A DNA stretch of 64,000 bases, taken from positions 20,457 to 84,456 of the forward strand of contig CAVYSK010000001.1 of assembly GCA_963771155.1 (NCBI GenBank). Reading direction: 5' to 3'. Below, in pieces: positions 1 to 64,000 of the stretch. Below the pieces are notes generated by a model, which made no database searches, was not told the origin of the DNA, and saw nothing but the letters and a program-made list of their open reading frames with translations. The stretch comes from an uncultured Chloroflexia bacterium (lineage in GTDB: Bacteria; Chloroflexota; Limnocylindria; QHBO01). The position numbers and the translations under genes are program-made. How positions within the stretch are numbered: position 1 is the first letter of the stretch; each line of letters opens with the position of its first letter.

Positions 1-77
1 TCGATGGCCAGCGTCGGGTTCTCCCCGGCCTGGTGGAACGGGGCCATGAAGATCCCGAAGCGAAGACGGTCGGACAT
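1..77 (-). CDS. LLM-class flavin-dependent oxidoreductase, N-terminal fragment (runs off window)
   Basis: Manual translation MSDRLRFGIFMAPFHQAGENPTLAI matches the typical N-terminus of limonene monooxygenase-like LLM proteins. Confidence 0.7.
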   Translation of the reverse strand, partial: MSDRLRFGIFMAPFHQAGENPTLAI

Positions 78-115
78 GTGCGTGTACCCCCACGTGGTCG
101 TCGTACCCCCGCGCC

Positions 116-932
116 TCAATGTAGGACGTGGAAGCGCAGCGCCGTGCCCGGGCGGGCCTGGACGACGGTGGACAGGTCGCCGCGGTCGACGACCGCCAGC
201 ACCGGGTAGCCGCCGGTGGTCGGGTGGTCGGCGAGCATCACGACCGGGCGACCGTCGGCGGGCACCTGGACGGCGCCGAGCAGCAGGCCCTCGCTCGGCA
301 GCTCGGTCGTGATCCGCCGCTCGAGCGGCGGCCCGTCGAGGCGGACGCCGACCCGGCTGACGTCGGCCGAGACCGTCCACGCCGTCGCCGGCCAGGCCGC
401 TCGAGCGCGCCCGGCGCGAACCAGTCGACGCGGGGTCCGGGCCACACGCCGACGACGTCGGCGGCGCCGGCGGCGGCGGCGCCTGGTCGACGACGAGCGG
501 CGTGCCGGGATCGGCGCCGACGGCAGCCGGTCGCCGGCGAGCCGGCGACGGCGGGCCGAGCCCGGACCGGGAGTCCCGGCTGCGCGAGCCGAGCACCGGT
601 TCCACGGCGATCCCGCCGCGGACGGCGAGGTAGCCCCACAGCTCACCGGCCGCCGGCTCGACGTCGACGACCTCGCCGGCAGCGACGGCCCGGGCCGCCC
701 GCTCGGCGCTCGTCGCCACCACCGCCGCCGTCGACGCGCTGGACCCGCAGCCGGCCGAGCGTCTCCAGCACGGCGGCGTCTCGGTCGTTGCCGACGAGCC
801 GGTTGAGGAGGTCCCGCAGGTCGGCGTCGAGCGCCCCGCTCGACCGGCACGCCGACGTCGGCGTGACCGGGGCGGCCGCGCGTCCTGCACGCTCGTCGCC
901 CACCCGGCCTCGACGACGTCGAGCTCGGTCAT
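116..932 (-). CDS. pxpC: 5-oxoprolinase subunit C / allophanate hydrolase subunit 2 (frameshifted, likely sequencing indels)
   Basis: C-terminal [10 protein letters not shown]...[36 protein letters not shown]; downstream of pxpA/pxpB. Confidence 0.85.
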
Positions 933-1557
933 CGGCACGGCCACGAAGCGGACGCGCCGTGCCCGGACGGATCAGCGCCGGCTCGGGCCGCGACGGCATC
1001 CCACAGCACCGCGTCGGTCGTGCCGAGCAGGTGCCAGCCGCCGGGCGACGGCGACGGGTACACGGCGCTGTACTCGGCGGCGATGGCCACGGCGCCGGCG
1101 GGCACCCTGGTCCGCGGCGTCGGCCGCCGCGGCAGGTGCAAGCGCGGGGTCGAGTCCGGTGAGGTAGGCGAAGCCGGGGGCGAAGCCGCAGAACGCGCAC
1201 TCGGTAGCGACCGGCCAGGTGGCGGCGCGACGACCTCGTCGATCGTCAGCCCGCACGCCGCGCGCCACGTCGGCCAGGTCCTCGCCGTCGTAGACGACGC
1301 GGGATCTCGACGATCGGCGCCGTCGCGTCGGACGCCGTCGGCCTCGGGCTCGATCGCCGCCAGCCACGCCGGCGACCTGTGCCCGGTCGGCCGCCGGTCG
1401 GCCAGCTCGACGAGCACCGTGCGGGCCGCCGGCACCACCTGGGCGACGGCGCGGTCGGCCCGCTCGCCGGACGGCCGCGGCGAAGCCGACGACGTCGTCG
1501 GCCGCCAGCTCGACGAGCCACCCGCGCGGCCCGTACGGCAGCAGCTTCGGGCGTCAC
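929..1557 (-). CDS. pxpB: 5-oxoprolinase subunit B / allophanate hydrolase subunit 1 (frameshifted)
   Basis: Fragments [23 protein letters not shown] and [32 protein letters not shown] in different frames. Confidence 0.85.
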
Positions 1558-2317
1558 GCCGTGAACGGGTGGAGGGCCGACGCCGGCGGCGTCGAGCGCG
1601 TCGCGCACGGCGCGGGCCAGCTCGACGGCGCCCGGCGTGTCGCCGTGGACGCACAGCGAGCGGCCGGCACCCGCACGACGGTGCCGTCGATGGCGACGAC
1701 CTCGTGGTCGACGGCCAGCCGCACGGCCCGGGCCGCCACCTCGGCCGGGTCGGTGACCACGCGCGTCGGGCTCGGAGCGGGGCACGAGGCGGCCGTCGCG
1801 CAGGTAGGCCCGGTCGGCGAAGGCCTCGGCACCGGTTCCAGCCCGGCGGCCTCGGCCGCCCGCAGCAGGCACGAGCCCGGCGCACCGAGCACGGCCAGCG
1901 ACGGGTCGTACTCGGCGGCGGCGGCGACGACGGCCTCGGCCTGGGCCGGGTCGTCGATCGTGGCGTGGTACAGCGCGCCGTGCGGCTTGACGTAGGCGAT
2001 CTCGGCGCCGGCGACCTGGGCGAACGCGTCGAGCGCGCCGAGCTGGTAGAGCACGGCGTCGCGCAGCTCGCGCGGATCCATGTCGATGTAGCGGCGCCCG
2101 AAGCCGACGCAGGTCCGGGTAGGACACCTGGGCGCCGATCGACGACCTGGTTGGCGACGGCGCCGGTGCACACCGCCCGCAGCGTCGACGGGTCCCCGCC
2201 GTGGAACCCGCAGGCCACGTTGGCGCTCGTGACGACGCCCAGCATCGCCTGGTCGTCACCCAGCTTCCACACGCCGTAGGACTCGCCGAGATCGCTGTTG
2301 AGGTCGATCGACGCCAT
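1554..2317 (-). CDS. pxpA: 5-oxoprolinase subunit A (LamB/YcsF family), frameshifted
   Basis: [53 protein letters not shown]. Confidence 0.92.
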
Positions 2318-2368
2318 CGGGCCAATGTACGACGCCGGCGCCGCCCCCGGAGGGAGACGGCGCCGACA

Positions 2369-4017
2369 TCACGTCAGCAGCTCGGTCGTCGTCACTGCGG
2401 GACGTTGGCGAACGTCGCCCAGCTCACCCTCCCGGGAGATGGGATCGCTCACCGGGACGAACGCACCGAACACCGTCGGGTCCTCGACCTGGTACTGCAC
2501 GATCACGCCGCCCTCGTTGAGGTAGGCGTCCTGCATGCCCTCCATGTGGTTGGTCAGGCCCGTCGATGACGAGTGGCATCTTGCCGTCGAACGACCGGTT
2601 GGCGATGAGGATGTTGCGGCCGGTTCAGGCCACCCTCGAACGTGCTGGCCAGGTTGAGGAACTCGGTCATGTACCACCCGAAGAGCCAGCCGGTGGCGTA
2701 GGTCGTCTGGCCGGGGTCGAGGCCCTGGGCCTCGGCCACTTCCTTGAACAGCTGGACGACCGGGTCGTCGGCGTTCGCCGCTTCGTTGACGTCCTTGACG
2801 TAGGGGACGAGGTGGGTGTCGGCGCCGGTGAGGCCCTGGTCGATGAGCGGCTGGAAGAACTGCGACAGCGACTGGCACGTGCCGGACATCATCACCTTGG
2901 GCTTCCACGAGCCGCCTGCTCGATCTCCGCCATGGCCTGCGTGCAGAACGAGCCCGAGGTCTCGATCAGGAGCACGTCGGCGTCGCTGGCCGCCAGGCTG
3001 GTGAACTGGTTCGTCAGGTTCGGGGTCGCCGCCTCGTGCACCTCCTGGGTCACGACTTCGATGTTGGTGCCCTCGATCGCGCTGGCGAAGCCCTTCGAGT
3101 AGCTCTGCCCGAAGTCGTTGTTGTACGTCAGCTCGGCGACCTTGGCGCCGTCGGGGAACTCCTCGGCGATCCAGTCGGCCCACAGGCTGGCCTCGGTGAA
3201 GTAGTCGATCTGCATGCCCGTCGTCCACGGGTGGTTCTCGACGTCACCCCACTGGGCGGCGCCCGTGCCGTTGAGCAGCTGCGGCATGCACTCCTCGTTG
3301 AGGTCGTCCCAGATCCCGAGGTTGTTGGCCGTGCCCAGCACCGCCATGAACGCGGCGTACTCGCCCGACTGCAGCATCTCGTCGACGTTGGACTTCGTCT
3401 CGCGAGGGCTCGTAGTTGTCGTCCTTGACGTCGAGCGTGATCTGGCGGCCGTCGATGCCTCCATACGTCTCGTTGACGTAGTTGAAGTAGCTGGTCATGC
3501 CGTCGGCCAGGAGGCCGAACCCGGCGAACGCCCCGGACTTGGGCAGGCTGATGGCGAGCTTGATCTCGTCGTCGGTGATCCCCTGCAGCGGGTCGTAGTC
3601 GCTCGGGCACTCGGCCAGGTCGAGCTCGAAGTCGCCGGCGCCGACGTAGATGTTCTCGTCGTCGGGGCTCTGACCGTAGGGACCCTCGCCGCTGGCCGTC
3701 GCCGTGCCGAAGCCGGATGCGTCCCCGCCGGCGGCGCCGCCGCCGCTCGCGGTCGTCTCGTCGGTCGTCTCGTCGGTCTCGGCCGCGGTGGTGTCCGCGC
3801 CGCCGGTCGTCTCGTCGGTGCCGGCCGCGGTGGTGTCGGCGCCGCCGGTCGTCTCGTCGGCTCCGGCGGCGGTCGTGGGCGCGGCGTCACCTTCGGTGGC
3901 CCCCGGCGCGTCGCTGGCGGCCGGCGTGTCGTCGGCATCGTCGTCGTCACCGCAGCGGCGGCGAGGACGAGCCCACACGCAGGCCGCGATCGCCGTGAGG
4001 CGTCGTGTTGATCCCAT
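2369..4017 (-). CDS. Branched-chain amino acid-type ABC transporter substrate-binding lipoprotein (frameshifted)
   Basis: Lipoprotein-like start MGSTRRL..CGDDDD, Thr/Ala/Asp linker, GITDDEIKLAISLPKSGAFAG, GGIDGRQITLDVKDDNY; last gene of liv-like operon. Confidence 0.8.
3751..3870. repeat. 42-bp tandem repeat encoding DETTGGADTTAA linker
   Basis: GGCCGCGGTGGTGTC(C/G)GCGCCGCCGGTCGTCTCGTCGG at 3781 and 3823 plus partial copies. Confidence 0.8.
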
Positions 4018-4037
4018 GCTTTGTCTCCCCTGGTTCT

Positions 4038-5237
4038 TCAATTGATGATGTTCGAGCTGACGGTCTGGGCGTCGTCGACGACGACGTCGTCGTGCGTGAC
4101 CCCCTCGAGCGGCGCCAGCCGCTTGACATCGCCGAGCCACGAGGGCCTCGGCGCGACCCGTGATGATCCGCGCGCGCAGCTGGCGAAGTCCGTTCACGAT
4201 GCCGCCCGGGAGGACGAACACCAGCACGATGAGCAGGATCCCGAAGAAGATGCCGGCGATCTGCCCTGCCCCCGGTCGGCCCTCGAGCCATTCGAACATC
4301 GGCCGGGCGAGCTGGCGGAGCCCCGGCGGCATGCCCTCGGGATCGCTGCTCCACTCCGAGGTGTACCACGGGATGAACACGATCAGCCACGCCCCGGGAA
4401 CGCGCCGACAGCGTGGCCGCACCCCGGCCACCAGACCGACGACGAGGAAGATGGCGAGGTTGACGTTGAACCTGGTGTCCGTGGCGAACGGCTCGAGCAT
4501 CATGAACATGCTCCCGGCGATGCCCGCCGTGGCGGCGCTGATGCCGAAGATCAGCGTCTTGTAGACGGGCACGTTGATCCCGCTGACCGCGGCGCTCGTC
4601 TGGTTGTCACGGATGGCGATGACGGCGCGCCCGGCCCGGCTGCGGATGAGGTTGCGGGCGAGCAGGAACACGATCGCGGTGATGACGAGCAGGAAGAAGA
4701 ACAGGTACGCCGACTCGCCGTAGCGCGTCGTCGTCGAACGGCGTCCACGACGGCGGCAGCAGCTCGCTGTCCGCCTGCTTCCCGTTCGGTCCTCCGGTGA
4801 GCGACTCGTACTTGAGCACCAGCGTCGGGAACACGTAGGCCAGGGCCAGGGTGACGACGGCGAGGTACAGGCCCCTGATCCGCAGCGCCGGCAGTCCCAG
4901 GAGCACGCCGACGACGAAGCACAGCGGGATGGACACCAGCAGCGTCGCCAGGAGGGCCAGTTGTAGTCGGCGACCAGGATGACCGTGGTGTACGCCCCGA
5001 TGCCGACGAAGGCGCTGTGGCCGATGGAGATCGCGCCGGAGAACCCGGTGAGCAGGTTGAGCCCCATGATGGCGACGGCGAAGCAGAGCACCTCGCCGAA
5101 CTGGTGGATGCGGAAGGGCTGCCCCACGTACGCCGGGAGCAGCAGAGGCGAACGAGCAGGACGCTGCCCCAGCCGAGCAGCTGGTACAGGCGCCGGTGAC
5201 GCGACGCGATCGTTCCTTGACGCGAGATGAGGGCCAT
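4038..5237 (-). CDS. livM: Branched-chain amino acid ABC transporter permease (LivM-like), frameshifted
   Basis: GLNLLTGFSGAISIGHSAFVGIGAY, LPALRIRGLYLAVVTLA, GRAVIAIRDNQTSAAVSGINV. Confidence 0.85.
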
Positions 5238-6284
5238 CAGACGCGCTCCACCTGCTTGAGCCGAACAGGCCGGTCGGTTTGACGACAGGATCGCGATGAT
5301 GACGACGAGGGCCATGACGACGGACAGCTCGGCGCCGATGGCGTCGACGTAGCCACCGAGCATGGTCTGCAACAGCCCGACGATGAGACCGCCGAGGATG
5401 GCGCCGCCGAGGCTGTCGAGGCCGCCGAGCGTGGCGGCGGCGAACGAGAAGATGAGCACGCGTCCCATGAAGTTGGGATCGAGGAAGCTGCCCCGGGCGA
5501 CCAGGCAACCGGCGAGGGTGCCGACGGCGGCGGCGAGCGCCCAGCCGAACTGGAGGGTCCGGCCGATGTGGATGCCGACGAGGCGGCTCGACTCGAGCGT
5601 GGCCGACACGGCCCGGAAGGCGAGCCCGATCTTGGTCTTCTTCAGCAGCAGCGTCACGAGCAGGACGACGACGATGACGGTGACCCAGATGCCGATGCTC
5701 TCGTAGCGCAGGCGGGCGCCGAAGACATCGATGTAGTCGTCGGCGGCGCCCGGGAACGGCGTCGGGAACGAACGCGGGTCGAAGCCCCAGATCACCCCGG
5801 CGAGCGCGTTCATGCTCAGGAACAAGCCCAGGGTCACGATGACGATGGCGAGGTGGTTGGACGGGATCGAACGGGCGGATGAGGGTCCGTTCGATGCCCG
5901 CGGCGACCACGCCGGAGATGGCCATGGCGAGCGAGGATGCCCGGCCAGATCGGCGAGCCCCTGCTCGACGATCAGCACGTAGGCGACGAACGTGCCCAAC
6001 ATCGCCATCTCGCCCTGGGCGAAGTTGACGATGCCGGTCGCCTTGTAGATCAGCACCAGCGACAGCGCGACGGCGGCGTAGATGAAGCCGTTGTTCAACC
6101 CGTCGAAGACACGCTGCAGGAGCAGCGAGAAGCCCTCCTTGAGACCGAGGTAGATCGCCAGCACGACGAAGACCGCCAGCCCGATGCCGAAGTTGCGGAG
6201 GCGCTTGGCACCGATGCGCTCGAGCGCGGCGTACCCCTTGCCGATGTCCTTGTTGGCCTGCTCGACGGCCTGGTTGACGTTCAC
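5237..6284 (-). CDS. livH: Branched-chain amino acid ABC transporter permease (LivH-like), frameshifted
   Basis: LSLVLIYKATGIVNFAQGE, FAAATLGGLDSLGGAILGG. Confidence 0.88.
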
Positions 6285-6293
6285 CGTTCCCCC

Positions 6294-7023
6294 TCAGTAC
6301 CCGAGGTAGGCGCGACGGACGGCGTCGTCGTTGCGCAGGTCGTCGGCCTTGCCTGACAGCACGATCTCGCCGGCCTCGAGCACGTAGGCCCGGTCGGCGA
6401 TGTCGAACGCCAGGTTGGCGTTCTGCTCGACCACCAACATGGTGATGCCCTCCTCCTTGTTGAGATCGCCGAGGCGACGGAACAGATCCTGGATGATGAT
6501 CGGGGCGAGCCCGAGCGAGGGCTCGTCGAGCAGCAGGAGGCGGGGCTTGCCCATGAGGGCTCGGGACACGGCCAGCATCTGCTGCTCGCCGCCGCTGAGG
6601 CTGCCGGCCAGCTGGGTGCGTCGCTCGCGCAGGCGGGGGAAGACCTCGAACCAGCGCTCGATGTCGGCTCCGAGGTTGCGGTCCTTGCGGACGTACGCAC
6701 CGACCTCGAGGTTCTCCTCGACGGTCAGGCTCGGGGAACGTGCCCCGGCCCTGGGGCACGTGGGCGACGCCGCGGCGGACGATCTCGGTCGTCGGTCGCC
6801 CACCGATCTCCTGGCCGTCGAGCGGACGCTCCCCTTCGTGTCGACCATGCCGCGCAGCGGCCCGCAGCGTGGTGGTCTTGCCGGCTCCGTTGGCGCCGAG
6901 GACGACCACGACCTCGCCCTCGTCGACGGAGAAGTCGAGCCCGCGCAGCACCTCGACCGGGCCGTAGGCGGCGTGCAGGCCGTGCACGTCGAGCAGGGTC
7001 GTGGTGGGTGGAGCGGCGGTCAT
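6294..7023 (-). CDS. livF: ABC transporter ATP-binding protein (LivF-like), frameshifted
   Basis: Walker A GANGAGKTT, LSGGEQQM, LLLDEPSLGLAP, ends RRAYLGY. Confidence 0.9.
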
Positions 7024-7783
7024 GCGGCCCTCCGAGGTAGGCCTCGATCACCTTGGGGTCGTGCGCGACACGTCGGGGACGCCCTCGGCGATCTTGCGGC
7101 CGAAGTCGAGCACGACGACGTTGTCGGAGATGCCCATCACCATCGCCATGTGGTGCTCCACGAGCAGCACCGTCACGTGGTAGCGGTCGCGGAGGGTGGT
7201 GATCGAGCTGCCCGAGGTCGTCCACCTCGGCGTGGGTCAGCCCGGACGCCGGTTCGTCGAGCATCAGCAGGCGGGGCTCGCCGGCGAGCGCCCGGGCGAG
7301 CTCGATGCGCTTCATCGTGCCGTACGGCAGCCCGGCCGCCGGACGAACGCGAGCGTGGGCGAGGTCGAGCTCGTCGAGGATCTCGTACGCCCGCGATCGC
7401 CATCTCGCGGTCCTCCCGCGCGGCGGGCCGAACCCGAGCGGCGCGGTGACGAAGTTGACGCTTCCCTTGCGGTGGGCGCCGACCATCACGTTCTCCAGCA
7501 CGGTCAAGCCCGGCCAGAGCGCCAGGTTCTGGAACGTCCGGTAGATCCCGAGGCGGGAGATCGTGTCGGGCCGTTCGTCGAGCAGGTCGTGACCGTCGAA
7601 CGTGATGCGCCCGCGAGTCGGCTGGTAGATGCGGCTGATGACGTTGAACATCGTCGTCTTGCCCGCGCCGTTGGGACCGATGAGCCCGCAGATCTGGCCC
7701 TCTTCGAGCGTGAAGCTCAACAGAGTCGAGTGCACGATCCCCCCGAAGCGAACGCCGATTTCTTGCACCTCGAGCAGTGCCAC
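7020..7783 (-). CDS. livG: ABC transporter ATP-binding protein (LivG-like), frameshifted
   Basis: [44 protein letters not shown]. Confidence 0.9.
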
Positions 7784-7914
7784 GTACAGATCCCCCGTTC
7801 CTCACGCACCCCGGCCGGGACACGCGTCACCATCCCGGGCGAAGCTAGCAGGGCGGCACCGGCCCGTCGCGTGATCCCTGCGATCGCGGTGCCAGCCCCC
7901 CGGCGGGCCGCGCG

Positions 7915-8601
7915 TCAGACCGGCGTGTCGAGGAGCGCGACGACCTGCTCGTCGGTGAGCCGCCGGAAGCAGCGCCGACCGTTGCCGCGGGCGAGGAGCG
8001 CGACCTCGAGGTCCGTGGCCGGCAGGACGCGGTCGGGACCGGAGAGCGCGGCGGTGCCGGCTCTCACGGCCGCCGCCGCGTCGAGCTCGTCGTGGTACGT
8101 CTCCGCGATGCGGGCCGAGATGGCGTCGGCATCGCCCCCGAGCACGGTGTGGTTGCGATGGTCGAAGACCGTGCCGTCGTAGAGGATGTGGAACATCTGG
8201 TCGTCCTCGGGCCGCAGCCCGACCTCGGCGACGAGGATCTCGACCTCCATCGGCTTCATCTCGTGGGTGAAGATCTGCCCGAGGATCTGGGCGTACTGGT
8301 TGGCCAGGCTGCGGGCGTCGACATCGTCACGGCTGTACTGGAAGCCCTTGAGGTCGGCGGCGCGGACCCCGGCGACGCGCAGCTGGTCGAACTCGGGGTA
8401 CTTGCCGACGCCGGCGAAGGCGATGCGGTCGTAGATCTCGCTGACCTTGCGCAGCGTCTCCGAGCTGTTCTCGGCGACGATGGCGATGCCGTCGGCGTAG
8501 CGCACGGCGACGAGCGCCCTGCCCCTGGCGATGCCCTTGCGGGCGTAGTCCGCCCGGTCCTTCATCACCTGCTCGGGCGCGACGTAGAACGGCATGTTCA
8601 T
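7915..8601 (-). CDS. prcA: 20S proteasome subunit alpha
   Basis: MPFYVAPEQVMKDRADYARKGIARGR...KVSEIYDRIAFAGVGKY; actinobacterial signature. Confidence 0.96.
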   Translation of the reverse strand: MNMPFYVAPEQVMKDRADYARKGIARGRALVAVRYADGIAIVAENSSETLRKVSEIYDRIAFAGVGKYPEFDQLRVAGVRAADLKGFQYSRDDVDARSLANQYAQILGQIFTHEMKPMEVEILVAEVGLRPEDDQMFHILYDGTVFDHRNHTVLGGDADAISARIAETYHDELDAAAAVRAGTAALSGPDRVLPATDLEVALLARGNGRRCFRRLTDEQVVALLDTPV

Positions 8602-8682
8602 GGTCGTGCCTCGTGCGAGCGACCGAGCGCCAGCGACGGTGCGCCGCGGCCTGCGTGGCCGGGGAACGCATGAACGGCATGT

Positions 8683-9100
8683 TCATGGTCGAAGCGCTCC
8701 CGGGCGGACGCGGTCGCTGCGGTAGCGCTCGGCCAGCTCGTCGTCGCCGACGCGCAGAACCCGTCGGCGGTGATGGTGGCGATGATCGGGTAGATGCCGC
8801 GCAGGGCATCGGGACCGCCGGTGGCCGAGTCGGCGTCGGCCGCCTCCCACAGCGCCCGGCAGGCCAGGTCGACGGCCGTGTCGCGGTCGATCCCCTCGCG
8901 ATAGCCGAGCTTGATGACCGTGCCGGCGTGGAGGCTGCCGGAACCGGTGGCGACGTACTCGCGCTCCTCGTAGCGGCCGCCGGTGATGTCGAAGGCCCAC
9001 AACCGGCCGACCTCGCGGCGCAGGTCGTAGCCGGCGAAGATCGGGACCACGCCGAGGCCCATCATCGCCGCCTGCAGGTTGCCCTTGATCATCATCGAGA
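8683..9100 (-). pseudogene. prcB: 20S proteasome subunit beta, C-terminal half only (truncated at probable chimeric junction)
   Basis: GNLQAAMMGLGVVPIFAGYD, DITGGRYEE, ATGSGS, AADADSATGGPD; propeptide and catalytic Thr region absent. Confidence 0.88.
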
Positions 9101-9222
9101 GCGCAAGCCAGTCCGGCTGCGCCCAGCGCTGCCGCGCCCGCGGCGAGCCCTGCCAGGGCCGCGGCACGGCGGCTCGGCAGGGGCGGGGAGGGGCCTGCGC
9201 TCGGTTTGGTCATATCCACCAT
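9101..9222 (-). pseudogene. N-terminal fragment of an unrelated membrane protein (possibly molybdopterin oxidoreductase-type N-terminus)
   Basis: [39 protein letters not shown] cut off at ~9101. Confidence 0.45.
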
Positions 9223-9316
9223 GGGACCGTACAACGATGAAGATCGTACGAAGGCCGTATCTTCTGCACAGTCGCGTCCTGAGCCGACGGCCCGAGCGGC
9301 CCTCTATCATCGGGCA

Positions 9317-10363
9317 ATGGCGGACCGGATCGACCTGCGCTCGGACACGGTCACGCTGCCTGGACCGGCGATGCGACGCGCGATGGCCGACGCCGAGGTC
9401 GGCGACGACCAGTACGGCGAGGACCCCAGCGTCAACCGTCTCCAGGAGGACGTTGCCGCGCTGCTCGGGACCGAGGCATCACTGTTCATGCCGAGCGGCA
9501 CGATGACGAACCAGGTCGCGCTCCGCACGCTCACCCGCCCGGGTGACGACGTGCTCGTTCCGACCGAGTCCCACGTCGTGCTCCACGAGACCGGGGCAGG
9601 TGCCGCGAATGCCGGCGTGCAGTTCAGCCCGATCGGCGAACGCGGCCTGTACGACGCCGATGCGGTGCGGGCCGCGGTCAAGCCCGCCGGACACATCGTC
9701 TACCCGCCGACGACGCTGCTGGTGACCGAGAACACGCACAACCGCGGCTGGAGGCATCGTCTTCCCGGCCGATGCGCTCGCCGCGGCCGTGGCTGTGGCA
9801 CGCGAGCACGGCCTTGCGACCTACCTGGACGGAGCCCGGATCCTCAACGCCGCCATCGCCAGCGGACGACCGCCCTCGGCGCTGGCGGACGGCTTCGACC
9901 TCGTCGGGATGTCGCTGTCGAAGGGTCTCGGTGCGCCGGCTGGCTCGATGCTGGCCGGGTCCCGGAGACCTCGTCGGGCGCGCCCATCGCTATCGGCGCA
10001 TGGCAGGCGGCGCGATGCGCCAGGCCGGGATCCTCGCCGCGGCCGGCTCCTACGCCCTGGCCCACCACGTCGACCGACTCGCCGACGACCACGCAACGCT
10101 CGGCTGCTCGCCGACGAGCTGCTGCGTGGCGATGACATCGAGATCGACCTTGACACCGTTCAGACGAACATCGTCGTCTTTCGTCTCGTGGACCGCCGCG
10201 GGGTTCCGGATGCCGCGACCTTCGTTGACCGCTGCCGGGAGCGCGGCGTGCTGCTCAATGCCTTCGGCCCGCGCGTCGTGCGTGCGGTCACCCACCTCGA
10301 CGTCACGGCCGAGACTGCCGTGCGGCGTCGACGGTGATGCGCGCCGTCGCCGACGGCCGATGA
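9317..10363 (+). CDS. ltaE: Low-specificity L-threonine aldolase (frameshifted)
   Basis: [65 protein letters not shown]. Confidence 0.92.
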
Positions 10364-10374
10364 GCGTCCGGCTC

Positions 10375-10797
10375 CTAGACCTGCTCCATCGGTTCGACCT
10401 TCGCCGGGTCGAAGTCCAGCGAGGCCGAGTTGATGCAGTACCGCAGCCCGGTCGGCTGGTCGGTACGCGTCGTCGAAGATATGCCCGAGGTGTCCGCCGC
10501 AACGGGCGCAGTGGACCTCGGTGCGGGTCATGAACAGGGAGCGATCCGACTCCGTCTCCACAGCGGTCGATTCCACCGGCTGGTAGAACGACGGCCACCC
10601 CGTGCCGGACTCGAACTTCGTGTTCGCGTCGAATAGCTCGGCGCCGCACCCGGCGCACCGGTACACGCCGGTGCCGTGCTCGTCCCAGTACTCCCGGTGA
10701 ACGCCCGCTCCGTGCCCTTCTCGCGCAGGACGCGGTACTGCTCCGGCGTCAGCGACTCACGCCATTCAGTTTCGGACTTGTCGATCTTCTCGGTCAT
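10375..10797 (-). CDS. msrB: Peptide-methionine (R)-S-oxide reductase (frameshifted)
   Basis: [49 protein letters not shown]. Confidence 0.95.
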
Positions 10798-10921
10798 GCA
10801 CACAGCGTACGACCGATGACGCCCTCTGCCCAGCGGCCCATGGCCGCGTGGCCGATTGTCGGACATCGCTGCCGGATCATCGGCCGTGGTGCCGGCAAGC
10901 CGAGCGGTGCACCGTGTTCCC

Positions 10922-11880
10922 ATGGCCATACAGCGCGCTCCGATGCCCGCGCCCCTCGATCGATCGGTCCCGACGGTCGTGACCGGCCTCGCCGCCCTCG
11001 CCCTGAGCGCCGGGCTCGCGTCGGCGCTCCTTCTGCACACTCTGCAGCCTGGCCTGGGTCCTCCTGCGCCGCCGCCCAGCTCGCCGGTCACATCCGAGCA
11101 CCCGACGGCGTCACCGACGCCCACCGCATCGCCCCGACCCACGCCATCGGCCACGCCGCGGCCCACCCCCACCCCGACGCCGGCGCCGACGGCGCCACCG
11201 ACGCCGCCACCGACCCCGTGCCGACGCCGGAGGCCACGCCGGTCCCGCCGCCACCGGGGACGGGCAACGTGCTGCCCCCATGCGCCTACATGGACGTCCC
11301 GGCCCTGCACCAGGACTACCCCGACTGGCCGATCACCCTCCTCGACACGATCTACCATCTGCCGGCGACGTACGCTCCTGCGGACCTCGTCGACAGCGCC
11401 GCCGCCGGGGTGAACGGCGGCTATCCCCTCCGAGCGCTCCTGATGGACGACCTTCGGCGGCTGGCGACTGACGCCCGCACTGCCGATGCGCCGATCCGCC
11501 TGGTCAGCGGCTATCGCAGCCACGCCCAGCAGCAGGCGACGTTCGACTACTGGGTCAGCGTGGGCGGGTACGAGCAGGCGCTCCGCACGAGCGCGCGCGC
11601 CGGCCACTCGGAGCATCAGCTGGGCACGGTGATCGACGTCACCGGCGAGGCCGACGCCGAGCCGTGGACGTACGCCGACTGGGCGAGCACGCCGGCCGGG
11701 GCCTGGATGGCTGCGAACGCGTGGCGCTACGGCTTCGTGATGAGCTATCCCCGAAACGCGTTCGGCGTGACCTGCTACGACTACGAGCCGTGGCACTACC
11801 GATACGTCGGCCGCGCCCTCGCGGCTGACATCACGGCCAGCGGGCTGGCGCCGCGCCAGATCCTGTGGACCCTGCAGTAG
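10922..11880 (+). CDS. M15B family D-alanyl-D-alanine carboxypeptidase with TM helix and Pro/Thr linker (one frameshift)
   Basis: [27 protein letters not shown]. Confidence 0.9.
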
Positions 11881-11899
11881 GCGCCTATCCTTGGCGCCC

Positions 11900-12420
11900 A
11901 TGAGCGCCTCACGCATCGTCCTCGGCCCGGGGGCATCCGGCACGATCGAGCGTCTTCACCCCACCGCGATGGCCTGGTCGCCCGTGGCTTCGAGGTCGAG
12001 CTCGTCGCACTGCCGAAGGGCTCGGCCGAACGCGCGCTGCCGGTCTACCGCGACGCGGTGCCGGAGGCGGAGCGCGCGTCGGTGGCGATCGGCGGGCACT
12101 CCTTCGGCGGGCGGGTGGCCTCGCTCGTCGCGGCCGAGTCACCGCCGGCCGCGCTCATCCTGCTCTCGTACCCGCTCCACGCCCCGGGCCGCCACGACGC
12201 ATGGCGGGAGCGCACGTCGCACTGGCCGGCGATCCGCTGCCCGGTGCTGCTGCTGAGTGGCGAATCGGACCCGTTCGCGCGGACCGACCTGCTGGCCGAG
12301 GCCGTCGCGCGGCTGCCGGACGCCACGCTGCGGACCTGGCCCGGCGTCGGCCATGGGCTCAACCGCGTGCTCGACGAAGCGCTCGACGTGGTGGCCGGCT
12401 TCATTCACGAGCGAACCTGA
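11900..12420 (+). CDS. Small alpha/beta hydrolase (KANL3/Tex30-like), frameshifted
   Basis: GGHSFGGR nucleophile elbow, LSYPLH, GESDPF, GVGHG. Confidence 0.8.
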
Positions 12421-12434
12421 CGAGTCCTGTCAGG
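12416..12434. promoter_or_regulatory. Palindromic operator CCTGAC-N7-GTCAGG upstream of WYL regulator
   Basis: Perfect 6-bp inverted repeat, followed by TATCCT (-10) and ATG at 12458. Confidence 0.6.
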
Positions 12435-12457
12435 ATCTCCGGCGTATCCTCCGGCGT

Positions 12458-13426
12458 ATGCGAGCCTCCCGACTCGTCCAGCTGCTGCTGCTCCTCCAGG
12501 CGCGCGGGCGCATGACCGCGGCGAGCCTGGCCAATGAGCTCGAGGTCAGCGAGCGCACGATCCACCGAGACGTGGAGGCGCTCAGCGCCGCGGGCGTGCC
12601 GATCTACGCGGAGCGCGGCCCGCACGGCGGGATCCAGCTGGTTGACGGCTACCGGACCCGCCTGACGGGCCTGACCGGTGACGAGGCGGAGGCGCTGTTC
12701 CTGTCGGGACTCCCCGGCCCGGCGGCGGAGCTGGGGCTCGGCACCGTCGTGGCCGCCGCGCGGCTGAAGGTGCTCGCGGCCCTGCCGAACGAGCTCCGTG
12801 CCCGCGCATCGCGGCTGGTCGAACGCTTCCATCTCGACGCGGCCGGCTGGTTCCATGCCTCCGAGTCGGTCCCGCACCTTGGCGTTCTCGCGGATGCCGT
12901 CTGGGAGGCCCGTCGCGTGACGGTCGGCTATCGTCGAGCTGGAGGCGAGGTGGATCGGATCCTCGACCCACTGGGACTGGTCCTCAAGGCCGGCGTCTGG
13001 TACCTCGTGGCCGCCAGCGACGGACAGGTCCGAACGTATCGGATCTCGCGCTTCAGCCGGGTCTCGCCTACCGACCGGACATTCGAGCGGCCGTCGGACT
13101 TCGACCTGGCCAGCCACTGGCGCGAGTCGATCGAGGCGTACGAGGCATCGACGCCCCGGATCGAGATCACCGTCCGGGTGGACCCGCGCGCCATCGGCGT
13201 GCTGGCCGATCTGGTTGGCGAGCGATCGGTTCGCGACGCGGAGCGTATCGGCGACGACGGCCCGGACGGATGGCGCCAGCTGCGGCTGACGGTCGACTGG
13301 CCCGAGGAGGTCCCGGCGCGGCTCGTCGCCCTCGGCGATCGCGTGGAGGTGGTCGCGCCGGCCGAGATCCGCGACCAGGTGCGGACGACCGCCGAGCGGG
13401 TGCTGTCGCGCTACGCCGTCAGCTAA
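12458..13426 (+). CDS. YafY-family HTH + WYL + WCX transcriptional regulator
   Basis: MRASRLVQLLLLLQ, VSERTIHRDVEAL, LDPLGLVLKAGVWYLVA, RTYRISR. Confidence 0.93.
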   Translation: MRASRLVQLLLLLQARGRMTAASLANELEVSERTIHRDVEALSAAGVPIYAERGPHGGIQLVDGYRTRLTGLTGDEAEALFLSGLPGPAAELGLGTVVAAARLKVLAALPNELRARASRLVERFHLDAAGWFHASESVPHLGVLADAVWEARRVTVGYRRAGGEVDRILDPLGLVLKAGVWYLVAASDGQVRTYRISRFSRVSPTDRTFERPSDFDLASHWRESIEAYEASTPRIEITVRVDPRAIGVLADLVGERSVRDAERIGDDGPDGWRQLRLTVDWPEEVPARLVALGDRVEVVAPAEIRDQVRTTAERVLSRYAVS

Positions 13427-13931
13427 ACGCCCCGAACACCGTCCCGAGCGCGGACGCCAGGAGCCAGATGCTGGCGATCAGGATCGCGAGGATCGCGCCG
13501 ACCACGGCCAGCACCGCTGCCCATTCGTCACGCGTCGAGCGGTCGGGCCGCTCGAGATGACGCCGCATCAGGTCGAGGTTGCGCGTGTTGGACTTGAACC
13601 AGAAGTCGAAGACGTCGCCGACGAACGGGATGGCGCCGAGCGTCATGTCGATCAGCGTCGTGATCAGCATGCGGGCCACCACGATGGTCGGCAGGCCCAT
13701 CCGTGAGGCTCGCCACACCAGGAGAAGCCCGATCAGCCCGCCCACCAGGTCGCCGATGCCGGGCACGAGTCCGATGACCCCGTCGATGCCGAAGCGGCGG
13801 CCGCCGATCCCGGGCAACGTGAGGCTCCGGTCCAGCAGCCACCCAAGCGTCTCCACCTCGGCAAGCGCGCGGGCGCGGCGGTCGGAGGTCCGATTCGTGC
13901 GAGCCGGGAGGATCCGGGTGCGAGCGAGCAT
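13419..13931 (-). CDS. DUF4112 domain membrane protein
   Basis: LLDRS..RFGIDGVIGLVPGIGD, GAIPFVGDVFDFWFKSNTRN. Confidence 0.88.
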   Translation of the reverse strand: MLARTRILPARTNRTSDRRARALAEVETLGWLLDRSLTLPGIGGRRFGIDGVIGLVPGIGDLVGGLIGLLLVWRASRMGLPTIVVARMLITTLIDMTLGAIPFVGDVFDFWFKSNTRNLDLMRRHLERPDRSTRDEWAAVLAVVGAILAILIASIWLLASALGTVFGAFS

Positions 13932-14046
13932 GCCGGCTCGCCATGCAGGTTGGATGCCTCGATCCAGACCCTGCGACAAATGACGTATTCGGCAGGCCGC
14001 CATTCCGACGTGTCCAGTGCCTGCGAGCGGGGGGAAACTGTCGGGC

Positions 14047-14490
14047 ATGACCGCCCTGCCCACCGCGACCCCGTCGCCGATGTCCTCCAACCCGAGCGTG
14101 CCGCTCATCGGCATGCTCCGCGTGCTGCTGCTCGTCGAGGCCGCGGCGACCCTGGCCCTGGCCGTGCTGCTGAGCATGCTGGCCGGTGGGACCGCCGACT
14201 TCCTGGGAGCCGACGTCGGTGCCGGAGCCGAGACGTCGCTCCGCTTCGCGGCCGGCGCGTCCTTCCTGTTCGCAATCTTCGCGGCGGTCGCCTCGCGCGG
14301 CGCGCGGCGCCGACGCCTGTGGGCCTGGACCCTCGCCGCGATCCTGCAGGTCGTCCTGGCCATCGGCACCGGCGTCGCGGTGCTGGTCGCCGAGTGGCAT
14401 CCGGCATACCTCATCGGATTCGCCATGGCCGCAGGGGTGATGACGGTGCTGTCCACCGGACCGGTGCGACGCGCTCTGGGGCAGGCCTGA
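14047..14490 (+). CDS. Hypothetical 4-TM membrane protein
   Basis: Four hydrophobic segments, GC-rich codon pattern. Confidence 0.7.
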   Translation: MTALPTATPSPMSSNPSVPLIGMLRVLLLVEAAATLALAVLLSMLAGGTADFLGADVGAGAETSLRFAAGASFLFAIFAAVASRGARRRRLWAWTLAAILQVVLAIGTGVAVLVAEWHPAYLIGFAMAAGVMTVLSTGPVRRALGQA

Positions 14491-14514
14491 CCCTCGATTC
14501 ACACCGGCGGGGAG

Positions 14515-14551
14515 TTCCTGACGGCTTCTGTCCGGAATTCGGCCTAGCATG
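14515..14551 (+). promoter_or_regulatory. Second CCTGAC-N7-GTC(C)GG box plus -10 (TAGCAT), leaderless promoter of DUF72 gene
   Basis: TTCCTGAC-GGCTTCT-GTCCGGAA; TGTCCG-N10-TAGCAT-N6-ATG. Confidence 0.55.
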
Positions 14552-14556
14552 GGTCG

Positions 14557-15572
14557 ATGACCGAGGGGAGTCCCCACGATCCCGGCCCGGACCTCGCCGG
14601 ACGCCGCGGTGAGGCACACGCAACCGCCGCACGGGAACCGCTGACCGACGGGACGGCGACGATCCGCATCGGCACCGCCTCCTGGACGGATCCGACGATG
14701 ACCGCGCCGGGCGTCTTCTACCCGCCCGATGCCGGGACGGCCGAGGACCGGCTCGTCTACTACGCGAACCAGTTCCCCATCGTGGAGGTGGACGCGACGT
14801 ACTACGCGCTGCCGGCGCGTCGCACCGGCGAGCTCTGGCTGGAGCGAACGCCACCCGGGTTCACGTTCGACATCAAGGCCCACGCCCTGATGACCGGCCA
14901 GCCGTCGGAGCCGAAGCGGCTCCCGAAGGACCTGCGGGAGGCCCTGCCGCCCGAGCTCCTGGATCAGAAGCGGGTCTACGCCCGTGAGCTGCCGGGCGAG
15001 ATCGAGGACGAGATCTGGGCCCGCTTCCTGGATGGCATCGAGCCATTGCGCAGCTCCGGAAAGCTCGGGGCGGTCTTCCTCCAGTATCCGCGCTGGTTCT
15101 TCCCGACCAGCGAGTCCCGCGACGAGATCGTCAAGGCGAAGGATCGGCTGGGCGACACACCGTTCGCGGTCGAGCTGCGCCACGCCTCCTGGTTCAACGA
15201 GAAGAACCGCGACCGAACGCTGGCGTTCCTCGAGAAGTACGAGATCCCGTTCGTCATGGTCGACGCGCCGCCCGGTACGAAGTCGTCGGTGCCGCCGATG
15301 ACGGTGATCACCTCCCCCGGCTGGCGGTGGTCCGCTTCCACGGACGCCGGACCGAGACCTGGGAGGCCACCGGCATCCCGGTGGTCGAGCGCTTCCGCTA
15401 TCTCTACGACGAGGCGGAGCTGAGCGAGTGGGTCCCACGCATCCGGGAGGCGGCCGGCCAGGTGCCGGAGATCCACGTGCTGATGAACAACTGCTACGCG
15501 AACTACGGGACGACGAACGCCCGCGAGATCGCCGACCTGCTGGCCGCCAGCATCCCCCGTCTCGACCGCTGA
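14557..15572 (+). CDS. DUF72 (YecE-like) domain protein, one frameshift near 15320
   Basis: IRIGTASW, VEVDATYY, FTFDIKAH, LGAVFLQYP, AVELRH, VRFHGR, HVLMNN. Confidence 0.9.
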
Positions 15573-15610
15573 CGCGGCACCGGCGCGGAGGCGCTACCCT
15601 CTCCCGCGCC

Positions 15611-16436
15611 ATGACCGCGCCAGGGGGACCTACGCCGACTCGACGCCGATGGCGGCTGCTCGCCGCCGCCTCTGCCGGGCTCCTCGTCGCGGGCTGCACG
15701 TTTCCGGAGCTCGCCACACCGAGCCCCACGCCCATCACCGACCCCGTCACCCACCGCCAGCCCGACCCCGACCCCCGAGCCGGCGACACCGACCGCGTTC
15801 CCGACACCTGACCCGGCCGCCATTCCCGACTTCACCGCGGGCGACATCGTGGCATCGCTCATCGACGGACTGCGGGTCCGGCAGCGACCGGGCGTCGATG
15901 CGCAGATCTCCACCGGCCTGCTGCCGCTGAACGCGGAGCTCCAGGTGGTGATGGGTCCGTTCCCGCTCGATGGCTTCGGCTGGTACCTCGTCGCCGACGC
16001 CGATCCGAACGAGCCGCAGTTCGAGGAGGGTTGGGTCGCGGCCGGCTACGAGCCCGAGCCGTTCCTGACGGCGACCGGCCGAACCGTGGAGGACTCCCTC
16101 TTCGTCGCGTCGATGTCGGGTACCGGAGATGCCGAGCAGGGACCGATGGAGATCGGTGACGAGGATCACGCGATCCGCTGGATCGCCACCGACCCCGAGG
16201 GACGAGGGTGCACCTTCGCCGTCTCGCTGGCACCGGGAGGCGAGGAGCCGGTGCCGGTCATCCGCGCGACCGTCGGCGGCGGCGTCGATCGCGGGACCCT
16301 CCAGCCGCAGACATTCGACGCGCTCGGCGTGCGGGGCACGGCGTTCGCCAGCGTCACCTCCAACTGTGCGTGGGCACTAGTCATCACGCGGGTGCCGCCA
16401 TCCGGCTCCGAGCCGAGCCCCTCACCGGACGACTGA
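15611..16436 (+). CDS. Hypothetical lipoprotein (frameshifted)
   Basis: Lipobox LLVAGC, Pro/Thr linker, SH3-like LRVRQRPG..GWYLV..GWVA. Confidence 0.65.
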
Positions 16437-16505
16437 CCGTCGCGACCGCCGAGCTGTCGTGAACCTCGCTACGCTTCAGCTCATGCGGGGGTCTTCCGGA
16501 GTCCG

Positions 16506-19500
16506 ATGCAGCTGATCGACGGCGCGCCCGTCTTCTCCGCCACCGACCTCGTCGGGTACCTGGCGTGTGAGCACCTGACCGCCCTCGAGACCGCGGTGCT
16601 TCACGGGGACCTGGAGCGCCCCCACCGGAACGACCGGGAGCTCGACGTCATCCGCAAGCGCGGCTTCGCCCACGAGGCCCGCTATCTCGCCGAGCTCCGC
16701 TCGGGGACGGCGACGATCGTCACGATCGAGCGTGACGATGAGGAAGACCACGCCGATCGGATCCGGCGGCAGGCCGCGGAGACGATCACCGCGATGGCCA
16801 GCGGCGCCGATGTCATCTACCAGGCCACCTTCTTCGACGGGCGCTGGCTCGGGTACGCCGACTTCCTGCTCCGAGTCGACGACGCGGACCGGCCATCCGT
16901 GTGGGGGCCGTATCACTACGAGGTGGCGGACACGAAGCTCGCGCGGCACGTGAAGGCCGGCGCGGTCATGCAGATCTGCTCGTACGTCGAACAGCTCGAA
17001 CGGATCCAGGGAGTGCAGCCGGCCCACATGAAGGTGGTGCTCGGCGGGAGCGCGCGCGAGACGGCCGTGCTGCGCACCGAGGACTACATGGCGTACTACC
17101 GCGCGGCGAAGCAGCGGTTCGAGGTGGCCGTGCTCGAGGACGAAGTGCTGCGGCCAACGTCGCCGTCGACGACGTATCCGGAGCCGGTCGAGCACTGCGA
17201 CGTCTGCCGCTGGGCGGCAGCGTGCGCCCAGCGCCGGCGCGACGATGACCACCTCTCACTGGTGGCCGGCATCACCGGGCGGCAGCGGACGGCCCTCGCC
17301 ACGCGCGAGATCGACACCGTGGTCCGGCTGGCGAACGCTCCCCTGCCGTTCCGTCCCCCGCTGGACGGCACCAGCGCGGCGAGCATCGAGCGGGTGCGCG
17401 AGCAGGCACGGATCCAGGTCGCCGGGCGCGCGCTGCCGAAGCCGATCCACGAGCTCATCCTGCCGCAACCGGGGGAGCAGATCGAGCCGGAGCGCGGGCT
17501 GGCCACGCTCCCGCCGCCCGACCCGGGCGACCTCTTCCTCGACCTCGAGGGTGATCCCTACGCCTTCGACGACGGCGTGGACTACCTGTTCGGCGTGCTC
17601 GACACGTCGGACGCCTTCACGCCGATCTGGTCGTTCGACCCGGAGCGACCCAGCGAGATCAGCCTGGCCGGCGAGAAGGCGGGGTTCGAGACGCTCATCG
17701 ACATGCTCATCGATCGGCTCGAGCGCCACCCCCGGATGCACGTGTACCACTACGCCAGCTACGAGCCGACCGCGCTGAAGCGGCTCATGGGGCGGCATGC
17801 GACGCGGGAGGACGGGGTGGATCGCCTCCTGCGGGGCGGCGTCCTGGTCGACCTGTTCCGCGCGGTTCGACAGGGCCTGCGCGCGTCGGTCGAGAGCTAC
17901 AGCATCAAGCGCATCGAGCCGCTGTACGACTTCGAGCGGGCCGTCGAGCTGCGCGATGCCGGATCGAGCATCGTCGCCTTCGAGGAGTGGCTCGAGCTCG
18001 GCGAGGGCGGTCGGCCGAGCTCGGGCATCCTGGATGAGATCGCGGACTACAACCGCGACGACGTCGTGTCGACCGCGCGGCTCCGGGACTGGCTGGAACG
18101 CCTCCGTCAGGATCTGGCCGCGGCGACCGGCCAGGAGGTTCCGCGCCCGACGCCGGTCACCGGCGACGCCCCCGTCGAGCTGGCGGACGCGGAGGCCCGC
18201 GTGGCGGAGGTCGCCGATGCGCTGACCGATGGCGTCCCGGTCGATCCCACGGCGCGCACCACCGACCAGCGGGCGCGGTGGCTGCTCGCCCAGCTGCTGT
18301 CATGGCATCGGCGGGAGAAGAAGGCGACGTACTGGGAGTTCTTCCACCGGATGGAGCTCGACGCGACCGAGCTGACCATCGATAAGGGGGCGCTGGGCCC
18401 ACTCGAGGTCGTCGGCCGCGTCCGCGAGCCGTTCCTGCCGACCCCGAAGTCGAAGCTGCTCCGCCAGGTGTGGCGATACCGATTCCCGCCGCAGGACTAC
18501 GACATCGGATCGCGCAGCGAGCTCTATGACCCGGCGCTGCGACAGGCCTCGCCCGACGGTGGCATGAAGGCCTGGAAGATGAACGCCGCGATTGTCGACG
18601 TCGATGCCGGCGACAGCACGATCGACGTCGAGTGGAAGGGCGGCGAGGAGCCCATGCATCCGGCCGGGATCGTGCCGCTCGACGTCTTCCAGGACGGGCT
18701 GCACCGGGCGGCGCTGCTGCGCCTGGGCGGATGGGTCGCCGACCACGGCATGGATGCGGATGGGCCGTGGCGCGCCGCGCGTGACCTGCTGCTGCGTCGC
18801 GCACCGCGAGCGGGCCAGGCTCCCGGTGAGGCGCTGTCTGGCCCGAACGAGACCGAGCTCGACGCAGCACGCCGGCTGGCGGTCGCCCTCGATCGAACCA
18901 CGCTCGCCATCCAGGGACCGCCGGGCTCGGGCAAGACGTACACCGGGGCGCGGATGATCGTCGCGCTCGTGGCTGCCGGGAAGCGGGTGGGGATCAGCGC
19001 GAACAGCCACAAGGTCATCGGCAACTTCATCGATGCCGTCCGCGTCGCGGCGCGGGACGCGGACATCACGGTCCGCATCGGACAGAAGATCACGGAGGAC
19101 GGACAGGGCGTCGACCACGATGACGTGGTCGTCACGAAGGACAACGGCGTCGTCCGCGACGGCCTCAGGCTGGGCACGCTCGACGTCGTGGGCGGCACGT
19201 CGTGGCTCTGGGCCTCCGAGCACAGTGACGGCCTGGTCGACGTCCTCTTCGTCGACGAGGCGGGCCAGGTGGCGCTCGCGAACGTGCTGGCCACTGCCGG
19301 TGCGGCAGAGTCGATCGTCCTGCTCGGGGACCCCCAGCAGCTCGACCAACCGCTCCAGGGCTCGCACCCGCCCGGTGCCGATCGGTCGGCGCTCGCCCAC
19401 CTCCTCGACGGACGGCCCACGATCCCCGACGATCTCGGGCTGTTCCTCGAGCACACGTACCGCCTCCATCCCGACGTCGCCCGCTTCACGTCCGAGGCCT

Positions 19501-20192
19501 TCTACGAAGGCCGGCTCGAGTCGCGGTCAGACCTGGAGCTCCAGCGCATCCACGGCCCGGCCCCGCTGGGTGGCAGCGGGCTGCGCTACGTGGAGGCCTC
19601 CCACGTCGGGGCGGACAGTGTGTCGCGGTCCGAGGCGCTCCAGGTGGCCGGCGTGGTCCGCGCGCTGGTCGACAGCGGATCGACGTGGGTCGACCGCAGC
19701 GGCGACGAGCACCGCATCGGCTACGGCGACGTTCTCGTTGTCGCCCCGTACAACGCGCAGGTCGGCCAGATCGCGAGCCTCCTGCCGTCCGGGGCACGGG
19801 TCGGCACGGTCGACAAGTTCCAGGGCCAGGAGGCGCCGATCAGCATCTACTCGATGACGAGCAGCTCACCGGACGATGCGCCGCGCGGCATGTCGTTCCT
19901 GTACTCGCGCAACCGCCTCAACGTGGCCACCTCGCGCGCTCGCTGCGTGGCGATCGTGGTCGCCGAGCCGGCGCTGCTCCGCGTTCGCGCGCGCACCCCC
20001 GATCAGATGCGACTGGCGAACGCGCTCTGCCAGTTCGTGGAGCTCGCGCAGAGCACCGCTCAGCGGCCGGCGCCCTCGAGCGAGGAGGTGAGCTCGACGT
20101 TGGCCGAGTTCGGATCTCGCCATCCACGGGCTCGTAGAGGTAGCACACGTACTCTCGGTCACCGTCGTCCCATGACCCCTCCGACGGGGTGA
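16506..20192 (+). CDS. TM0106-family RecB-like nuclease fused to RNase H-like and UPF1-like SF1 helicase domains
   Basis: SATDLVGYLAC, GYADFL, ADTKL, DLFLDLEG, IQGPPGSGKT, VDEAGQ, LGDPQQL, APYNAQV, TVDKFQGQE, RLNVATSRA; true 3' end may lie nearer 20070. Confidence 0.92.
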   Translation: MQLIDGAPVFSATDLVGYLACEHLTALETAVLHGDLERPHRNDRELDVIRKRGFAHEARYLAELRSGTATIVTIERDDEEDHADRIRRQAAETITAMASGADVIYQATFFDGRWLGYADFLLRVDDADRPSVWGPYHYEVADTKLARHVKAGAVMQICSYVEQLERIQGVQPAHMKVVLGGSARETAVLRTEDYMAYYRAAKQRFEVAVLEDEVLRPTSPSTTYPEPVEHCDVCRWAAACAQRRRDDDHLSLVAGITGRQRTALATREIDTVVRLANAPLPFRPPLDGTSAASIERVREQARIQVAGRALPKPIHELILPQPGEQIEPERGLATLPPPDPGDLFLDLEGDPYAFDDGVDYLFGVLDTSDAFTPIWSFDPERPSEISLAGEKAGFETLIDMLIDRLERHPRMHVYHYASYEPTALKRLMGRHATREDGVDRLLRGGVLVDLFRAVRQGLRASVESYSIKRIEPLYDFERAVELRDAGSSIVAFEEWLELGEGGRPSSGILDEIADYNRDDVVSTARLRDWLERLRQDLAAATGQEVPRPTPVTGDAPVELADAEARVAEVADALTDGVPVDPTARTTDQRARWLLAQLLSWHRREKKATYWEFFHRMELDATELTIDKGALGPLEVVGRVREPFLPTPKSKLLRQVWRYRFPPQDYDIGSRSELYDPALRQASPDGGMKAWKMNAAIVDVDAGDSTIDVEWKGGEEPMHPAGIVPLDVFQDGLHRAALLRLGGWVADHGMDADGPWRAARDLLLRRAPRAGQAPGEALSGPNETELDAARRLAVALDRTTLAIQGPPGSGKTYTGARMIVALVAAGKRVGISANSHKVIGNFIDAVRVAARDADITVRIGQKITEDGQGVDHDDVVVTKDNGVVRDGLRLGTLDVVGGTSWLWASEHSDGLVDVLFVDEAGQVALANVLATAGAAESIVLLGDPQQLDQPLQGSHPPGADRSALAHLLDGRPTIPDDLGLFLEHTYRLHPDVARFTSEAFYEGRLESRSDLELQRIHGPAPLGGSGLRYVEASHVGADSVSRSEALQVAGVVRALVDSGSTWVDRSGDEHRIGYGDVLVVAPYNAQVGQIASLLPSGARVGTVDKFQGQEAPISIYSMTSSSPDDAPRGMSFLYSRNRLNVATSRARCVAIVVAEPALLRVRARTPDQMRLANALCQFVELAQSTAQRPAPSSEEVSSTLAEFGSRHPRARRGSTRTLGHRRPMTPPTG

Positions 20193-20722
20193 TCATGCCG
20201 GCGTAGATCGCTGACGTGGCGTAATCCGCGCCAACGTACGCCTTCGAACGCCGACACGCAGATCGAGTCGAAGATCGCGTCGAACTCGGCCTCGGTCGGA
20301 TACGTATCGCCTTCACGATCCTGGACGACGTAGACCTCGTACTCGTGCGACTCGTCACAGGGCACGCCGTCGACGTCGCTGATCTCCTCCTCGTCGGCGC
20401 TCGTGTTGAAGCAATCGCCAGGCCGCAGGTCGGTGACCGACACCGTGCCCGCCTCCGTCAGGGCGCCGCCGTCGTCACGCCGGGCCGCGGTGAACCAGCC
20501 AACGCCGAGGGCGATCAGCACAACGGGAATCCACCAGAACCGGATCCAGCGGCGCCACGCCGGAGGCTCCGGTGCGGGACCCGGGACGCCTGCGGCGGTC
20601 GCCCAGGCCTGCTGGTCGGACAGCGTCACTTCGCTGCCGCGCGTCAGCCCGCAGCGGGCGCACGCCATCGCCGCGCCGTCGTTGTCGGCAAAGCAGCGCT
20701 TGCAGACCCATCGGTCGGTCAC
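20060..20722 (-). CDS. RanBP2-type zinc finger + TM + septum-formation-related domain protein (frameshifted)
   Basis: WVCKRCFADNDGAAMACARC; DLRPGDCF, VPCDESHEYE, PSEGSWDDGDREYVCYL. Confidence 0.78.
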
Positions 20723-20732
20723 GCCGCGCACC

Positions 20733-21323
20733 CTAGCCGATTCGGGGCCTTCGCGTCACCCCCGAAGCGAAGGCGTGCACGAACGCCAGCTGCGCCTTGG
20801 TCTCGACAGCCGTCGGGTGCCGAACGCGCCGCACCTCGGCGATCGCCTCGTCAGCGCCCCAGCCGGACGCGATCAGCGCGCACGCGGCGATGGTCCCGGT
20901 CCGCCCGACGCCGCCCATGCAGGCAACAGCGACGTCGCCGCGTTCTCGTCCGACTGCGGCCGAGGCGAGGATCGACTCCGCTTCCGCGACCGATGCCGGC
21001 GGGCTGCCGTCGGGCATCGGCCAGCGATCGACCTCGATGCCGTGCGCAGCCGCCTGCTCGACGATCCGGGGGTCACCCCATGCGTCGAGCTCCCCGTCCT
21101 CGACCAGGAGCAGAAGCCGCCGGACCCCTGCCGCCGCGAGCGCCGCAAGGTCCTGCTCGGTCTCGCGCTCGTACACGCGGCCCGGGTACCGCAGCGAGGC
21201 TCCGTGTTTGCCGGGGAGGATCGTGAGGCCGAGCCGACCGGAGAGCCCGTCGCGCAGGCTGCTCGGATCGAGCCAGTCGACCCGGATCGGCGCGGTACCG
21301 GCGTCGTCGGCCCGAAGGCTCAC
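20733..21323 (-). CDS. Cys-based protein phosphatase (CDKN3/dual-specificity-like)
   Basis: CX5R loop ACMGGVGRTG; LGLTILPGK; AVETKAQ. Confidence 0.88.
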   Translation of the reverse strand: MSLRADDAGTAPIRVDWLDPSSLRDGLSGRLGLTILPGKHGASLRYPGRVYERETEQDLAALAAAGVRRLLLLVEDGELDAWGDPRIVEQAAAHGIEVDRWPMPDGSPPASVAEAESILASAAVGRERGDVAVACMGGVGRTGTIAACALIASGWGADEAIAEVRRVRHPTAVETKAQLAFVHAFASGVTRRPRIG

Positions 21324-21854
21324 CTAGTTGAGCTGCCCGTTGTCGCGCGGGCAGAAGTGCCCGGTCGGATCTAGCGGCTGACCGCAGAACGGGCAGGCCG
21401 GACGACCGGCCGAGACGAGCGCCTCGGCGCGGCGGACGAACCCGCGGGCGTCATCGGGACGGATACGGACGCGCAGGAGGTCGGGTCCGTCGTCCGCATC
21501 ATCCGGAAGCTCCACGTAGTCGCCGCTCTCGGTCGGCGTCTGCGCCTCGATCACGACTGCCTCGCGATCGGGATCCCAGGCCAGCGCCATGGCGCCCACG
21601 CGGAACAGCTCGACGACCGGCTGCTCGAGCGGATGGTCGTCCGGCGCCTCCGGCGCGGGGGACGGCGCCTCCACGGCGTCGAGGAGGTCCTCCATGCGAG
21701 CGGCAAGCGCCGCGACCTGCGCCTTCTCGAGGCCGACGCTCACGAGCGCGCCGCCCTTGCGTGCCTGGAGGAAGAACTCCCGATCACCGGGCTCACCCAT
21801 CGTTCCGGCCACGAACCGGTCGGGGTCGTCGAAGATGAACAGTCGTCGCGTCAT
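21324..21854 (-). CDS. DUF3090 family protein
   Basis: DRFVAGTMGEPGDREFFLQA, LEKAQVAALA, GRPACPFCGQPLDPTGHFCPRDNG. Confidence 0.9.
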   Translation of the reverse strand: MTRRLFIFDDPDRFVAGTMGEPGDREFFLQARKGGALVSVGLEKAQVAALAARMEDLLDAVEAPSPAPEAPDDHPLEQPVVELFRVGAMALAWDPDREAVVIEAQTPTESGDYVELPDDADDGPDLLRVRIRPDDARGFVRRAEALVSAGRPACPFCGQPLDPTGHFCPRDNGQLN

Positions 21855-21970
21855 CGGCCATGCTAGCCGCTCCGAGCCGGGCTAGAGTTGTGGTGCGAAT
21901 GGGCACCAGCTCGAATCGGAACCAGGCGCACGGGGTGCAGCGGCGGCTCCGGCCGCTGCGCGCTCGTGTC

Positions 21971-22545
21971 ATGGCCCGCAGAGCGGGATTCGACCGACGG
22001 TTCAGCCTATCCCCCGGGAACGCCGCATCCTCGGATGGGTGGTTGCCGTCGTCCTCGTCATCGGCATCGCGGTCGTGGTCGGCCTCCTCGGTGGCGACGC
22101 GGACGGAGTGCCAGCCGGCGGCGGCAGCAGCCCGTCCGCGACTACCGCCTTGGAGATCGCGTTCGGAACCGCCATCGATCCGGGGACCGGCGAGGTGGCC
22201 CTCGATGGGCGCACGACCCGATTCGCATCGCCGGACACCTTCGCATACTCCGTCCGGCCGGCCGGAACGGTGCCGGCGACGATCTTCGTCGAGGTCGAGC
22301 GCACCGGAGGCGGCACGCCGGAGGTGGTCCAGTCAACCGGCGAGGATGGACGGCAGCCGATCGCCCGCGGATCGACGACGATCGCGTTCACGGTCCCGGC
22401 GGCCGACCTCCTTGCCGTGTTCGGTCCGGGGGAGTACCGCATGCGGATGTTCGAAAACCCGAGCGACCCGCCGTTCGCGCAAGGCGCGTTCATCCTCGTC
22501 GGCGACCCGGTGCCGACGTCGGGGGCACCGAGCGGGTCGCCCTAG
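21971..22545 (+). CDS. Hypothetical membrane-anchored protein (one frameshift near 5' end)
   Basis: TM helix VAVVLVIGIAVVVGLLG followed by Ig-like beta-rich region. Confidence 0.65.
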
Positions 22546-22563
22546 GCAGGGAAGCCCGGACAT

Positions 22564-22632
22564 GGAAAGGGATCGGAGACGTGCCCCATCTCCGATCCCG
22601 TCAGGCAAGCCGGCGTGCCCATCCGACTCGTC
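22564..22632 (-). ncRNA. Candidate ~70-nt small RNA
   Basis: Lies between a sigma70-like promoter (TTGACA-N18-TACCCT) and an 11-bp terminator stem; no credible ORF. Confidence 0.5.
22566..22599 (-). terminator. Intrinsic terminator
   Basis: Perfect stem GGGATCGGAGA/TCTCCGATCCC, 9-nt loop, followed by TTT on the minus strand. Confidence 0.75.
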
Positions 22633-22638
22633 AGGCGC

Positions 22639-22668
22639 AGGGTACGGTTCGCGCACCGTACCTGTCAA
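22639..22668 (-). promoter_or_regulatory. Sigma70-type promoter with overlapping palindromic operator GGTACGGT-N6-ACCGTACC
   Basis: TTGACA (22663-22668), TACCCT (22639-22644), perfect 8-bp inverted repeat 22641-22662. Confidence 0.6.
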
Positions 22669-22671
22669 CAC

Positions 22672-23969
22672 TTAATTGACCGTGAGCGCCTCGCTGGTTA
22701 ACTCATAGGCGCCGCGATGGTCGCCCCGCTCCGCGCGGAGATCGGCCCATTCGCGCAGGACCTCGCGAAGCCGATTCGGCACGCGGCTCTCGCGGGCGGT
22801 CCGAGCCGCCTCTCCGAACCGCTCCTCCGCCTCGCCGATCCGACCCGCCTGGCGCAGGGCGCGGGCCTCGGTGATCATCGAGACCAGCTCGACGTACGAG
22901 TTCCCCCGCGTGCCGCGGTCGCTCGGGCAGCCCCGGTCAACCTCAGCGCCTCGTCCACGTCCCCACTGGCCAGCGCCACCTGCGCCTCGGTGTCCAGCAC
23001 GGCGGCGAGCCACCGCTCGTCGCCGGCCTCCTCGATCTGGCGTCGCGCATCGGCCGCCAGGTCCCGCGCGCGTTCCACCTGCCCGGTGGCGAGGTACGCG
23101 AGCGCCAGGTCGTTCTCGATTCGGGCGGACTCGAAGATTGCTCCGGCCGCGCGGTACAGGGCCATGCCCTGGGTCCCTGAGCGGATGGCCGCCTCGAAGT
23201 CGCCGACCTCGCGGTAGCCGATGGCCAGGTTGAACAGGAACGCGGCGCGCCGGCGATCGTCGAGGTCGGCGGCCAGACCGCGAGCCTCTTCGAGGTAGGT
23301 CAGGGCCCGTGCCGCCTGCCCGGTATGGGACTCGACGGCCGCCAGCGAGGTGAGCAGGCGCATCTCGAAGTCCGGCTCGACCTGGAGGCCGCCGCGGACC
23401 TGCTCGAGGAGCGCGGTCAGGACGCTGCGCGCATCGGGCTCGTTGTCGGACTGGTACAGGCCGTAGGCGAGCCAGTAGCGCGCCAGTGCCGCATCGGACT
23501 CGCGTCCGGCCTCGGCGTACAGGCGTGCCGCCTCCGAGGCCGCGGCGATCGTCTCCTTGCCGCGGTCGAGCCGCGCCGAAGCCTCGGCCAGGCCGCGCAG
23601 GAGGTCGGCGCGCACCGTCTCGTCCGTGGCGTCGTCGAGGAGCGATGTGTATCCGTCGGCGGCCTCCTGCCACTCCCCGGCGGCAAGCCGCATGTCGACC
23701 TCGAGCCGCGTCCAGGCAGGATGCGCCTCGTCGATGAAGTGGCTGGCCGGAAGGTTCAGTCGCTCCGAGAGATAGCTGAGGGCGACCATCGAGGGCCGGG
23801 CGATGCCCGTCTCCAGGGCACTCACATACGCCTTGGTGTAGCGCTCCCCGGCGAGCTGCTGCTGGGTGAGCCCGGCGCGGTGTCGAGCCTCGCGGATTCG
23901 CTGGCCGATGCGTCGCGCGAGCTCACGGTCCTTGTCGGTTGCGCGGGCACTCGTCCTGGTCCGTGGCAT
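22672..23969 (-). CDS. XRE-family HTH + TPR regulator (RRNPP/PlcR-NprR-like architecture), one frameshift near 22930
   Basis: IGQRIREARHRAGLTQQQLAGERYTKAYVSALETGIARPS followed by all-helical TPR-like repeats. Confidence 0.85.
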
Positions 23970-24145
23970 GGCGGCAGTGTACAACGCGATGGCAAGCGTG
24001 AGTTGACCGACTGAGTGCACGAAGGTACTCCCACGCTCCGAGCGAGGCAGGACCGATGGGTCATTGCGGGCTGGTCCCATTGGCGCGACGGTGCCTGTAC
24101 GCGGCCGCTCACCGACCAACCGGGCCGCCCCTAGGAGCAGGACCG

Positions 24146-24271
24146 ATGCGATACACGCGAATCGCCCGCACCCTGATGATCGCCGGCACGACCGCGGCGC
24201 TGAGCATCCTCAGCATCGTCTCGACCGTGTTGGCCGCGTCGGGTGGCGGAGACTTCCCCCGCCTTCGCTAG
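24146..24271 (+). CDS. 41-aa putative secreted signalling propeptide
   Basis: AGGAG RBS at 24133; MRYTRIARTLMIAGTTAALSILSIVSTVLA-ASGGGDFPRLR has a basic N-region, hydrophobic core and VLA cleavage motif. Confidence 0.7.
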   Translation: MRYTRIARTLMIAGTTAALSILSIVSTVLAASGGGDFPRLR

Positions 24272-24340
24272 ACAGCGGATCTGATCCGGGCCCTGCCGAG
24301 CCGGGCCCCCGTTGGCGGGCGCCCCCGATACCAGTACTGG

Positions 24341-24934
24341 CTAGTGCTCGTGCTGGTAGTACGGGTTGGCGCCTGACTCGTGATCGGTCACGTCCACGAT
24401 CGCACTGATCGAGGGAACCGCGGTGCGGATGGCCGTCTCCACGCCCTGCTTGAGGGTCACGTCCACCGCCGCGCAGCCCTGGCAACCGCCGCCGAACCGC
24501 ATATACGCGGTGCCGTCGCGCACGTCCACCAGGGTCACCATCCCACCGTGGGACCCGACGCCAGGGTTGATCTGGCGGTCGATCACGTCCTGCACCGCGC
24601 GTGCGACCGGGTCCTGCCATCCTTCGTTGGGATTGTCGATCTTCAGGCCACCGCCGGTGACCATCGGGTCCAGGTCGACAGTCGCGCCGGCCACGTCGGC
24701 CGCGGTGAGCGGGTCGAGTACCACGGTCAGGCCGTCGAGGTCCACCGCGAGGTCGTCGGCGCCGCGATCTCGGGGATCCTCGAGCGCGATCTCGTAGTGG
24801 AATCGCGGGCCATCCTTGGCGGTGACGCGGATGCGCAGCACCGCCTCGGGGAAGTCGTTGAAGGTTCGGACGCCGTCGATCTTCGTGCGGGCGTCCGGGG
24901 TGACGGTGAGCAGCGAGTCAATCATCGGTGCCAT
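24341..24934 (-). CDS. nfuA: Fe-S cluster biogenesis protein NfuA-like (ATC-like + NifU domain)
   Basis: INPGVGSHGG, FGGGCQGC, TLKQGVE, DVTDHESGANPYY. Confidence 0.9.
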   Translation of the reverse strand: MAPMIDSLLTVTPDARTKIDGVRTFNDFPEAVLRIRVTAKDGPRFHYEIALEDPRDRGADDLAVDLDGLTVVLDPLTAADVAGATVDLDPMVTGGGLKIDNPNEGWQDPVARAVQDVIDRQINPGVGSHGGMVTLVDVRDGTAYMRFGGGCQGCAAVDVTLKQGVETAIRTAVPSISAIVDVTDHESGANPYYQHEH

Positions 24935-24966
24935 GGTAGCCCACGCCGGCACATCGCCCACGCCGG

Positions 24967-27552
24967 TCAGATCGGCGGCAGCACCTGGTCATCGGTGAGG
25001 ACCGCCCCGAAGTCGTCCGCGACTTCGGAAACGCGGTCGAGAGCCGTGCGAATCGTCCATCGGTCGGGCCGCAGGTCGGGGTCGTCCAGCTCATCCCAGC
25101 GGATCGGCATGCTCACCGGGGCACCGGGCGCCGGTCGCGGGCTGTACGGCGCAACGAGGGTCTTGTTGATCGCGTTCTGCGTGAAGTCAAGCCGTGCCTT
25201 GCCCTTCCGCGCCCGCTTCGCCCACTCCCAGCTGACGAGGTCGGGCACGGTCGAGCCGACGGCGCGCGAGAGGCCCTCCACCCAGTCGCGGGTTTCGTCG
25301 AAGGTCGGGCCGCGGCGAATGCCGATCCAGACCTGGATGCCCCGCTTGCCGGTGACCTTCGGATGGCCGCGCACGTCGAGGTGCTCGAGCGCCGCGCGGT
25401 AGAGCCGCGCGAGGGTCAGCAGCTCCTCCCAGGTCGTGTCCGGTCCGGGGTCGATGTCGATCAGGGCATACGCCGGCCGGTCGGGCGCATCGGTCCGGCT
25501 CGTCCACGGATGGAGCTCGACTGCGGCCTCCTGTGCCAGCCAGGCCAAGGTCGCCGCGCTGTCCACGACGGGGTAGTCCTTCGGCCCCTCCTCGCGATGG
25601 TGGTACGTCCAGCGCTTCACCCACTCCGGAGCATGCTTGGGCAGGTCCTTTTGCCAGAAGCCCTTCTGCTCGGTGCCGTTCGGGTAGCGCTGGACGGTCA
25701 GCCCTCGCCCATCCAGGAACGGAACGAGCACGGGTGCCACCGAGACCACGTATCGGAAGAGGTCGCGCTTGGTGACCGGGTCCTCGCCCTCACGGGCTGG
25801 GAACAGGACCTTGTCCAGGTTCGTGACCCGGATGTCGTGGCCCCCGACGGTCCAGGTGCCCTCCTTCTCGAGGGCGTCGAGGGCCGCGAGCTCGTCGTCC
25901 TTCCTCGCCATCGCCCGCGAAGTATGGGCGCGCTCGGCCTCCTCCGTGGCTCGCGCGGTCGACACGGCTCGCTCGCGACGGACGTCGCGTGGATCCTTGC
26001 CCGGCTCGACGCCCTTGTAGGCTGCCTGGCGCAGCAGTCCGTCCGCGGTCCACTCGGCGAACTCGACCCGGATCACGAGGCGCGGCTCGACCCATCGGGC
26101 GCCCTTCAGCCGCGGCACGGGTTCCAGGGGCGAATCAGCGCGCTCGATCTCCTCGAGCTGGGTGCGCAGGTCGCGTCGGGTCCGCGCGTCGAACCCGCTT
26201 CCCACCTGCCCCGCGTGCACCCAGCGGTCGCCGGTGCGCACGGCGAGGATCAGCGAGCCGAGATCGACTGCGCTCCCCTGCCCCGGCAGCCACCCGACGA
26301 CGACGACTTCCTGCTCGAGGCGCACCTTCAGCTTGAGCCAGGACTTGCTGCGCCGATCCGGCTCATACGGCGAGCGTCGCAGCTTGGCGACGATGCCTTC
26401 GACCTCCTGCTGGCGCGCCGCCCCGAAGAAGGCGATGCCGTCGGTCTCGACGTGCCCCGCAAATCGGACCATCGGATGCGGCCGAAGGCGGTCGTGGAGC
26501 AGCCGCTTGCGCTCTTCGAGCGGCACGTCGAGCAACGAGCGACCGTCCAGGTAGAGGAGGTCGAACGCCTCGTACACGATCTGGGCCGGTGTCCCACGCC
26601 GCTTGCCGCCCGGGCTACGGCCGGTCCGGATCCCGGTGTGGTCCTGGAGCAGGCTGAAGCGCGGCCGGCCCTTGTCGTCGAGCGCCACGACCTCGCCGTC
26701 GACGATCGCCTCCCGCGCTTCGATCCAGCCGCTCGCGGTTGCGAGGTCGGGGAAGTACTGGGCAGCGTCCTGCCGGCGCCGCGTCCAGATTCGCACCGTC
26801 CCGTCGCGCACGACCGCCTCGACCCGGTAGCCATCCCACTTGACCTCGAACAGCCAGTCCGGATCGGTGAACGGCTCCGTGGCGAGGGTGGCCTTCATCG
26901 GCGCGATGAAGTCGGGCATCGGCGCGTCGGTGGCGGCCGACAGGTCGATCTCGCCCGGCGGCTTGGGCGGCGCCTCCTCGAATGTGGCCGAGACGCCGTT
27001 GAGCACGTCGTCATTCGTGCGGCCCGTCTTCACGCTCGCCGGGTGATCCTCCGCGTCCCAGCCGTCGACCGCGAACTCGTCACGTTTCTTGAGCAGCAGC
27101 CAGCGCTCGCGACCGTCGTCGGAATCGGTGCGCACGATCGTGTAGCGGCCACCCAACCGCTTCCCGTGCAGGATGAACTTGACCTCGCCCTTGCGAACGG
27201 CCTTCCGCGGATCCGGCGTCTCAGCTTCCGGCTCCCAGGTGCCCCAGTCCCAGACGATGACGTCCCCCGCGCCGTACTGCTTCTTCGGGATGACGCCCTC
27301 GAAATCGAGGTACTCGATCGGATGGTCCTCGGTCCGCATCGCCAGACGGCGCTGGTCCGGGTCGAGGGTCGGTCCCTTCGGCACCGCCCAGCTGACGAGC
27401 ACCCCGTCGATCTCGAGGCGGAAGTCGTAGTGGAGTGCCGTTGCGCGGTGGCGCTGCACCGTGAAGCGGCCGCTGCGCTCGACGAGGTCCCCCGGCGAGG
27501 GCTCTGGGGTCGCCCCGAAGTCGCGCTTGCGCCGGTACTCCTCGAGTGGCAT
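24967..27552 (-). CDS. ligD: DNA ligase D (phosphoesterase + ATP-dependent ligase + primase-polymerase)
   Basis: QRHRATALHYDFRLE, FEVKWDGYR, EGIVAK, TNLDKVLFP, IDIDP, VTGKRGIQV. Confidence 0.96.
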   Translation of the reverse strand: MPLEEYRRKRDFGATPEPSPGDLVERSGRFTVQRHRATALHYDFRLEIDGVLVSWAVPKGPTLDPDQRRLAMRTEDHPIEYLDFEGVIPKKQYGAGDVIVWDWGTWEPEAETPDPRKAVRKGEVKFILHGKRLGGRYTIVRTDSDDGRERWLLLKKRDEFAVDGWDAEDHPASVKTGRTNDDVLNGVSATFEEAPPKPPGEIDLSAATDAPMPDFIAPMKATLATEPFTDPDWLFEVKWDGYRVEAVVRDGTVRIWTRRRQDAAQYFPDLATASGWIEAREAIVDGEVVALDDKGRPRFSLLQDHTGIRTGRSPGGKRRGTPAQIVYEAFDLLYLDGRSLLDVPLEERKRLLHDRLRPHPMVRFAGHVETDGIAFFGAARQQEVEGIVAKLRRSPYEPDRRSKSWLKLKVRLEQEVVVVGWLPGQGSAVDLGSLILAVRTGDRWVHAGQVGSGFDARTRRDLRTQLEEIERADSPLEPVPRLKGARWVEPRLVIRVEFAEWTADGLLRQAAYKGVEPGKDPRDVRRERAVSTARATEEAERAHTSRAMARKDDELAALDALEKEGTWTVGGHDIRVTNLDKVLFPAREGEDPVTKRDLFRYVVSVAPVLVPFLDGRGLTVQRYPNGTEQKGFWQKDLPKHAPEWVKRWTYHHREEGPKDYPVVDSAATLAWLAQEAAVELHPWTSRTDAPDRPAYALIDIDPGPDTTWEELLTLARLYRAALEHLDVRGHPKVTGKRGIQVWIGIRRGPTFDETRDWVEGLSRAVGSTVPDLVSWEWAKRARKGKARLDFTQNAINKTLVAPYSPRPAPGAPVSMPIRWDELDDPDLRPDRWTIRTALDRVSEVADDFGAVLTDDQVLPPI

Positions 27553-27555
27553 GGC

Positions 27556-28215
27556 TCAGCCCGGCAGCTCAAGCCCGCGGAGGGTGGGCAGCACGACAGC
27601 GGCGCCGGCCGATCGCAGCGTCCGCTCGTCCACGGCCGCGCCGGCAAGGACCGCCACCGGGTGCATGCCGGCCGCGACGGCGGCACGCATGTCCCAGGTC
27701 GAGTCGCCCACGTACCACGTGCGGCCCGGATCGACATCGAGCTCGTCGGCAGCCAGGAGCAGCAGGTCCGGCGCTGGCTTGGCGTGTGCGACCCGGCTGC
27801 CGTCGACGATGCGCGGCGGCCGGTCCAGGCGGAGCGCGGCGATCGAGGCCGCGACCTGCTCCGCGCGGGAGGAGGTCGCGACGGCCCATGTCACCCCTAC
27901 GCGATCGAGACGTTCGAGCGCCTCGGTGGCGCCCGACAGTGGCCGGGGCGATCGGTTGTGCCGGTCGAAGCCCTCCCCGGCGAGCCGGTCGATGCGTTCG
28001 GCAGCCTCGTCGTCCAGCTCCACCCCCGCCTCGCGCGCTACCTCGCGTGCCAGGGCCCTGCCATCCATGCCGATCATCGGCTCCAGCCGGCCGTCGGCCA
28101 CCGGGATGCCCTCGCCGGCGAACGTCTCCCGCCACGCGGCGATCCGTGCCGGCACGGTGTCCACGAGGGTCCCGTCGAGGTCGAAGATCACGGCTACGGG
28201 CCGATGGGCGTCCAC
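27556..28215 (-). CDS. HAD-family phosphatase
   Basis: FDLDGTLVDT, KPAPD, YVGDSTWD. Confidence 0.9.
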   Translation of the reverse strand: MDAHRPVAVIFDLDGTLVDTVPARIAAWRETFAGEGIPVADGRLEPMIGMDGRALAREVAREAGVELDDEAAERIDRLAGEGFDRHNRSPRPLSGATEALERLDRVGVTWAVATSSRAEQVAASIAALRLDRPPRIVDGSRVAHAKPAPDLLLLAADELDVDPGRTWYVGDSTWDMRAAVAAGMHPVAVLAGAAVDERTLRSAGAAVVLPTLRGLELPG

Positions 28216-28267
28216 GCCGTCATGCTAGTGGCGGCGTCCGCACTGCGTCGGGGATACTCCAGCCACC

Positions 28268-28867
28268 GTGCCGATCGACCCGACCACGCTCGACCCCGAT
28301 CCGATTCGCCAGCTCGGCGCCTGGCTGGCCGATGCCGAGACCGCCGGCGTTCCCCTGGCCAACGCGTTCGCCCTCGCCACCGCCGATGGCGACGGGGCTC
28401 CATCCGTGCGCTTCGTCCTCCTCCACGGCCTGGACGCCGAGGGCCTTCGGTACTACACGAACCGCGGCAGCCGCAAGGGCCGCGACATCGCGATCAACCC
28501 CTGGGCTTCCGCCGCGTTCTGGTGGGCGGCGCTCGACCGCCAGGCGCGGGTCTCCGGCCCCGTCCGCCAGCTCCCCGACGACGCCTCCCTGGCGTATTGG
28601 CGATCCCGGCCGCGCGGCAGCCAGCTGTCGGCGGCGGCCTCGGACCAGAGCCGCGAGATCGGCTCGCGAGAGGAGCTCGAGTCCGCGGTGGCCGCGATCG
28701 CCGCACAGCATCCGGACGAGGTCCCGCTGCCGCCGTTCTGGGGTGGCTATCTGCTCATCCCACAAACTGTCGAGTTCTGGGAGAGCCGGTCCGACCGGCT
28801 GCACGATCGCGTCGAGTATCGCCGCGGTGCGGACGGCTCCTGGCACCCGCGCCGCCTGCAACCGTAA
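28268..28867 (+). CDS. pdxH: Pyridoxamine 5'-phosphate oxidase
   Basis: LATAD, PSVRFVLL, SRKG, SRPRGSQ, WGGY, EFW..RLHDR. Confidence 0.95.
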   Translation: MPIDPTTLDPDPIRQLGAWLADAETAGVPLANAFALATADGDGAPSVRFVLLHGLDAEGLRYYTNRGSRKGRDIAINPWASAAFWWAALDRQARVSGPVRQLPDDASLAYWRSRPRGSQLSAAASDQSREIGSREELESAVAAIAAQHPDEVPLPPFWGGYLLIPQTVEFWESRSDRLHDRVEYRRGADGSWHPRRLQP

Positions 28868-28906
28868 CGGCGGGCTCGGCGCCCCCGCGTCCGGCATACT
28901 CGACGC

Positions 28907-29809
28907 ATGCCCGCCGGCGTCTGCATCATCGGTTCCATCAACGTCGACCTGGTCGTTGCCGCTGACCGCCTCCCGGAGCCCGGCGAGACCGTGCTGGGCG
29001 GGCGCTTCGCAACCCACGATGGCGGCAAGGGTGCGAACCAGGCCGTGGCGGCGGCACGCGCGGGCGCCCGGGTCGTGATGATCGGCGCCGTCGGTCATGA
29101 CGCATACGGGCAACGCGCCCTCGCCGCACTCGAGTCAGAGGGCGTCGACGTGTCCGGCATTCGCCAGGTCGAGGCCGAGCCGACGGGCGTCGCGATCATC
29201 GCCGTCGGCCCGCGGGGCGAGAACCAGATCGTCGTCGCACCGGGCGCCAATGCAACCCTGGAGCTCGATGAGGCCGATCGCTCCCGCGTCGCGGATGCGG
29301 CGGTCGTGCTCACGAACCACGAGGTGCCGAACGAGGTGGTCGTTGCGGCGCTCACGGTCGCCCAACGGGCCGGAGCGACCGCGATCCTCAATCCTGCCCC
29401 GGCACGCGCCCTACCAGCCGACGTGCTCCGACTGGGACCGATCCTCACGCCGAATGAGCACGAGCTCGTTGTCGCCATCGGGAATGACGAGACCGATGCG
29501 GCCCTGGACGAGCTGGTCGCTCGCCACGCCGGGCCGATCGTGGTCACCCAGGGGCCGGCCGGCGCCTTGCTGGCACACGGCGACCGGCGCGAGCGCTACC
29601 CCGGGCGGGTCCCGCCCGGGCTGATCGATACGACCGGGGCCGGTGACACGTTCAACGGCGTGCTCGCCGCCTGGCTGGCGTCCGGCGCGGCGCTCGAGGC
29701 CGCCATCGAGGCCGCCAATGCCGCCGCGGCCCTATCGGTCGCGGCGGCAGGGGCGCGGGGCGGCATGCCGACCCGCGAGGCGATCGAGACCTACCTCGCG
29801 GACGGCTGA
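28907..29809 (+). CDS. rbsK: Ribokinase
   Basis: GSINVDLV, GGKGANQAVAAAR, LNPAP, DTTGAGDTF. Confidence 0.9.
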   Translation: MPAGVCIIGSINVDLVVAADRLPEPGETVLGGRFATHDGGKGANQAVAAARAGARVVMIGAVGHDAYGQRALAALESEGVDVSGIRQVEAEPTGVAIIAVGPRGENQIVVAPGANATLELDEADRSRVADAAVVLTNHEVPNEVVVAALTVAQRAGATAILNPAPARALPADVLRLGPILTPNEHELVVAIGNDETDAALDELVARHAGPIVVTQGPAGALLAHGDRRERYPGRVPPGLIDTTGAGDTFNGVLAAWLASGAALEAAIEAANAAAALSVAAAGARGGMPTREAIETYLADG

Positions 29810-29820
29810 CGCCGCATCGG

Positions 29821-30288
29821 CTACCCGATGGCCTTCGCCTTGAGGGCCTGGAACTCCTCTTCGGTGATCGTCCCCGCCGCGCGCAGCTGCTCCAGCTTTG
29901 CGATCTGGTCGGCCGGCGTCACCTGGGCCGCGGCCGAGTAGGCCGCCTCCGCCCGGGTCATCTGCTCGATGTCGCTGGCGGTGACCTTCGGGCGAGCGAT
30001 GATGTAGATCAGCGCGCCGAGGAACGGCAGGATCACCAGCAGGAAGATCCACCCGGCCTTGCCCCCTCCGGACAGGTCACCTCGCCGGAAGATGTCGCCG
30101 AACAGCGAGATGAAGATCCAGATGAACATGAACCAGAAGAAGAAGATGATCATCGACCAGACCACGTCCCAGAACGTGAGCGAGGCCGATCCGACGTCCG
30201 CGCATCCTGCGAGCAGCAGCGCCACGAGGGCGAGTGCCGGCAGGGCGCGCCGCGCCGGCGGGACGCGAAGAGACGCGAGAGCTGTCAT
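29821..30288 (-). CDS. PLDc_N + SHOCT domain membrane protein
   Basis: FGDIFRRGDLSGGGKAGW..PFLGALIY; GTITEEEFQALKAK. Confidence 0.88.
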   Translation of the reverse strand: MTALASLRVPPARRALPALALVALLLAGCADVGSASLTFWDVVWSMIIFFFWFMFIWIFISLFGDIFRRGDLSGGGKAGWIFLLVILPFLGALIYIIARPKVTASDIEQMTRAEAAYSAAAQVTPADQIAKLEQLRAAGTITEEEFQALKAKAIG

Positions 30289-30588
30289 GGGCTTTCCTCC
30301 GAAGTATTCGAACCGCGCTGGTCGCTAGGGCGGCAGAGCCCTGCGCCAGCCAACGGACACATCATCGCATCCCGTGCGATCCGGGATCGGCGGTCTGTCG
30401 GCCTTCCCTGATACGACCGCGATTGCGCGGCTGGATGCCGACGGCCGGATCAGCTGTGCCCGTTGTGGTCTGGATCACCGGAGTCCGGGGCAAATTGGGC
30501 CTTCGAGGCCTCGACGGCCACCGCGACGTCAATGATTAACGATAGAACCTGCAGTTCGGCGGGTCAGGTGCCTAACGCCGGGCCGAGA

Positions 30589-30672
30589 CCAGCCGTTCCT
30601 ACCTACGGCCCGGGTCGTGGGTTGGAACCGACACGGTTCCAGGGCAGCCCCACGATCCGGGTCGTCGGCTGG
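30589..30672 (+). ncRNA. Candidate structured RNA / 5' leader
   Basis: Nested stems of 7 bp, 17 bp (two G-U pairs) and 8 bp. Confidence 0.45.
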
Positions 30673-30727
30673 GGCGGCACGCATGTTGCTGCAACTCTGC
30701 GCACGAGTCACACAAGGTGGTACACCG

Positions 30728-30904
30728 ATGCGAGCCGTCGACTGTCCCTGCGGCGAATTCTTGGAGGCGCGGAGCGACGCGGACCTGCTCGAAGTTGCCA
30801 AGCAGCACTCGGATGAGGCGCACCCAGGCCGCTACTCGGAGACCGAGCTGCGGATCCTGATCAACACCACGGCCTACAACTCTGCTCGGGCGGCGAGCGG
30901 CTAG
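30728..30904 (+). CDS. DUF1059-like small metal-binding protein
   Basis: MRAVDCPCGEFLEARSDADLLEVAKQHSDEAHP. Confidence 0.7.
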   Translation: MRAVDCPCGEFLEARSDADLLEVAKQHSDEAHPGRYSETELRILINTTAYNSARAASG

Positions 30905-30972
30905 GGTCCACCCGCAGCCAGAGCGATCGACGCTGCAGCCGGTCTAGCCACGCCCAACAGGAGTGGGTAGCC

Positions 30973-31176
30973 CTACGCGGCGGCCTCGCATGCCACGCAC
31001 GCGCCATCCGCAGGTCGCGTGCTGACGATCGGTCCGTCGGGGGTGAAGACGTGCCCGCACGCCGCGTGAACCTGCGCGGGCGGCGCATCCGCTTCAGGGT
31101 TCGGGGGCGTCTGCACGCGATGCCAGTGGAAGTCCGCGGTCGAGCGTGCGTACCCAAATGTCGAACTGAATGCCAT
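30973..31176 (-). CDS. Small hypothetical protein with Cys/His motif
   Basis: HWH..AACGH..CVAC. Confidence 0.5.
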   Translation of the reverse strand: MAFSSTFGYARSTADFHWHRVQTPPNPEADAPPAQVHAACGHVFTPDGPIVSTRPADGACVACEAAA

Positions 31177-31292
31177 GTCGCGAGCATACCTGAGGGATTC
31201 GCGAACGGCACATGTTCGCGGCATCGTCGCCATCGGATCGACAGACGAAGACTCCCGTATGGGGGTCATCACTTGTGCGCAGGACGGGAGTT

Positions 31293-31338
31293 TGGTGGGC
31301 GACACTGGACTCGAACCAGTGACCTCTTGCATGTCAAG
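31293..31338 (-). repeat. 46-bp duplication of tRNA-Val 3' half (att site)
   Basis: Identical to 37563-37608 (TGGTGGGCGACACTGGACTCGAACCAGTGACCTCTTGCATGTCAAG). Confidence 0.93.
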
Positions 31339-31591
31339 TATCGCCATGCCAGCGCAGTGGCGTGAGCGCGGGGATCGTAGCGAAATCGGCCTTGTTATGG
31401 CGGTGTGCCTCGGGCGCTTGACCTCTTGATCCCGGCTAAGCAGTCAGAGCGCATCAGGCAGTGAAGACGGGGCCGCCTGCACGCTACCGATCACCCACCC
31501 CTCCGCCAGCGTGCGGGAATGTCACCCCGAAGACCGAGAGCTACCCAGGCGCCCGTGTGGGACAGTGCTTGGGAGCAAACGGAGGTTCTCC

Positions 31592-31984
31592 ATGCAGACC
31601 CGCTCGTTCCCCCTCACCTCCGATGCCCGCTCCCCTGCAGGGGCAGAGATCCGGTACCTGATGGAAGGCGAGACCGGCAACATGATCCACTCCACCGTCC
31701 CGCCAGGTCAGGTGAATCGGGCGACCGTCCACGCCACGGTCAGCGAGTTCTGGCACGTTCTCTCGGGCGAGGGGCAGATCTGGCGACGAGACGGCGCAGG
31801 TGAAGAGACAACCGTTCTGGAATCAGGCGTTTCCATCGACATTCCGGTCGGGACCGCATTCCAGTATCGCTGCACCGGTGTCGACCCGCTCCAGTTCCTC
31901 TGCATCAGCATGCCGCGCTGGCCCGGCGACAAGGAGGCGACGGTCATCGAGGGGCCCTGGAAAGCGACTGCTCCCGAAGGTTGA
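31592..31984 (+). CDS. Cupin domain protein
   Basis: SPAGAEIRYL, HATVSEFWHVLSGEGQIWR, IPVGTAFQYR; GGAGG RBS. Confidence 0.85.
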   Translation: MQTRSFPLTSDARSPAGAEIRYLMEGETGNMIHSTVPPGQVNRATVHATVSEFWHVLSGEGQIWRRDGAGEETTVLESGVSIDIPVGTAFQYRCTGVDPLQFLCISMPRWPGDKEATVIEGPWKATAPEG

Positions 31985-32024
31985 CGCCGGAGGTTGGCCA
32001 GCTGGATCTGGCGGCTATCGCGAC

Positions 32025-32900
32025 CTAATTGCTGATGTGCTCCTCGGGCACGACGATGAACGTCGTGTCCGCCACGCCCTCAGCGTACGGTCCAGCATTC
32101 GGCAGGCAACAGAGGGTGAAAGCGCCCGGGCGAGCCAGGTGGCTGCTCCGGGCGAACCCGAGGATTTCGCCCGCGTCATCGAACGCGATGACTGCGGCGA
32201 TCGCCACGTCATCCCCATCCCATTGAGCGATCGCATGGACGAGGATCGAACCATCCCCGACGCCCTCAAACCCGCGGGGCGTGACGGTTGCCTGCCACGC
32301 TGGGGGTCCATTGGCCGCGACCGACTGGGGAGCGAAGTCGACCAGCATCACGTCCTCGGCCGAGGCGGCCGACGGTTCGCCGGCAGCGAGGTAGTAGCCG
32401 ATCTGGCCGGGTGCCAGGCGTCGTGGGAAGCCGCTGAACCGAAGGCCGTCCTCGTCCGACACGATCACACCCGACGAGCTCTGCAGAGTACCGCGGAGCG
32501 AGGCTCCCAGCTGGGGGTCATTCAGGAAGACCCAGTCGTCGCCTGTATTGCGCACTTCCACGACCACCTGCACGCCACCGCCCGCATCGTCCACGACCTT
32601 GGTGCGCAGGACTTCCAACGGCCCGTCGCGCGTGTCCAAGGGACTCGGCTGCGACTCGACCAGCGAAGGCAGGCGCACCAGTCCGCTCCCGATCGCGATT
32701 GCAGACCCAAGCATCGCGACGAGGAGCAGGATCGCGGCAAGGAGAACCACCAGCCCGCCGGGGACTCGCCGACCCTCCCCGCTACCGATGCGAGGAGCGA
32801 GCCGGCCGACGGCAGACTCGAGCGATGACGCTGCGAGAGCGGCTCGCCGACTCTCGTCATCGAGGAATGCGCCCAGTCGGTCGTCGAAGTTGCCGGTCAT
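32025..32900 (-). CDS. Membrane-anchored protein, putative anti-sigma factor
   Basis: Overlaps stop of ECF sigma (ATGA); short N-terminal helix, one TM, extracellular domain. Confidence 0.6.
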   Translation of the reverse strand: MTGNFDDRLGAFLDDESRRAALAASSLESAVGRLAPRIGSGEGRRVPGGLVVLLAAILLLVAMLGSAIAIGSGLVRLPSLVESQPSPLDTRDGPLEVLRTKVVDDAGGGVQVVVEVRNTGDDWVFLNDPQLGASLRGTLQSSSGVIVSDEDGLRFSGFPRRLAPGQIGYYLAAGEPSAASAEDVMLVDFAPQSVAANGPPAWQATVTPRGFEGVGDGSILVHAIAQWDGDDVAIAAVIAFDDAGEILGFARSSHLARPGAFTLCCLPNAGPYAEGVADTTFIVVPEEHISN

Positions 32901-33454
32901 GACTCGTCCTCCCCGAGATCCGCCTTAAGCCGTTGGCGGGCCAACCGCAGGCGAGAGCGCGTCGTCTCGAGCGCCGCGCCCATGAGCTCGGCCGTCTCGG
33001 CGATCGAGTAGCCGAGATGAAGGTGGAGCACACAGGCAGCCCTCTGTTCAACTGCCAGCGCCCCGAAGGCGGCACTCAATGCGATGCGCTCCGCGGTCAT
33101 CTCTGGCGAAGGGTCCGCGAGCAGTTGCCCCTCTTCGTCGGTCGCGCGCGAGGACAGCCGCGTCCACCATGGGCGCCGGTTCATGCGGATCGCTTCGCGA
33201 ACGACGATCCGGTCGAGCCACGCACGCATCCGACCTCGGTCGACCAGCGAGGCGCGTCGGCGCCACGCCTGTTCCATCGCCGCCTGGACGGCATCCTCCG
33301 CGGGTACTCCGACATGGCAGATCAGGGCGGCGAGTCCCGTCATCCGCTCGTAGTGCGAACCGAAGAAGTCCGCCAGTTGATCTTCGAGGCTCGGCGCCTC
33401 ACCCGCGACGAGCTCGGTCGGGGTTGCCGGCATTGGCTCGATTCTCCTACCCAT
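32897..33454 (-). CDS. ECF RNA polymerase sigma factor
   Basis: AEDAVQAA, AWLDRIVVREAI, QRAACVLH..GYSIAETAELMG..TTRSRL. Confidence 0.88.
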   Translation of the reverse strand: MGRRIEPMPATPTELVAGEAPSLEDQLADFFGSHYERMTGLAALICHVGVPAEDAVQAAMEQAWRRRASLVDRGRMRAWLDRIVVREAIRMNRRPWWTRLSSRATDEEGQLLADPSPEMTAERIALSAAFGALAVEQRAACVLHLHLGYSIAETAELMGAALETTRSRLRLARQRLKADLGEDES

Positions 33455-33561
33455 CAAGGAGATAGAACCCCAGCGCGAGGGTAACGGGTCAACATTGACA
33501 TCTCGTTGCAGCAAGGCGAGAGCGAGCGGATCATTGCCCGGTCGGATCGGTGGGCAACAGA

Positions 33562-33654
33562 AGCCGCCGCTATCCCGAATTGCTGATCCGTCCCGCGAGC
33601 AGGGCGGCCTACGCTGGACGGCAGGCGTAGTCTGGAGGTTCTAGTCGCGTCGGT
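33562..33654 (+). repeat. Palindromic island repeat copy 1 (right arm degenerate)
   Basis: AGCCGCCGCTATCCCGAATTGCTGATCCGTCCCGCGAGCAGGGCGG. Confidence 0.8.
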
Positions 33655-33671
33655 CACGTGGGAGGTGAGGC

Positions 33672-34139
33672 TTGCTCATCTTCAAGGCGCTCCACGTCCT
33701 GTCGATGTTCGGAGCAGTGACGCTGCTGGTTGGCGAGGCGCTGATCTACGCCCGCGCTGTTTGGCGAAGTGACGTTCCGGGGCTCGCCGGCGCCCATCGT
33801 CTGGTGGGCGGCAGACCGGTGATCGGTGCTGCACTCCTCATGGCGGGCATCGTCTTTGGTCTGCTGACCGCTTTGACCGGAGGTTTCAACTTCCTCGCGG
33901 GCTGGCTGATCGCGGCCTACGTTCTCGTGGTGGCGCTGCTTGCGCTCAACGCCTCGCCCTGGGTTCAGCGACTGCCCCGGCTTGGCGCTGAGGCGGCCGA
34001 CGCCGAAGCGGGACGACGACCACCGGAAGATGTCATCGCCGCGATGGTCGCGATCCGGAACAGCACGATGATCGTCGTGGGCCTGAATGTGGTGCTGTTC
34101 GTGGCGATCATCCTCGACATGGTCCTCAAGCCGTTCTGA
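33672..34139 (+). CDS. DUF2269-like membrane protein
   Basis: FKALHVLS, GWLIAAYVL, ends DMVLKPF; GGAGG RBS. Confidence 0.8.
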   Translation: MLIFKALHVLSMFGAVTLLVGEALIYARAVWRSDVPGLAGAHRLVGGRPVIGAALLMAGIVFGLLTALTGGFNFLAGWLIAAYVLVVALLALNASPWVQRLPRLGAEAADAEAGRRPPEDVIAAMVAIRNSTMIVVGLNVVLFVAIILDMVLKPF

Positions 34140-34166
34140 AGGAGGGCCATGTGGCGGGCATAGCGA

Positions 34167-34241
34167 AGCCGCCGCTTCCCGACTTGCCGATCCGTTCCGC
34201 TAGCAGGGCGGTCGCAGACGTTGCCGGGCTTCGCGGCGGCT
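34167..34241 (+). repeat. Palindromic island repeat copy 2 (full)
   Basis: AGCCGCCGCTTCCCGACTTGCCGATCCG...CGGGCTTCGCGGCGGCT. Confidence 0.88.
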
Positions 34242-34285
34242 CCGCTGTACCGTGAGGCACCAAGACCGAGTTAGCAGGTGTCCAC

Positions 34286-34384
34286 TTGCCTGATCCGTGG
34301 GTGTGGTTCACGGCCGCCGTACTGGCGGCAATCATCGTGGTCGTAAGGAGCGCTCTGAGCTGGTTTGACAGGCGGCGACGGTAA
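34286..34384 (+). CDS. Putative small single-TM peptide (start uncertain)
   Basis: LPDPWVWFTAAVLAAIIVVVRSALSWFDRRRR*. Confidence 0.4.
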   Translation: MPDPWVWFTAAVLAAIIVVVRSALSWFDRRRR

Positions 34385-34393
34385 GGACGCGGA

Positions 34394-34408
34394 AGCCGCC
34401 GCTACTCG
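34394..34408 (+). repeat. Palindromic island repeat copy 3 (left arm only)
   Basis: AGCCGCCGCTACTCG. Confidence 0.55.
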
Positions 34409-34427
34409 GGCGCGAGGCTCATCGTGC

Positions 34428-34875
34428 CTAGCGGCGCCCTCGAAAGGCGAGGAGCGACGTGAGCACCAACAGCAAAGCGGCGAGCCCGACGAGGAGGAGC
34501 TGCCAGGCGGCGGGCGAGGCGACATCTTGGCCCGCTCCCGAGCCGGGAGGCCGCCAAGCGGCCGCGACCGCAGAGGTGGTCATCCCGCTGCCGTCGCCGA
34601 ACTCGATGCAGAGCATGCGCGCCATTCTCGGTCCGCTGGGACGCTGATCGGCCGTGACCCAGATCATGCCGACGCGGTTGGCATCAGGCGTCGAGAGGTC
34701 CGACAAGCCAAGGGCCGCCATTGAGGTAGTGCCGACGTAGGCGTACGCATCCGCCACGCACTCTGGAAAGGGCGGTACCGCGGCGTCGGCCGCGTCGAAC
34801 GGCGCCCGGAACTGCGACGGCGCAGCCGCCGAGCGCGGCGGCGAGGAGGCCGGCGAGGAGGACTCGCATGGTCAT
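34428..34875 (-). CDS. Hypothetical lipoprotein-like protein with C-terminal TM (frameshifted)
   Basis: MTMRVLLAGLLAAALGGC; C-terminal WQLLLVGLAALLLVLTSLLAFRGRR. Confidence 0.55.
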
Positions 34876-34905
34876 CTTCCGCCGACTGTCTAGACGCACA
34901 CACGA

Positions 34906-34978
34906 AGCCGCCGCTATCCCGACTTGCCGAACCGTCCCGCTAGCGCTCAGGAGGCGGGTAATGGGCTTCGCGGCGGCT
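34906..34978 (+). repeat. Palindromic island repeat copy 4 (full)
   Basis: AGCCGCCGCTATCCCGACTTGCCGAACCG...GGGCTTCGCGGCGGCT. Confidence 0.88.
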
Positions 34979-35001
34979 CGAGCGTTAGGGCGGAGGTGTC
35001 T

Positions 35002-35256
35002 TCAGGTCTGAGCGAAACAGGCAGCCAGATCGCCGTGGAACTCCGCGACGTGGCTATAGACATTGGCCCCCGCCGGTCGCGAGTTGTGCGCGAAGTCCTG
35101 GGCCACCGCCGAGCGATGGGTCCCGCCGCCACCGTGCGCGAAGAAGGACGAGAACTGGCCCACGCAGCCAGCGCTGTCACTTATCGCTAGTGCGGACGCC
35201 GCACTTGCGAGCATGAGGGCTGTTGCCAACAGGATTGCCGCGAGCGTCTTTCGCAT
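35002..35256 (-). CDS. Small secreted protein with two Cys
   Basis: Signal peptide MRKTLAAILLATALMLASAASALA; GGGGAG RBS. Confidence 0.7.
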   Translation of the reverse strand: MRKTLAAILLATALMLASAASALAISDSAGCVGQFSSFFAHGGGGTHRSAVAQDFAHNSRPAGANVYSHVAEFHGDLAACFAQT

Positions 35257-35401
35257 GGCTCGAACTCCCCTACGCAGGCGGGTCGGGTTCGCCAGTGGCT
35301 CGACGCGGTCCCGGCGGCCATGACTGTAGGGCCGCGCGTCAGCGCCTCCCGTCTCTTCGTGTCGGCAACTTATTCCCACAGGTCAAGCAGGCAAGCACCA
35401 G

Positions 35402-35454
35402 AGCCGCCGCTATCCCGACGCACCCTCCCCACCGAACAATCCGGGCTATCGCGG
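35402..35454 (+). repeat. Palindromic island repeat copy 5 (short variant)
   Basis: AGCCGCCGCTATCCCGACGCAC...CGGGCTATCGCGG. Confidence 0.75.
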
Positions 35455-35489
35455 AGTGTGGTGTAGCCAGGCGGGACTATCCTCGTCGC

Positions 35490-35951
35490 ATGGATGCGTC
35501 CCCGAGCGCAACCGGTGCAGCTGGCATCGAAATCATGAATCAGATGATCGATCGGTGTCTGACGGCGATCGACGCGCTGGACCGCAAGCTCGCCCTTGTC
35601 CCCGCTGCACTCGGTGTTCTCGCGGCGCTCCTGCTACCCGATCCACTGCGCCATCCGGTTCAGTTGCAGCTTGCCGCCGGCGGCGGTGTTCTAAGTGTCG
35701 TGGCAGTCGGCTTCGCGCTCTTGGGGCTCTCAGGACGTCAGGTGAGTGTCGGACCGGACCCGGCAGGACTCACGGCTCGTTTCGGTGACACGCTCGAGCA
35801 GTTCTATGTCGACGTTGCTGGGGCATTGACCGTGACCCTGGAGGGACTGCGAGACTCCACGGCCGAGAAAGCCTGGCATCTCAACATAGCGCTCGTCGCC
35901 TCGTCCGCCGCAATGCTCCTGTTTTTGAGCGCCCGCCTGCTAGCTCTCTAA
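35490..35951 (+). CDS. 3-TM membrane protein, layout reminiscent of Pycsar-effector-like proteins
   Basis: IDALDRKL + 2 TM + GPDP loop + helix + EKAWHL + TM. Confidence 0.6.
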   Translation: MDASPSATGAAGIEIMNQMIDRCLTAIDALDRKLALVPAALGVLAALLLPDPLRHPVQLQLAAGGGVLSVVAVGFALLGLSGRQVSVGPDPAGLTARFGDTLEQFYVDVAGALTVTLEGLRDSTAEKAWHLNIALVASSAAMLLFLSARLLAL

Positions 35952-35972
35952 TCGAACGAGGAGGAAGCGAGA

Positions 35973-36083
35973 ATGCCACCCGAGCCGAAGGAGAAACCGA
36001 AGCCGACTCTTGGTCCCAAACGCCCGCCACTCGAGACCTTCACCATCACACGTCACAAGCCCTTGAAGCCCAAGACTCATTAG
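35973..36083 (+). CDS. 36-aa Pro/Lys-rich peptide
   Basis: GAGGAGG RBS; MPPEPKEKPKPTLGPKRPPLETFTITRHKPLKPKTH*. Confidence 0.55.
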   Translation: MPPEPKEKPKPTLGPKRPPLETFTITRHKPLKPKTH

Positions 36084-36146
36084 TCGTGGCGACCTTCGCC
36101 GACGGCAAGATCATCGGCCTTAGCGAGCCTTACACCCCTTAGGGAG

Positions 36147-36220
36147 AGCCGCCGCTATCCCGACTTGCCGATCACCCCGTTAGCAGGGCGGCCGGAGACG
36201 TTGCCGGGATTCGCGGCGGT
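36147..36220 (+). repeat. Palindromic island repeat copy 6 (full)
   Basis: AGCCGCCGCTATCCCGACTTGCCGATC...CGGGATTCGCGGCGGT. Confidence 0.88.
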
Positions 36221-36256
36221 CGGACCGGAGTTGGTCAGAGACCCCTTGTCGAGCGG

Positions 36257-36703
36257 CTACTTCTTCGCTTCCTCGACGTAGGGTCTACGCCAGTCCGCCG
36301 CTTAAGGGCGCAAAGTAGGAGTCTCGCGCCAGATCTTGCCATCCCGCACGATGACTAGGCCAACGAAGTGCCACAGCCCGCCGTCCGCGTAGGTCACGGT
36401 GCCCGTCACCGTGAACTCGTCGCCGGACCCCGTCAGGTGCACAACCGACCAAGCCGGCCAGCTTGAGCGCGGGACGAACTGGTCGTCGGTGCCGGTAATG
36501 TGGCCGACCGATGGCCGGATGACCGCTTCCTCTCTAGCCGGATACCCCTCGAGAACGGCTCTGCGGTTCGTCCTGCCTCGGATGTGCTCGCCCGATTGCG
36601 GGTAGTGGAGGACATAGTCGTCGTGAACCAGGGCATCCTGTGTGTCGAAATCATCGACCGAGGTCGCCTGCGCGTAGCGCTCGACCAGCTGGCGGTTGCC
36701 CAT
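36257..36703 (-). CDS. SnoaL-like / NTF2 family protein (premature stop near 3' end; error or pseudogene)
   Basis: HDDYVLHYPQSGEHIRGR, VRDGKIWRET; AADWRRPYVE continues after TAA at 36302. Confidence 0.78.
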
Positions 36704-36761
36704 GTGTCCGCCAGTCTACCGACGGGGGCAAGCCAGCAGGAAGGCGGGCCGCGACGGATGC

Positions 36762-36837
36762 GGGCCGCTATCCCGACGCACGTCCCCGGTCCCCTAGGCC
36801 CCCCGACGGACTACTTGCCCAGCTTCGCGGCGGCCCG
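36762..36837 (+). repeat. Palindromic island repeat copy 7
   Basis: GGGCCGCTATCCCGACGCAC...GCTTCGCGGCGGCCC. Confidence 0.75.
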
Positions 36838-37105
36838 GAAGCGAGGTTGCTTACGCGGCGTTTACCGCACCCTTGCTACGGTGCGGACGAGCCGGCGGTT
36901 CAGCTGCGTTCCCCCCGCAGTCGGTCCGCCGGCTCATTCGTTCCCCCCGAGTGCCGACTGGAAGTGCACCGAACGTGCCGTGGTGAGGCGTTGGGCGGAC
37001 ACTAGGCGGGAGCCGCACTGCCTGCTTGACAGCGGTGCGTATAGTCACCATCCGGCTCGTGCCCCGACAAGCCTGCCGCCGTAGGTGCCCAGTTGGGAAC
37101 GGGTC

Positions 37106-37201
37106 ATGGAACTCCTGGTCTTGCGCCAAGCGGCGATGCTGTTGCTCTTGTTCGCACTCATTGCGCTGACCTTCGTGGTGATGCGCGTGACCCAGCGATG
37201 A
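37106..37201 (+). CDS. 31-aa hydrophobic peptide
   Basis: MELLVLRQAAMLLLLFALIALTFVVMRVTQR*; stop overlaps next start (ATGA). Confidence 0.5.
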   Translation: MELLVLRQAAMLLLLFALIALTFVVMRVTQR

Positions 37202-37419
37202 CCCTCCGAACGCTGCGGCTGGAGTGTGCCGACTTCTGGGTCGAGGTCCGCCTGGCCACTTTCGACGGTCGCTGGATGGCCTCCGCCGACACGCCAGACG
37301 GTCCGAGTCTGGGGCTGGGTTGGCAGCCGCTCGAGGCGTTGGAGATTGCGCTCGATCCATTCGACTGCGTGGTCCCCGAACTGCTCGGCAGCCTGCCTGA
37401 CGTGCTGTATTGGCGCTAA
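37198..37419 (+). CDS. Small hypothetical protein
   Basis: MTLRTLRLECADFWVEVRLATFDGRWMASADTPDGPSLGLG. Confidence 0.65.
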   Translation: MTLRTLRLECADFWVEVRLATFDGRWMASADTPDGPSLGLGWQPLEALEIALDPFDCVVPELLGSLPDVLYWR

Positions 37420-37486
37420 CTCGCCTGTACCCAATACTTGCTCCATGGCAGGAAAGGGACTGACCGAAGCATGGCGTGGGGCGATG

Positions 37487-37520
37487 GCCGCCAAGCCGTC
37501 CGACTGGACGGCTTGGCGGC
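37487..37520. terminator. Strong hairpin between tRNA 3' end and converging small ORF
   Basis: Perfect 15-bp stem GCCGCCAAGCCGTCC/GGACGGCTTGGCGGC; no U-tract. Confidence 0.6.
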
Positions 37521-37562
37521 GTCGTGTGCGGACCGCGAGAGGTCGTGCTCAAAAGCGTGTTG

Positions 37563-37639
37563 TGGTGGGCGACACTGGACTCGAACCAGTGACCTCTTGC
37601 ATGTCAAGCAAGTGCTCTAACCAGCTGAGCTAGCCGCCC
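37563..37639 (-). tRNA. tRNA-Val(GAC)
   Basis: GGGCGGCTAGCTCAGCTGGTTAGAGCACTTGCTTGACATGCAAGAGGTCACTGGTTCGAGTCCAGTGTCGCCCACCA; cloverleaf, anticodon GAC, CCA end. Confidence 0.97.
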
Positions 37640-37712
37640 AGGAGCAGGTCGCGATCGTATCAGACCTCCTCGCTGAGCGCGAACCCCGACACATGGTCCA
37701 TTGCGCTCGTTG

Positions 37713-38846
37713 TCACGACTTCGCGAGCGATGCCTCGAAGAGCTCCCAGCTCCCAGGCACACCTCGCAGGACGACCGAACCGAGTGGGGCGAAGGCAAGA
37801 TCCGTCCCGGTGGCGAGGTCGCGCACCGTCCGCGTGACGAGGATCTGGCCCGAAGATGCCGTGCCGAGTACCCGGGCGGCAATGTGGACGCCGATGCCCC
37901 CGATGCCGTCCTCGTGGCGCTCGACTTCGCCGGTGTGAATGCCGGCCCGAATGTCGATGTCCAGCTCGCGCAGCGCGGTTAACAGATCGAACGCGCACTG
38001 CAGCGCGCGGGTCGGGGTATCGAAGGTGGCCATGGCGCCATCGCCGGTGAATGCGAGGTGCTGGCCCATCCACCGGCTCACCTGGGTGCGAACGATCTCG
38101 TGGTGGCGGTCCAGCAGCTTGCGCCAGGCGCGGTCCCCGATCGTGGCCGCCCGCCCCGTGGAGTCCACGACATCGGTGAACAAGATGGTGGCAAGGATTC
38201 GTTCGACGTCTTCGGCCGCCTGGAGCGAGCGCACCTGCTCGTCCGTCCACGAGAACTCCTCGACATACGGACCCGTGGGGATCTCGTGCTCCGGCTGGTA
38301 CGTCAGCAGCACGACGCCCGAGCTGAAGGTCCGCGAACCAACGAGGCGAAGGTGGTGGGTGTCGATCCGATCGCCGAAGAGCCGCTTCCCGCTGCCCAGG
38401 ATCACCGGGTAGACCAGCAGCCGGTACTCGTCGACGAGGTCGTGCGTCAGCAGCTCGTCGACCAGCGTGGGGCTTCCGTAGACCAGCAGGTCTCCGCCGG
38501 TCCGCGACTTCAGATCGGCGACATGGCTGGCGACCTCGCCCGAGATGATCGTCGAGTTGTTCCAGGCAGCGCGCTTCAGCGAGTTGGACACGACGTACTT
38601 CGGAATGCTGTTCACGCGCTCGGCCAGGTCACCGGTGACAGTCGGCCAGAAGGCAGCCCAGGTCTGCCATGTCCGACGACCGAGCAGGAAGGCATCCGCG
38701 GAGGCGACCTGCGCCGTGTTGAAGGCCTCGTCTTCCTCCTGCTGCACGCGCAGAGCCCACGCATTGCGTCCATCCCGGTGCTCGTCGAAGCCGGGGGCCT
38801 CGACGATGCCATCGACGGTCACGAACGCGGTGACGACCAGCCTCAC
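37713..38846 (-). CDS. RibD_C/DHFR-like domain fused to class III nucleotide cyclase domain
   Basis: VTVDGIVEAP, LLGRRTW, YGSPTLV, YPVILGSGKRLF; then LFTDVVDST, TGDG, RAGIHTGE, VHIAARV, LRGVPG. Confidence 0.88.
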   Translation of the reverse strand: MRLVVTAFVTVDGIVEAPGFDEHRDGRNAWALRVQQEEDEAFNTAQVASADAFLLGRRTWQTWAAFWPTVTGDLAERVNSIPKYVVSNSLKRAAWNNSTIISGEVASHVADLKSRTGGDLLVYGSPTLVDELLTHDLVDEYRLLVYPVILGSGKRLFGDRIDTHHLRLVGSRTFSSGVVLLTYQPEHEIPTGPYVEEFSWTDEQVRSLQAAEDVERILATILFTDVVDSTGRAATIGDRAWRKLLDRHHEIVRTQVSRWMGQHLAFTGDGAMATFDTPTRALQCAFDLLTALRELDIDIRAGIHTGEVERHEDGIGGIGVHIAARVLGTASSGQILVTRTVRDLATGTDLAFAPLGSVVLRGVPGSWELFEASLAKS

Positions 38847-38940
38847 TGAGCAAGACTACCCAACCCGCAGCGCCGGGCCCACGCCTTCCACGCTTGCTCA
38901 GCGCCGCTGCACAGGTGGGCGGATCCCACGTTAGGTCAGT

Positions 38941-39999
38941 TCAGCCGAACGTGAAGCAATACACCTCAACGCCGGCGCCCAGGAACTCGATCTCGAATCG
39001 GCGCTCCATGATCGGGCCAGGCTGACGAATCAGCTGGTAGGTGCGCTGCTCGGTCAGGCTCCCGCGGCCATCGGGTCCGACATCGGTCCCATGAGCGCCC
39101 TCGGCGATCTCGCCGTCGAGGAAGACCCGGAACCCGATGGCGTCGCTCTTCGACGCCGGTCCCATCACCAGGTTGACGTCACGAGCGTGAAACTCGATGG
39201 CGACGCGTCCGCCGGGCTCGCTCAGGATCGAGGCGTGACCGGCCACGTTCCAGGATCCGGAGAGGTCCCAGTGATTCAGGGGTAGCTGCCCCGCGGAAGC
39301 GTACGCGTGGGTCTCGTCGAACCTCGCGACGCCCGCCGAGGCGAAGCCGACGCTCTGGCGGTGGCCGAGATACGTCTCCGGCGATCGCACCGACCGCCAG
39401 TCGGCGGCGAGTTCCAGGCCGCGAGGCTCGACGTCGACCAGGTCCTCGCCGATGGCATCGGCGCCGGATTCGAGCAGGAGCTGCTGGATCGCCATCTCCG
39501 TCATGGCGTACTCGCCCTCGCCGAAGTGGTGGTACCGAATGCGCCCATCCGCGTCGGCGAGGTAGACCGCCGGCCAGTAGTGGTTGGCGAAGGCGGTCCA
39601 CACGCCGTACTCGCTGTCGACCGCGATCGGGTAGACGACGCCCAGCGCGCGCGATTGGGCCACGACGTTGTCGATGTCTCGTTCGAAGCCGAACTCGGGC
39701 GTATGGACCCCGACCACCGTCAGCCCGTTGTCGCCGTACGTCGTGGCCCACGCGCGAACGTACGGCAGGGTCCGCAGCCAGTTGACGCAGGTGTAGGTCC
39801 AGAAGTCGACGAGGACGACGCGTCCGCCAAGGGCGTCGGGCGTCAATGGCTCGGAGTTGAGCCACCCGGTTGCCCCTTCGAACGACGCCAGCCGTCCCTC
39901 GACCGGCAGGACAGGCTCGTCACCGGCGAGCCGATGGGCGACCGAGCGGATCAGGCTGGGTCGCTCAGGACGCGCGGGATCCGTGTTGTTGTCGCGCAT
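38941..39999 (-). CDS. DipZ-like thioredoxin/redoxin protein
   Basis: DFWTYTCVNW, GVHTPEF, NHYWPA, HHFGEG, SPETYLG, YCFTFG. Confidence 0.9.
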   Translation of the reverse strand: MRDNNTDPARPERPSLIRSVAHRLAGDEPVLPVEGRLASFEGATGWLNSEPLTPDALGGRVVLVDFWTYTCVNWLRTLPYVRAWATTYGDNGLTVVGVHTPEFGFERDIDNVVAQSRALGVVYPIAVDSEYGVWTAFANHYWPAVYLADADGRIRYHHFGEGEYAMTEMAIQQLLLESGADAIGEDLVDVEPRGLELAADWRSVRSPETYLGHRQSVGFASAGVARFDETHAYASAGQLPLNHWDLSGSWNVAGHASILSEPGGRVAIEFHARDVNLVMGPASKSDAIGFRVFLDGEIAEGAHGTDVGPDGRGSLTEQRTYQLIRQPGPIMERRFEIEFLGAGVEVYCFTFG

Positions 40000-40041
40000 G
40001 CTTCAGGACATCCGAGCCCGCTGCCTCGGACCGATCCGGGG

Positions 40042-40335
40042 TCAGCGCTGCCAGTCTCCGGCGTGAGGGACCGCTTCGGACATCACTCGCGCGATCTCCG
40101 CGCGATAGCGGACGCCAGAAGGGTGACGCGCCAGCCAGCGGAGGTAGTCGGGATCGATCGCGGCGAGCTCGGCGATCGTGCGACCGGCGTGGTGCCCGAA
40201 ATCGAGGCGGGTGGCGTCGAAGGTCGAGTCGCGACCGGGGCCAACGGGGACGCTCGGATCAGACCCCACGTCGAACGCACGGTCGTCGCGATCGGCCACC
40301 TCTGCCTCCGGATAGGTCGCTCGGTTGGCGAGCAT
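40042..40335 (-). CDS. Small protein with DUF3820-like motif
   Basis: LDFGHHAGRTIAELAAIDPDYLRWL. Confidence 0.65.
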   Translation of the reverse strand: MLANRATYPEAEVADRDDRAFDVGSDPSVPVGPGRDSTFDATRLDFGHHAGRTIAELAAIDPDYLRWLARHPSGVRYRAEIARVMSEAVPHAGDWQR

Positions 40336-40372
40336 CCTAGCGCCGATTGGGGCCGCGCGGCAACGACATTCG

Positions 40373-41998
40373 TCAGTCCAGCGAGATTCCATCGACCCAG
40401 GTCTGAGTGCTCCGGACCGCACCGAAGTCCACGTCATCGGCCAGGAGCGACTCGAGGCCGACGGAAAGCACCGCCAGATCGGCCCGCGCGCCGATCCGGA
40501 GGTGTCCCTCGTCGGCAACGCCGAGGGCATGCGCGGGCCCGAGGGTGTAGGCACGGAGCGCCTCGAGCACCGTCAGCTTCTGAGCCGGACGCCAGTCGTC
40601 GCGATCGTCGTCCGGGAAGCGCCGATGCAGCGCGGCGAAGACACCGAGCCACGGGTTCACAGACTCCACGGGGGCATCCGATCCGGCGGCCAGCAGGGCG
40701 CCGGCCTCGATCAGGTCACGCCAGGCGTACGCATCGGCCTGGCGTCCGTCCCAGCAGGCCTCGACGAGGTCGCGGTCGGCGGCCGCGTGGATCGGCTGCA
40801 CGCTGGCAGTCACGCCCAGTCGGGCGAACCGTGCACGGTCGGCCGATCGCACCAGCTGCGCGTGCTCCATCCGATCGTTCGGGCACCCCGGGAGTCGCTC
40901 GGACGACCGTTCAACGGCATCGAGCACCTCCGCGGCCGCGCGGTCGCCGATCGCGTGGACCGCCAGGCCGATCCCAGCCGCGCGGCCGGCTCGGAACAGG
41001 TCGTCGAGCTCGTCGGCGGTGACGCGCATGATTCCCCGCTCCCCCGCCCCGCACGTGCGCGGCTCGAACAGGGCCGCGGTGCCCGAGCCCAGGGCACCGT
41101 CGGCATACTCCTTGGCCCATCCGAAGCGCAGCGTGTGGCGGCCGGCCAACGGCGCTCCAGTGCGCAGGCCGCGCGATGCGGCCGCCGCGATCGCATCGGC
41201 GGGGATGCCGAGCGTCATGCGCAGGCGCCCGTCGAGCGCATCGGCCAGGTCGGTCAGGGTCGAGTACGAGTCGCCCAGGTCCCCATCGGCACCGATGCCG
41301 TTCGCATCGGTGTAGTCGCCGGCTTCGGTCGCGCCGGTGAGCCCGAACGCCAACATGTCGGCGACCGTTGCCTCGAGTGCCGGACGCAGCGCCTCTCCCT
41401 GGGGGCGCGGTACGACGCGGGCGACGAGGTCGAGCGCCGTCTCGCGCAGGATGCCGATCGGCCGCCCATGAGGATCCCGCTCGATCCGGCCGCCGGGCGG
41501 ATCATCGGTGTCGTCGGTGACCCCGGCGGCGCCTAGGGCTGCCACCGAGGCCCAGGCCGAGTGCCCGTCATGGCTGGTCACGAACGCCGGCCGGGAGCCG
41601 ACGGCAGTATCGAGGGAGCCGGGAGCGAGGGACGCGATCTGCGCCTCGTTCCAGCCGCGTCCCGTCAGCCAGGCGTCGGATGCCATGGTCCCGGCGTGCC
41701 GAGTCAGACGCTCGAGCACCGCCATTCCGTCCGGCGCGGCGTCCAGGAGCACGCCCGATCGCGTGCGCGCCAAGCCGACGAGGTGGAGATGGAAGTCATG
41801 GAGCCCGGGGATCACCGCCGCCGGCCCAGCGTCGACGATCCGTGCGCTGGGGAGTGCTGCATCGAGCACGTCGGAGCGGGAGCCGACCGCTGCGACCCGC
41901 CCGTCGGCGATGCCGACAGCCTCGGCGCGCTCGGGAGCATCGGGCTCGGCGGCCACCAGCACCTCGCCGATGATCACGACGTCCGAGCGCGCGGTCAT
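40373..41998 (-). CDS. Amidohydrolase (YtcJ-like, Amidohydro_3)
   Basis: PGLHDFHLH, DGALGS, VHAIGDRA, RMEHAQ, GSDAPV. Confidence 0.92.
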   Translation of the reverse strand: MTARSDVVIIGEVLVAAEPDAPERAEAVGIADGRVAAVGSRSDVLDAALPSARIVDAGPAAVIPGLHDFHLHLVGLARTRSGVLLDAAPDGMAVLERLTRHAGTMASDAWLTGRGWNEAQIASLAPGSLDTAVGSRPAFVTSHDGHSAWASVAALGAAGVTDDTDDPPGGRIERDPHGRPIGILRETALDLVARVVPRPQGEALRPALEATVADMLAFGLTGATEAGDYTDANGIGADGDLGDSYSTLTDLADALDGRLRMTLGIPADAIAAAASRGLRTGAPLAGRHTLRFGWAKEYADGALGSGTAALFEPRTCGAGERGIMRVTADELDDLFRAGRAAGIGLAVHAIGDRAAAEVLDAVERSSERLPGCPNDRMEHAQLVRSADRARFARLGVTASVQPIHAAADRDLVEACWDGRQADAYAWRDLIEAGALLAAGSDAPVESVNPWLGVFAALHRRFPDDDRDDWRPAQKLTVLEALRAYTLGPAHALGVADEGHLRIGARADLAVLSVGLESLLADDVDFGAVRSTQTWVDGISLD

Positions 41999-43326
41999 CG
42001 CTCCGTCCCGGTGAAGCGAGGCGTCTGGACGAAGCCGCCGGGACCAGGCCCGAACGCGATGCGGACCAGGGCCCAGGGGACGACCACGAGCCAATGCGAC
42101 AGGAATAGCGCACCGCGCAGCGCGCGCCCGGCAAGGGGAAGGCCACGAACGCCGACAGCCCACAGCCCGCCCAGGGCGAGGAGGAAGATGCCCAGCCCGT
42201 AGCCGGCGAACAGCGAGGCCGGCACGCTCCAGTCGGCAGGCCGCGGCAATGGGATCGTCAGCAGGCTGGCCACGATCGTCGTGGCGAACAACGGCGGCAG
42301 AAGGAACTCGGCGGCAAACGCGAGGAAGTCGGCCTTGCGGCCGACCGGCTGGGGACCCGCGAGCAAGCCTGGGCCGTGCTCGAGCAGGCGCCGCAGGCTT
42401 CCCTCGGCCCACCGCAGGCGCTGCTGCCACAGCGCCCTCGCACGCTCGACGGCCTCCTCCTCGACCGCAACCTCGGGCGCCAGCGCCACGTGGTGCCCGG
42501 CCGCCGCGAGCCGCGTCGACAGGTCCAGGTCCTCGGTCAACGCGGGCGGACGCCACCCGCCCACGGACTCGAGCGCCGCGCGTCGCACGAACATCCCGTT
42601 GCCGCGCAGCTCGGCCGTCCCGTCGGTCGCCCGTCGGCCGCACTGGCTGGCGAGATCCATCAGCTGCTCCTCCGCCTGCGCGCGTGTAAGCCATGACGCC
42701 GACTCGTTGCGCGGATGTCGCGCGACCTGGATGGCGACGGCCTCCGGGTCCCGCACCGTCCAGGCGCGCATCACGCGCTCCAGGAACGCGGAACCCACCA
42801 CGGTATCGGCGTCGAGCACGCCGATCACTTCACCGCGCAGGTACGGCATGGCGAAGGCCAGGACCGATGCCTTCGTGCGCGGGCCCACCTGCCGATCGCG
42901 TCGGACGACCCGGGCATGAGGCGCCTCGCCGATCGCATCGTGGGCAACATCGGCCGTCGAATCGGTCGAGGCGTCGTCGACGACGACGAGCTCGAATGCC
43001 GGCGTGCCGTCACGGCGCACATAGGCAAGCGAGACCAGCGAGCGGACGGCGGCACCGATCACCCCTGCCTCGTTGCGGGCCGGGAGGACGAGCGACACGA
43101 ATGGGAGGTCCGCGGCCAGGCCGGTCGGCTCAGCCGCCCCGGATCGGCCCCAGGCCATCGCGTCTCGCATGACGCGCGCGCCCCGCCAGGCGAGGTACGC
43201 GACGTACAGCATCGAGAAGAGGATCGAGAGCTGGAGCACCCGGGCGGCGAGCGGGACGGTGATCGTGACCCAGGCAACGAGCCCCGCGGTCACCAGAAGT
43301 GCGGCGGCAGCGGCCCTAGTCCGCAT
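41995..43326 (-). CDS. GT2 glycosyltransferase, resembles monoglucosyldiacylglycerol synthase
   Basis: PARNE, DDASTD, LDAD, ELRGNG, TEDLDL, QRLRWAEG. Confidence 0.85.
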   Translation of the reverse strand: MRTRAAAAALLVTAGLVAWVTITVPLAARVLQLSILFSMLYVAYLAWRGARVMRDAMAWGRSGAAEPTGLAADLPFVSLVLPARNEAGVIGAAVRSLVSLAYVRRDGTPAFELVVVDDASTDSTADVAHDAIGEAPHARVVRRDRQVGPRTKASVLAFAMPYLRGEVIGVLDADTVVGSAFLERVMRAWTVRDPEAVAIQVARHPRNESASWLTRAQAEEQLMDLASQCGRRATDGTAELRGNGMFVRRAALESVGGWRPPALTEDLDLSTRLAAAGHHVALAPEVAVEEEAVERARALWQQRLRWAEGSLRRLLEHGPGLLAGPQPVGRKADFLAFAAEFLLPPLFATTIVASLLTIPLPRPADWSVPASLFAGYGLGIFLLALGGLWAVGVRGLPLAGRALRGALFLSHWLVVVPWALVRIAFGPGPGGFVQTPRFTGTER

Positions 43327-44842
43327 CGGCCGGACGGCGACGGCGACGGCGATGACGATGCGGAGCCTCGCTGTGCTCCGCCTGGTCGATGTCGTTCGCG
43401 GCGTCCGGCGTCTCCGGTGCCGTCTCTGCGGCGACGGCGCGACCCGGCCGGGCGGTCCGGTCATGGTCGTGCAGCCCGGCATGCGAGTTTCGGCGCCACG
43501 AGGCGACACCGGCCCACAGGGTGAGGAGCCCGAGCACGGCCATCGCCACCGGGATGCCATACCCAGGGAAGAAGATGTTGATCACGTCCGCGGCGACAGG
43601 AGCAAGGAGAACGGGCAGGAACGAGGCGACCGACAGCAGAGAGTTGAGGATCCCGAAGATGCGACCGCGTACATCGGGAGGCAGCTCCTCCTGGAGGGCG
43701 GTCTGGGAGGGAATGGCCACGAACGCGTACTCGAGTCCCGCGAAGACCGCGATCACCACCACGACCGCGATGAGGCTGGTGAGCGGTTCGATCGACGGGA
43801 ACACCTCTTCGATCGGCGCGACGGCAAACCCGAACATCGCGGTCACCGGACGGACGAGTGCGAGCAGGACGAGGGTGACGCCCATGGCGATCAGGCCGAT
43901 GTCGATCACCAAGCGCTTCGGCAGCGCCTTCCCGTACGAGTTCAGGAACAGGATGCCGATGACCGCCCCAAGCCCGGCCGGTCCCATGATGAAGAAGAAG
44001 TCCTCCGCGGTCAGCCGCAGGACGTCGGTCGCGAAGCCCGGCCCGATGGCGCCGAGCACGCCAATGAGGCTGGCGGCGATGCCGAGGTAGGTCAGGCTCC
44101 ACGCGATCTCGCGATGGGCACGAATGAAGCGAATTCCCTCGGCCATCTGGTCGAACAGCTCGCGGGCAGCGCGCCCGGCGGCGTCAGCGACGTCGGGCAC
44201 CGCATGATCCGGGCGAACGGAAGGCAGTGGAAGGATCGCCAGCGCGGCCAGGCCAAACATGGCGGCCACGAGCACGTACACCGCGGTCGGGCCTAGGACG
44301 TTGAGGACCAGCGGGCCGAGGACCCCGAAGCCGATCGCGAACGTGGCGTTCACGGTCAGGATGAAGATCGAGTTGGCAGCCATCAGCTGCCGCCGATCGA
44401 CGATGCGCGGAATCGAGGTCAGCTCGGCCGGCGCGAAGACTGCGGTCGCCGTGGCGATGAAGAAGTTGATGAGGTAGACGAGCGGCACGTTGGCCGTGCT
44501 CGTTGTCGGCGCCACGAAGATGAACAGGACGGTGCCGGCCGCCCGCACGAGATTCGTCGCCAGCATGATGACCTTCGCGTCGCCGCGCTCGACGAGGACA
44601 CCGCCGAGCGTGCTGAACAGCACGGCCGGCACGAGGAATGTGAGGATCAGGACCGCGTTCGCGGTCAGGGAGCCGGTCGTGGTCACCACGGTCGCGATCA
44701 GGGCGGCGAGCACCATGTTGCTCGCCAGCTGGCTGAGCGCCTGCGCCGACCAGAGGTAGACGAACGGGCGGTTCTTGAAGACCGAGCCGGCTTCGCTCAG
44801 GTCGCCATCGCCGTCGCCGGGGAGATCGAAGTGGGCCGCCAC
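43316..44842 (-). CDS. MFS transporter
   Basis: ~12 TM, FVYLWSAQALSQ, FAPAE, RGRIFG. Confidence 0.9.
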   Translation of the reverse strand: MAAHFDLPGDGDGDLSEAGSVFKNRPFVYLWSAQALSQLASNMVLAALIATVVTTTGSLTANAVLILTFLVPAVLFSTLGGVLVERGDAKVIMLATNLVRAAGTVLFIFVAPTTSTANVPLVYLINFFIATATAVFAPAELTSIPRIVDRRQLMAANSIFILTVNATFAIGFGVLGPLVLNVLGPTAVYVLVAAMFGLAALAILPLPSVRPDHAVPDVADAAGRAARELFDQMAEGIRFIRAHREIAWSLTYLGIAASLIGVLGAIGPGFATDVLRLTAEDFFFIMGPAGLGAVIGILFLNSYGKALPKRLVIDIGLIAMGVTLVLLALVRPVTAMFGFAVAPIEEVFPSIEPLTSLIAVVVVIAVFAGLEYAFVAIPSQTALQEELPPDVRGRIFGILNSLLSVASFLPVLLAPVAADVINIFFPGYGIPVAMAVLGLLTLWAGVASWRRNSHAGLHDHDRTARPGRAVAAETAPETPDAANDIDQAEHSEAPHRHRRRRRRPADAD

Positions 44843-44845
44843 CGG

Positions 44846-45061
44846 TCAGCTGCCACCGTCGGCGCCACGCGCCAGGTACTCGGTGAAGCGACGCTCGACG
44901 TCCAGTCGGTCCATCAGGATGCGGTGGCCACATCCGTCGCAGACCAGGCCGATGTCGGCCCCCAGCCGGACGACCTCCCAGTCCCGGCTCCCGCATGGAT
45001 GCTCCTTGCGCAGCCGGAGCCGATCACCGATGCGGAGATCCAGCGGCCGGGCCACCGTCAC
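44846..45061 (-). CDS. DUF951 domain protein
   Basis: LRKEHPCGSRDWEVVRLGADIGLVCDGCGH. Confidence 0.92.
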   Translation of the reverse strand: MTVARPLDLRIGDRLRLRKEHPCGSRDWEVVRLGADIGLVCDGCGHRILMDRLDVERRFTEYLARGADGGS

Positions 45062-46428
45062 GCACGGCCCTCGGCGGCGGTGACTCCCGTGAAGTTGAAC
45101 GACCCGAGGTGCAGCGCGGGACTGCGAACGGCACCGAAGAACTCGCCCGGCACGAGCTTCGTCTCGCGCCCGGCGGCCCGGACGTCACTGAAGGCCTCGG
45201 GGATCGACTGGGTGAACCGGAAGTTCAGCAGCGGGCGTGACAGCGTTCCGTCCTCGATGAGGAACGTGCCGTCCTTCGTCATGCCGGTCAGAATCGCCTT
45301 CTTCGGGTGGACCGGGTTGATGTAATGGAAGCGCGTGACCCACACGCCGCGCTTCACGCCGGTAATGAGCTCGTCGCGCGGCGTCGTGCCGGGACCCATG
45401 AAGACGTTCAGCGGCAGCGGTCCGACCAGGTTTGGGGCCGGCAGCGCGTGCCCGGTCGAGCCGGTCCCGGCGCGCGCACCGGTCGCGGCGTCGTGGGCGA
45501 CCGCGTTCGCCATGCCACCCGCGATCAGGTCGACGCGCTTGCGCACGACGCCCTCGAAGTCGATCGGGGACGGAAGCCCGGTCTCGTCGGCCCCGTCGTC
45601 CCAGATCGAGACGTTCTCCCCCATCACCCGCGTCCCCAGGTCCATGAACGAGCGGCCCTCCTCGTGGGCCAGGCCGGAGAAGCCGATGTAGGACAGATAT
45701 TCGATCAGCCCGGCGACCGCGTACTCCTCCAGGATGACCTCGTACTCGCCCGGCTCAAGCTCGCCGGCGCCGCGCATCCGATCCCCCTTGTTGGCGGCCT
45801 CCGCACCGAGCGCCTCAGCATCGATGGTGCGGACGTCGGGCGCGCCGGCCTGTGCGTACCCCGACGCTGCGCCAGATGCGAACCCGTCCATCATCACCGT
45901 GAGCAACGTGGCCCGGGTCGAACGGTGCTGGGCGCGGATCCCGTTCGTGTTCGCCACGGCAATCGTCAGCACCGATGTCGCAAACGAGCCGGAGCTCTCC
46001 AGGCCCTTGGCCTCACCGGCGGCGATGACCGCTCGCGCTCCGTCCGCGCGCAGGTCCGCGCCGGCATCCGCGGTGGCATCGACAAACCCGAGCTCCGGAT
46101 CGTGCTCGCGGCCGTCGGGCTCGGGCAAGACCGAGGCGCGCGGATTCGGGGCGGACCGCGCGGCGATGGCCGCGGCGCGCTCCACGACGTCGCGGACGCC
46201 CCCCTCGTCCAGCCGGTTCGTGGCCGCGACCCCGATTCGGTCATCGCTCTCGATGATCCGGACCTGGAGTGAGGCGTCGTGCTCACGGACGTTCTGATGG
46301 ATCTGGTTCGTGGCAAAGCGCGTCAGCGCAGAGTCCTGGCCGAGGAAGATGACCTCGGTCTGTGGCGCTTCCGAGAGGGACAGGACACGGTCGAGCAGCT
46401 CGCCGACGTCGTCGCGAGTGGCTACCAT
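45058..46428 (-). CDS. TldD/PmbA family protein (PmbA/TldE-like)
   Basis: LTRFATNQIHQN, LEPGEYEVIL, DFEGV, TGHA, TGMTKDGTFLIE. Confidence 0.88.
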   Translation of the reverse strand: MVATRDDVGELLDRVLSLSEAPQTEVIFLGQDSALTRFATNQIHQNVREHDASLQVRIIESDDRIGVAATNRLDEGGVRDVVERAAAIAARSAPNPRASVLPEPDGREHDPELGFVDATADAGADLRADGARAVIAAGEAKGLESSGSFATSVLTIAVANTNGIRAQHRSTRATLLTVMMDGFASGAASGYAQAGAPDVRTIDAEALGAEAANKGDRMRGAGELEPGEYEVILEEYAVAGLIEYLSYIGFSGLAHEEGRSFMDLGTRVMGENVSIWDDGADETGLPSPIDFEGVVRKRVDLIAGGMANAVAHDAATGARAGTGSTGHALPAPNLVGPLPLNVFMGPGTTPRDELITGVKRGVWVTRFHYINPVHPKKAILTGMTKDGTFLIEDGTLSRPLLNFRFTQSIPEAFSDVRAAGRETKLVPGEFFGAVRSPALHLGSFNFTGVTAAEGRA

Positions 46429-47870
46429 CGGCCCACTCCCACCTGAACGCCGCGGAAGCGGGCCGGCGCCGCGCCGTGCCCGACGTGCCCGGTCTGCACC
46501 GGCTCCCCCTTGCCGCAGTTCGGGAGTCCCCACAGCGTCCATTCATCGGGGCCACAGATCGCGTCCAGGCTGCCCCAGAAGCGCGGCGTGATGCCGGTAT
46601 ACGTCGGGTTCTTCACCAGCTGCGTGCGCTTCCCGTTCTTGATCAGCCAGCCGGCCTGGTCGCCGAACTGGAAGTTCAGGCGGCGATCGTCGATCGACCA
46701 GCTCTTGTTGACGCTCATGAAGATGCCCTCGCGGGTATCGGCGATGAGGTCCTCCAGAGAGCCCGCGTCGCCGGGCCGCAGGTTGATGTTCGTCATCCGG
46801 ATGAGCGGGATGTGGCTCCAGCTCCACGCCCGCGCGCTGCCCATGCTGCGCCGCCCGATCCTGGGCGCGGTCTCCCGGCTGGTGAGGTAGCCGACGAGCA
46901 CCCCGCCGGACACGAGCGGCACGTTCTGGGCCGGCACGCCCTCGTCGTCATAGCCGAACGTGCCGAGCCCTCCGGGGGCGGTCGCATCCGCGTCGATGTG
47001 GACCAGCTCGCTGCCGTAGCGAAGCTCGTCCAGCTTGTCCGTGGTCAGGAACGAGGTCCCCGCGAACGAGGCCTCCGTGCCGAAGACCCGGTCCAGCTCG
47101 GTCGGATGGCCGCACGACTCGTGGATCTGGAGCGCCACCTGGGTCGCGTCCAGGACGAGGTCCATCTCGCCGGAGGGGCATTGCGGGGCATCGAGCAGGG
47201 CCACCGCCAGCTCGGCCGTTTCCTGGGCGTGCTCGACGAGCTCGATCCCTCGGACGGCCTCGTACCCGCCGGTCACCACCTGCCCGCCGAACGAGTTCGG
47301 GTAGGACCGCTGCTGCATCTCGGAGTCGTTGACCGCGGTCGCCTCGATTCCGCCACCGGCCTCCACGATCTCCTGCTCGATCCACGCCCCGGCGTTCGAC
47401 GCGAACGTCTTCCGCTCGCGCCCGGCCACCAGGTTGCTCTCGCGAATTGCGACGCCGGGCACGCGGGCCATGGCCGCATCGGCGTCCATGAGCAGCCGCA
47501 GCTTGTCGTCCAGGCTGACGGCGAACGGATCCTCGGTGTGCGGGGTCCGATACGAGTCGGTCACCGGCGGGGTGTCATCCAGCTCGATCGGCTGGTTCTG
47601 GGCGCGGCCCGAGGCCCGTGCGATCTCCAGCGCCTCGGCCGCCACCTTGTCGGCCTCTCCGGGATCCAGCGCACGGCTCGAGCTGAAGCCCCAGGCTCCG
47701 TTGACCATCACGCGCACGCCGAATCCGGCGCTCACGTTCGAGGTGGCCGCCTCAAGCGCACCATTCTTTACCGTCAGCTGCTCGGTCTCGCGCTCCGCGA
47801 CGCGCACCTCGGTGTAGGCGGCACCTCCACGCTCGGCGGTATCGAGCGCACGTTCGATCAGCTCCTTCAC
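46422..47870 (-). CDS. tldD: Metalloprotease TldD
   Basis: HESCGHPTELDR, YDDEG, RMTN, CGKGEP. Confidence 0.92.
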   Translation of the reverse strand: MKELIERALDTAERGGAAYTEVRVAERETEQLTVKNGALEAATSNVSAGFGVRVMVNGAWGFSSSRALDPGEADKVAAEALEIARASGRAQNQPIELDDTPPVTDSYRTPHTEDPFAVSLDDKLRLLMDADAAMARVPGVAIRESNLVAGRERKTFASNAGAWIEQEIVEAGGGIEATAVNDSEMQQRSYPNSFGGQVVTGGYEAVRGIELVEHAQETAELAVALLDAPQCPSGEMDLVLDATQVALQIHESCGHPTELDRVFGTEASFAGTSFLTTDKLDELRYGSELVHIDADATAPGGLGTFGYDDEGVPAQNVPLVSGGVLVGYLTSRETAPRIGRRSMGSARAWSWSHIPLIRMTNINLRPGDAGSLEDLIADTREGIFMSVNKSWSIDDRRLNFQFGDQAGWLIKNGKRTQLVKNPTYTGITPRFWGSLDAICGPDEWTLWGLPNCGKGEPVQTGHVGHGAAPARFRGVQVGVGRW

Positions 47871-47909
47871 GGCATCATCCTGTCGCAGCAGTGTGGGCGG
47901 GCATACAGG

Positions 47910-48581
47910 CTACTCGACCGACACCGCGGCCTGCGGTGTGAGATCGCGACCGGTCGCGGGCACCTCCATCGCGGTCAGCTGCTCGATCTCGTACTGGAGG
48001 CCGATCGACTGCTCGAGCAGGGTCAGGACGCCGCCCGGCCGCTCCAGTGCCGACTCCAGCCCAGCCGGCGAGCCGATGGCCCAAACCTCGACCGTGCTGC
48101 CCAGCGGCACGCCGTCGATCTCGATGGCGCCGGCTCCCTGGACGCCGACCGAGCCCGCCGTGATGCGAATGTCGTCCACCGCGATCGCCTCCGCCCCCGC
48201 ACCGCGCAGCTCGTAGATCAGGTCGTTCACGGCGGTCGCATCGAGCGGGCCCTCGATCCGCAGCACGATCCCCTGGCCCTCGACCGCACGAACCCCTCCG
48301 AACGCCTCGATCCGATGGAGCTCCGCCTCGGTCAGGTCGAGCGTGGACTGCCCCTGCACCTCGGCCAGCTCGTAGCTTCGGATCTGCTCACCGAGGTCGG
48401 CGAGGGCGTCCCGCAGCTCGACGTTGCGCGCGGAGAGCGTGTCGATCAGGGTCGAGAGCTCCTGGGGCGTGAGGTTCGAGAGCTCGATCGGCCGGGCCTG
48501 CGAGCGAAGCTGCCCGACCAGGAGGACGCCGATGATCAGCGCGACCACGAACAGGCTCAGCTGCGCGATGCGTCTGGCCAC
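47910..48581 (-). CDS. DUF881 family protein
   Basis: TM + coiled coil, GQGIV, ELRGAGAEAIAVDDIRI, AIGSP. Confidence 0.85.
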   Translation of the reverse strand: MARRIAQLSLFVVALIIGVLLVGQLRSQARPIELSNLTPQELSTLIDTLSARNVELRDALADLGEQIRSYELAEVQGQSTLDLTEAELHRIEAFGGVRAVEGQGIVLRIEGPLDATAVNDLIYELRGAGAEAIAVDDIRITAGSVGVQGAGAIEIDGVPLGSTVEVWAIGSPAGLESALERPGGVLTLLEQSIGLQYEIEQLTAMEVPATGRDLTPQAAVSVE

Positions 48582-49366
48582 TACTCGGGCTCCTCGACGA
48601 CCGGGGCGCCCCATCGAAGCCGAGTGTTGCCCACGAACTCGGGGAGGAACACCTCGTCGCGGGCCTCCCACGCGAACTGCAGGCCGTAGGCGGTGATGCG
48701 CGGCTCGACCCGGGCCAGGTACGCCGGATGGGCGAGGAATCGGTCAGCCAGTCCGTCCGGCCCGATCGCCTCGATCCGGTACGGGGGGGACAGGCGGGTC
48801 GAGTTCACGAGAATGGCCGGCCCGGCGCCATCGATGGAGGTGCTCGCCACCATCCGTTCGGCGGGCACGCCACCCGCTCCGCCGCCACCGGCGATCGTGA
48901 TCGCCTCCGCCCCGGCGCCCCACAGCGCGGTCACGATGTCGCGCAGATCGTCGACGACCACGTAGTCGATGACCCGGTCGTCGCCGGTGGTCGGGTTCAG
49001 CGAGTCGGCGATCTCGATCACCATTCCCGGCCCGCGCACTTCGGTGAGGCCGGTCGCCAGCCGAGCACCTGTCAGGTCCTCGTTGAGCTGCCCCAGGACG
49101 GCCTGCGAGCCCGCGTCCGCCTCCTGGAAGTCCTGCAGCCGGTCGTTGGCCACCTCCAGGTCCGCGCGCAGCTCCTCCTGCTGTTGCTGGAGCTGCTCGG
49201 CCTCCGTGATCAGGACCCGCTGGGCGGAGGTGATGAACTCCTGCCGCGCCAGCGAGCTGTTCCACTGGGCAGCGCCCACGAACCCGATGACCCCCAGCCC
49301 AATGGCGATCGAGATGGCCCACTGGGGACGGCTGAGCCGTCGCCGGGGCGGCAGGCGCCGGCTCAC
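48581..49366 (-). CDS. DUF881 family protein
   Basis: GLTEVRGPG, DLRDIVTALWGAGAEAI, PPYRIEAIG. Confidence 0.85.
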   Translation of the reverse strand: MSRRLPPRRRLSRPQWAISIAIGLGVIGFVGAAQWNSSLARQEFITSAQRVLITEAEQLQQQQEELRADLEVANDRLQDFQEADAGSQAVLGQLNEDLTGARLATGLTEVRGPGMVIEIADSLNPTTGDDRVIDYVVVDDLRDIVTALWGAGAEAITIAGGGGAGGVPAERMVASTSIDGAGPAILVNSTRLSPPYRIEAIGPDGLADRFLAHPAYLARVEPRITAYGLQFAWEARDEVFLPEFVGNTRLRWGAPVVEEPE

Positions 49367-50715
49367 GTCCCGTTCCTCCGCGCCGTCCGGCGCGCGACGA
49401 CCACCGCCGCGCCCACGGCAAGTGCGGCGCCGACGCCGATCAGCAGCAGCGGGCCGATCGGAACGGCATCGGAGGCGTCCTCCGCCGGGCTCGCATCGTC
49501 GGGCGGACGCTGCGGCTCGCCGGGCTCTCCGGGCTCGGCGCTGGAACCGGGCTCCGCATCCGGATCCACCCCGCCCTCGTCGATCTCGCCGACCGCGGGC
49601 CGATCGACGCTCGAGGGAGCGATCGGGTTCGCGGGCACCGGCTGTGGCGCGTCAACGCCGAACTCGGCGTAGAAGTCGGCATACAGCTGCTCGGCCGGGA
49701 TGCCGGTCCCGGCTTCGAGCGCATCCGCATCCGATGCCCCGTCGCGGTACGCGGCCGCGATCTCGGCAACCGCGTCCTCGCCGTAGCGGTCGACGATCAT
49801 GTCGATCATCGTCGTTCCTTGCGCGTACGAGAGGCGACCGCCGCGCTCGCCGATCGGGAACTGTTCGGTGATCGCCTCGAAGGCGAACAGCCCGCCGCCC
49901 GACGCCTCGAGCTCGACGATCGCGCGTTCATCGGCCCCGTCGCCGGTCTCCGACCAGGTGGCGACCCCCTCGTTCAGCCAGCGAGCCGGCTCGTGGAAAG
50001 GGTTGTTCGTGGCGTCGTAGAACACGATGTGCGTCAGCTCGTGCAGCATCGCCACCTCGAGGTACGAGGGCGTGCCACCGCCGAGCCACATGAAGATCGT
50101 CCGCAGCTCGCTGTAGGCCGCAGCCCCGGTCCATTCGCGCGCCCCCGGCCCGAGCGCTCCGAAGAACTCGTCGCGTGAGTCGTAGACGAACACGTCGACC
50201 GGCCCTGCGAGCTCGGTTCCCAGCAGCTCCTCCGCGCGCGCCACGCCCTGGGCGGTCAGCTCACCGAAACGCATCGCCTGCCCCTCGGCCTCTCCATACC
50301 AGTGGACGGTGGCCGCCCCGAGCTGGGCCGACTGCCAGTCGAGGCCCGGCCGATCGTCCTCGTACCGATGCGTCCCCTCCTCCGACAGCGTGACCGTCTC
50401 GCCGTCGGTGGCGCGCCAGCGGTACGTCACGAGCGTGTTGGGCACCATGTAGTTGACCGACGTATCCCACACGTACGTTGCGCTGCCGCCGGACGGCTCG
50501 ACCGGAAAGACGCTGGATGTGTCGTCGCCGGGGGTCCGGACGACGAGCTCCAGCCGATCGGGAGCGGCACCGTTCAGCCCGACCTCGAGCCGGACCTCCT
50601 CTCCATACGTGGAATCGGCCTCCATCTCGCCGAAGCCGTCGAAGCCGAGCACCGCGTCGGCGCCGAGAAGGCCGAGCGTGGCCGCCAGCGCGCACGCCGC
50701 CAGCCAGCGGATCAC
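49363..50715 (-). CDS. Membrane-anchored peptidase MA family zinc metalloprotease
   Basis: Signal peptide, HELTH, WLNEGVA, SYAQG, C-terminal TM with basic tail. Confidence 0.88.
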   Translation of the reverse strand: MIRWLAACALAATLGLLGADAVLGFDGFGEMEADSTYGEEVRLEVGLNGAAPDRLELVVRTPGDDTSSVFPVEPSGGSATYVWDTSVNYMVPNTLVTYRWRATDGETVTLSEEGTHRYEDDRPGLDWQSAQLGAATVHWYGEAEGQAMRFGELTAQGVARAEELLGTELAGPVDVFVYDSRDEFFGALGPGAREWTGAAAYSELRTIFMWLGGGTPSYLEVAMLHELTHIVFYDATNNPFHEPARWLNEGVATWSETGDGADERAIVELEASGGGLFAFEAITEQFPIGERGGRLSYAQGTTMIDMIVDRYGEDAVAEIAAAYRDGASDADALEAGTGIPAEQLYADFYAEFGVDAPQPVPANPIAPSSVDRPAVGEIDEGGVDPDAEPGSSAEPGEPGEPQRPPDDASPAEDASDAVPIGPLLLIGVGAALAVGAAVVVARRTARRNGT

Positions 50716-52265
50716 TCCTCCCACGACACCCTCCCGAAGTCGATGAGCCCGACGGTCAGGTTGCCGAGGCCTCGCAGGCCGTCGGCGACGAGCCACCACG
50801 TCTCGCCGTAGGCCCATGGGATCACCGGCGCCTGCTCGGCCACGTAGGTCTCGACCGCGTCGTACGCAGGCCCGAGCTCATCGATCGGGGCCGCCGCAGC
50901 CGCCTCGAGCAACTCGACGAAGGCCGGGTCACGCCAGTCGCCCCAGTTGCTCGCCGCTCCGGTGTCGAGCAGCAAGCCGTACAGCGCGTGCGGAGACGAG
51001 TAGTCGGCGATCCAGCTGATGGTGAACAGCTGCGGCGGTCGCGTGTCGAGGACGTCGAGGAAGTCGCCGAAGGTCATGCTCTCGACCGCGATGTCGACGC
51101 CGAGCTCCTCTCGCCACGTTTCGACCGCCGGTCCCACGCCGAGGCCGCTGCCGTTGACCACGATCGTGCCGAGGTCGGAGCGATCCGCGTAGCCGGCCTC
51201 GTCCAGCAATGCACGCGCCTCGTCGGCATCGGTCTCGAGCTCCGGCGAGAACCCCTCCGGCCAGATGGCTGGCGGAACGAGGCTGGCGGCCGCCTGCGAG
51301 GACGCTCCCTCCGCCAGCGGGACAAGGTGCTCCCGATCCAGCGCCAGGAGGAAGGCGCGCCGCACGTTCGCGTCGTCGAACGGTGGGCTGGTGGTGTCGA
51401 ACCCGAAGTAGCTGGTGACGAGTGGCTCGGCCGCATGCAGGTTCGGCCCGAGCTCTGGGTCGTAGGCGATCCAGGTCGCATCCCAGCCCGGGACGCCGAT
51501 GAGATCGACCTGCTCTGCGGCGAAGGCCGAGGCGGCGTCCCCGTCGATCCCCGCCACCCAGCGGACCTCGTCGATCGGCGGCGGTCCGGCCACGTACCGC
51601 TCGTTCGCGCGCAGCACCAGGTCGGCGCCCTCGGTGCCGTCGACGACATACGGGCCGCTGCCCACGAACGCATCGGCCGTCTGCCAACCGTCGCTCGCAT
51701 CCGCGTCGGGCGGCACGACGAACGTCGCCGGCGTGGCGACGATGTCCAGGAAGTACGACGCGGGATGACGCAGCTCGACCACGAGGGAGGTGTCATCGGG
51801 CGCCGAGACGCCCACCTCTTCCTCGCCAGCGGACCCGGCCAGCCGTTCGGCCGCGCCGCGAACGACGCTGAGCACGTCGGGCGCCGTGGCTCCCGTCGCC
51901 GGATCGAGCAGACGCAGCCACGAGCGGCGCACGTCCTCGGCGGTAAGCGGCGAACCGTCGCTGAACTCGAGGCCCTCGCGGAGCTCGAACTCGTAGGTCA
52001 GCCCATCCGCGCTGATCTGCCACCCTGACGCCAGCGACGGGTACGGCTCGCCGGTCTCGTCGAGTCGCGTCAGGCCGGCGTACAGCTGGAGATGAAGCTG
52101 CACGTCGCCGGCATCGGCGATGAATGCCGGATCCAGGGTGGTGGCCGGACCGGCCAGGTAGCGAAGGGGCGGTCCGGCGGCGGACGTGGGCGACCCAGAC
52201 GGCCCAACCGACACGACGAGGACACCCGCCGCGACGGTCGCGGCCACCCGGGTCAGACGTCGCAT
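50712..52265 (-). CDS. Oligopeptide ABC transporter substrate-binding protein (OppA-like, family 5)
   Basis: TLDPA, LYAGLTR, FSDGSPLTAEDV, GSGPY, PPFDDANVRRAF, WIADY. Confidence 0.9.
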   Translation of the reverse strand: MRRLTRVAATVAAGVLVVSVGPSGSPTSAAGPPLRYLAGPATTLDPAFIADAGDVQLHLQLYAGLTRLDETGEPYPSLASGWQISADGLTYEFELREGLEFSDGSPLTAEDVRRSWLRLLDPATGATAPDVLSVVRGAAERLAGSAGEEEVGVSAPDDTSLVVELRHPASYFLDIVATPATFVVPPDADASDGWQTADAFVGSGPYVVDGTEGADLVLRANERYVAGPPPIDEVRWVAGIDGDAASAFAAEQVDLIGVPGWDATWIAYDPELGPNLHAAEPLVTSYFGFDTTSPPFDDANVRRAFLLALDREHLVPLAEGASSQAAASLVPPAIWPEGFSPELETDADEARALLDEAGYADRSDLGTIVVNGSGLGVGPAVETWREELGVDIAVESMTFGDFLDVLDTRPPQLFTISWIADYSSPHALYGLLLDTGAASNWGDWRDPAFVELLEAAAAAPIDELGPAYDAVETYVAEQAPVIPWAYGETWWLVADGLRGLGNLTVGLIDFGRVSWEE

Positions 52266-52330
52266 GCGGGCTGCGTCTCCCGGAGTACCACGGGGTAGGC
52301 TCGGCGCACGGCGGCTAGTATACGGTCGCC

Positions 52331-52867
52331 GTGCAGCACGTTCATGAACACCGATTCCGTCCTCAGCCGGCGGGCAGTCTGACGCTGCGCCAGTTCGTCG
52401 AGTCCATTCGCCGCTGGACGCCCGAGATGCGTCACGTCGTTCAGATCGCCCTCACCCGCACAGAGGCAGAACGCCGGCAGTACGTCCAGCAGTTCCATGC
52501 CGGGCACCATGACCGACCTTCGGGCCCCATGGACTCGTTCATCCGCTGGGCGTACTCCGATCCCCGCCTCGACGACGTCCCGCTGCTGCTGGCCGAGCTC
52601 GAGCTCGGACCCGATGCGTACACCGGCGCGATGGACCACGAGGCCGACGTTCTCGTCCGGCAGCGGGCCGAGGGAAAGACGCAGGCCCAGCGCGTCGCGG
52701 ACTACCTGGCGCTGCTCGGCATGGAGAACAGCGAGCGGGTGCGCATGGCAATCGGCAGCCTCCTGCCGGCTGGCACGCCGGACGCGGCGGTGGCCGCGAC
52801 CGTTCGACAGATGCGGCGTCGCTGGCTCGAGCTCTACGGCGACGACCCGTTCTTCGCAGAGGACTGA
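52331..52867 (+). CDS. Hypothetical protein
   Basis: Intact 178-aa ORF, -10-like TAGTAT just upstream. Confidence 0.7.
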   Translation: MQHVHEHRFRPQPAGSLTLRQFVESIRRWTPEMRHVVQIALTRTEAERRQYVQQFHAGHHDRPSGPMDSFIRWAYSDPRLDDVPLLLAELELGPDAYTGAMDHEADVLVRQRAEGKTQAQRVADYLALLGMENSERVRMAIGSLLPAGTPDAAVAATVRQMRRRWLELYGDDPFFAED

Positions 52868-52875
52868 TCGGGCCG

Positions 52876-53490
52876 ATGCGCATCTCTCGCCGCACGACGG
52901 GGCTGCTGCTGATCGCCTACGCGATCGTCGGGTTCGCGCTCGTGGTGCTCGGTGCGGTGATCGGTCTCGAGCTGGCCAACCGGGTGGAGCGACTCTCCGG
53001 CACCGCCGATGCGGCACTGTCGTCGGCGGCGAGCGCCACGGCGGCCGCCGCCGAGTCGTTCACGGCCGTCGACGCCAGCCTGGCCGATGCGGAGGCGTCC
53101 GCCGATGCCGCGGCGGCCCTGGCGCGTGAGGCGGCCGGCTCCCTGCGCTCGCTGGCGCTGGCGATGGACGTGACGATCCTCGGCAGCCAGCCGCTCCAGA
53201 ACCTCGCGGCGGGCTTCACGGCGAACGCGGAGCAGGCGGAAGGACTGGCGACCACGCTCGACGCCGTTGGCAGCTCGCTCGGCGACACGCGCACCGAGAT
53301 GGCGAGCATCGGGCCGGAGCTCGAGGCGCTCAGCGACGACCTGCGGGCGCTCGGCGTCGAGCCGGAGGCTTCCGGCACCGGGCCGGGCCTGCGCCTGTTC
53401 GTGCTCCTGCTGCTCGTGTGGCTCGTCATGCAGGCGGCTGGGAGCCTGGTGGCGGGGCTCGTCCTGCTGCGGGCCCCGGCGACGGCCTGA
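52876..53490 (+). CDS. 2-TM membrane protein with Ala-rich helical region
   Basis: N- and C-terminal TM segments. Confidence 0.75.
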   Translation: MRISRRTTGLLLIAYAIVGFALVVLGAVIGLELANRVERLSGTADAALSSAASATAAAAESFTAVDASLADAEASADAAAALAREAAGSLRSLALAMDVTILGSQPLQNLAAGFTANAEQAEGLATTLDAVGSSLGDTRTEMASIGPELEALSDDLRALGVEPEASGTGPGLRLFVLLLLVWLVMQAAGSLVAGLVLLRAPATA

Positions 53491-53498
53491 ACCGGCGG

Positions 53499-54695
53499 TC
53501 AGTCCGCCCGGCGCAGCACGCGGCGCAGCCGGATCAGCGTGCCGACGTACAGCACCACGCCGATCAGCGCCAGGGCCCCAAGGCTCCACTGGGCGGTGAC
53601 CGCGCCGCGCAGCATGAGCTCCTGGAGCGTCGCGATCCCATGCGTCACCGGAAGCAGGTAGGCGATGTACTGGGTCCACTCGGCGAAGTCGCTGACCGGG
53701 AGCACGAAGCCCGAGAAGAAGACGCTTGCCAGCAGGATGAGCATCGATAGCTGGACCGCCTGGCGCTCCGAGTCGGCGATCAACGAGATGAGCAGACCGA
53801 CGCCGAGCGAGGCGAACGTCAGCAGCAGCACGATGCCCGCGAACATCGGCCAGCCGCCGAGCAGCGGTACCCCGAGGACACCGACCAGCAACGCGCCGAC
53901 GATCGCGGTCACGATTCCGCTGAGCACGGCATACGCGACGTACTTGCCAACGAGCAGCTCCATCGACGACACCGGGGCGACCCGGAAGCGATCCATCTGG
54001 CCGGACAGGCGCTCGCGGACCATGGACAGGGCAGTCAGCGTGATCGCCAGGTGCTGGATGACGAGCGCGAACACGGCCGGCCCGAAGAAGTTCAGCACCG
54101 CGGGATCGGTCGGCGCCACGTTGTCCGTCTCGGCCGTGGTGGGCCGCGCGATGACTTCCGGCGGGATGTCGGCCGCAGCTGGGCCGAGCTCGCTCTCGGC
54201 GAACGCGATGCCCTCCGACGCGGCCCGCTCGATGATCTCCGAGTTCAGGCTGCTGACCAGGATCGAGGTCGCCAGGACGGCGAGCTGATCGTAGACGGGG
54301 TCAATCTGGTTCCACTCCACCCGGATCGTGGTCTGGTGTCCTGCCCGCAGCTCGGCGGCGGCGTTCTCGGGCGCGACGATCAGGAGGTCGATCTCGAGGT
54401 CGCGGAGCCGCTCCTCGGCGGCGGCACCGTCCGCGCTGACGCCGACGACGTCGAGACGGCCGGGTGCCAGCTGCTCGTAGTACTCCGCATCGGTCGGCAG
54501 CTCGCTGCCCTCCGGAATGACGATCTCGGTAGCGAACGGCTCGCGGTAGCCGGAGTAGCCGAGCCCGAAGATGAACATGATCGCGAACGGGCCGACGATG
54601 AGGCTGAGCAGCACGCCCGGTCGCCGCAGCACCTCGCGCAGCTCCTTGCCGGTGAAGGAGCCCATCCGCACCAGGCTGTGGACAAAGTCACTCAC
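53499..54695 (-). CDS. ABC-2 type transporter permease
   Basis: KELREVLRRP, VRERLSG, LLVGKY, FFSGF, LLPVTHG. Confidence 0.9.
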   Translation of the reverse strand: MSDFVHSLVRMGSFTGKELREVLRRPGVLLSLIVGPFAIMFIFGLGYSGYREPFATEIVIPEGSELPTDAEYYEQLAPGRLDVVGVSADGAAAEERLRDLEIDLLIVAPENAAAELRAGHQTTIRVEWNQIDPVYDQLAVLATSILVSSLNSEIIERAASEGIAFAESELGPAAADIPPEVIARPTTAETDNVAPTDPAVLNFFGPAVFALVIQHLAITLTALSMVRERLSGQMDRFRVAPVSSMELLVGKYVAYAVLSGIVTAIVGALLVGVLGVPLLGGWPMFAGIVLLLTFASLGVGLLISLIADSERQAVQLSMLILLASVFFSGFVLPVSDFAEWTQYIAYLLPVTHGIATLQELMLRGAVTAQWSLGALALIGVVLYVGTLIRLRRVLRRAD

Positions 54696-55737
54696 GGGTC
54701 GCGGCCCTCGGCTCGCTCGTGTCCTCGTCGATCGTTCCGCGCATCGCGCGGCGCTGCTCGACGAGCCCGGTGAACACCTCGTCGAACGTCGGCTGGTGCT
54801 CCTGGATGCCGGCGACCTCGACTCCGCCCTCGCGCAGGGTGTCGATGATCGTCGGGGTCAGGGACCCCGCGTCATCGGCCGTGACGATCAGCTGCCGTGA
54901 TGCCGTCTGACGGACGTTGCTGACACCGGCAACGGACGTGAGCATCTCCGGGTCGACCGCCCGCTCAGTGTCGACCTCGAGCACGTCGCCGCCGAACACC
55001 ATCTGTCGCAGCGCGTCCGGCGTGTCGAGCGCAACGAGCTCGCCGTCGACGATGAGCGCGACCCGGTCGCAATACTCGGCCTCGGCGACGTACTGCGTCG
55101 TGACGAGCAGGGTCCGCCCCTCGTCGCGGAGCGCGTGCAGCTCGTCCCAGATCGTCTGGCGCAGCATTGGATCGATGCCGGCGGTCGGCTCGTCGATGAA
55201 CAGCACGTCGGGGCTGTGCACCAGCGCACAGGCCAGCTCGAGCCGCCGCTGCATGCCCCCGGACAGGTCGCGCGCCAGCTTGTGCCGCTCGCCGTAGAGG
55301 TCGACGACCTCGAGGGCGCGCCGGATGAGCTTGCGTCGCTTGAACGGGCCGATCCCGTAGAGCGCGGCGACGAAGCCGACGTTCTCCTGGGCCGACAGGT
55401 CCTCGTACAGGCTGAACAGCTGCGGCATGTACGCGATCTGGCTCCGAGCGCGGCGCGAGAAGCGCATCGGGTCCTCGCCGAGGACGGTGACATCGCCGGA
55501 CGTGCGACCGAGGGTGCCGGTAAGCATCCGAACCGTCGTGGTCTTGCCCGAGCCGCTCGGCCCGACGATCCCCAGGATCGTGCCGGGCAGCACATCGAAG
55601 GTGACGTCGTCGACCGCCACGCGGTCCTCGAACACGCGGGTCACGCCCCGCGCCGTGATGATCGGGTCGCCGGCCTGACTGGCGGTGGTTGAAGGTACGG
55701 GCGCCGGCGGCATGGCCGTCGCGGTGGGCGTGGGCAT
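54688..55737 (-). CDS. ABC transporter ATP-binding protein
   Basis: GPSGSGKTT, LSGGMQRR, IDEPTAGIDP. Confidence 0.92.
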   Translation of the reverse strand: MPTPTATAMPPAPVPSTTASQAGDPIITARGVTRVFEDRVAVDDVTFDVLPGTILGIVGPSGSGKTTTVRMLTGTLGRTSGDVTVLGEDPMRFSRRARSQIAYMPQLFSLYEDLSAQENVGFVAALYGIGPFKRRKLIRRALEVVDLYGERHKLARDLSGGMQRRLELACALVHSPDVLFIDEPTAGIDPMLRQTIWDELHALRDEGRTLLVTTQYVAEAEYCDRVALIVDGELVALDTPDALRQMVFGGDVLEVDTERAVDPEMLTSVAGVSNVRQTASRQLIVTADDAGSLTPTIIDTLREGGVEVAGIQEHQPTFDEVFTGLVEQRRAMRGTIDEDTSEPRAATRE

Positions 55738-55865
55738 TGTCACGTGAGCGCCCAATGCAAGTCATGTGCCCTGCCGAGCAAGCGCTTGCCGCCGGCGAGC
55801 CTATGGGACCACTTCGGCATGCGGCATGCCGTAGCTCTGTGCAGCCGCACCGAAAGGAGCGATTC

Positions 55866-56117
55866 ATGAGTGAGCTCACGAGCGACAAGCGAGACGATCT
55901 CCGAAAGAACCAGTTCGCTTACGTCGACCGCGACGGGGGTGAGCACCTTCCGATCCACGACGAGTCGCACGTCCGCAACGCGATCGCGCGCTTCAACCAG
56001 ACCGACTTCGAGAGCAAGGCGGCCAAGGAGCGCGCGCGGAAGAAGATCCTTCGCGCCGCCGAGCGCCACGGCATCGACGTCGATGAGAACAGCAACGTCA
56101 TGCAGCCGGTCGGCTGA
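55866..56117 (+). CDS. DUF6582-like small protein
   Basis: QFAY..LPIHDESHVRNAIARFNQ; AAGGAG RBS. Confidence 0.8.
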   Translation: MSELTSDKRDDLRKNQFAYVDRDGGEHLPIHDESHVRNAIARFNQTDFESKAAKERARKKILRAAERHGIDVDENSNVMQPVG

Positions 56118-56126
56118 GCTTTGCCA

Positions 56127-56993
56127 ATGCGAGCGATCTGGAAGGGGGCGATCACGTTCGGGATGGTCACCATCCCGGTCAAGCTGTACACGGCCACCGA
56201 GCAGAAGGACGTGCGCCTCCGCATGCTCTGCAAGAAGCACGAGGCGCCGATCCAGGAGAAGCGCGTCTGTTCGGAGGGTGGCGAGGAGCTGACCTGGGAG
56301 GAGCTCGCCCGGGGATACGAGGTGAAGAAGGACGAGTTCGTCGTCCTCGAGACCGAGGAGATCGACGCGGCGAAGCCCGAGTCGAGCACGACCATCGACA
56401 TCGGCGACTTCGTCGAGGCCGCCGAGATCGACCCGGTCTACTTCGAGAAGAGCTACTTCCTCGAACCGACGGAGGTCGGAGCGAAGCCGTTCAGCCTGCT
56501 GAAACGTGCACTGGAGGAGACCGAGCGGGTCGCGCTGGCCCGGGTGACGATCCGGACCCGGGAGCGCCTCGCGACGATGCGTGCCTACGACGAGACGCTC
56601 ATCCTGGAGACGATGTTCTGGCCGGACGAGATCCGCCCCACCGGCGCGCTCGACTTGCCGGAGGGCAGGGAGACGACCGTGCGGGCCAAGGAGCTCCAGA
56701 TGGCCCGGAGCCTCGTGGAGAGCCTGGCCGACAAGTTCCGGCCGGAGTCCTACACCGATGCGTACCGGGAGGCTCTCGAGGAGCTGATCGACCAGAAGAT
56801 GCGCGGCGCGACCCGCGCCGCCAAGCGTCGCAAGCCCGAGCCGAAGGTGATCGACCTGATGGAGGCGCTCAAGGCCAGCGTCGACGACGCAAAGAAGGCC
56901 GGTCCGGCACGCAAGCAGACCCGATCGAGCCGCACGAAACGGTCGCGCACCGGCACCAAGCGACGCGCGTCCACTAGGCGCCGGGCCGCCTGA
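56127..56993 (+). CDS. ku: Non-homologous end joining protein Ku
   Basis: MRAIWKGAITFGMVTIPVKLY, IDPVYFEKSYFL, VIDLMEALKASV, basic tail. Confidence 0.96.
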   Translation: MRAIWKGAITFGMVTIPVKLYTATEQKDVRLRMLCKKHEAPIQEKRVCSEGGEELTWEELARGYEVKKDEFVVLETEEIDAAKPESSTTIDIGDFVEAAEIDPVYFEKSYFLEPTEVGAKPFSLLKRALEETERVALARVTIRTRERLATMRAYDETLILETMFWPDEIRPTGALDLPEGRETTVRAKELQMARSLVESLADKFRPESYTDAYREALEELIDQKMRGATRAAKRRKPEPKVIDLMEALKASVDDAKKAGPARKQTRSSRTKRSRTGTKRRASTRRRAA

Positions 56994-56996
56994 CGG

Positions 56997-57404
56997 CTAG
57001 AACCGCTCCTCCGATTCGCTGAGCTCGTCGCCGCCGACGCGAGGCTCCGCGTCGGGGAACTCCTGATCACGGGGCGAATCGGGCGGCGGCGCCGGAGCCG
57101 GCGGATGGGTCTCCATGCGGTACGCCGGGTCGTCCGGCGCCAGGCCGTGCTCGGAGCCATAGCCCGAATCTCGGTCGGCCATGTCCGTCGCGCCTCCGTC
57201 GACGTCCTCGCCGGCAGGGTCTCCGACGTCGCCGCGCTGGGCGGGCGCGCCCGCGCCCTGGGTCGCGGTCACGCGGGCCTGGCTGCCCGGATCGGCAATC
57301 TCGCGGAGCTCACCCGGCACGAAGGGCGCATCCGTCTCGTCGGGCGTGAGGTCCCCGGTGGCGCCGGTCATGCCGCCGCCACCATGATCGATGCGATCGC
57401 TCAT
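56997..57404 (-). CDS. Acidic low-complexity hypothetical protein
   Basis: Start overlaps stop of upstream SRPBCC gene. Confidence 0.6.
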   Translation of the reverse strand: MSDRIDHGGGGMTGATGDLTPDETDAPFVPGELREIADPGSQARVTATQGAGAPAQRGDVGDPAGEDVDGGATDMADRDSGYGSEHGLAPDDPAYRMETHPPAPAPPPDSPRDQEFPDAEPRVGGDELSESEERF

Positions 57405-57865
57405 CGCTGTAGCGGCGCCTCGACCTCGCCGCGCCACGCGCCGGTCTCGGCGCCACGGCTCTCGATGAACTCCTTGAAGCGCTCGAGGTCGCCTTTCACG
57501 CGGCGATCGAGGAAGCCGAGGAATGTGCCGAGGTTTTCGACGACCCCCTCGGGTTCGACGTCCATCTGCAGCGTCACGCGGGTCGTCCCGTCATCGATCC
57601 GATGGAACGTCACCACGCCGGCATTCGCGGCTCCGCTCGTCGCGCGCCAGGCGACGCGCTCATCGGGATGCTGCTCGGTGATCTCGGCATCCCACTCCTG
57701 CTCGTCGCCGGCGATCTCGGCGACCCAGTGCGCGTGGGTGTCATCGATCTGGGTCACCGACTTCACGCCCTCCATGAAGCGCGGGAAGTCCTCGAACTGG
57801 GTCCATTGGTTGTACGCGGTGCTCACCGGCACCGTGACGTCGATGCTCTCCACGACGGATGCCAT
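57401..57865 (-). CDS. SRPBCC / polyketide cyclase family protein
   Basis: AYNQWTQFEDFPRFMEGV, EQHPDERVAW, DLERFKEFIE. Confidence 0.92.
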   Translation of the reverse strand: MASVVESIDVTVPVSTAYNQWTQFEDFPRFMEGVKSVTQIDDTHAHWVAEIAGDEQEWDAEITEQHPDERVAWRATSGAANAGVVTFHRIDDGTTRVTLQMDVEPEGVVENLGTFLGFLDRRVKGDLERFKEFIESRGAETGAWRGEVEAPLQR

Positions 57866-58011
57866 GGTGTCGATCTCCTCAGGCGTGACGGAGTGTGCTG
57901 CGTTCCTCCCGTGCAAGCCCTGCGCCAGCCCGGCACGCCCGACAGGAACGCCGCGAGGAGGGTGAGACGAAGCGCGACTGCAACGACTGAGCCGATGGGG
58001 CCGCGTCGGGC

Positions 58012-58935
58012 TCAGTCGCCGAGCAGTCCGTCCCGGATCACGCCTGCGTTGTGGACCAGCATCGCATCCAGCGTGTCGGCGCCCGATCCCGGCGGGCCGA
58101 GGGAGTCGGTGTAGAGCGGCTCGGTCACGAGCCGGGCATCGGTCTCGTAGGCCACGGCCTCCGCCAGGCGCGGATCCACGGTCGACTCGGTGAACATCGC
58201 GCGGACCTCCTCGGACCGAATCCGCACCACGAGGTCCTCGATGTCCTGGGCGCTCGGCTCCGCCGAGACATCGAGGCTCGGGAAGATCGACCCGACGAAC
58301 ACCAGGCCATACTCGTCGATGAAGTACCCGAGCGCGTCGTGGTCGGTCACGATCCGCCGCTCGTCGGCCGGCACCTCGCCGATCAGGTCTCGCACCTCGG
58401 CATCGGCCGCGTCCAGGCGCTCGATGAGGCCGGCCGCGCGATCGGCGTACCCATCGGCTCCGTCCGGGTCCACTGCGACCAGCGCATCGCGAACGTTCTC
58501 GACCATGATCATCGCGTTCGGCGCGCTGAGCCAGTAGTGGGGATCGACCTCGTCCCCGTCGTCGCCACCTGACGCATCCGGCGAGCGCAGGGGAACGCCC
58601 TGGCTAAGGTCGCGGACGCGGTCGCTGGCGCCCACGGCGTCGATGGTGTCGGTGAGCCAGTCCTCGAGCCCCGCCCCGCTGACGAGGATGAGGTCGGCCC
58701 GCTCGAGGGCCGCTCCCTGCTCGGGCGTCATCTCGAAGTCGTGGGCCTCGACGCCAGGCGCCATGAGCGTCGTCAGCTCGACGTCGTCGCCGCCGATCTC
58801 CGCGACCACTGAGCCGACGTGCGTCGTGGTCGCCACGACGTTCAGACCCTCGCCGTCGGGGTCATCGGTCGTGGAGGCGCACGCCGTCAGCACGAGCATC
58901 GCCGCCAACGCCGCGGCGGCGCGGTTCGGTTTCAT
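58012..58935 (-). CDS. Zn/Mn ABC transporter substrate-binding lipoprotein
   Basis: Lipobox LTAC, EAHDFE, DPHYWL, DHDALGYF, YTDSLG. Confidence 0.92.
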   Translation of the reverse strand: MKPNRAAAALAAMLVLTACASTTDDPDGEGLNVVATTTHVGSVVAEIGGDDVELTTLMAPGVEAHDFEMTPEQGAALERADLILVSGAGLEDWLTDTIDAVGASDRVRDLSQGVPLRSPDASGGDDGDEVDPHYWLSAPNAMIMVENVRDALVAVDPDGADGYADRAAGLIERLDAADAEVRDLIGEVPADERRIVTDHDALGYFIDEYGLVFVGSIFPSLDVSAEPSAQDIEDLVVRIRSEEVRAMFTESTVDPRLAEAVAYETDARLVTEPLYTDSLGPPGSGADTLDAMLVHNAGVIRDGLLGD

Positions 58936-58953
58936 ATGAGATACAGTATCATC
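58936..58953. promoter_or_regulatory. Possible metalloregulator (Zur/Fur/DtxR-type) operator
   Basis: AT-rich palindrome GATAC-A-GTATC immediately upstream of the metal-binding protein start, in a divergent promoter region. Confidence 0.45.
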
Positions 58954-59038
58954 TAGTCCTCTGGTCGGTCAACGTCCGTATACTCACGTCGCCACCGTCC
59001 GCCAGCCCGTGCCGCGCCCGCGGAGGTCCCCGATCCCG

Positions 59039-61307
59039 ATGTCCTCCCCCATCGCCTGCCGCCCGCGCTCGCGCTTGCCGTTGGCGGTGCTCCTGGCTAT
59101 GGGCGTCGCGCTCCTGGCCCCGTCGACCACGTCGGCGCACGCCGAGCTGATCCAGGCCACGCCGACCCCGAACGCCTCGCTTGCGGAGGCGCCCACCGAG
59201 ATCACGATTGCCTTCTCGGAGCCGATCGATCCCGATGCCGCCTTCATCGACCTGCTGGACCGGTCGCAACGCCGCATTGAAGGCGTCGGTCCGGTCGAGG
59301 TCGAGGCGGATGGGCGGCTCGCTCGGGCGGCGTTGCCGCCGCTCGACCCCGGCACGTACACGGTCAGCTACCAGGTGATCTCGGCCGTCGACGGGCACGC
59401 CACGACGGGGCGGTACGCGTTCCTCGTCGATCCCACTGGCGCCACGGCGCCGCCGACCACACCGGTGACCTCGACGTCACCCTCCGTCGATGCGCTGACT
59501 GTGGCGGCACGCTGGCTGGCGCTCATCGGCCTGCTCGTGGCCGCGGGGAGCCTGATCGGGTGGTGGCGCGCGCGACCGGTCCTCGCGGCGGACCTACCGG
59601 GCGGGACGGGGCCGCCATGGCGCCTCGTCGCCGCCAGCGCGACCGTGGCGGCCGTCGGCGTGGTCGGCTACCTGTGGCTGGCCGCTCGCCCGATCCGCGA
59701 CGCCCTCGGCGGGGACGCGGCAGGGCTCGGGATCGACCCCGCCGGCGCGTTCGGCTGGAGCCCGTTCGCCATCGCCATGCGGCTGTCGCTCGCCGCGGCG
59801 ATCGCCACGGTGATCCTCGCGCTCCTGGCGCGTGGCCGGACCGATGGTCGCGGCGCGCGAGCCGTGGGCGCGCTGCTCGCCGTTGCCCTGGGCGGGATGA
59901 GCGTCGCGGCCCACGCCACGTCATATGGCGGGCCGGCGTTCGCCGTCCTCGACTGGCTCCACCTGCTCGCGGTCGCGGCTTGGCTCGGCGCCCTGCCATC
60001 CCTCTTCGTCCTGGCCCGTCGCGCGCGCGGCCACGAGCCGGGACCGCGCTCGGTGGGAGGCGCTCTGCTCCGTCGTCACGGCGGCATGGCCCTGGTGGCC
60101 GTGCCCGTGGTCGCGTTGACCGGCATCGCCAACTCGCCGCTGGTGCTCGGCACCCCGCGTGATCTCGTGGCCAGCGACTACGGCAACCTCGTGCTCGCCA
60201 AGGCGACGCTGCTGGCCGTGGCGGTCGGGATCGGCGCGGTCAACCACCTGGCCCTCCGGGGTCGCGGGCGAGCCGCGACAGCCGCGCTGATGATGACCGA
60301 GCTTGCGGTGGCGGCCGTCGCCGTCGGCGTGGCCGCGACCATGGTCACGATCCAGCCGGCATCGGCGAGACAGCCGGTCGTGCTCGCTCCGCCGGTGAAC
60401 CCGGCTCACCTGTTCGCGGAGGTCGGCGACTCGGACGTGCACGCCACCGTCACGCCGCCGGCACCTGGGCCGCAGGCCATCCAGGTCTCCATCACCGAGC
60501 GCGAGACCGGCGTGCCACGCTCGGACGTGGCGGGCGTCGTCGCCGAGCTGGTCCCCGGACCCGGCGTCGCTGCGGAGCCGACGACCGTCGAGCTCGACGA
60601 GGCGGGCACGGTCCCAGGGCTGTTCGGGGCGACCGGCACGTTCGCGTCGGCGGCCGGTGACTGGCGCCTCCGGCTTGCCATCGGGCTGGATGACGGGTCA
60701 GAGGATCGGCTCGCGTTCGACCTTCCGATCGTCGACCCGGCCCCGCCAGAGCCGGTGCCGCCCTCGGTGACCGGGATCGCCGTGCCGGAACCGATCGCGG
60801 CGGTCTGGAGCGTCCTGCCGCGCGGGCCTGGCGTCTGGCTGGTCCCGTTGGTGGCCGCGCTGCTGCTGTTCGCGATCGGCCGCCGGCGATCGCCCGGCGT
60901 GGTTCGTATCGCCCGCCTCGGCCTGGTGGCGGTCCTGCTGGTCACCGGCGTCGGTGCCGCGAGCCGCTCGATCGTGGATGCGGCGAACCGGCCGACCGAC
61001 GATCCCCTGGCGGCGACGCCACCGGCCAGTGGTGGCGCCGCCGAGATCGCCCGCGGCGAGGGCATCTATCTCGCCAACTGCGCCTCCTGCCACGGTCGTG
61101 AGGGCACCGGAGACGGGCCGATTATCACCTCGCCCCCAGCGGGAGATCTCCCCGAGGCCGTGCGGCGGACCAGTGCCGCCGACCTGTCGTACCGTATCGC
61201 GTACGGCGTGGCCGGCACCCCGATGCCGGCATTCGCCGGGGTCGCTTACCCAGGACGAGCGCTGGGCGCTCATCGCCTATCTCCGCGATCGGTGGGCGGA
61301 ACCGTGA
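59039..61307 (+). CDS. CopC-CopD-(Ig-like)-cytochrome c fusion protein (frameshift near 61245)
   Basis: SAHAEL, SAVDGH, AAHA, HLLAVAAWLG, YGNLVLAK, CASCHG, GTPMPAF. Confidence 0.85.
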
Positions 61308-61327
61308 TGGACGAACGAGGAGACCGC

Positions 61328-61699
61328 ATGCGACCCGCGCTCCTGGCCATGGCGATCGCGTTGATCGTGCTGACCGGCTGCCTTAGCGAGAACCGCCCCG
61401 ACGACTGCGACGCCGCATCGGTGACGATCGAGCTCACCCTTTCGGCCGATGCGCTCACCCCTTCGGACCCCGCTGCCTGCCAGGACCAGGACGTCACGCT
61501 GCGGATCGGCTCCGACGTCGACGGCTTCATCCACATCCATGGCTACGAGGATGCGGTCTCGGCCACCGAGGTGAAGGCCGGGGAGGAGCTCGACTTGACG
61601 TTCACGGCCGTGCGCGCCGGCCAGTACCCGATCGAGCTCCACCCCGCCGGCGACCCGGAGGGAATCAGCGTGGGCGTGCTCACCATCCATGAGCCGTAG
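61328..61699 (+). CDS. Cupredoxin-like lipoprotein
   Basis: Lipobox LTGC, IHIHGY, GQYPIELH. Confidence 0.7.
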   Translation: MRPALLAMAIALIVLTGCLSENRPDDCDAASVTIELTLSADALTPSDPAACQDQDVTLRIGSDVDGFIHIHGYEDAVSATEVKAGEELDLTFTAVRAGQYPIELHPAGDPEGISVGVLTIHEP

Positions 61700-63215
61700 G
61701 GCCGGGCTCGTCGGGGCGGCCGCGCTCCTCGGCCTCGCCCCGCTGCTGGCGGCGCCCGGCGCGGTGCTCGCGCATGCCATCGGCGGCACGTACCAGCTCC
61801 CGCTCCCGCTGTGGCTGTACCTGGCCGGCGCCGCGGTCGCCGTGGCCTCCTCCTTCGTCGTCGCCGTCCTCGTCGCGCGCGGTGAGCCACGCAACCCTCC
61901 CGCCTACCCGACGCGGCCGGTGGCGGCGGGGGTGGCCTCGGCGTTCCGCCTGGTCCTGCGCGTCCTCGGGCTGGCCTGGTGGTATGGGGCCATCGGCGTC
62001 GGATTCGTCGTCGGCGATATCAGCCCGATGCCGGCGGTCCTGTTCTGGATCGGCATCTGGGTCGGCCTGCCCATCGCGGCCGTGCTCGCCGGCAACCCGT
62101 GGCCGTCGCTGAGCCCGTTCCGGACGACGTTCGCCGGGCTGGAGTGGCTCGCGTCCCGGGCCGGCATCCGAAGCCTGGACCTCGGCATCCGCTATCCCGC
62201 TGCGCTGGCGCGCTGGCCAGCCGTCGCCCTCCTGGCTGCCGGCCTGTGGGCCGAGCTCGTCCTTCCCAACGGTGAGGTCGCCGGGACGGTTGCCTGGCTG
62301 CTCGTCGGGTACACCGTCCTGACAGTTGCGGGCATGGCGCTGTTCGGCCAGATCGCCTGGCTCCGGCACGCCGAGCTGCTCGAAGTGGAGCTCGGATGGT
62401 TCGGCCGTATCGGGCCGATCGGACGGCGGTCGGCGAGTGCCGCGCTCTGCGCGGGCTGCGGGGAGGAGTGCGACCCGGCCCGCTGCGTCGACTGCCCGGA
62501 GTGCTCGGTCGCTGCCGAGGACGGCGAGCGACATCCGGAGCTGCGGCCCTGGGTCGTCGGGCTCACCGAGGTCACGCGGGCCGGCTGGTCCGATGCCGCC
62601 TTCATCGTGCTCGCGCTCGCCGGCGTGTCGTTCGATGGGCTGCAGGAAACCGCCGCGGGTGCCGCGCTGCTCTCGGCGCTGCTGCCACCGATCCAGGCGC
62701 TCTTCGGGCTCACGAGCACGACATTCCTGCTGCTCGACACGCTGGCGCTCGTGGTCGTGGCCCTCGCGTTCGGCGCGGCATTCGGGCTGATCGTGCTGCT
62801 CAGCCATGCCGTGGCCGACCCTGACCGACGCCGGCCACTGGCATGGACCGCGGGCGTGTACGCGTCCACCCTGCTGCCGATCGCCGGCGGTTACCTGATC
62901 GCCCACTACCTGACGCTCGTGGTCCAGGGCATCGTCTGGCTGCCCTCGCTGCTGGTCGATCCCCTGATGAGCCTCGCGCCCGCCCTGGACTGGATCCCGA
63001 CCGGGCTCGTCTGGTACCTGAGCGTGGCCGCGATCGTCGCCGGGCACGTCGCGGGCATCGTCCTCGCGCACCGGCTGGCGCTGCGTGACGCGCCGCGACG
63101 CGCCATCGCGGCTGGCCTGCCGCTGGTCGCGCTGATGATCGGCTACACCGTGCTCAGCCTGTGGATCATCGCCCAGCCGATCGTGGTCGAGCCCGGCGTC
63201 ACCCCGGCCGCCTGA
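61689..63215 (+). CDS. Polytopic membrane protein (FedB / 'fenitrothion hydrolase'-annotated family) with Cys-rich loop
   Basis: HAIGGTYQLPLPLWLY, LSPFRT, TLLPIAGGYLIAHYL, GHVAGIVLAH. Confidence 0.75.
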   Translation: MSRRAGLVGAAALLGLAPLLAAPGAVLAHAIGGTYQLPLPLWLYLAGAAVAVASSFVVAVLVARGEPRNPPAYPTRPVAAGVASAFRLVLRVLGLAWWYGAIGVGFVVGDISPMPAVLFWIGIWVGLPIAAVLAGNPWPSLSPFRTTFAGLEWLASRAGIRSLDLGIRYPAALARWPAVALLAAGLWAELVLPNGEVAGTVAWLLVGYTVLTVAGMALFGQIAWLRHAELLEVELGWFGRIGPIGRRSASAALCAGCGEECDPARCVDCPECSVAAEDGERHPELRPWVVGLTEVTRAGWSDAAFIVLALAGVSFDGLQETAAGAALLSALLPPIQALFGLTSTTFLLLDTLALVVVALAFGAAFGLIVLLSHAVADPDRRRPLAWTAGVYASTLLPIAGGYLIAHYLTLVVQGIVWLPSLLVDPLMSLAPALDWIPTGLVWYLSVAAIVAGHVAGIVLAHRLALRDAPRRAIAAGLPLVALMIGYTVLSLWIIAQPIVVEPGVTPAA

Positions 63216-63246
63216 CACGCGCCCAGCGACGGGCTAGGCTCCGACG

Positions 63247-63966
63247 ATGACCGACGTCAGCCTGGCGGTCGCGTTCGCCGCCGGCGTCCTGTCCTTCCTG
63301 TCGCCGTGCGTGCTGGCGCTCGTGCCGGTCTACCTCGCCTTCCTGGGCAACGCGGCGGTCGGCGCGACGCTGGATGGCAGCGAAGCGACGGCTGCGCCAC
63401 CGGGAGCCGCGATCCTGCCCCAGGCGCTGCTGTTCATCGGCGGATTCAGCCTGGTGTTCGTCGTGGTCGGGACCTCGATCGGACTGATCGGGGCGCCGCT
63501 GTTCGCCGTGCCGGAGATCCGGCAGCTCGCGGGCATCGCCGTGATCGTGCTCGGCGTGCTCACGATCGGCGTCTTCGGGCCCGTGCTCGACCGCTTCAGC
63601 GTCGGCGTGGACCCCGCGGCGCTGCCCGCCGCGCGCGGCATCCGTGCGGCGGCGCTCGGGGCGCTGGTGGCGATCGGCTGGACCCCGTGCATCGGTCCCG
63701 TGCTGGGCGCGATCTTCACGATGGGCGCCTCGTCCGGCTCTGCACCGGCGGTGGCGCTCCTGCTGACGGCGTACTCACTGGGTCTGGCGGTCCCGTTCCT
63801 GGCGGCGGCCGTCGCCTTCCCCCGGATGCGTCCGCTGGTCGACTTCCTGCGACGCCATCACGGCGCCGTGCGGGTGATCACCGGACTGCTGATCGTGGCC
63901 ATCGGCGTCCTGATCTACCTGAACGCGTTCGCACGGCTCGCCAGCCTGTTCACGTTCGCTCTCTGA
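63247..63966 (+). CDS. ccdA: Cytochrome c biogenesis protein CcdA
   Basis: SFLSPCVLALVP, GWTPCIGPVLG, YSLGLAVPF. Confidence 0.93.
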   Translation: MTDVSLAVAFAAGVLSFLSPCVLALVPVYLAFLGNAAVGATLDGSEATAAPPGAAILPQALLFIGGFSLVFVVVGTSIGLIGAPLFAVPEIRQLAGIAVIVLGVLTIGVFGPVLDRFSVGVDPAALPAARGIRAAALGALVAIGWTPCIGPVLGAIFTMGASSGSAPAVALLLTAYSLGLAVPFLAAAVAFPRMRPLVDFLRRHHGAVRVITGLLIVAIGVLIYLNAFARLASLFTFAL

Positions 63967-64000
63967 CGCCGCGACCGATGGCACGGCATCTGCGGCGGAT

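What the first reader, a model, noticed from the sequence alone, without database searches (positions are those of the whole stretch)
33562..36837. Cassette-like array: short unrelated genes separated by seven copies of a ~75-bp imperfect palindrome
Seen in sequence: copies start at 33562, 34167, 34394 (left arm only), 34906, 35402, 36147 and 36762, all in the same orientation. The consensus is AGCCGCCGC-TAT-CCCG-AC...variable...(C)GGG-CTTC-GCGGCGGCT. This gives an outer stem, an asymmetric internal loop, a short inner stem and a variable centre. Each interval holds essentially one unrelated short gene: DUF2269, a TM peptide, a lipoprotein, a secreted peptide, a 3-TM protein plus peptide, and a SnoaL-like protein. 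I noticed no full copies outside the island. Established: one gene per folded site with conserved arms and a variable centre is how integron attC cassettes are built. These sites lack the RYYYAAC/GTTRRRY ends, the genes face both ways, and no IntI is present. Inference: these are recombination sites of an undescribed gene-capture system acting in trans, or a locally clustered REP/MITE family.
Basis: partly seen in the sequence, partly recalled or inferred. Interest (0 to 1): 0.88.

Follow-up and report, generated by a model that had tools for sequence, protein, structure and literature searches.

The report
Hairpin repeats bounding swappable gene modules
A soil bacterium of the little-known Limnocylindria group carries a row of small accessory genes, each separated by the same long hairpin-forming repeat, and the gene modules between these repeats turn up in different places and species, much as in an integron but without its usual recombination sites or enzyme.

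Summary
The repeat is real and not due to chance. My covariance model (R1) finds four full copies in the window (46-74 bits) and three partial ones (18-28 bits), all on the + strand within 3.3 kb. Only three other full copies occur in the 2.9-Mb genome. The element is longer than the 75 bp reported (89-nt model, with palindromy extending further). It is confined to one family of Limnocylindria (Chloroflexota), at 1-16 copies per genome, and half of all copies lie in same-orientation arrays with a median spacing of 794 bp. Arrays often sit just 3' of tRNA genes, always in the orientation opposite to the tRNA.

The segments between repeats behave as modules. The window's riboswitch-plus-peptide module is 97% identical to one at a different locus in another species, whose flanks are only 81-87% identical, and the identity stops inside the repeats. 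The right arm usually abuts a gene's stop codon.

It is not an attC site (0 of 37 copies have R-box motifs; no IntI) and not a REP/RAYT system (no Y1 transposase). No target-site duplications were found, and no recombinase lies nearby.

My best reading is a portable 3'-end hairpin that also serves as the recombination point for module exchange. Whether host homologous recombination or an unknown enzyme does the exchange remains open.

The parts
31293..31338 (-). 46-nt exact direct repeat of the 3' end of tRNA-Val. It marks the far boundary of a 6.2-kb island. Positions 31225-31292 are homologous to the sequence that lies directly 3' of tRNA-Val in other species.
31511..31984 (+). Cupin-domain protein (island cargo, outside the array)
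   Evidence: Pfam Cupin_2, E 4e-11
32025..32900 (-). 291-aa protein with no family match, overlapping the stop of the sigma-factor gene. Its position suggests a possible anti-sigma partner (inference only).
32897..33514 (-). ECF-type sigma-70 factor
   Evidence: Pfam Sigma70_r2 and Sigma70_r4_2
33555..33662 (+). Repeat copy 1, partial: left arm and left half of the centre, no right arm
   Evidence: R1 28.1 bits; sequence
33672..34139 (+). Module 1: 155-aa hydrophobic protein with no family match (the label DUF2269 is not confirmed)
34160..34248 (+). Repeat copy 2, full, centre type A
   Evidence: R1 74.3 bits
34286..34384 (+). Module 2: 32-aa transmembrane peptide. Homologous modules occur in L065 1288-1455 and L064 13326-13480, between other repeats.
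34387..34446 (+). Repeat copy 3: only about 14 nt of the left arm are recognisable
   Evidence: R1 18.3 bits
34428..34899 (-). Module 3: lipoprotein-like gene. The signal peptide with its Cys lies in ORF 34684-34899 and the body in ORF 34428-34757, in another frame, so the gene appears frameshifted.
34899..34985 (+). Repeat copy 4, full, a chimera: the left half of the centre is type A and the right half is type B
   Evidence: R1 72.8 bits; alignment
35002..35256 (-). Module 4, coding part: 84-aa peptide with a signal-like N-terminus
35272..35358 (-). Module 4, leader: c-di-GMP-II-GCG riboswitch aptamer. The whole module 34963-35411 is 97% identical to L091 10303-10748 in another species.
   Evidence: Rfam RF03170, 61.2 bits against gathering score 47.9
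35395..35466 (+). Repeat copy 5, partial: left arm plus a weak right arm
   Evidence: R1 22.4 bits
35490..36083 (+). Module 5: 153-aa membrane protein (35490-35951) and a 36-aa peptide (35973-36083), neither with a family match
36140..36228 (+). Repeat copy 6, full, centre type A
   Evidence: R1 64.4 bits
36302..36703 (-). Module 6: SnoaL-like protein
   Evidence: Pfam SnoaL_2, E 6.6e-9
36755..36842 (+). Repeat copy 7, full but diverged (a fourth centre type)
   Evidence: R1 45.9 bits
37198..37419 (+). 73-aa protein of an unnamed Chloroflexota family. It recurs in other islands next to tRNAs or repeats (L091, L082, L092, L093).
37563..37639 (-). tRNA-Val(GAC), the near boundary of the island. 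Its own short terminator-like hairpin is at 37487-37520.

Best explanation
The repeat, here called R1, is a lineage-specific hairpin element. It has an 89-nt core, and its palindromy extends to about 105-115 nt. It marks the boundaries of single-gene accessory modules in the plasticity islands of one family of Limnocylindria.

I think it works in two ways.
1. It is a portable 3'-end structure. It sits a few tens of bases after a stop codon in a fixed orientation. The strand that is sense for that gene forms the more stable hairpin, so R1 probably ends or insulates transcription of each self-promoted module.
2. Every module is bracketed by near-identical GC-rich arms of 21-22 identical bases on each side. 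The repeats are therefore the places where modules are gained, lost, duplicated and swapped between arrays, between loci and between species. This builds integron-like arrays, mostly just 3' of tRNA genes.

Shown here: the family, its fold, its clustering, its orientation rules, the exchange of modules with breakpoints inside repeats, and the absence of attC motifs, IntI, RAYT and serine recombinases.

Inferred: the terminator or insulator role, and that exchange runs on recombination between repeats. Host homologous recombination is my favoured agent, because breakpoints and centre mosaics are not at one fixed position. A trans-acting site-specific enzyme is the alternative.
For: Family and fold:
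- R1 was built from 35 copies.
- 37 copies give 85.9% paired cells against 80.7% in shuffles (0 of 500 reach the observed value), and slid registers give 41-48%. The inner helix shows compensatory changes: UA to GC in 12 cells, CG to AU/UA/GC in 11.

Distribution:
- G000 has 10 places at E<=0.01.
- 34 of 63 genomes of the genus have a match, with 1-16 per genome. This tally includes the unpublished G047 and G048.
- At order level, 28 of 151 genomes match, all in family f1: genus g1 23 of 49, and four genomes in four other genera, one of them the unpublished G102.
- R1 matches 0 of 9 viral loci and only 4 of 80 genome-contig loci that share the 17-mer. All four bear Limnocylindria or 'Chloroflexia' MAG titles.

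Arrays:
- Of 123 genus hits in published genomes, 64 lie in 24 clusters. 23 of the 24 clusters are in one orientation. Median spacing is 794 bp.

Position and orientation:
- Among 42 strong copies with both neighbouring genes within 400 nt, the right arm faces a gene's 3' end in 34 and the left arm does so in 17. The median distance to the facing 3' end is 34 nt.
- 12 of 44 mapped loci lie within about 2.5 kb 3' of a tRNA (Val, Cys, Leu or Ser). In 12 of 12 of these the repeat is opposite in orientation to the tRNA.
- The reverse strand folds better as RNA: -44.1, -38.7 and -45.6 kcal/mol against -36.1, -36.1 and -36.8, with z-scores of -2.7 to -4.2 against -1.0 to -1.9. It also folds better as DNA in 4 of 4 copies.

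Module exchange:
- Window 34963-35411 is 97% identical to G008 L091 10303-10748, which lies at the rseP-nusA locus. Identity starts at the right arm of one repeat and ends after the left arm of the next. The housekeeping flanks of that locus are only 81% and 87% identical to G000.
- A module duplicated within G010 (L063/L066, 95% over 818 bp) carries different repeat centres at its 3' end and stops at the edge of the next repeat.
- The TM-peptide module, the DUF2243 module, the 'AAAKP' secreted-protein module and the lipoprotein module recur in different arrays with different neighbours. Each keeps its orientation relative to the repeat.
- The tRNA-Val locus has different content in five species.

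Cargo:
- SnoaL, GNAT, ACT, LuxR, DUF2243, and small secreted or membrane proteins.

Against dedicated enzymes:
- The only tyrosine recombinases are XerC- and XerD-like, far from the arrays.
- No Y1_Tnp or Resolvase matches were found in G000 or in five array-rich genomes.
Against: - There is no RNA evidence for termination. No RNA runs hold the locus. The simple terminator scan does not flag the repeats, because they lack a T-run.
- G-U against A-C mismatches show no clear strand bias (25 against 34), so selection at the RNA level is not demonstrated.
- tRNA genes next to arrays have their own short hairpins upstream of the repeat, so R1 is not simply 'the' terminator.
- The identical arm segments (21-22 nt) are short for RecA-dependent exchange.
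- Several partial copies keep only the left arm and break after the same few bases: window 34394, C8 beside tRNA-Ser, and L091 10303. This looks more like a fixed cut site than homologous recombination.
- Homologous recombination does not explain how unrelated genes first acquire a repeat.
- A homologous gene can occur without any repeat: the glyoxalase-like gene of C15 is found in G008, where no R1 hit lies at those places.
- All genomes are MAGs, 54-96% complete. Mobile elements carrying an enzyme may be unbinned.
Confidence: 0.5

Rival explanations
1. R1 sites are folded recombination sites of a real site-specific gene-capture system, analogous to integron attC sites but unrelated in sequence. 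The recombinase acts in trans. It could be the host XerC/XerD pair, an enzyme of an unrecognised family, or one carried on unbinned mobile DNA.
For: - The architecture matches: same-orientation arrays with one small gene per interval, the site at the gene's 3' end, and cargo typical of chromosomal cassettes.
- The fold geometry matches: outer stem, asymmetric internal loop, short inner stem, variable centre and bulged bases, with compensatory changes.
- Modules are shared between species, bounded by repeats.
- Copy 4 is a chimera of two centre types joined at the conserved central CTAG.
- Three left-arm-only junctions break at nearly the same base. One of them lies 8 nt after the 3' end of tRNA-Ser and is followed by a gene and then a full repeat, like an insertion at a primary site.
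- Left-half-only copies outnumber right-half-only ones.
Against: - No recombinase lies near any of the mapped arrays.
- Array-rich genomes hold only a Xer pair. The integron-integrase model scores 123.8 bits against a cut-off of 265.
- Homology between shared modules ends at many different offsets within the repeats: 0, 8-11, 16-17, 20-24, 35, 41, 53, 62 and 65-67.
- Near-identical modules carry different repeat centres, so a module does not carry a site of its own as an integron cassette does.
- Modules carry their own leaders and face both ways in the window.
- The 12-mer of the left arm also occurs by chance in this GC-rich genome, so lone-arm junctions are weak evidence.
Confidence: 0.22
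2. R1 is a selfish non-autonomous element (MITE- or REP-like) that spreads by itself into intergenic DNA. It accumulates in tRNA-linked islands because insertions there are tolerated. The cassette look and the module exchange are by-products.
For: - It has terminal inverted repeats (the arms) and is strictly intergenic.
- Its distribution is patchy: 34 of 63 genomes in the genus and sporadic in four other genera.
- Solo copies lie beside housekeeping genes, for example near nusA and after groEL.
- A homologous gene occurs with the repeat in G000 C15 and without it in G008.
- Many copies are decayed or are half copies.
- The element's ends supply stop codons to neighbouring ORFs.
Against: - No target-site duplication was found: 0 of 37 copies share a 7-mer across their ends, and 4 of 37 share a 5-mer against 9.2 expected with shuffled partners.
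- No Y1 (RAYT/IS200) or serine recombinase gene was found in six genomes.
- Copy number is only 1-16 per genome, against the hundreds typical of REPs (a recalled figure).
- 52% of copies lie in tight arrays of one orientation, nearly one per intergenic gap, while thousands of other gaps are empty.
- Orientation relative to gene 3' ends and tRNAs is fixed.
- DDE transposases were not searched for, so a helper of that kind is not excluded.
Confidence: 0.18
3. The arrays are scars of repeated integration of small tRNA-targeting islands (tandem accretion, as described for tycheposons). R1 is a conserved end structure of those islands, not a site acting on single genes.
For: - The window island is bounded by tRNA-Val and an exact 46-nt copy of its 3' end, next to the ancestral downstream flank.
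- Similar partial-tRNA repeats occur in L068 (47 nt), L069 (32 nt) and L079 (23 nt). 5'-half copies of tRNA-Arg lie beside repeats.
- A repeat often lies 35-76 nt from a tRNA 3' end or from its duplicated copy.
- Integrase fragments sit in the rseP-nusA hot spot of G012 and G046. A 41-aa remnant resembling an integrase C-terminus abuts a repeat in L091. That motif is recalled from memory and has no Pfam hit.
- Tycheposon arrays with partial tRNAs and decayed integrases are described in 10.1101/2020.12.28.424599 (passages read).
Against: - Partial tRNA copies mark only the outer island borders, not each interval.
- Intervals hold single genes with no trace of integration modules.
- Arrays also occur away from tRNAs: 32 of the 44 mapped loci.
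- Single modules move between arrays on their own.
- No intact island integrase was found in any of the 11 genomes searched.
Confidence: 0.1

Closest known systems
Chromosomal integron cassette arrays and CALIN (clusters of attC sites lacking an integron-integrase)
   Same: - Arrays of short, mostly uncharacterised genes, each followed by an imperfect-palindrome site in one orientation.
- The sites are fairly homogeneous within a lineage.
- The fold is laid out as outer stem, unpaired spacer, inner stem and variable end.
- Cargo includes GNAT and SnoaL-like proteins and small secreted proteins.
- Half of the CALIN described lie in genomes without IntI (PMC4889954, passages read).
   Different: - None of 37 copies has the RYYYAAC/GTTRRRY boxes or the conserved AAC/GTT triplet, on either strand.
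- No IntI was found.
- Modules have their own leaders and promoters and face both ways in the window.
- Near-identical modules carry different repeat centres, so the site is not part of the cassette.
- Breakpoints are not at one position.
- IntegronFinder's attC model could not be run here.
REP/BIME elements with RAYT transposases
   Same: Intergenic GC-rich imperfect palindromes placed after gene 3' ends, which can act on transcripts as stabilisers or terminators. (These properties of REPs are recalled, not tested here.)
   Different: - R1 is 89 nt or more, against about 20-40 nt for REPs.
- R1 has 1-16 copies per genome, against hundreds.
- No Y1_Tnp gene was found in six genomes.
- Copies are concentrated in arrays rather than dispersed.
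MITEs with terminal inverted repeats, such as Correia or ERIC-type elements (recalled)
   Same: A size of about 100 nt, inverted-repeat ends, intergenic position, patchy distribution, and the ability to supply stop codons and hairpins to neighbouring genes.
   Different: - No target-site duplication was found.
- Copy number is very low.
- Orientation relative to genes and tRNAs is fixed.
- There is almost one copy per gap inside arrays.
tRNA-targeting cargo islands built by tandem accretion (tycheposons; 10.1101/2020.12.28.424599)
   Same: - Variable islands directly 3' of tRNA genes in small, mobile-element-poor genomes.
- Partial tRNA copies at the island borders.
- Decayed integrases scattered in the islands.
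   Different: The internal punctuation here is a hairpin repeat unrelated to the tRNA, it recurs at every gene, and no integrase is present in the window island.
pdif modules of Acinetobacter plasmids (recalled)
   Same: Small gene modules bounded by short recombination sites and thought to be moved by the host XerC/XerD pair. Here a Xer pair is the only tyrosine recombinase present.
   Different: R1 bears no evident resemblance to a 28-bp dif-type site. The sites are all in one orientation rather than alternating. The dif site of this lineage was not determined, so the comparison is untested.

Membership tests
Integron attC site / CALIN | R''/R' boxes (RYYYAAC ... GTTRRRY) with the conserved AAC/GTT triplet at the base of the hairpin | tested here: not met
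0 of 37 copies have either motif within 30 nt of their ends, on either strand.
Integron attC site / CALIN | Folded single strand laid out as R box, unpaired central spacer, L box, extrahelical bases and a variable terminal structure | tested here: inconclusive
   The geometry is comparable: a 9-12-bp outer stem with a bulged A, a 3/4-nt asymmetric loop, a 4-bp inner stem and a variable centre. Compensatory changes are present. There is no sequence likeness, and IntegronFinder's attC covariance model was not available.
Integron attC site / CALIN | Two or more sites in one orientation within a few kb, with ORFs between them | tested here: met
   The window has 7 copies in 3.3 kb. The genus has 24 clusters, 23 of them in one orientation.
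Integron (complete) | An integron-integrase (IntI) next to the array or elsewhere in the genome | tested here: not met
   Only XerC- and XerD-like genes were found. TIGR02249 scores 123.8 bits against a cut-off of 265. There are no extra full-length tyrosine recombinases in 10 other genomes. All genomes are MAGs, 54-94% complete.
REP/BIME-RAYT | A RAYT (Y1/HUH transposase, PF01797) in the genome | tested here: not met
   0 matches in G000 and in G010, G075, G024, G073 and G020.
REP/BIME-RAYT | Short palindromic units present in tens to hundreds of dispersed copies | tested here: not met
   The model has 89 nt, there are 1-16 copies per genome, and 52% of copies are in arrays.
MITE | Target-site duplication flanking the terminal inverted repeats | tested here: not met
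   Shared 7-mers across the ends: 0 of 37. Shared 5-mers: 4 of 37, against 9.2 expected with shuffled partners.
MITE | A related autonomous element or transposase in the genome | tested here: inconclusive
   Y1 and serine families are absent. DDE and IS110 families were not searched.
Intrinsic (factor-independent) terminator | A GC-rich hairpin shortly after a stop codon, on the sense strand | tested here: met
   The right arm faces a gene's 3' end in 34 of 42 copies, at a median of 34 nt. The sense strand is the more stable fold.
Intrinsic (factor-independent) terminator | A U-rich tract after the hairpin, and transcript 3' ends mapping there | tested here: not met
   The repeats are not flagged by the stem-plus-T-run scan. 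The tail is only UUCCGUAU-like. Transcript ends are not testable: no RNA runs hold the locus.
tRNA-integrating genomic island | An island bounded by a tRNA gene and a direct repeat of part of that tRNA | tested here: met
   46-nt exact repeat at 31293-31338 of tRNA-Val 37563-37639, with the ancestral flank beside it.
tRNA-integrating genomic island | An integrase gene inside the island | tested here: not met
   There is no PF00589 match in the window, and no Pfam recombinase domain in the island ORFs scanned.
Known RNA families (Rfam 15) | A match of the repeat to any curated covariance model | tested here: not met
   Only the c-di-GMP-II-GCG riboswitch matches in 33400-37000 at E<=1.

The most novel reading that the evidence does not exclude
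A second, independently evolved kind of integron: a gene-capture platform in Chloroflexota (Limnocylindria). Its folded, roughly 90-nt sites are unrelated to attC. It stacks self-expressed single-gene cassettes 3' of tRNA genes. It is driven by a recombinase that is not an integron-integrase, either the housekeeping Xer pair or an enzyme of an unrecognised family acting in trans.
Probability: 0.2. Interest if true: 0.88.

Novelty: new variant of a known kind. Interest (0 to 1): 0.64.

Why it matters
Integrons are so far the only well-understood system that stacks single-gene cassettes at folded DNA sites. How cassettes are created, and why so many arrays lack an integrase, are open questions.

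Here is a second cassette-like architecture in a barely studied, uncultured soil and freshwater lineage. Its genomes are small and have almost no recognisable mobile elements. The architecture is built on an unrelated hairpin, and there is direct sequence evidence that modules move between loci and species.

If the exchange runs on host recombination, it shows how a portable 3'-end hairpin alone can turn ordinary genes into exchangeable parts. If a dedicated enzyme exists, it is a new gene-capture system.

It also places an orphan riboswitch class (c-di-GMP-II-GCG) on a mobile module together with a small secreted peptide. This gives a handle on both the riboswitch's ligand and the peptide's role.

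Tried and rejected
- RNAalifold on the MAFFT alignment recovered only 5 outer pairs, because the centre types are in different registers. I therefore wrote the structure by hand and realigned with the model.
- Public reads: the look-up of sequencing runs gave only low shares (at most 0.13). The four runs laid were short, low-depth Logan contigs that break at the repeats. They showed no informative joints or circles and say nothing either way.
- blastn of repeat plus module against the plasmid and phage collections found no match.
- Exact 17-mer scans were too unspecific.
- I looked for an empty site for the solo copy at C15 by searching the genus with 3 kb of that locus. The three parts of the locus lie at unlinked places in other genomes, so no clean filled-versus-empty pair was obtained.
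- tRNA origin of the repeat: the centre contains a D-arm-like TAGCTCAG. Neither ARAGORN nor the Rfam tRNA model at E<=1 calls the repeats, so I dropped the idea.
- The repeat as the tRNA's own terminator: rejected, because the tRNAs have separate short hairpins upstream of the repeat.
- AdnB/AddA-like helicase-nuclease beside the arrays of G012 and G046: judged a housekeeping flank rather than a dedicated enzyme.
- The 41-aa integrase-like remnant in L091 has no Pfam hit.
- The 73-aa island protein has no family in Pfam or the ESM Atlas.
- Literature: searches for similar arrays found nothing. The queries were 'Limnocylindria' plus 'integron' (0 papers), six cassette and stem-loop phrases (0 papers), and gene cassettes / imperfect palindrome / tRNA / without integrase (8 papers, none relevant by title and abstract). 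Supplements of the papers read were not available.

Full report
**What is in the window**

- The stretch 33.5-36.9 kb carries seven copies of one repeat, all on the + strand.
- I built a covariance model, R1, from 35 copies of this and related genomes. It has 89 positions and 23 base pairs.
- R1 scores the window copies at 74.3, 72.8, 64.4 and 45.9 bits (starts 34160, 34899, 36140 and 36755). The three partial copies score 28.1, 22.4 and 18.3 bits (starts 33555, 35395 and 34387).
- The partial copies keep the left arm and lose the right arm.
- The window is G000:C1:20457-84456 in a 2.9-Mb, 70% G+C assembly of 19 contigs, 88% complete.
- Genome-wide there are 10 places at E<=0.01. Five are in this array. 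Three full copies lie elsewhere: C15:19365, C8:128794 and C12:199388. The clustering is therefore not chance.
- Rfam has no family for the repeat.

**The fold**

- Every full copy can form a long imperfect hairpin. It has a 9-bp G+C outer stem, extended by three more pairs past a bulged A. Then come a 3/4-nt asymmetric loop, a 4-bp inner stem, a further 3-bp stem and a 5-bp apical stem. The apical loop holds a conserved CTAG.
- Over 37 copies, 85.9% of cells pair, against 80.7% in column shuffles (0 of 500 reach the observed value) and 41-48% in slid registers. The apical stem carries compensatory changes.
- The centre comes in at least four sequence types, with mosaics among them. Window copy 4 has a type-A left half joined to a type-B right half.
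- The reverse strand is the better fold, both as RNA and as DNA. However, G-U against A-C mismatches give no clear strand signal (25 against 34).
- Conservation runs beyond the 75 bp reported. The flanks GCAT.../...ATGC extend the palindrome and often contain the neighbouring gene's stop codon.

**Who has it**

- Records that share the repeat are titled Candidatus Limnocylindria or 'uncultured Chloroflexia' MAGs.
- In the genus, 34 of 63 genomes have a match, with 1-16 per genome. This tally includes the unpublished G047 and G048.
- In a sample of the order, 28 of 151 genomes match. All are in one family: 23 of 49 in the genus, and four genomes in four other genera. One of these four is the unpublished G102. 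Another, G117, has an array of four.
- R1 confirmed none of the nine viral contigs that share the 17-mer.
- blastn found no plasmid or phage record with it.

**Arrays are a property of the family**

- Of 123 genus hits in published genomes, 64 lie in 24 clusters with gaps of at most 3 kb.
- 23 of the 24 clusters are in one orientation.
- Median spacing is 794 bp.
- Mapped examples include seven copies in G012 (L062), eight in G010:C6 (L063) and six in G010:C4 (L065).

**Position rules**

- I took the 42 strong copies that have both neighbouring genes within 400 nt. The right arm faces a gene's 3' end in 34 of them, and the left arm does so in 17. The median distance to the facing 3' end is 34 nt. 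My gene calls rest on a simple GC3 rule, so these numbers are approximate.
- Twelve of the 44 mapped loci lie within about 2.5 kb 3' of a tRNA gene (Val-GAC, Cys-GCA, Leu-CAA or Ser-TGA). In all twelve the repeat is opposite in orientation to the tRNA. These twelve represent about four orthologous loci, so they are not independent.
- The strand that is sense for the upstream gene and for the tRNA is therefore the strand with the more stable hairpin.
- The tRNAs have their own short hairpins upstream of the repeat.

**The island**

- tRNA-Val(GAC) lies at 37563-37639. Its last 46 nt recur exactly at 31293-31338.
- The 70 nt to the left of that copy match the sequence found directly 3' of tRNA-Val in three other species.
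- The array therefore lies in a 6.2-kb insertion at tRNA-Val. The insertion also carries a cupin gene and an ECF sigma gene followed by an ORF with no family match. It has lower G+C than the genome, 63-69% against 70%.
- No integrase is present in it.
- Partial-tRNA repeats also bound islands in L068, L069 and L079. 5'-half copies of tRNA-Arg occur beside repeats in G000, L074 and L076.

**Modules move**

- The window's riboswitch-plus-peptide module (34963-35411) is 97% identical to G008 L091 10303-10748, which lies in the rseP-nusA hot spot. Identity begins at the right arm of copy 4 and ends just after the left arm of copy 5. The repeat centres beside it are unrelated. The housekeeping flanks of that hot spot are only 81% and 87% identical to G000. 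This points to recent transfer between species.
- The same module occurs in G010 (L066, 89%). Its riboswitch also occurs in L079 and L091 (Rfam), and by similarity in L062 and L082.
- The TM-peptide module recurs in two G010 arrays.
- DUF2243 genes sit beside repeats at three different loci.
- A family of secreted ~190-230-aa proteins, and a family of small lipoproteins, recur in several arrays. Each family keeps its orientation relative to the repeat.
- Within G010, one module is duplicated at 95% over 818 bp. The repeat at its 3' end is type B in one copy and type A in the other, and identity stops at the edge of the next repeat.
- The five tRNA-Val loci compared have different contents.
- Across all shared segments, homology ends at many different offsets within the repeats.

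**What it is not**

- It is not an attC site. None of 37 copies has the R-box motifs on either strand.
- The genomes' only tyrosine recombinases are an XerC-like and an XerD-like gene, far from the arrays. Both score well below the integron-integrase cut-off.
- It is not a REP/RAYT system. There are no Y1 transposases in six genomes, and copy number is far too low. There are no serine recombinases either.
- There is no MITE signature in the form of a target duplication.
- All of these absences come from MAGs, which often miss mobile DNA. DDE transposases were not searched.

**Reading**

The data fit best with a portable 3'-end hairpin that travels at module borders. Because its arms are identical in all copies, it is where modules recombine.

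I favour host homologous recombination for two reasons: breakpoints vary, and the repeat centres are mosaics.

Several observations keep a site-specific mechanism alive, at about one chance in five:
- the arms are short (21-22 nt);
- left halves survive preferentially in decayed copies;
- three lone-left-arm junctions break at almost the same base;
- a lone arm sits 8 nt after tRNA-Ser, ahead of a gene and a full repeat.

The terminator or insulator role is inferred from position, orientation and fold only. There is no T-run and there are no RNA data.

**Comparison with the literature**

- Cury et al. (PMC4889954, passages) define attC by R and L boxes, an unpaired spacer, extrahelical bases and a variable end, with a conserved AAC/GTT triplet. 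They describe CALIN arrays, half of which are in genomes without IntI.
- Ghaly et al. (PMC8618304, passages) list Chloroflexota among the phyla with integrons.
- The tycheposon preprint (10.1101/2020.12.28.424599, passages) describes accretion of cargo islands at tRNAs, with partial tRNAs and decayed integrases.
- I found no paper describing this repeat or such arrays in Limnocylindria. Supplements were not available.

Noticed in passing
window 35272-35358 (-), with 35002-35256 (-): A c-di-GMP-II-GCG riboswitch aptamer (61.2 bits against gathering score 47.9) leads an 84-aa peptide with a signal-like N-terminus. The pair forms one mobile module. Rfam also finds the aptamer in L079 7953-8039 and L091 10356-10442. 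An orphan riboswitch class is thus riding on an exchangeable module.
   Followed up: partly
window 31293-31338 and 37563-37639: An exact 46-nt copy of the tRNA-Val 3' end bounds a 6.2-kb island with no integrase. Positions 31225-31292 are the displaced original downstream flank of the tRNA.
   Followed up: yes
G000:C1:about 208870-209062; L074 6666-6832; L076 4156-4321 and 12474-12578: Duplicated 5' halves of tRNA-Arg(TCG), up to the anticodon loop and with the upstream flank, are 96-98% conserved between species. They lie beside partial or full R1 copies. This suggests a second class of island that integrates in the anticodon loop.
   Followed up: partly
window 34428-34899 (-): The lipoprotein-like gene is split between two frames. 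The signal peptide with the lipobox Cys is in ORF 34684-34899 and the body is in ORF 34428-34757. This is either a frameshifted pseudogene or an assembly error.
   Followed up: no
window 37198-37419 (+): A 73-aa protein with no Pfam family recurs in islands next to tRNAs or repeats: L091 8298-8444, L082 5909-6121, L092 6458-6580, L093 177-344, and a paralogue at G000 C13:105099. The ESM Atlas places it among unnamed Chloroflexota clusters.
   Followed up: partly
L091 6203-6328 (-); L241 3-365; L244 98-484: Tyrosine-recombinase fragments lie in the rseP-nusA hot spot of G012 and G046 (Pfam hits). A 41-aa remnant resembling a recombinase C-terminus is cut off 20 nt from an R1 copy in G008. That remnant has no Pfam hit, and the motif is recognised from memory.
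   Followed up: partly
L095 (G000:C1:136300-138800): The XerD-like gene is split into two overlapping frames (972-1790 and 890-1591, - strand). This is either a frameshift in the MAG or a real disruption.
   Followed up: no
window 29750-39000: The G+C content is 62-69% against a genome mean of 70%. No confident ORF lies between 30289 and 31290.
   Followed up: no
window 37487-37520: A perfect 15-bp inverted repeat with a 4-nt loop lies 43 nt after the 3' end of tRNA-Val. It is probably the tRNA's own terminator.
   Followed up: no
G000:C8:128021-128034: A lone R1 left arm lies 8 nt after the 3' end of tRNA-Ser(TGA). It is followed by one gene (128052-128780) and then a full R1 (128794-128880).
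   Followed up: partly
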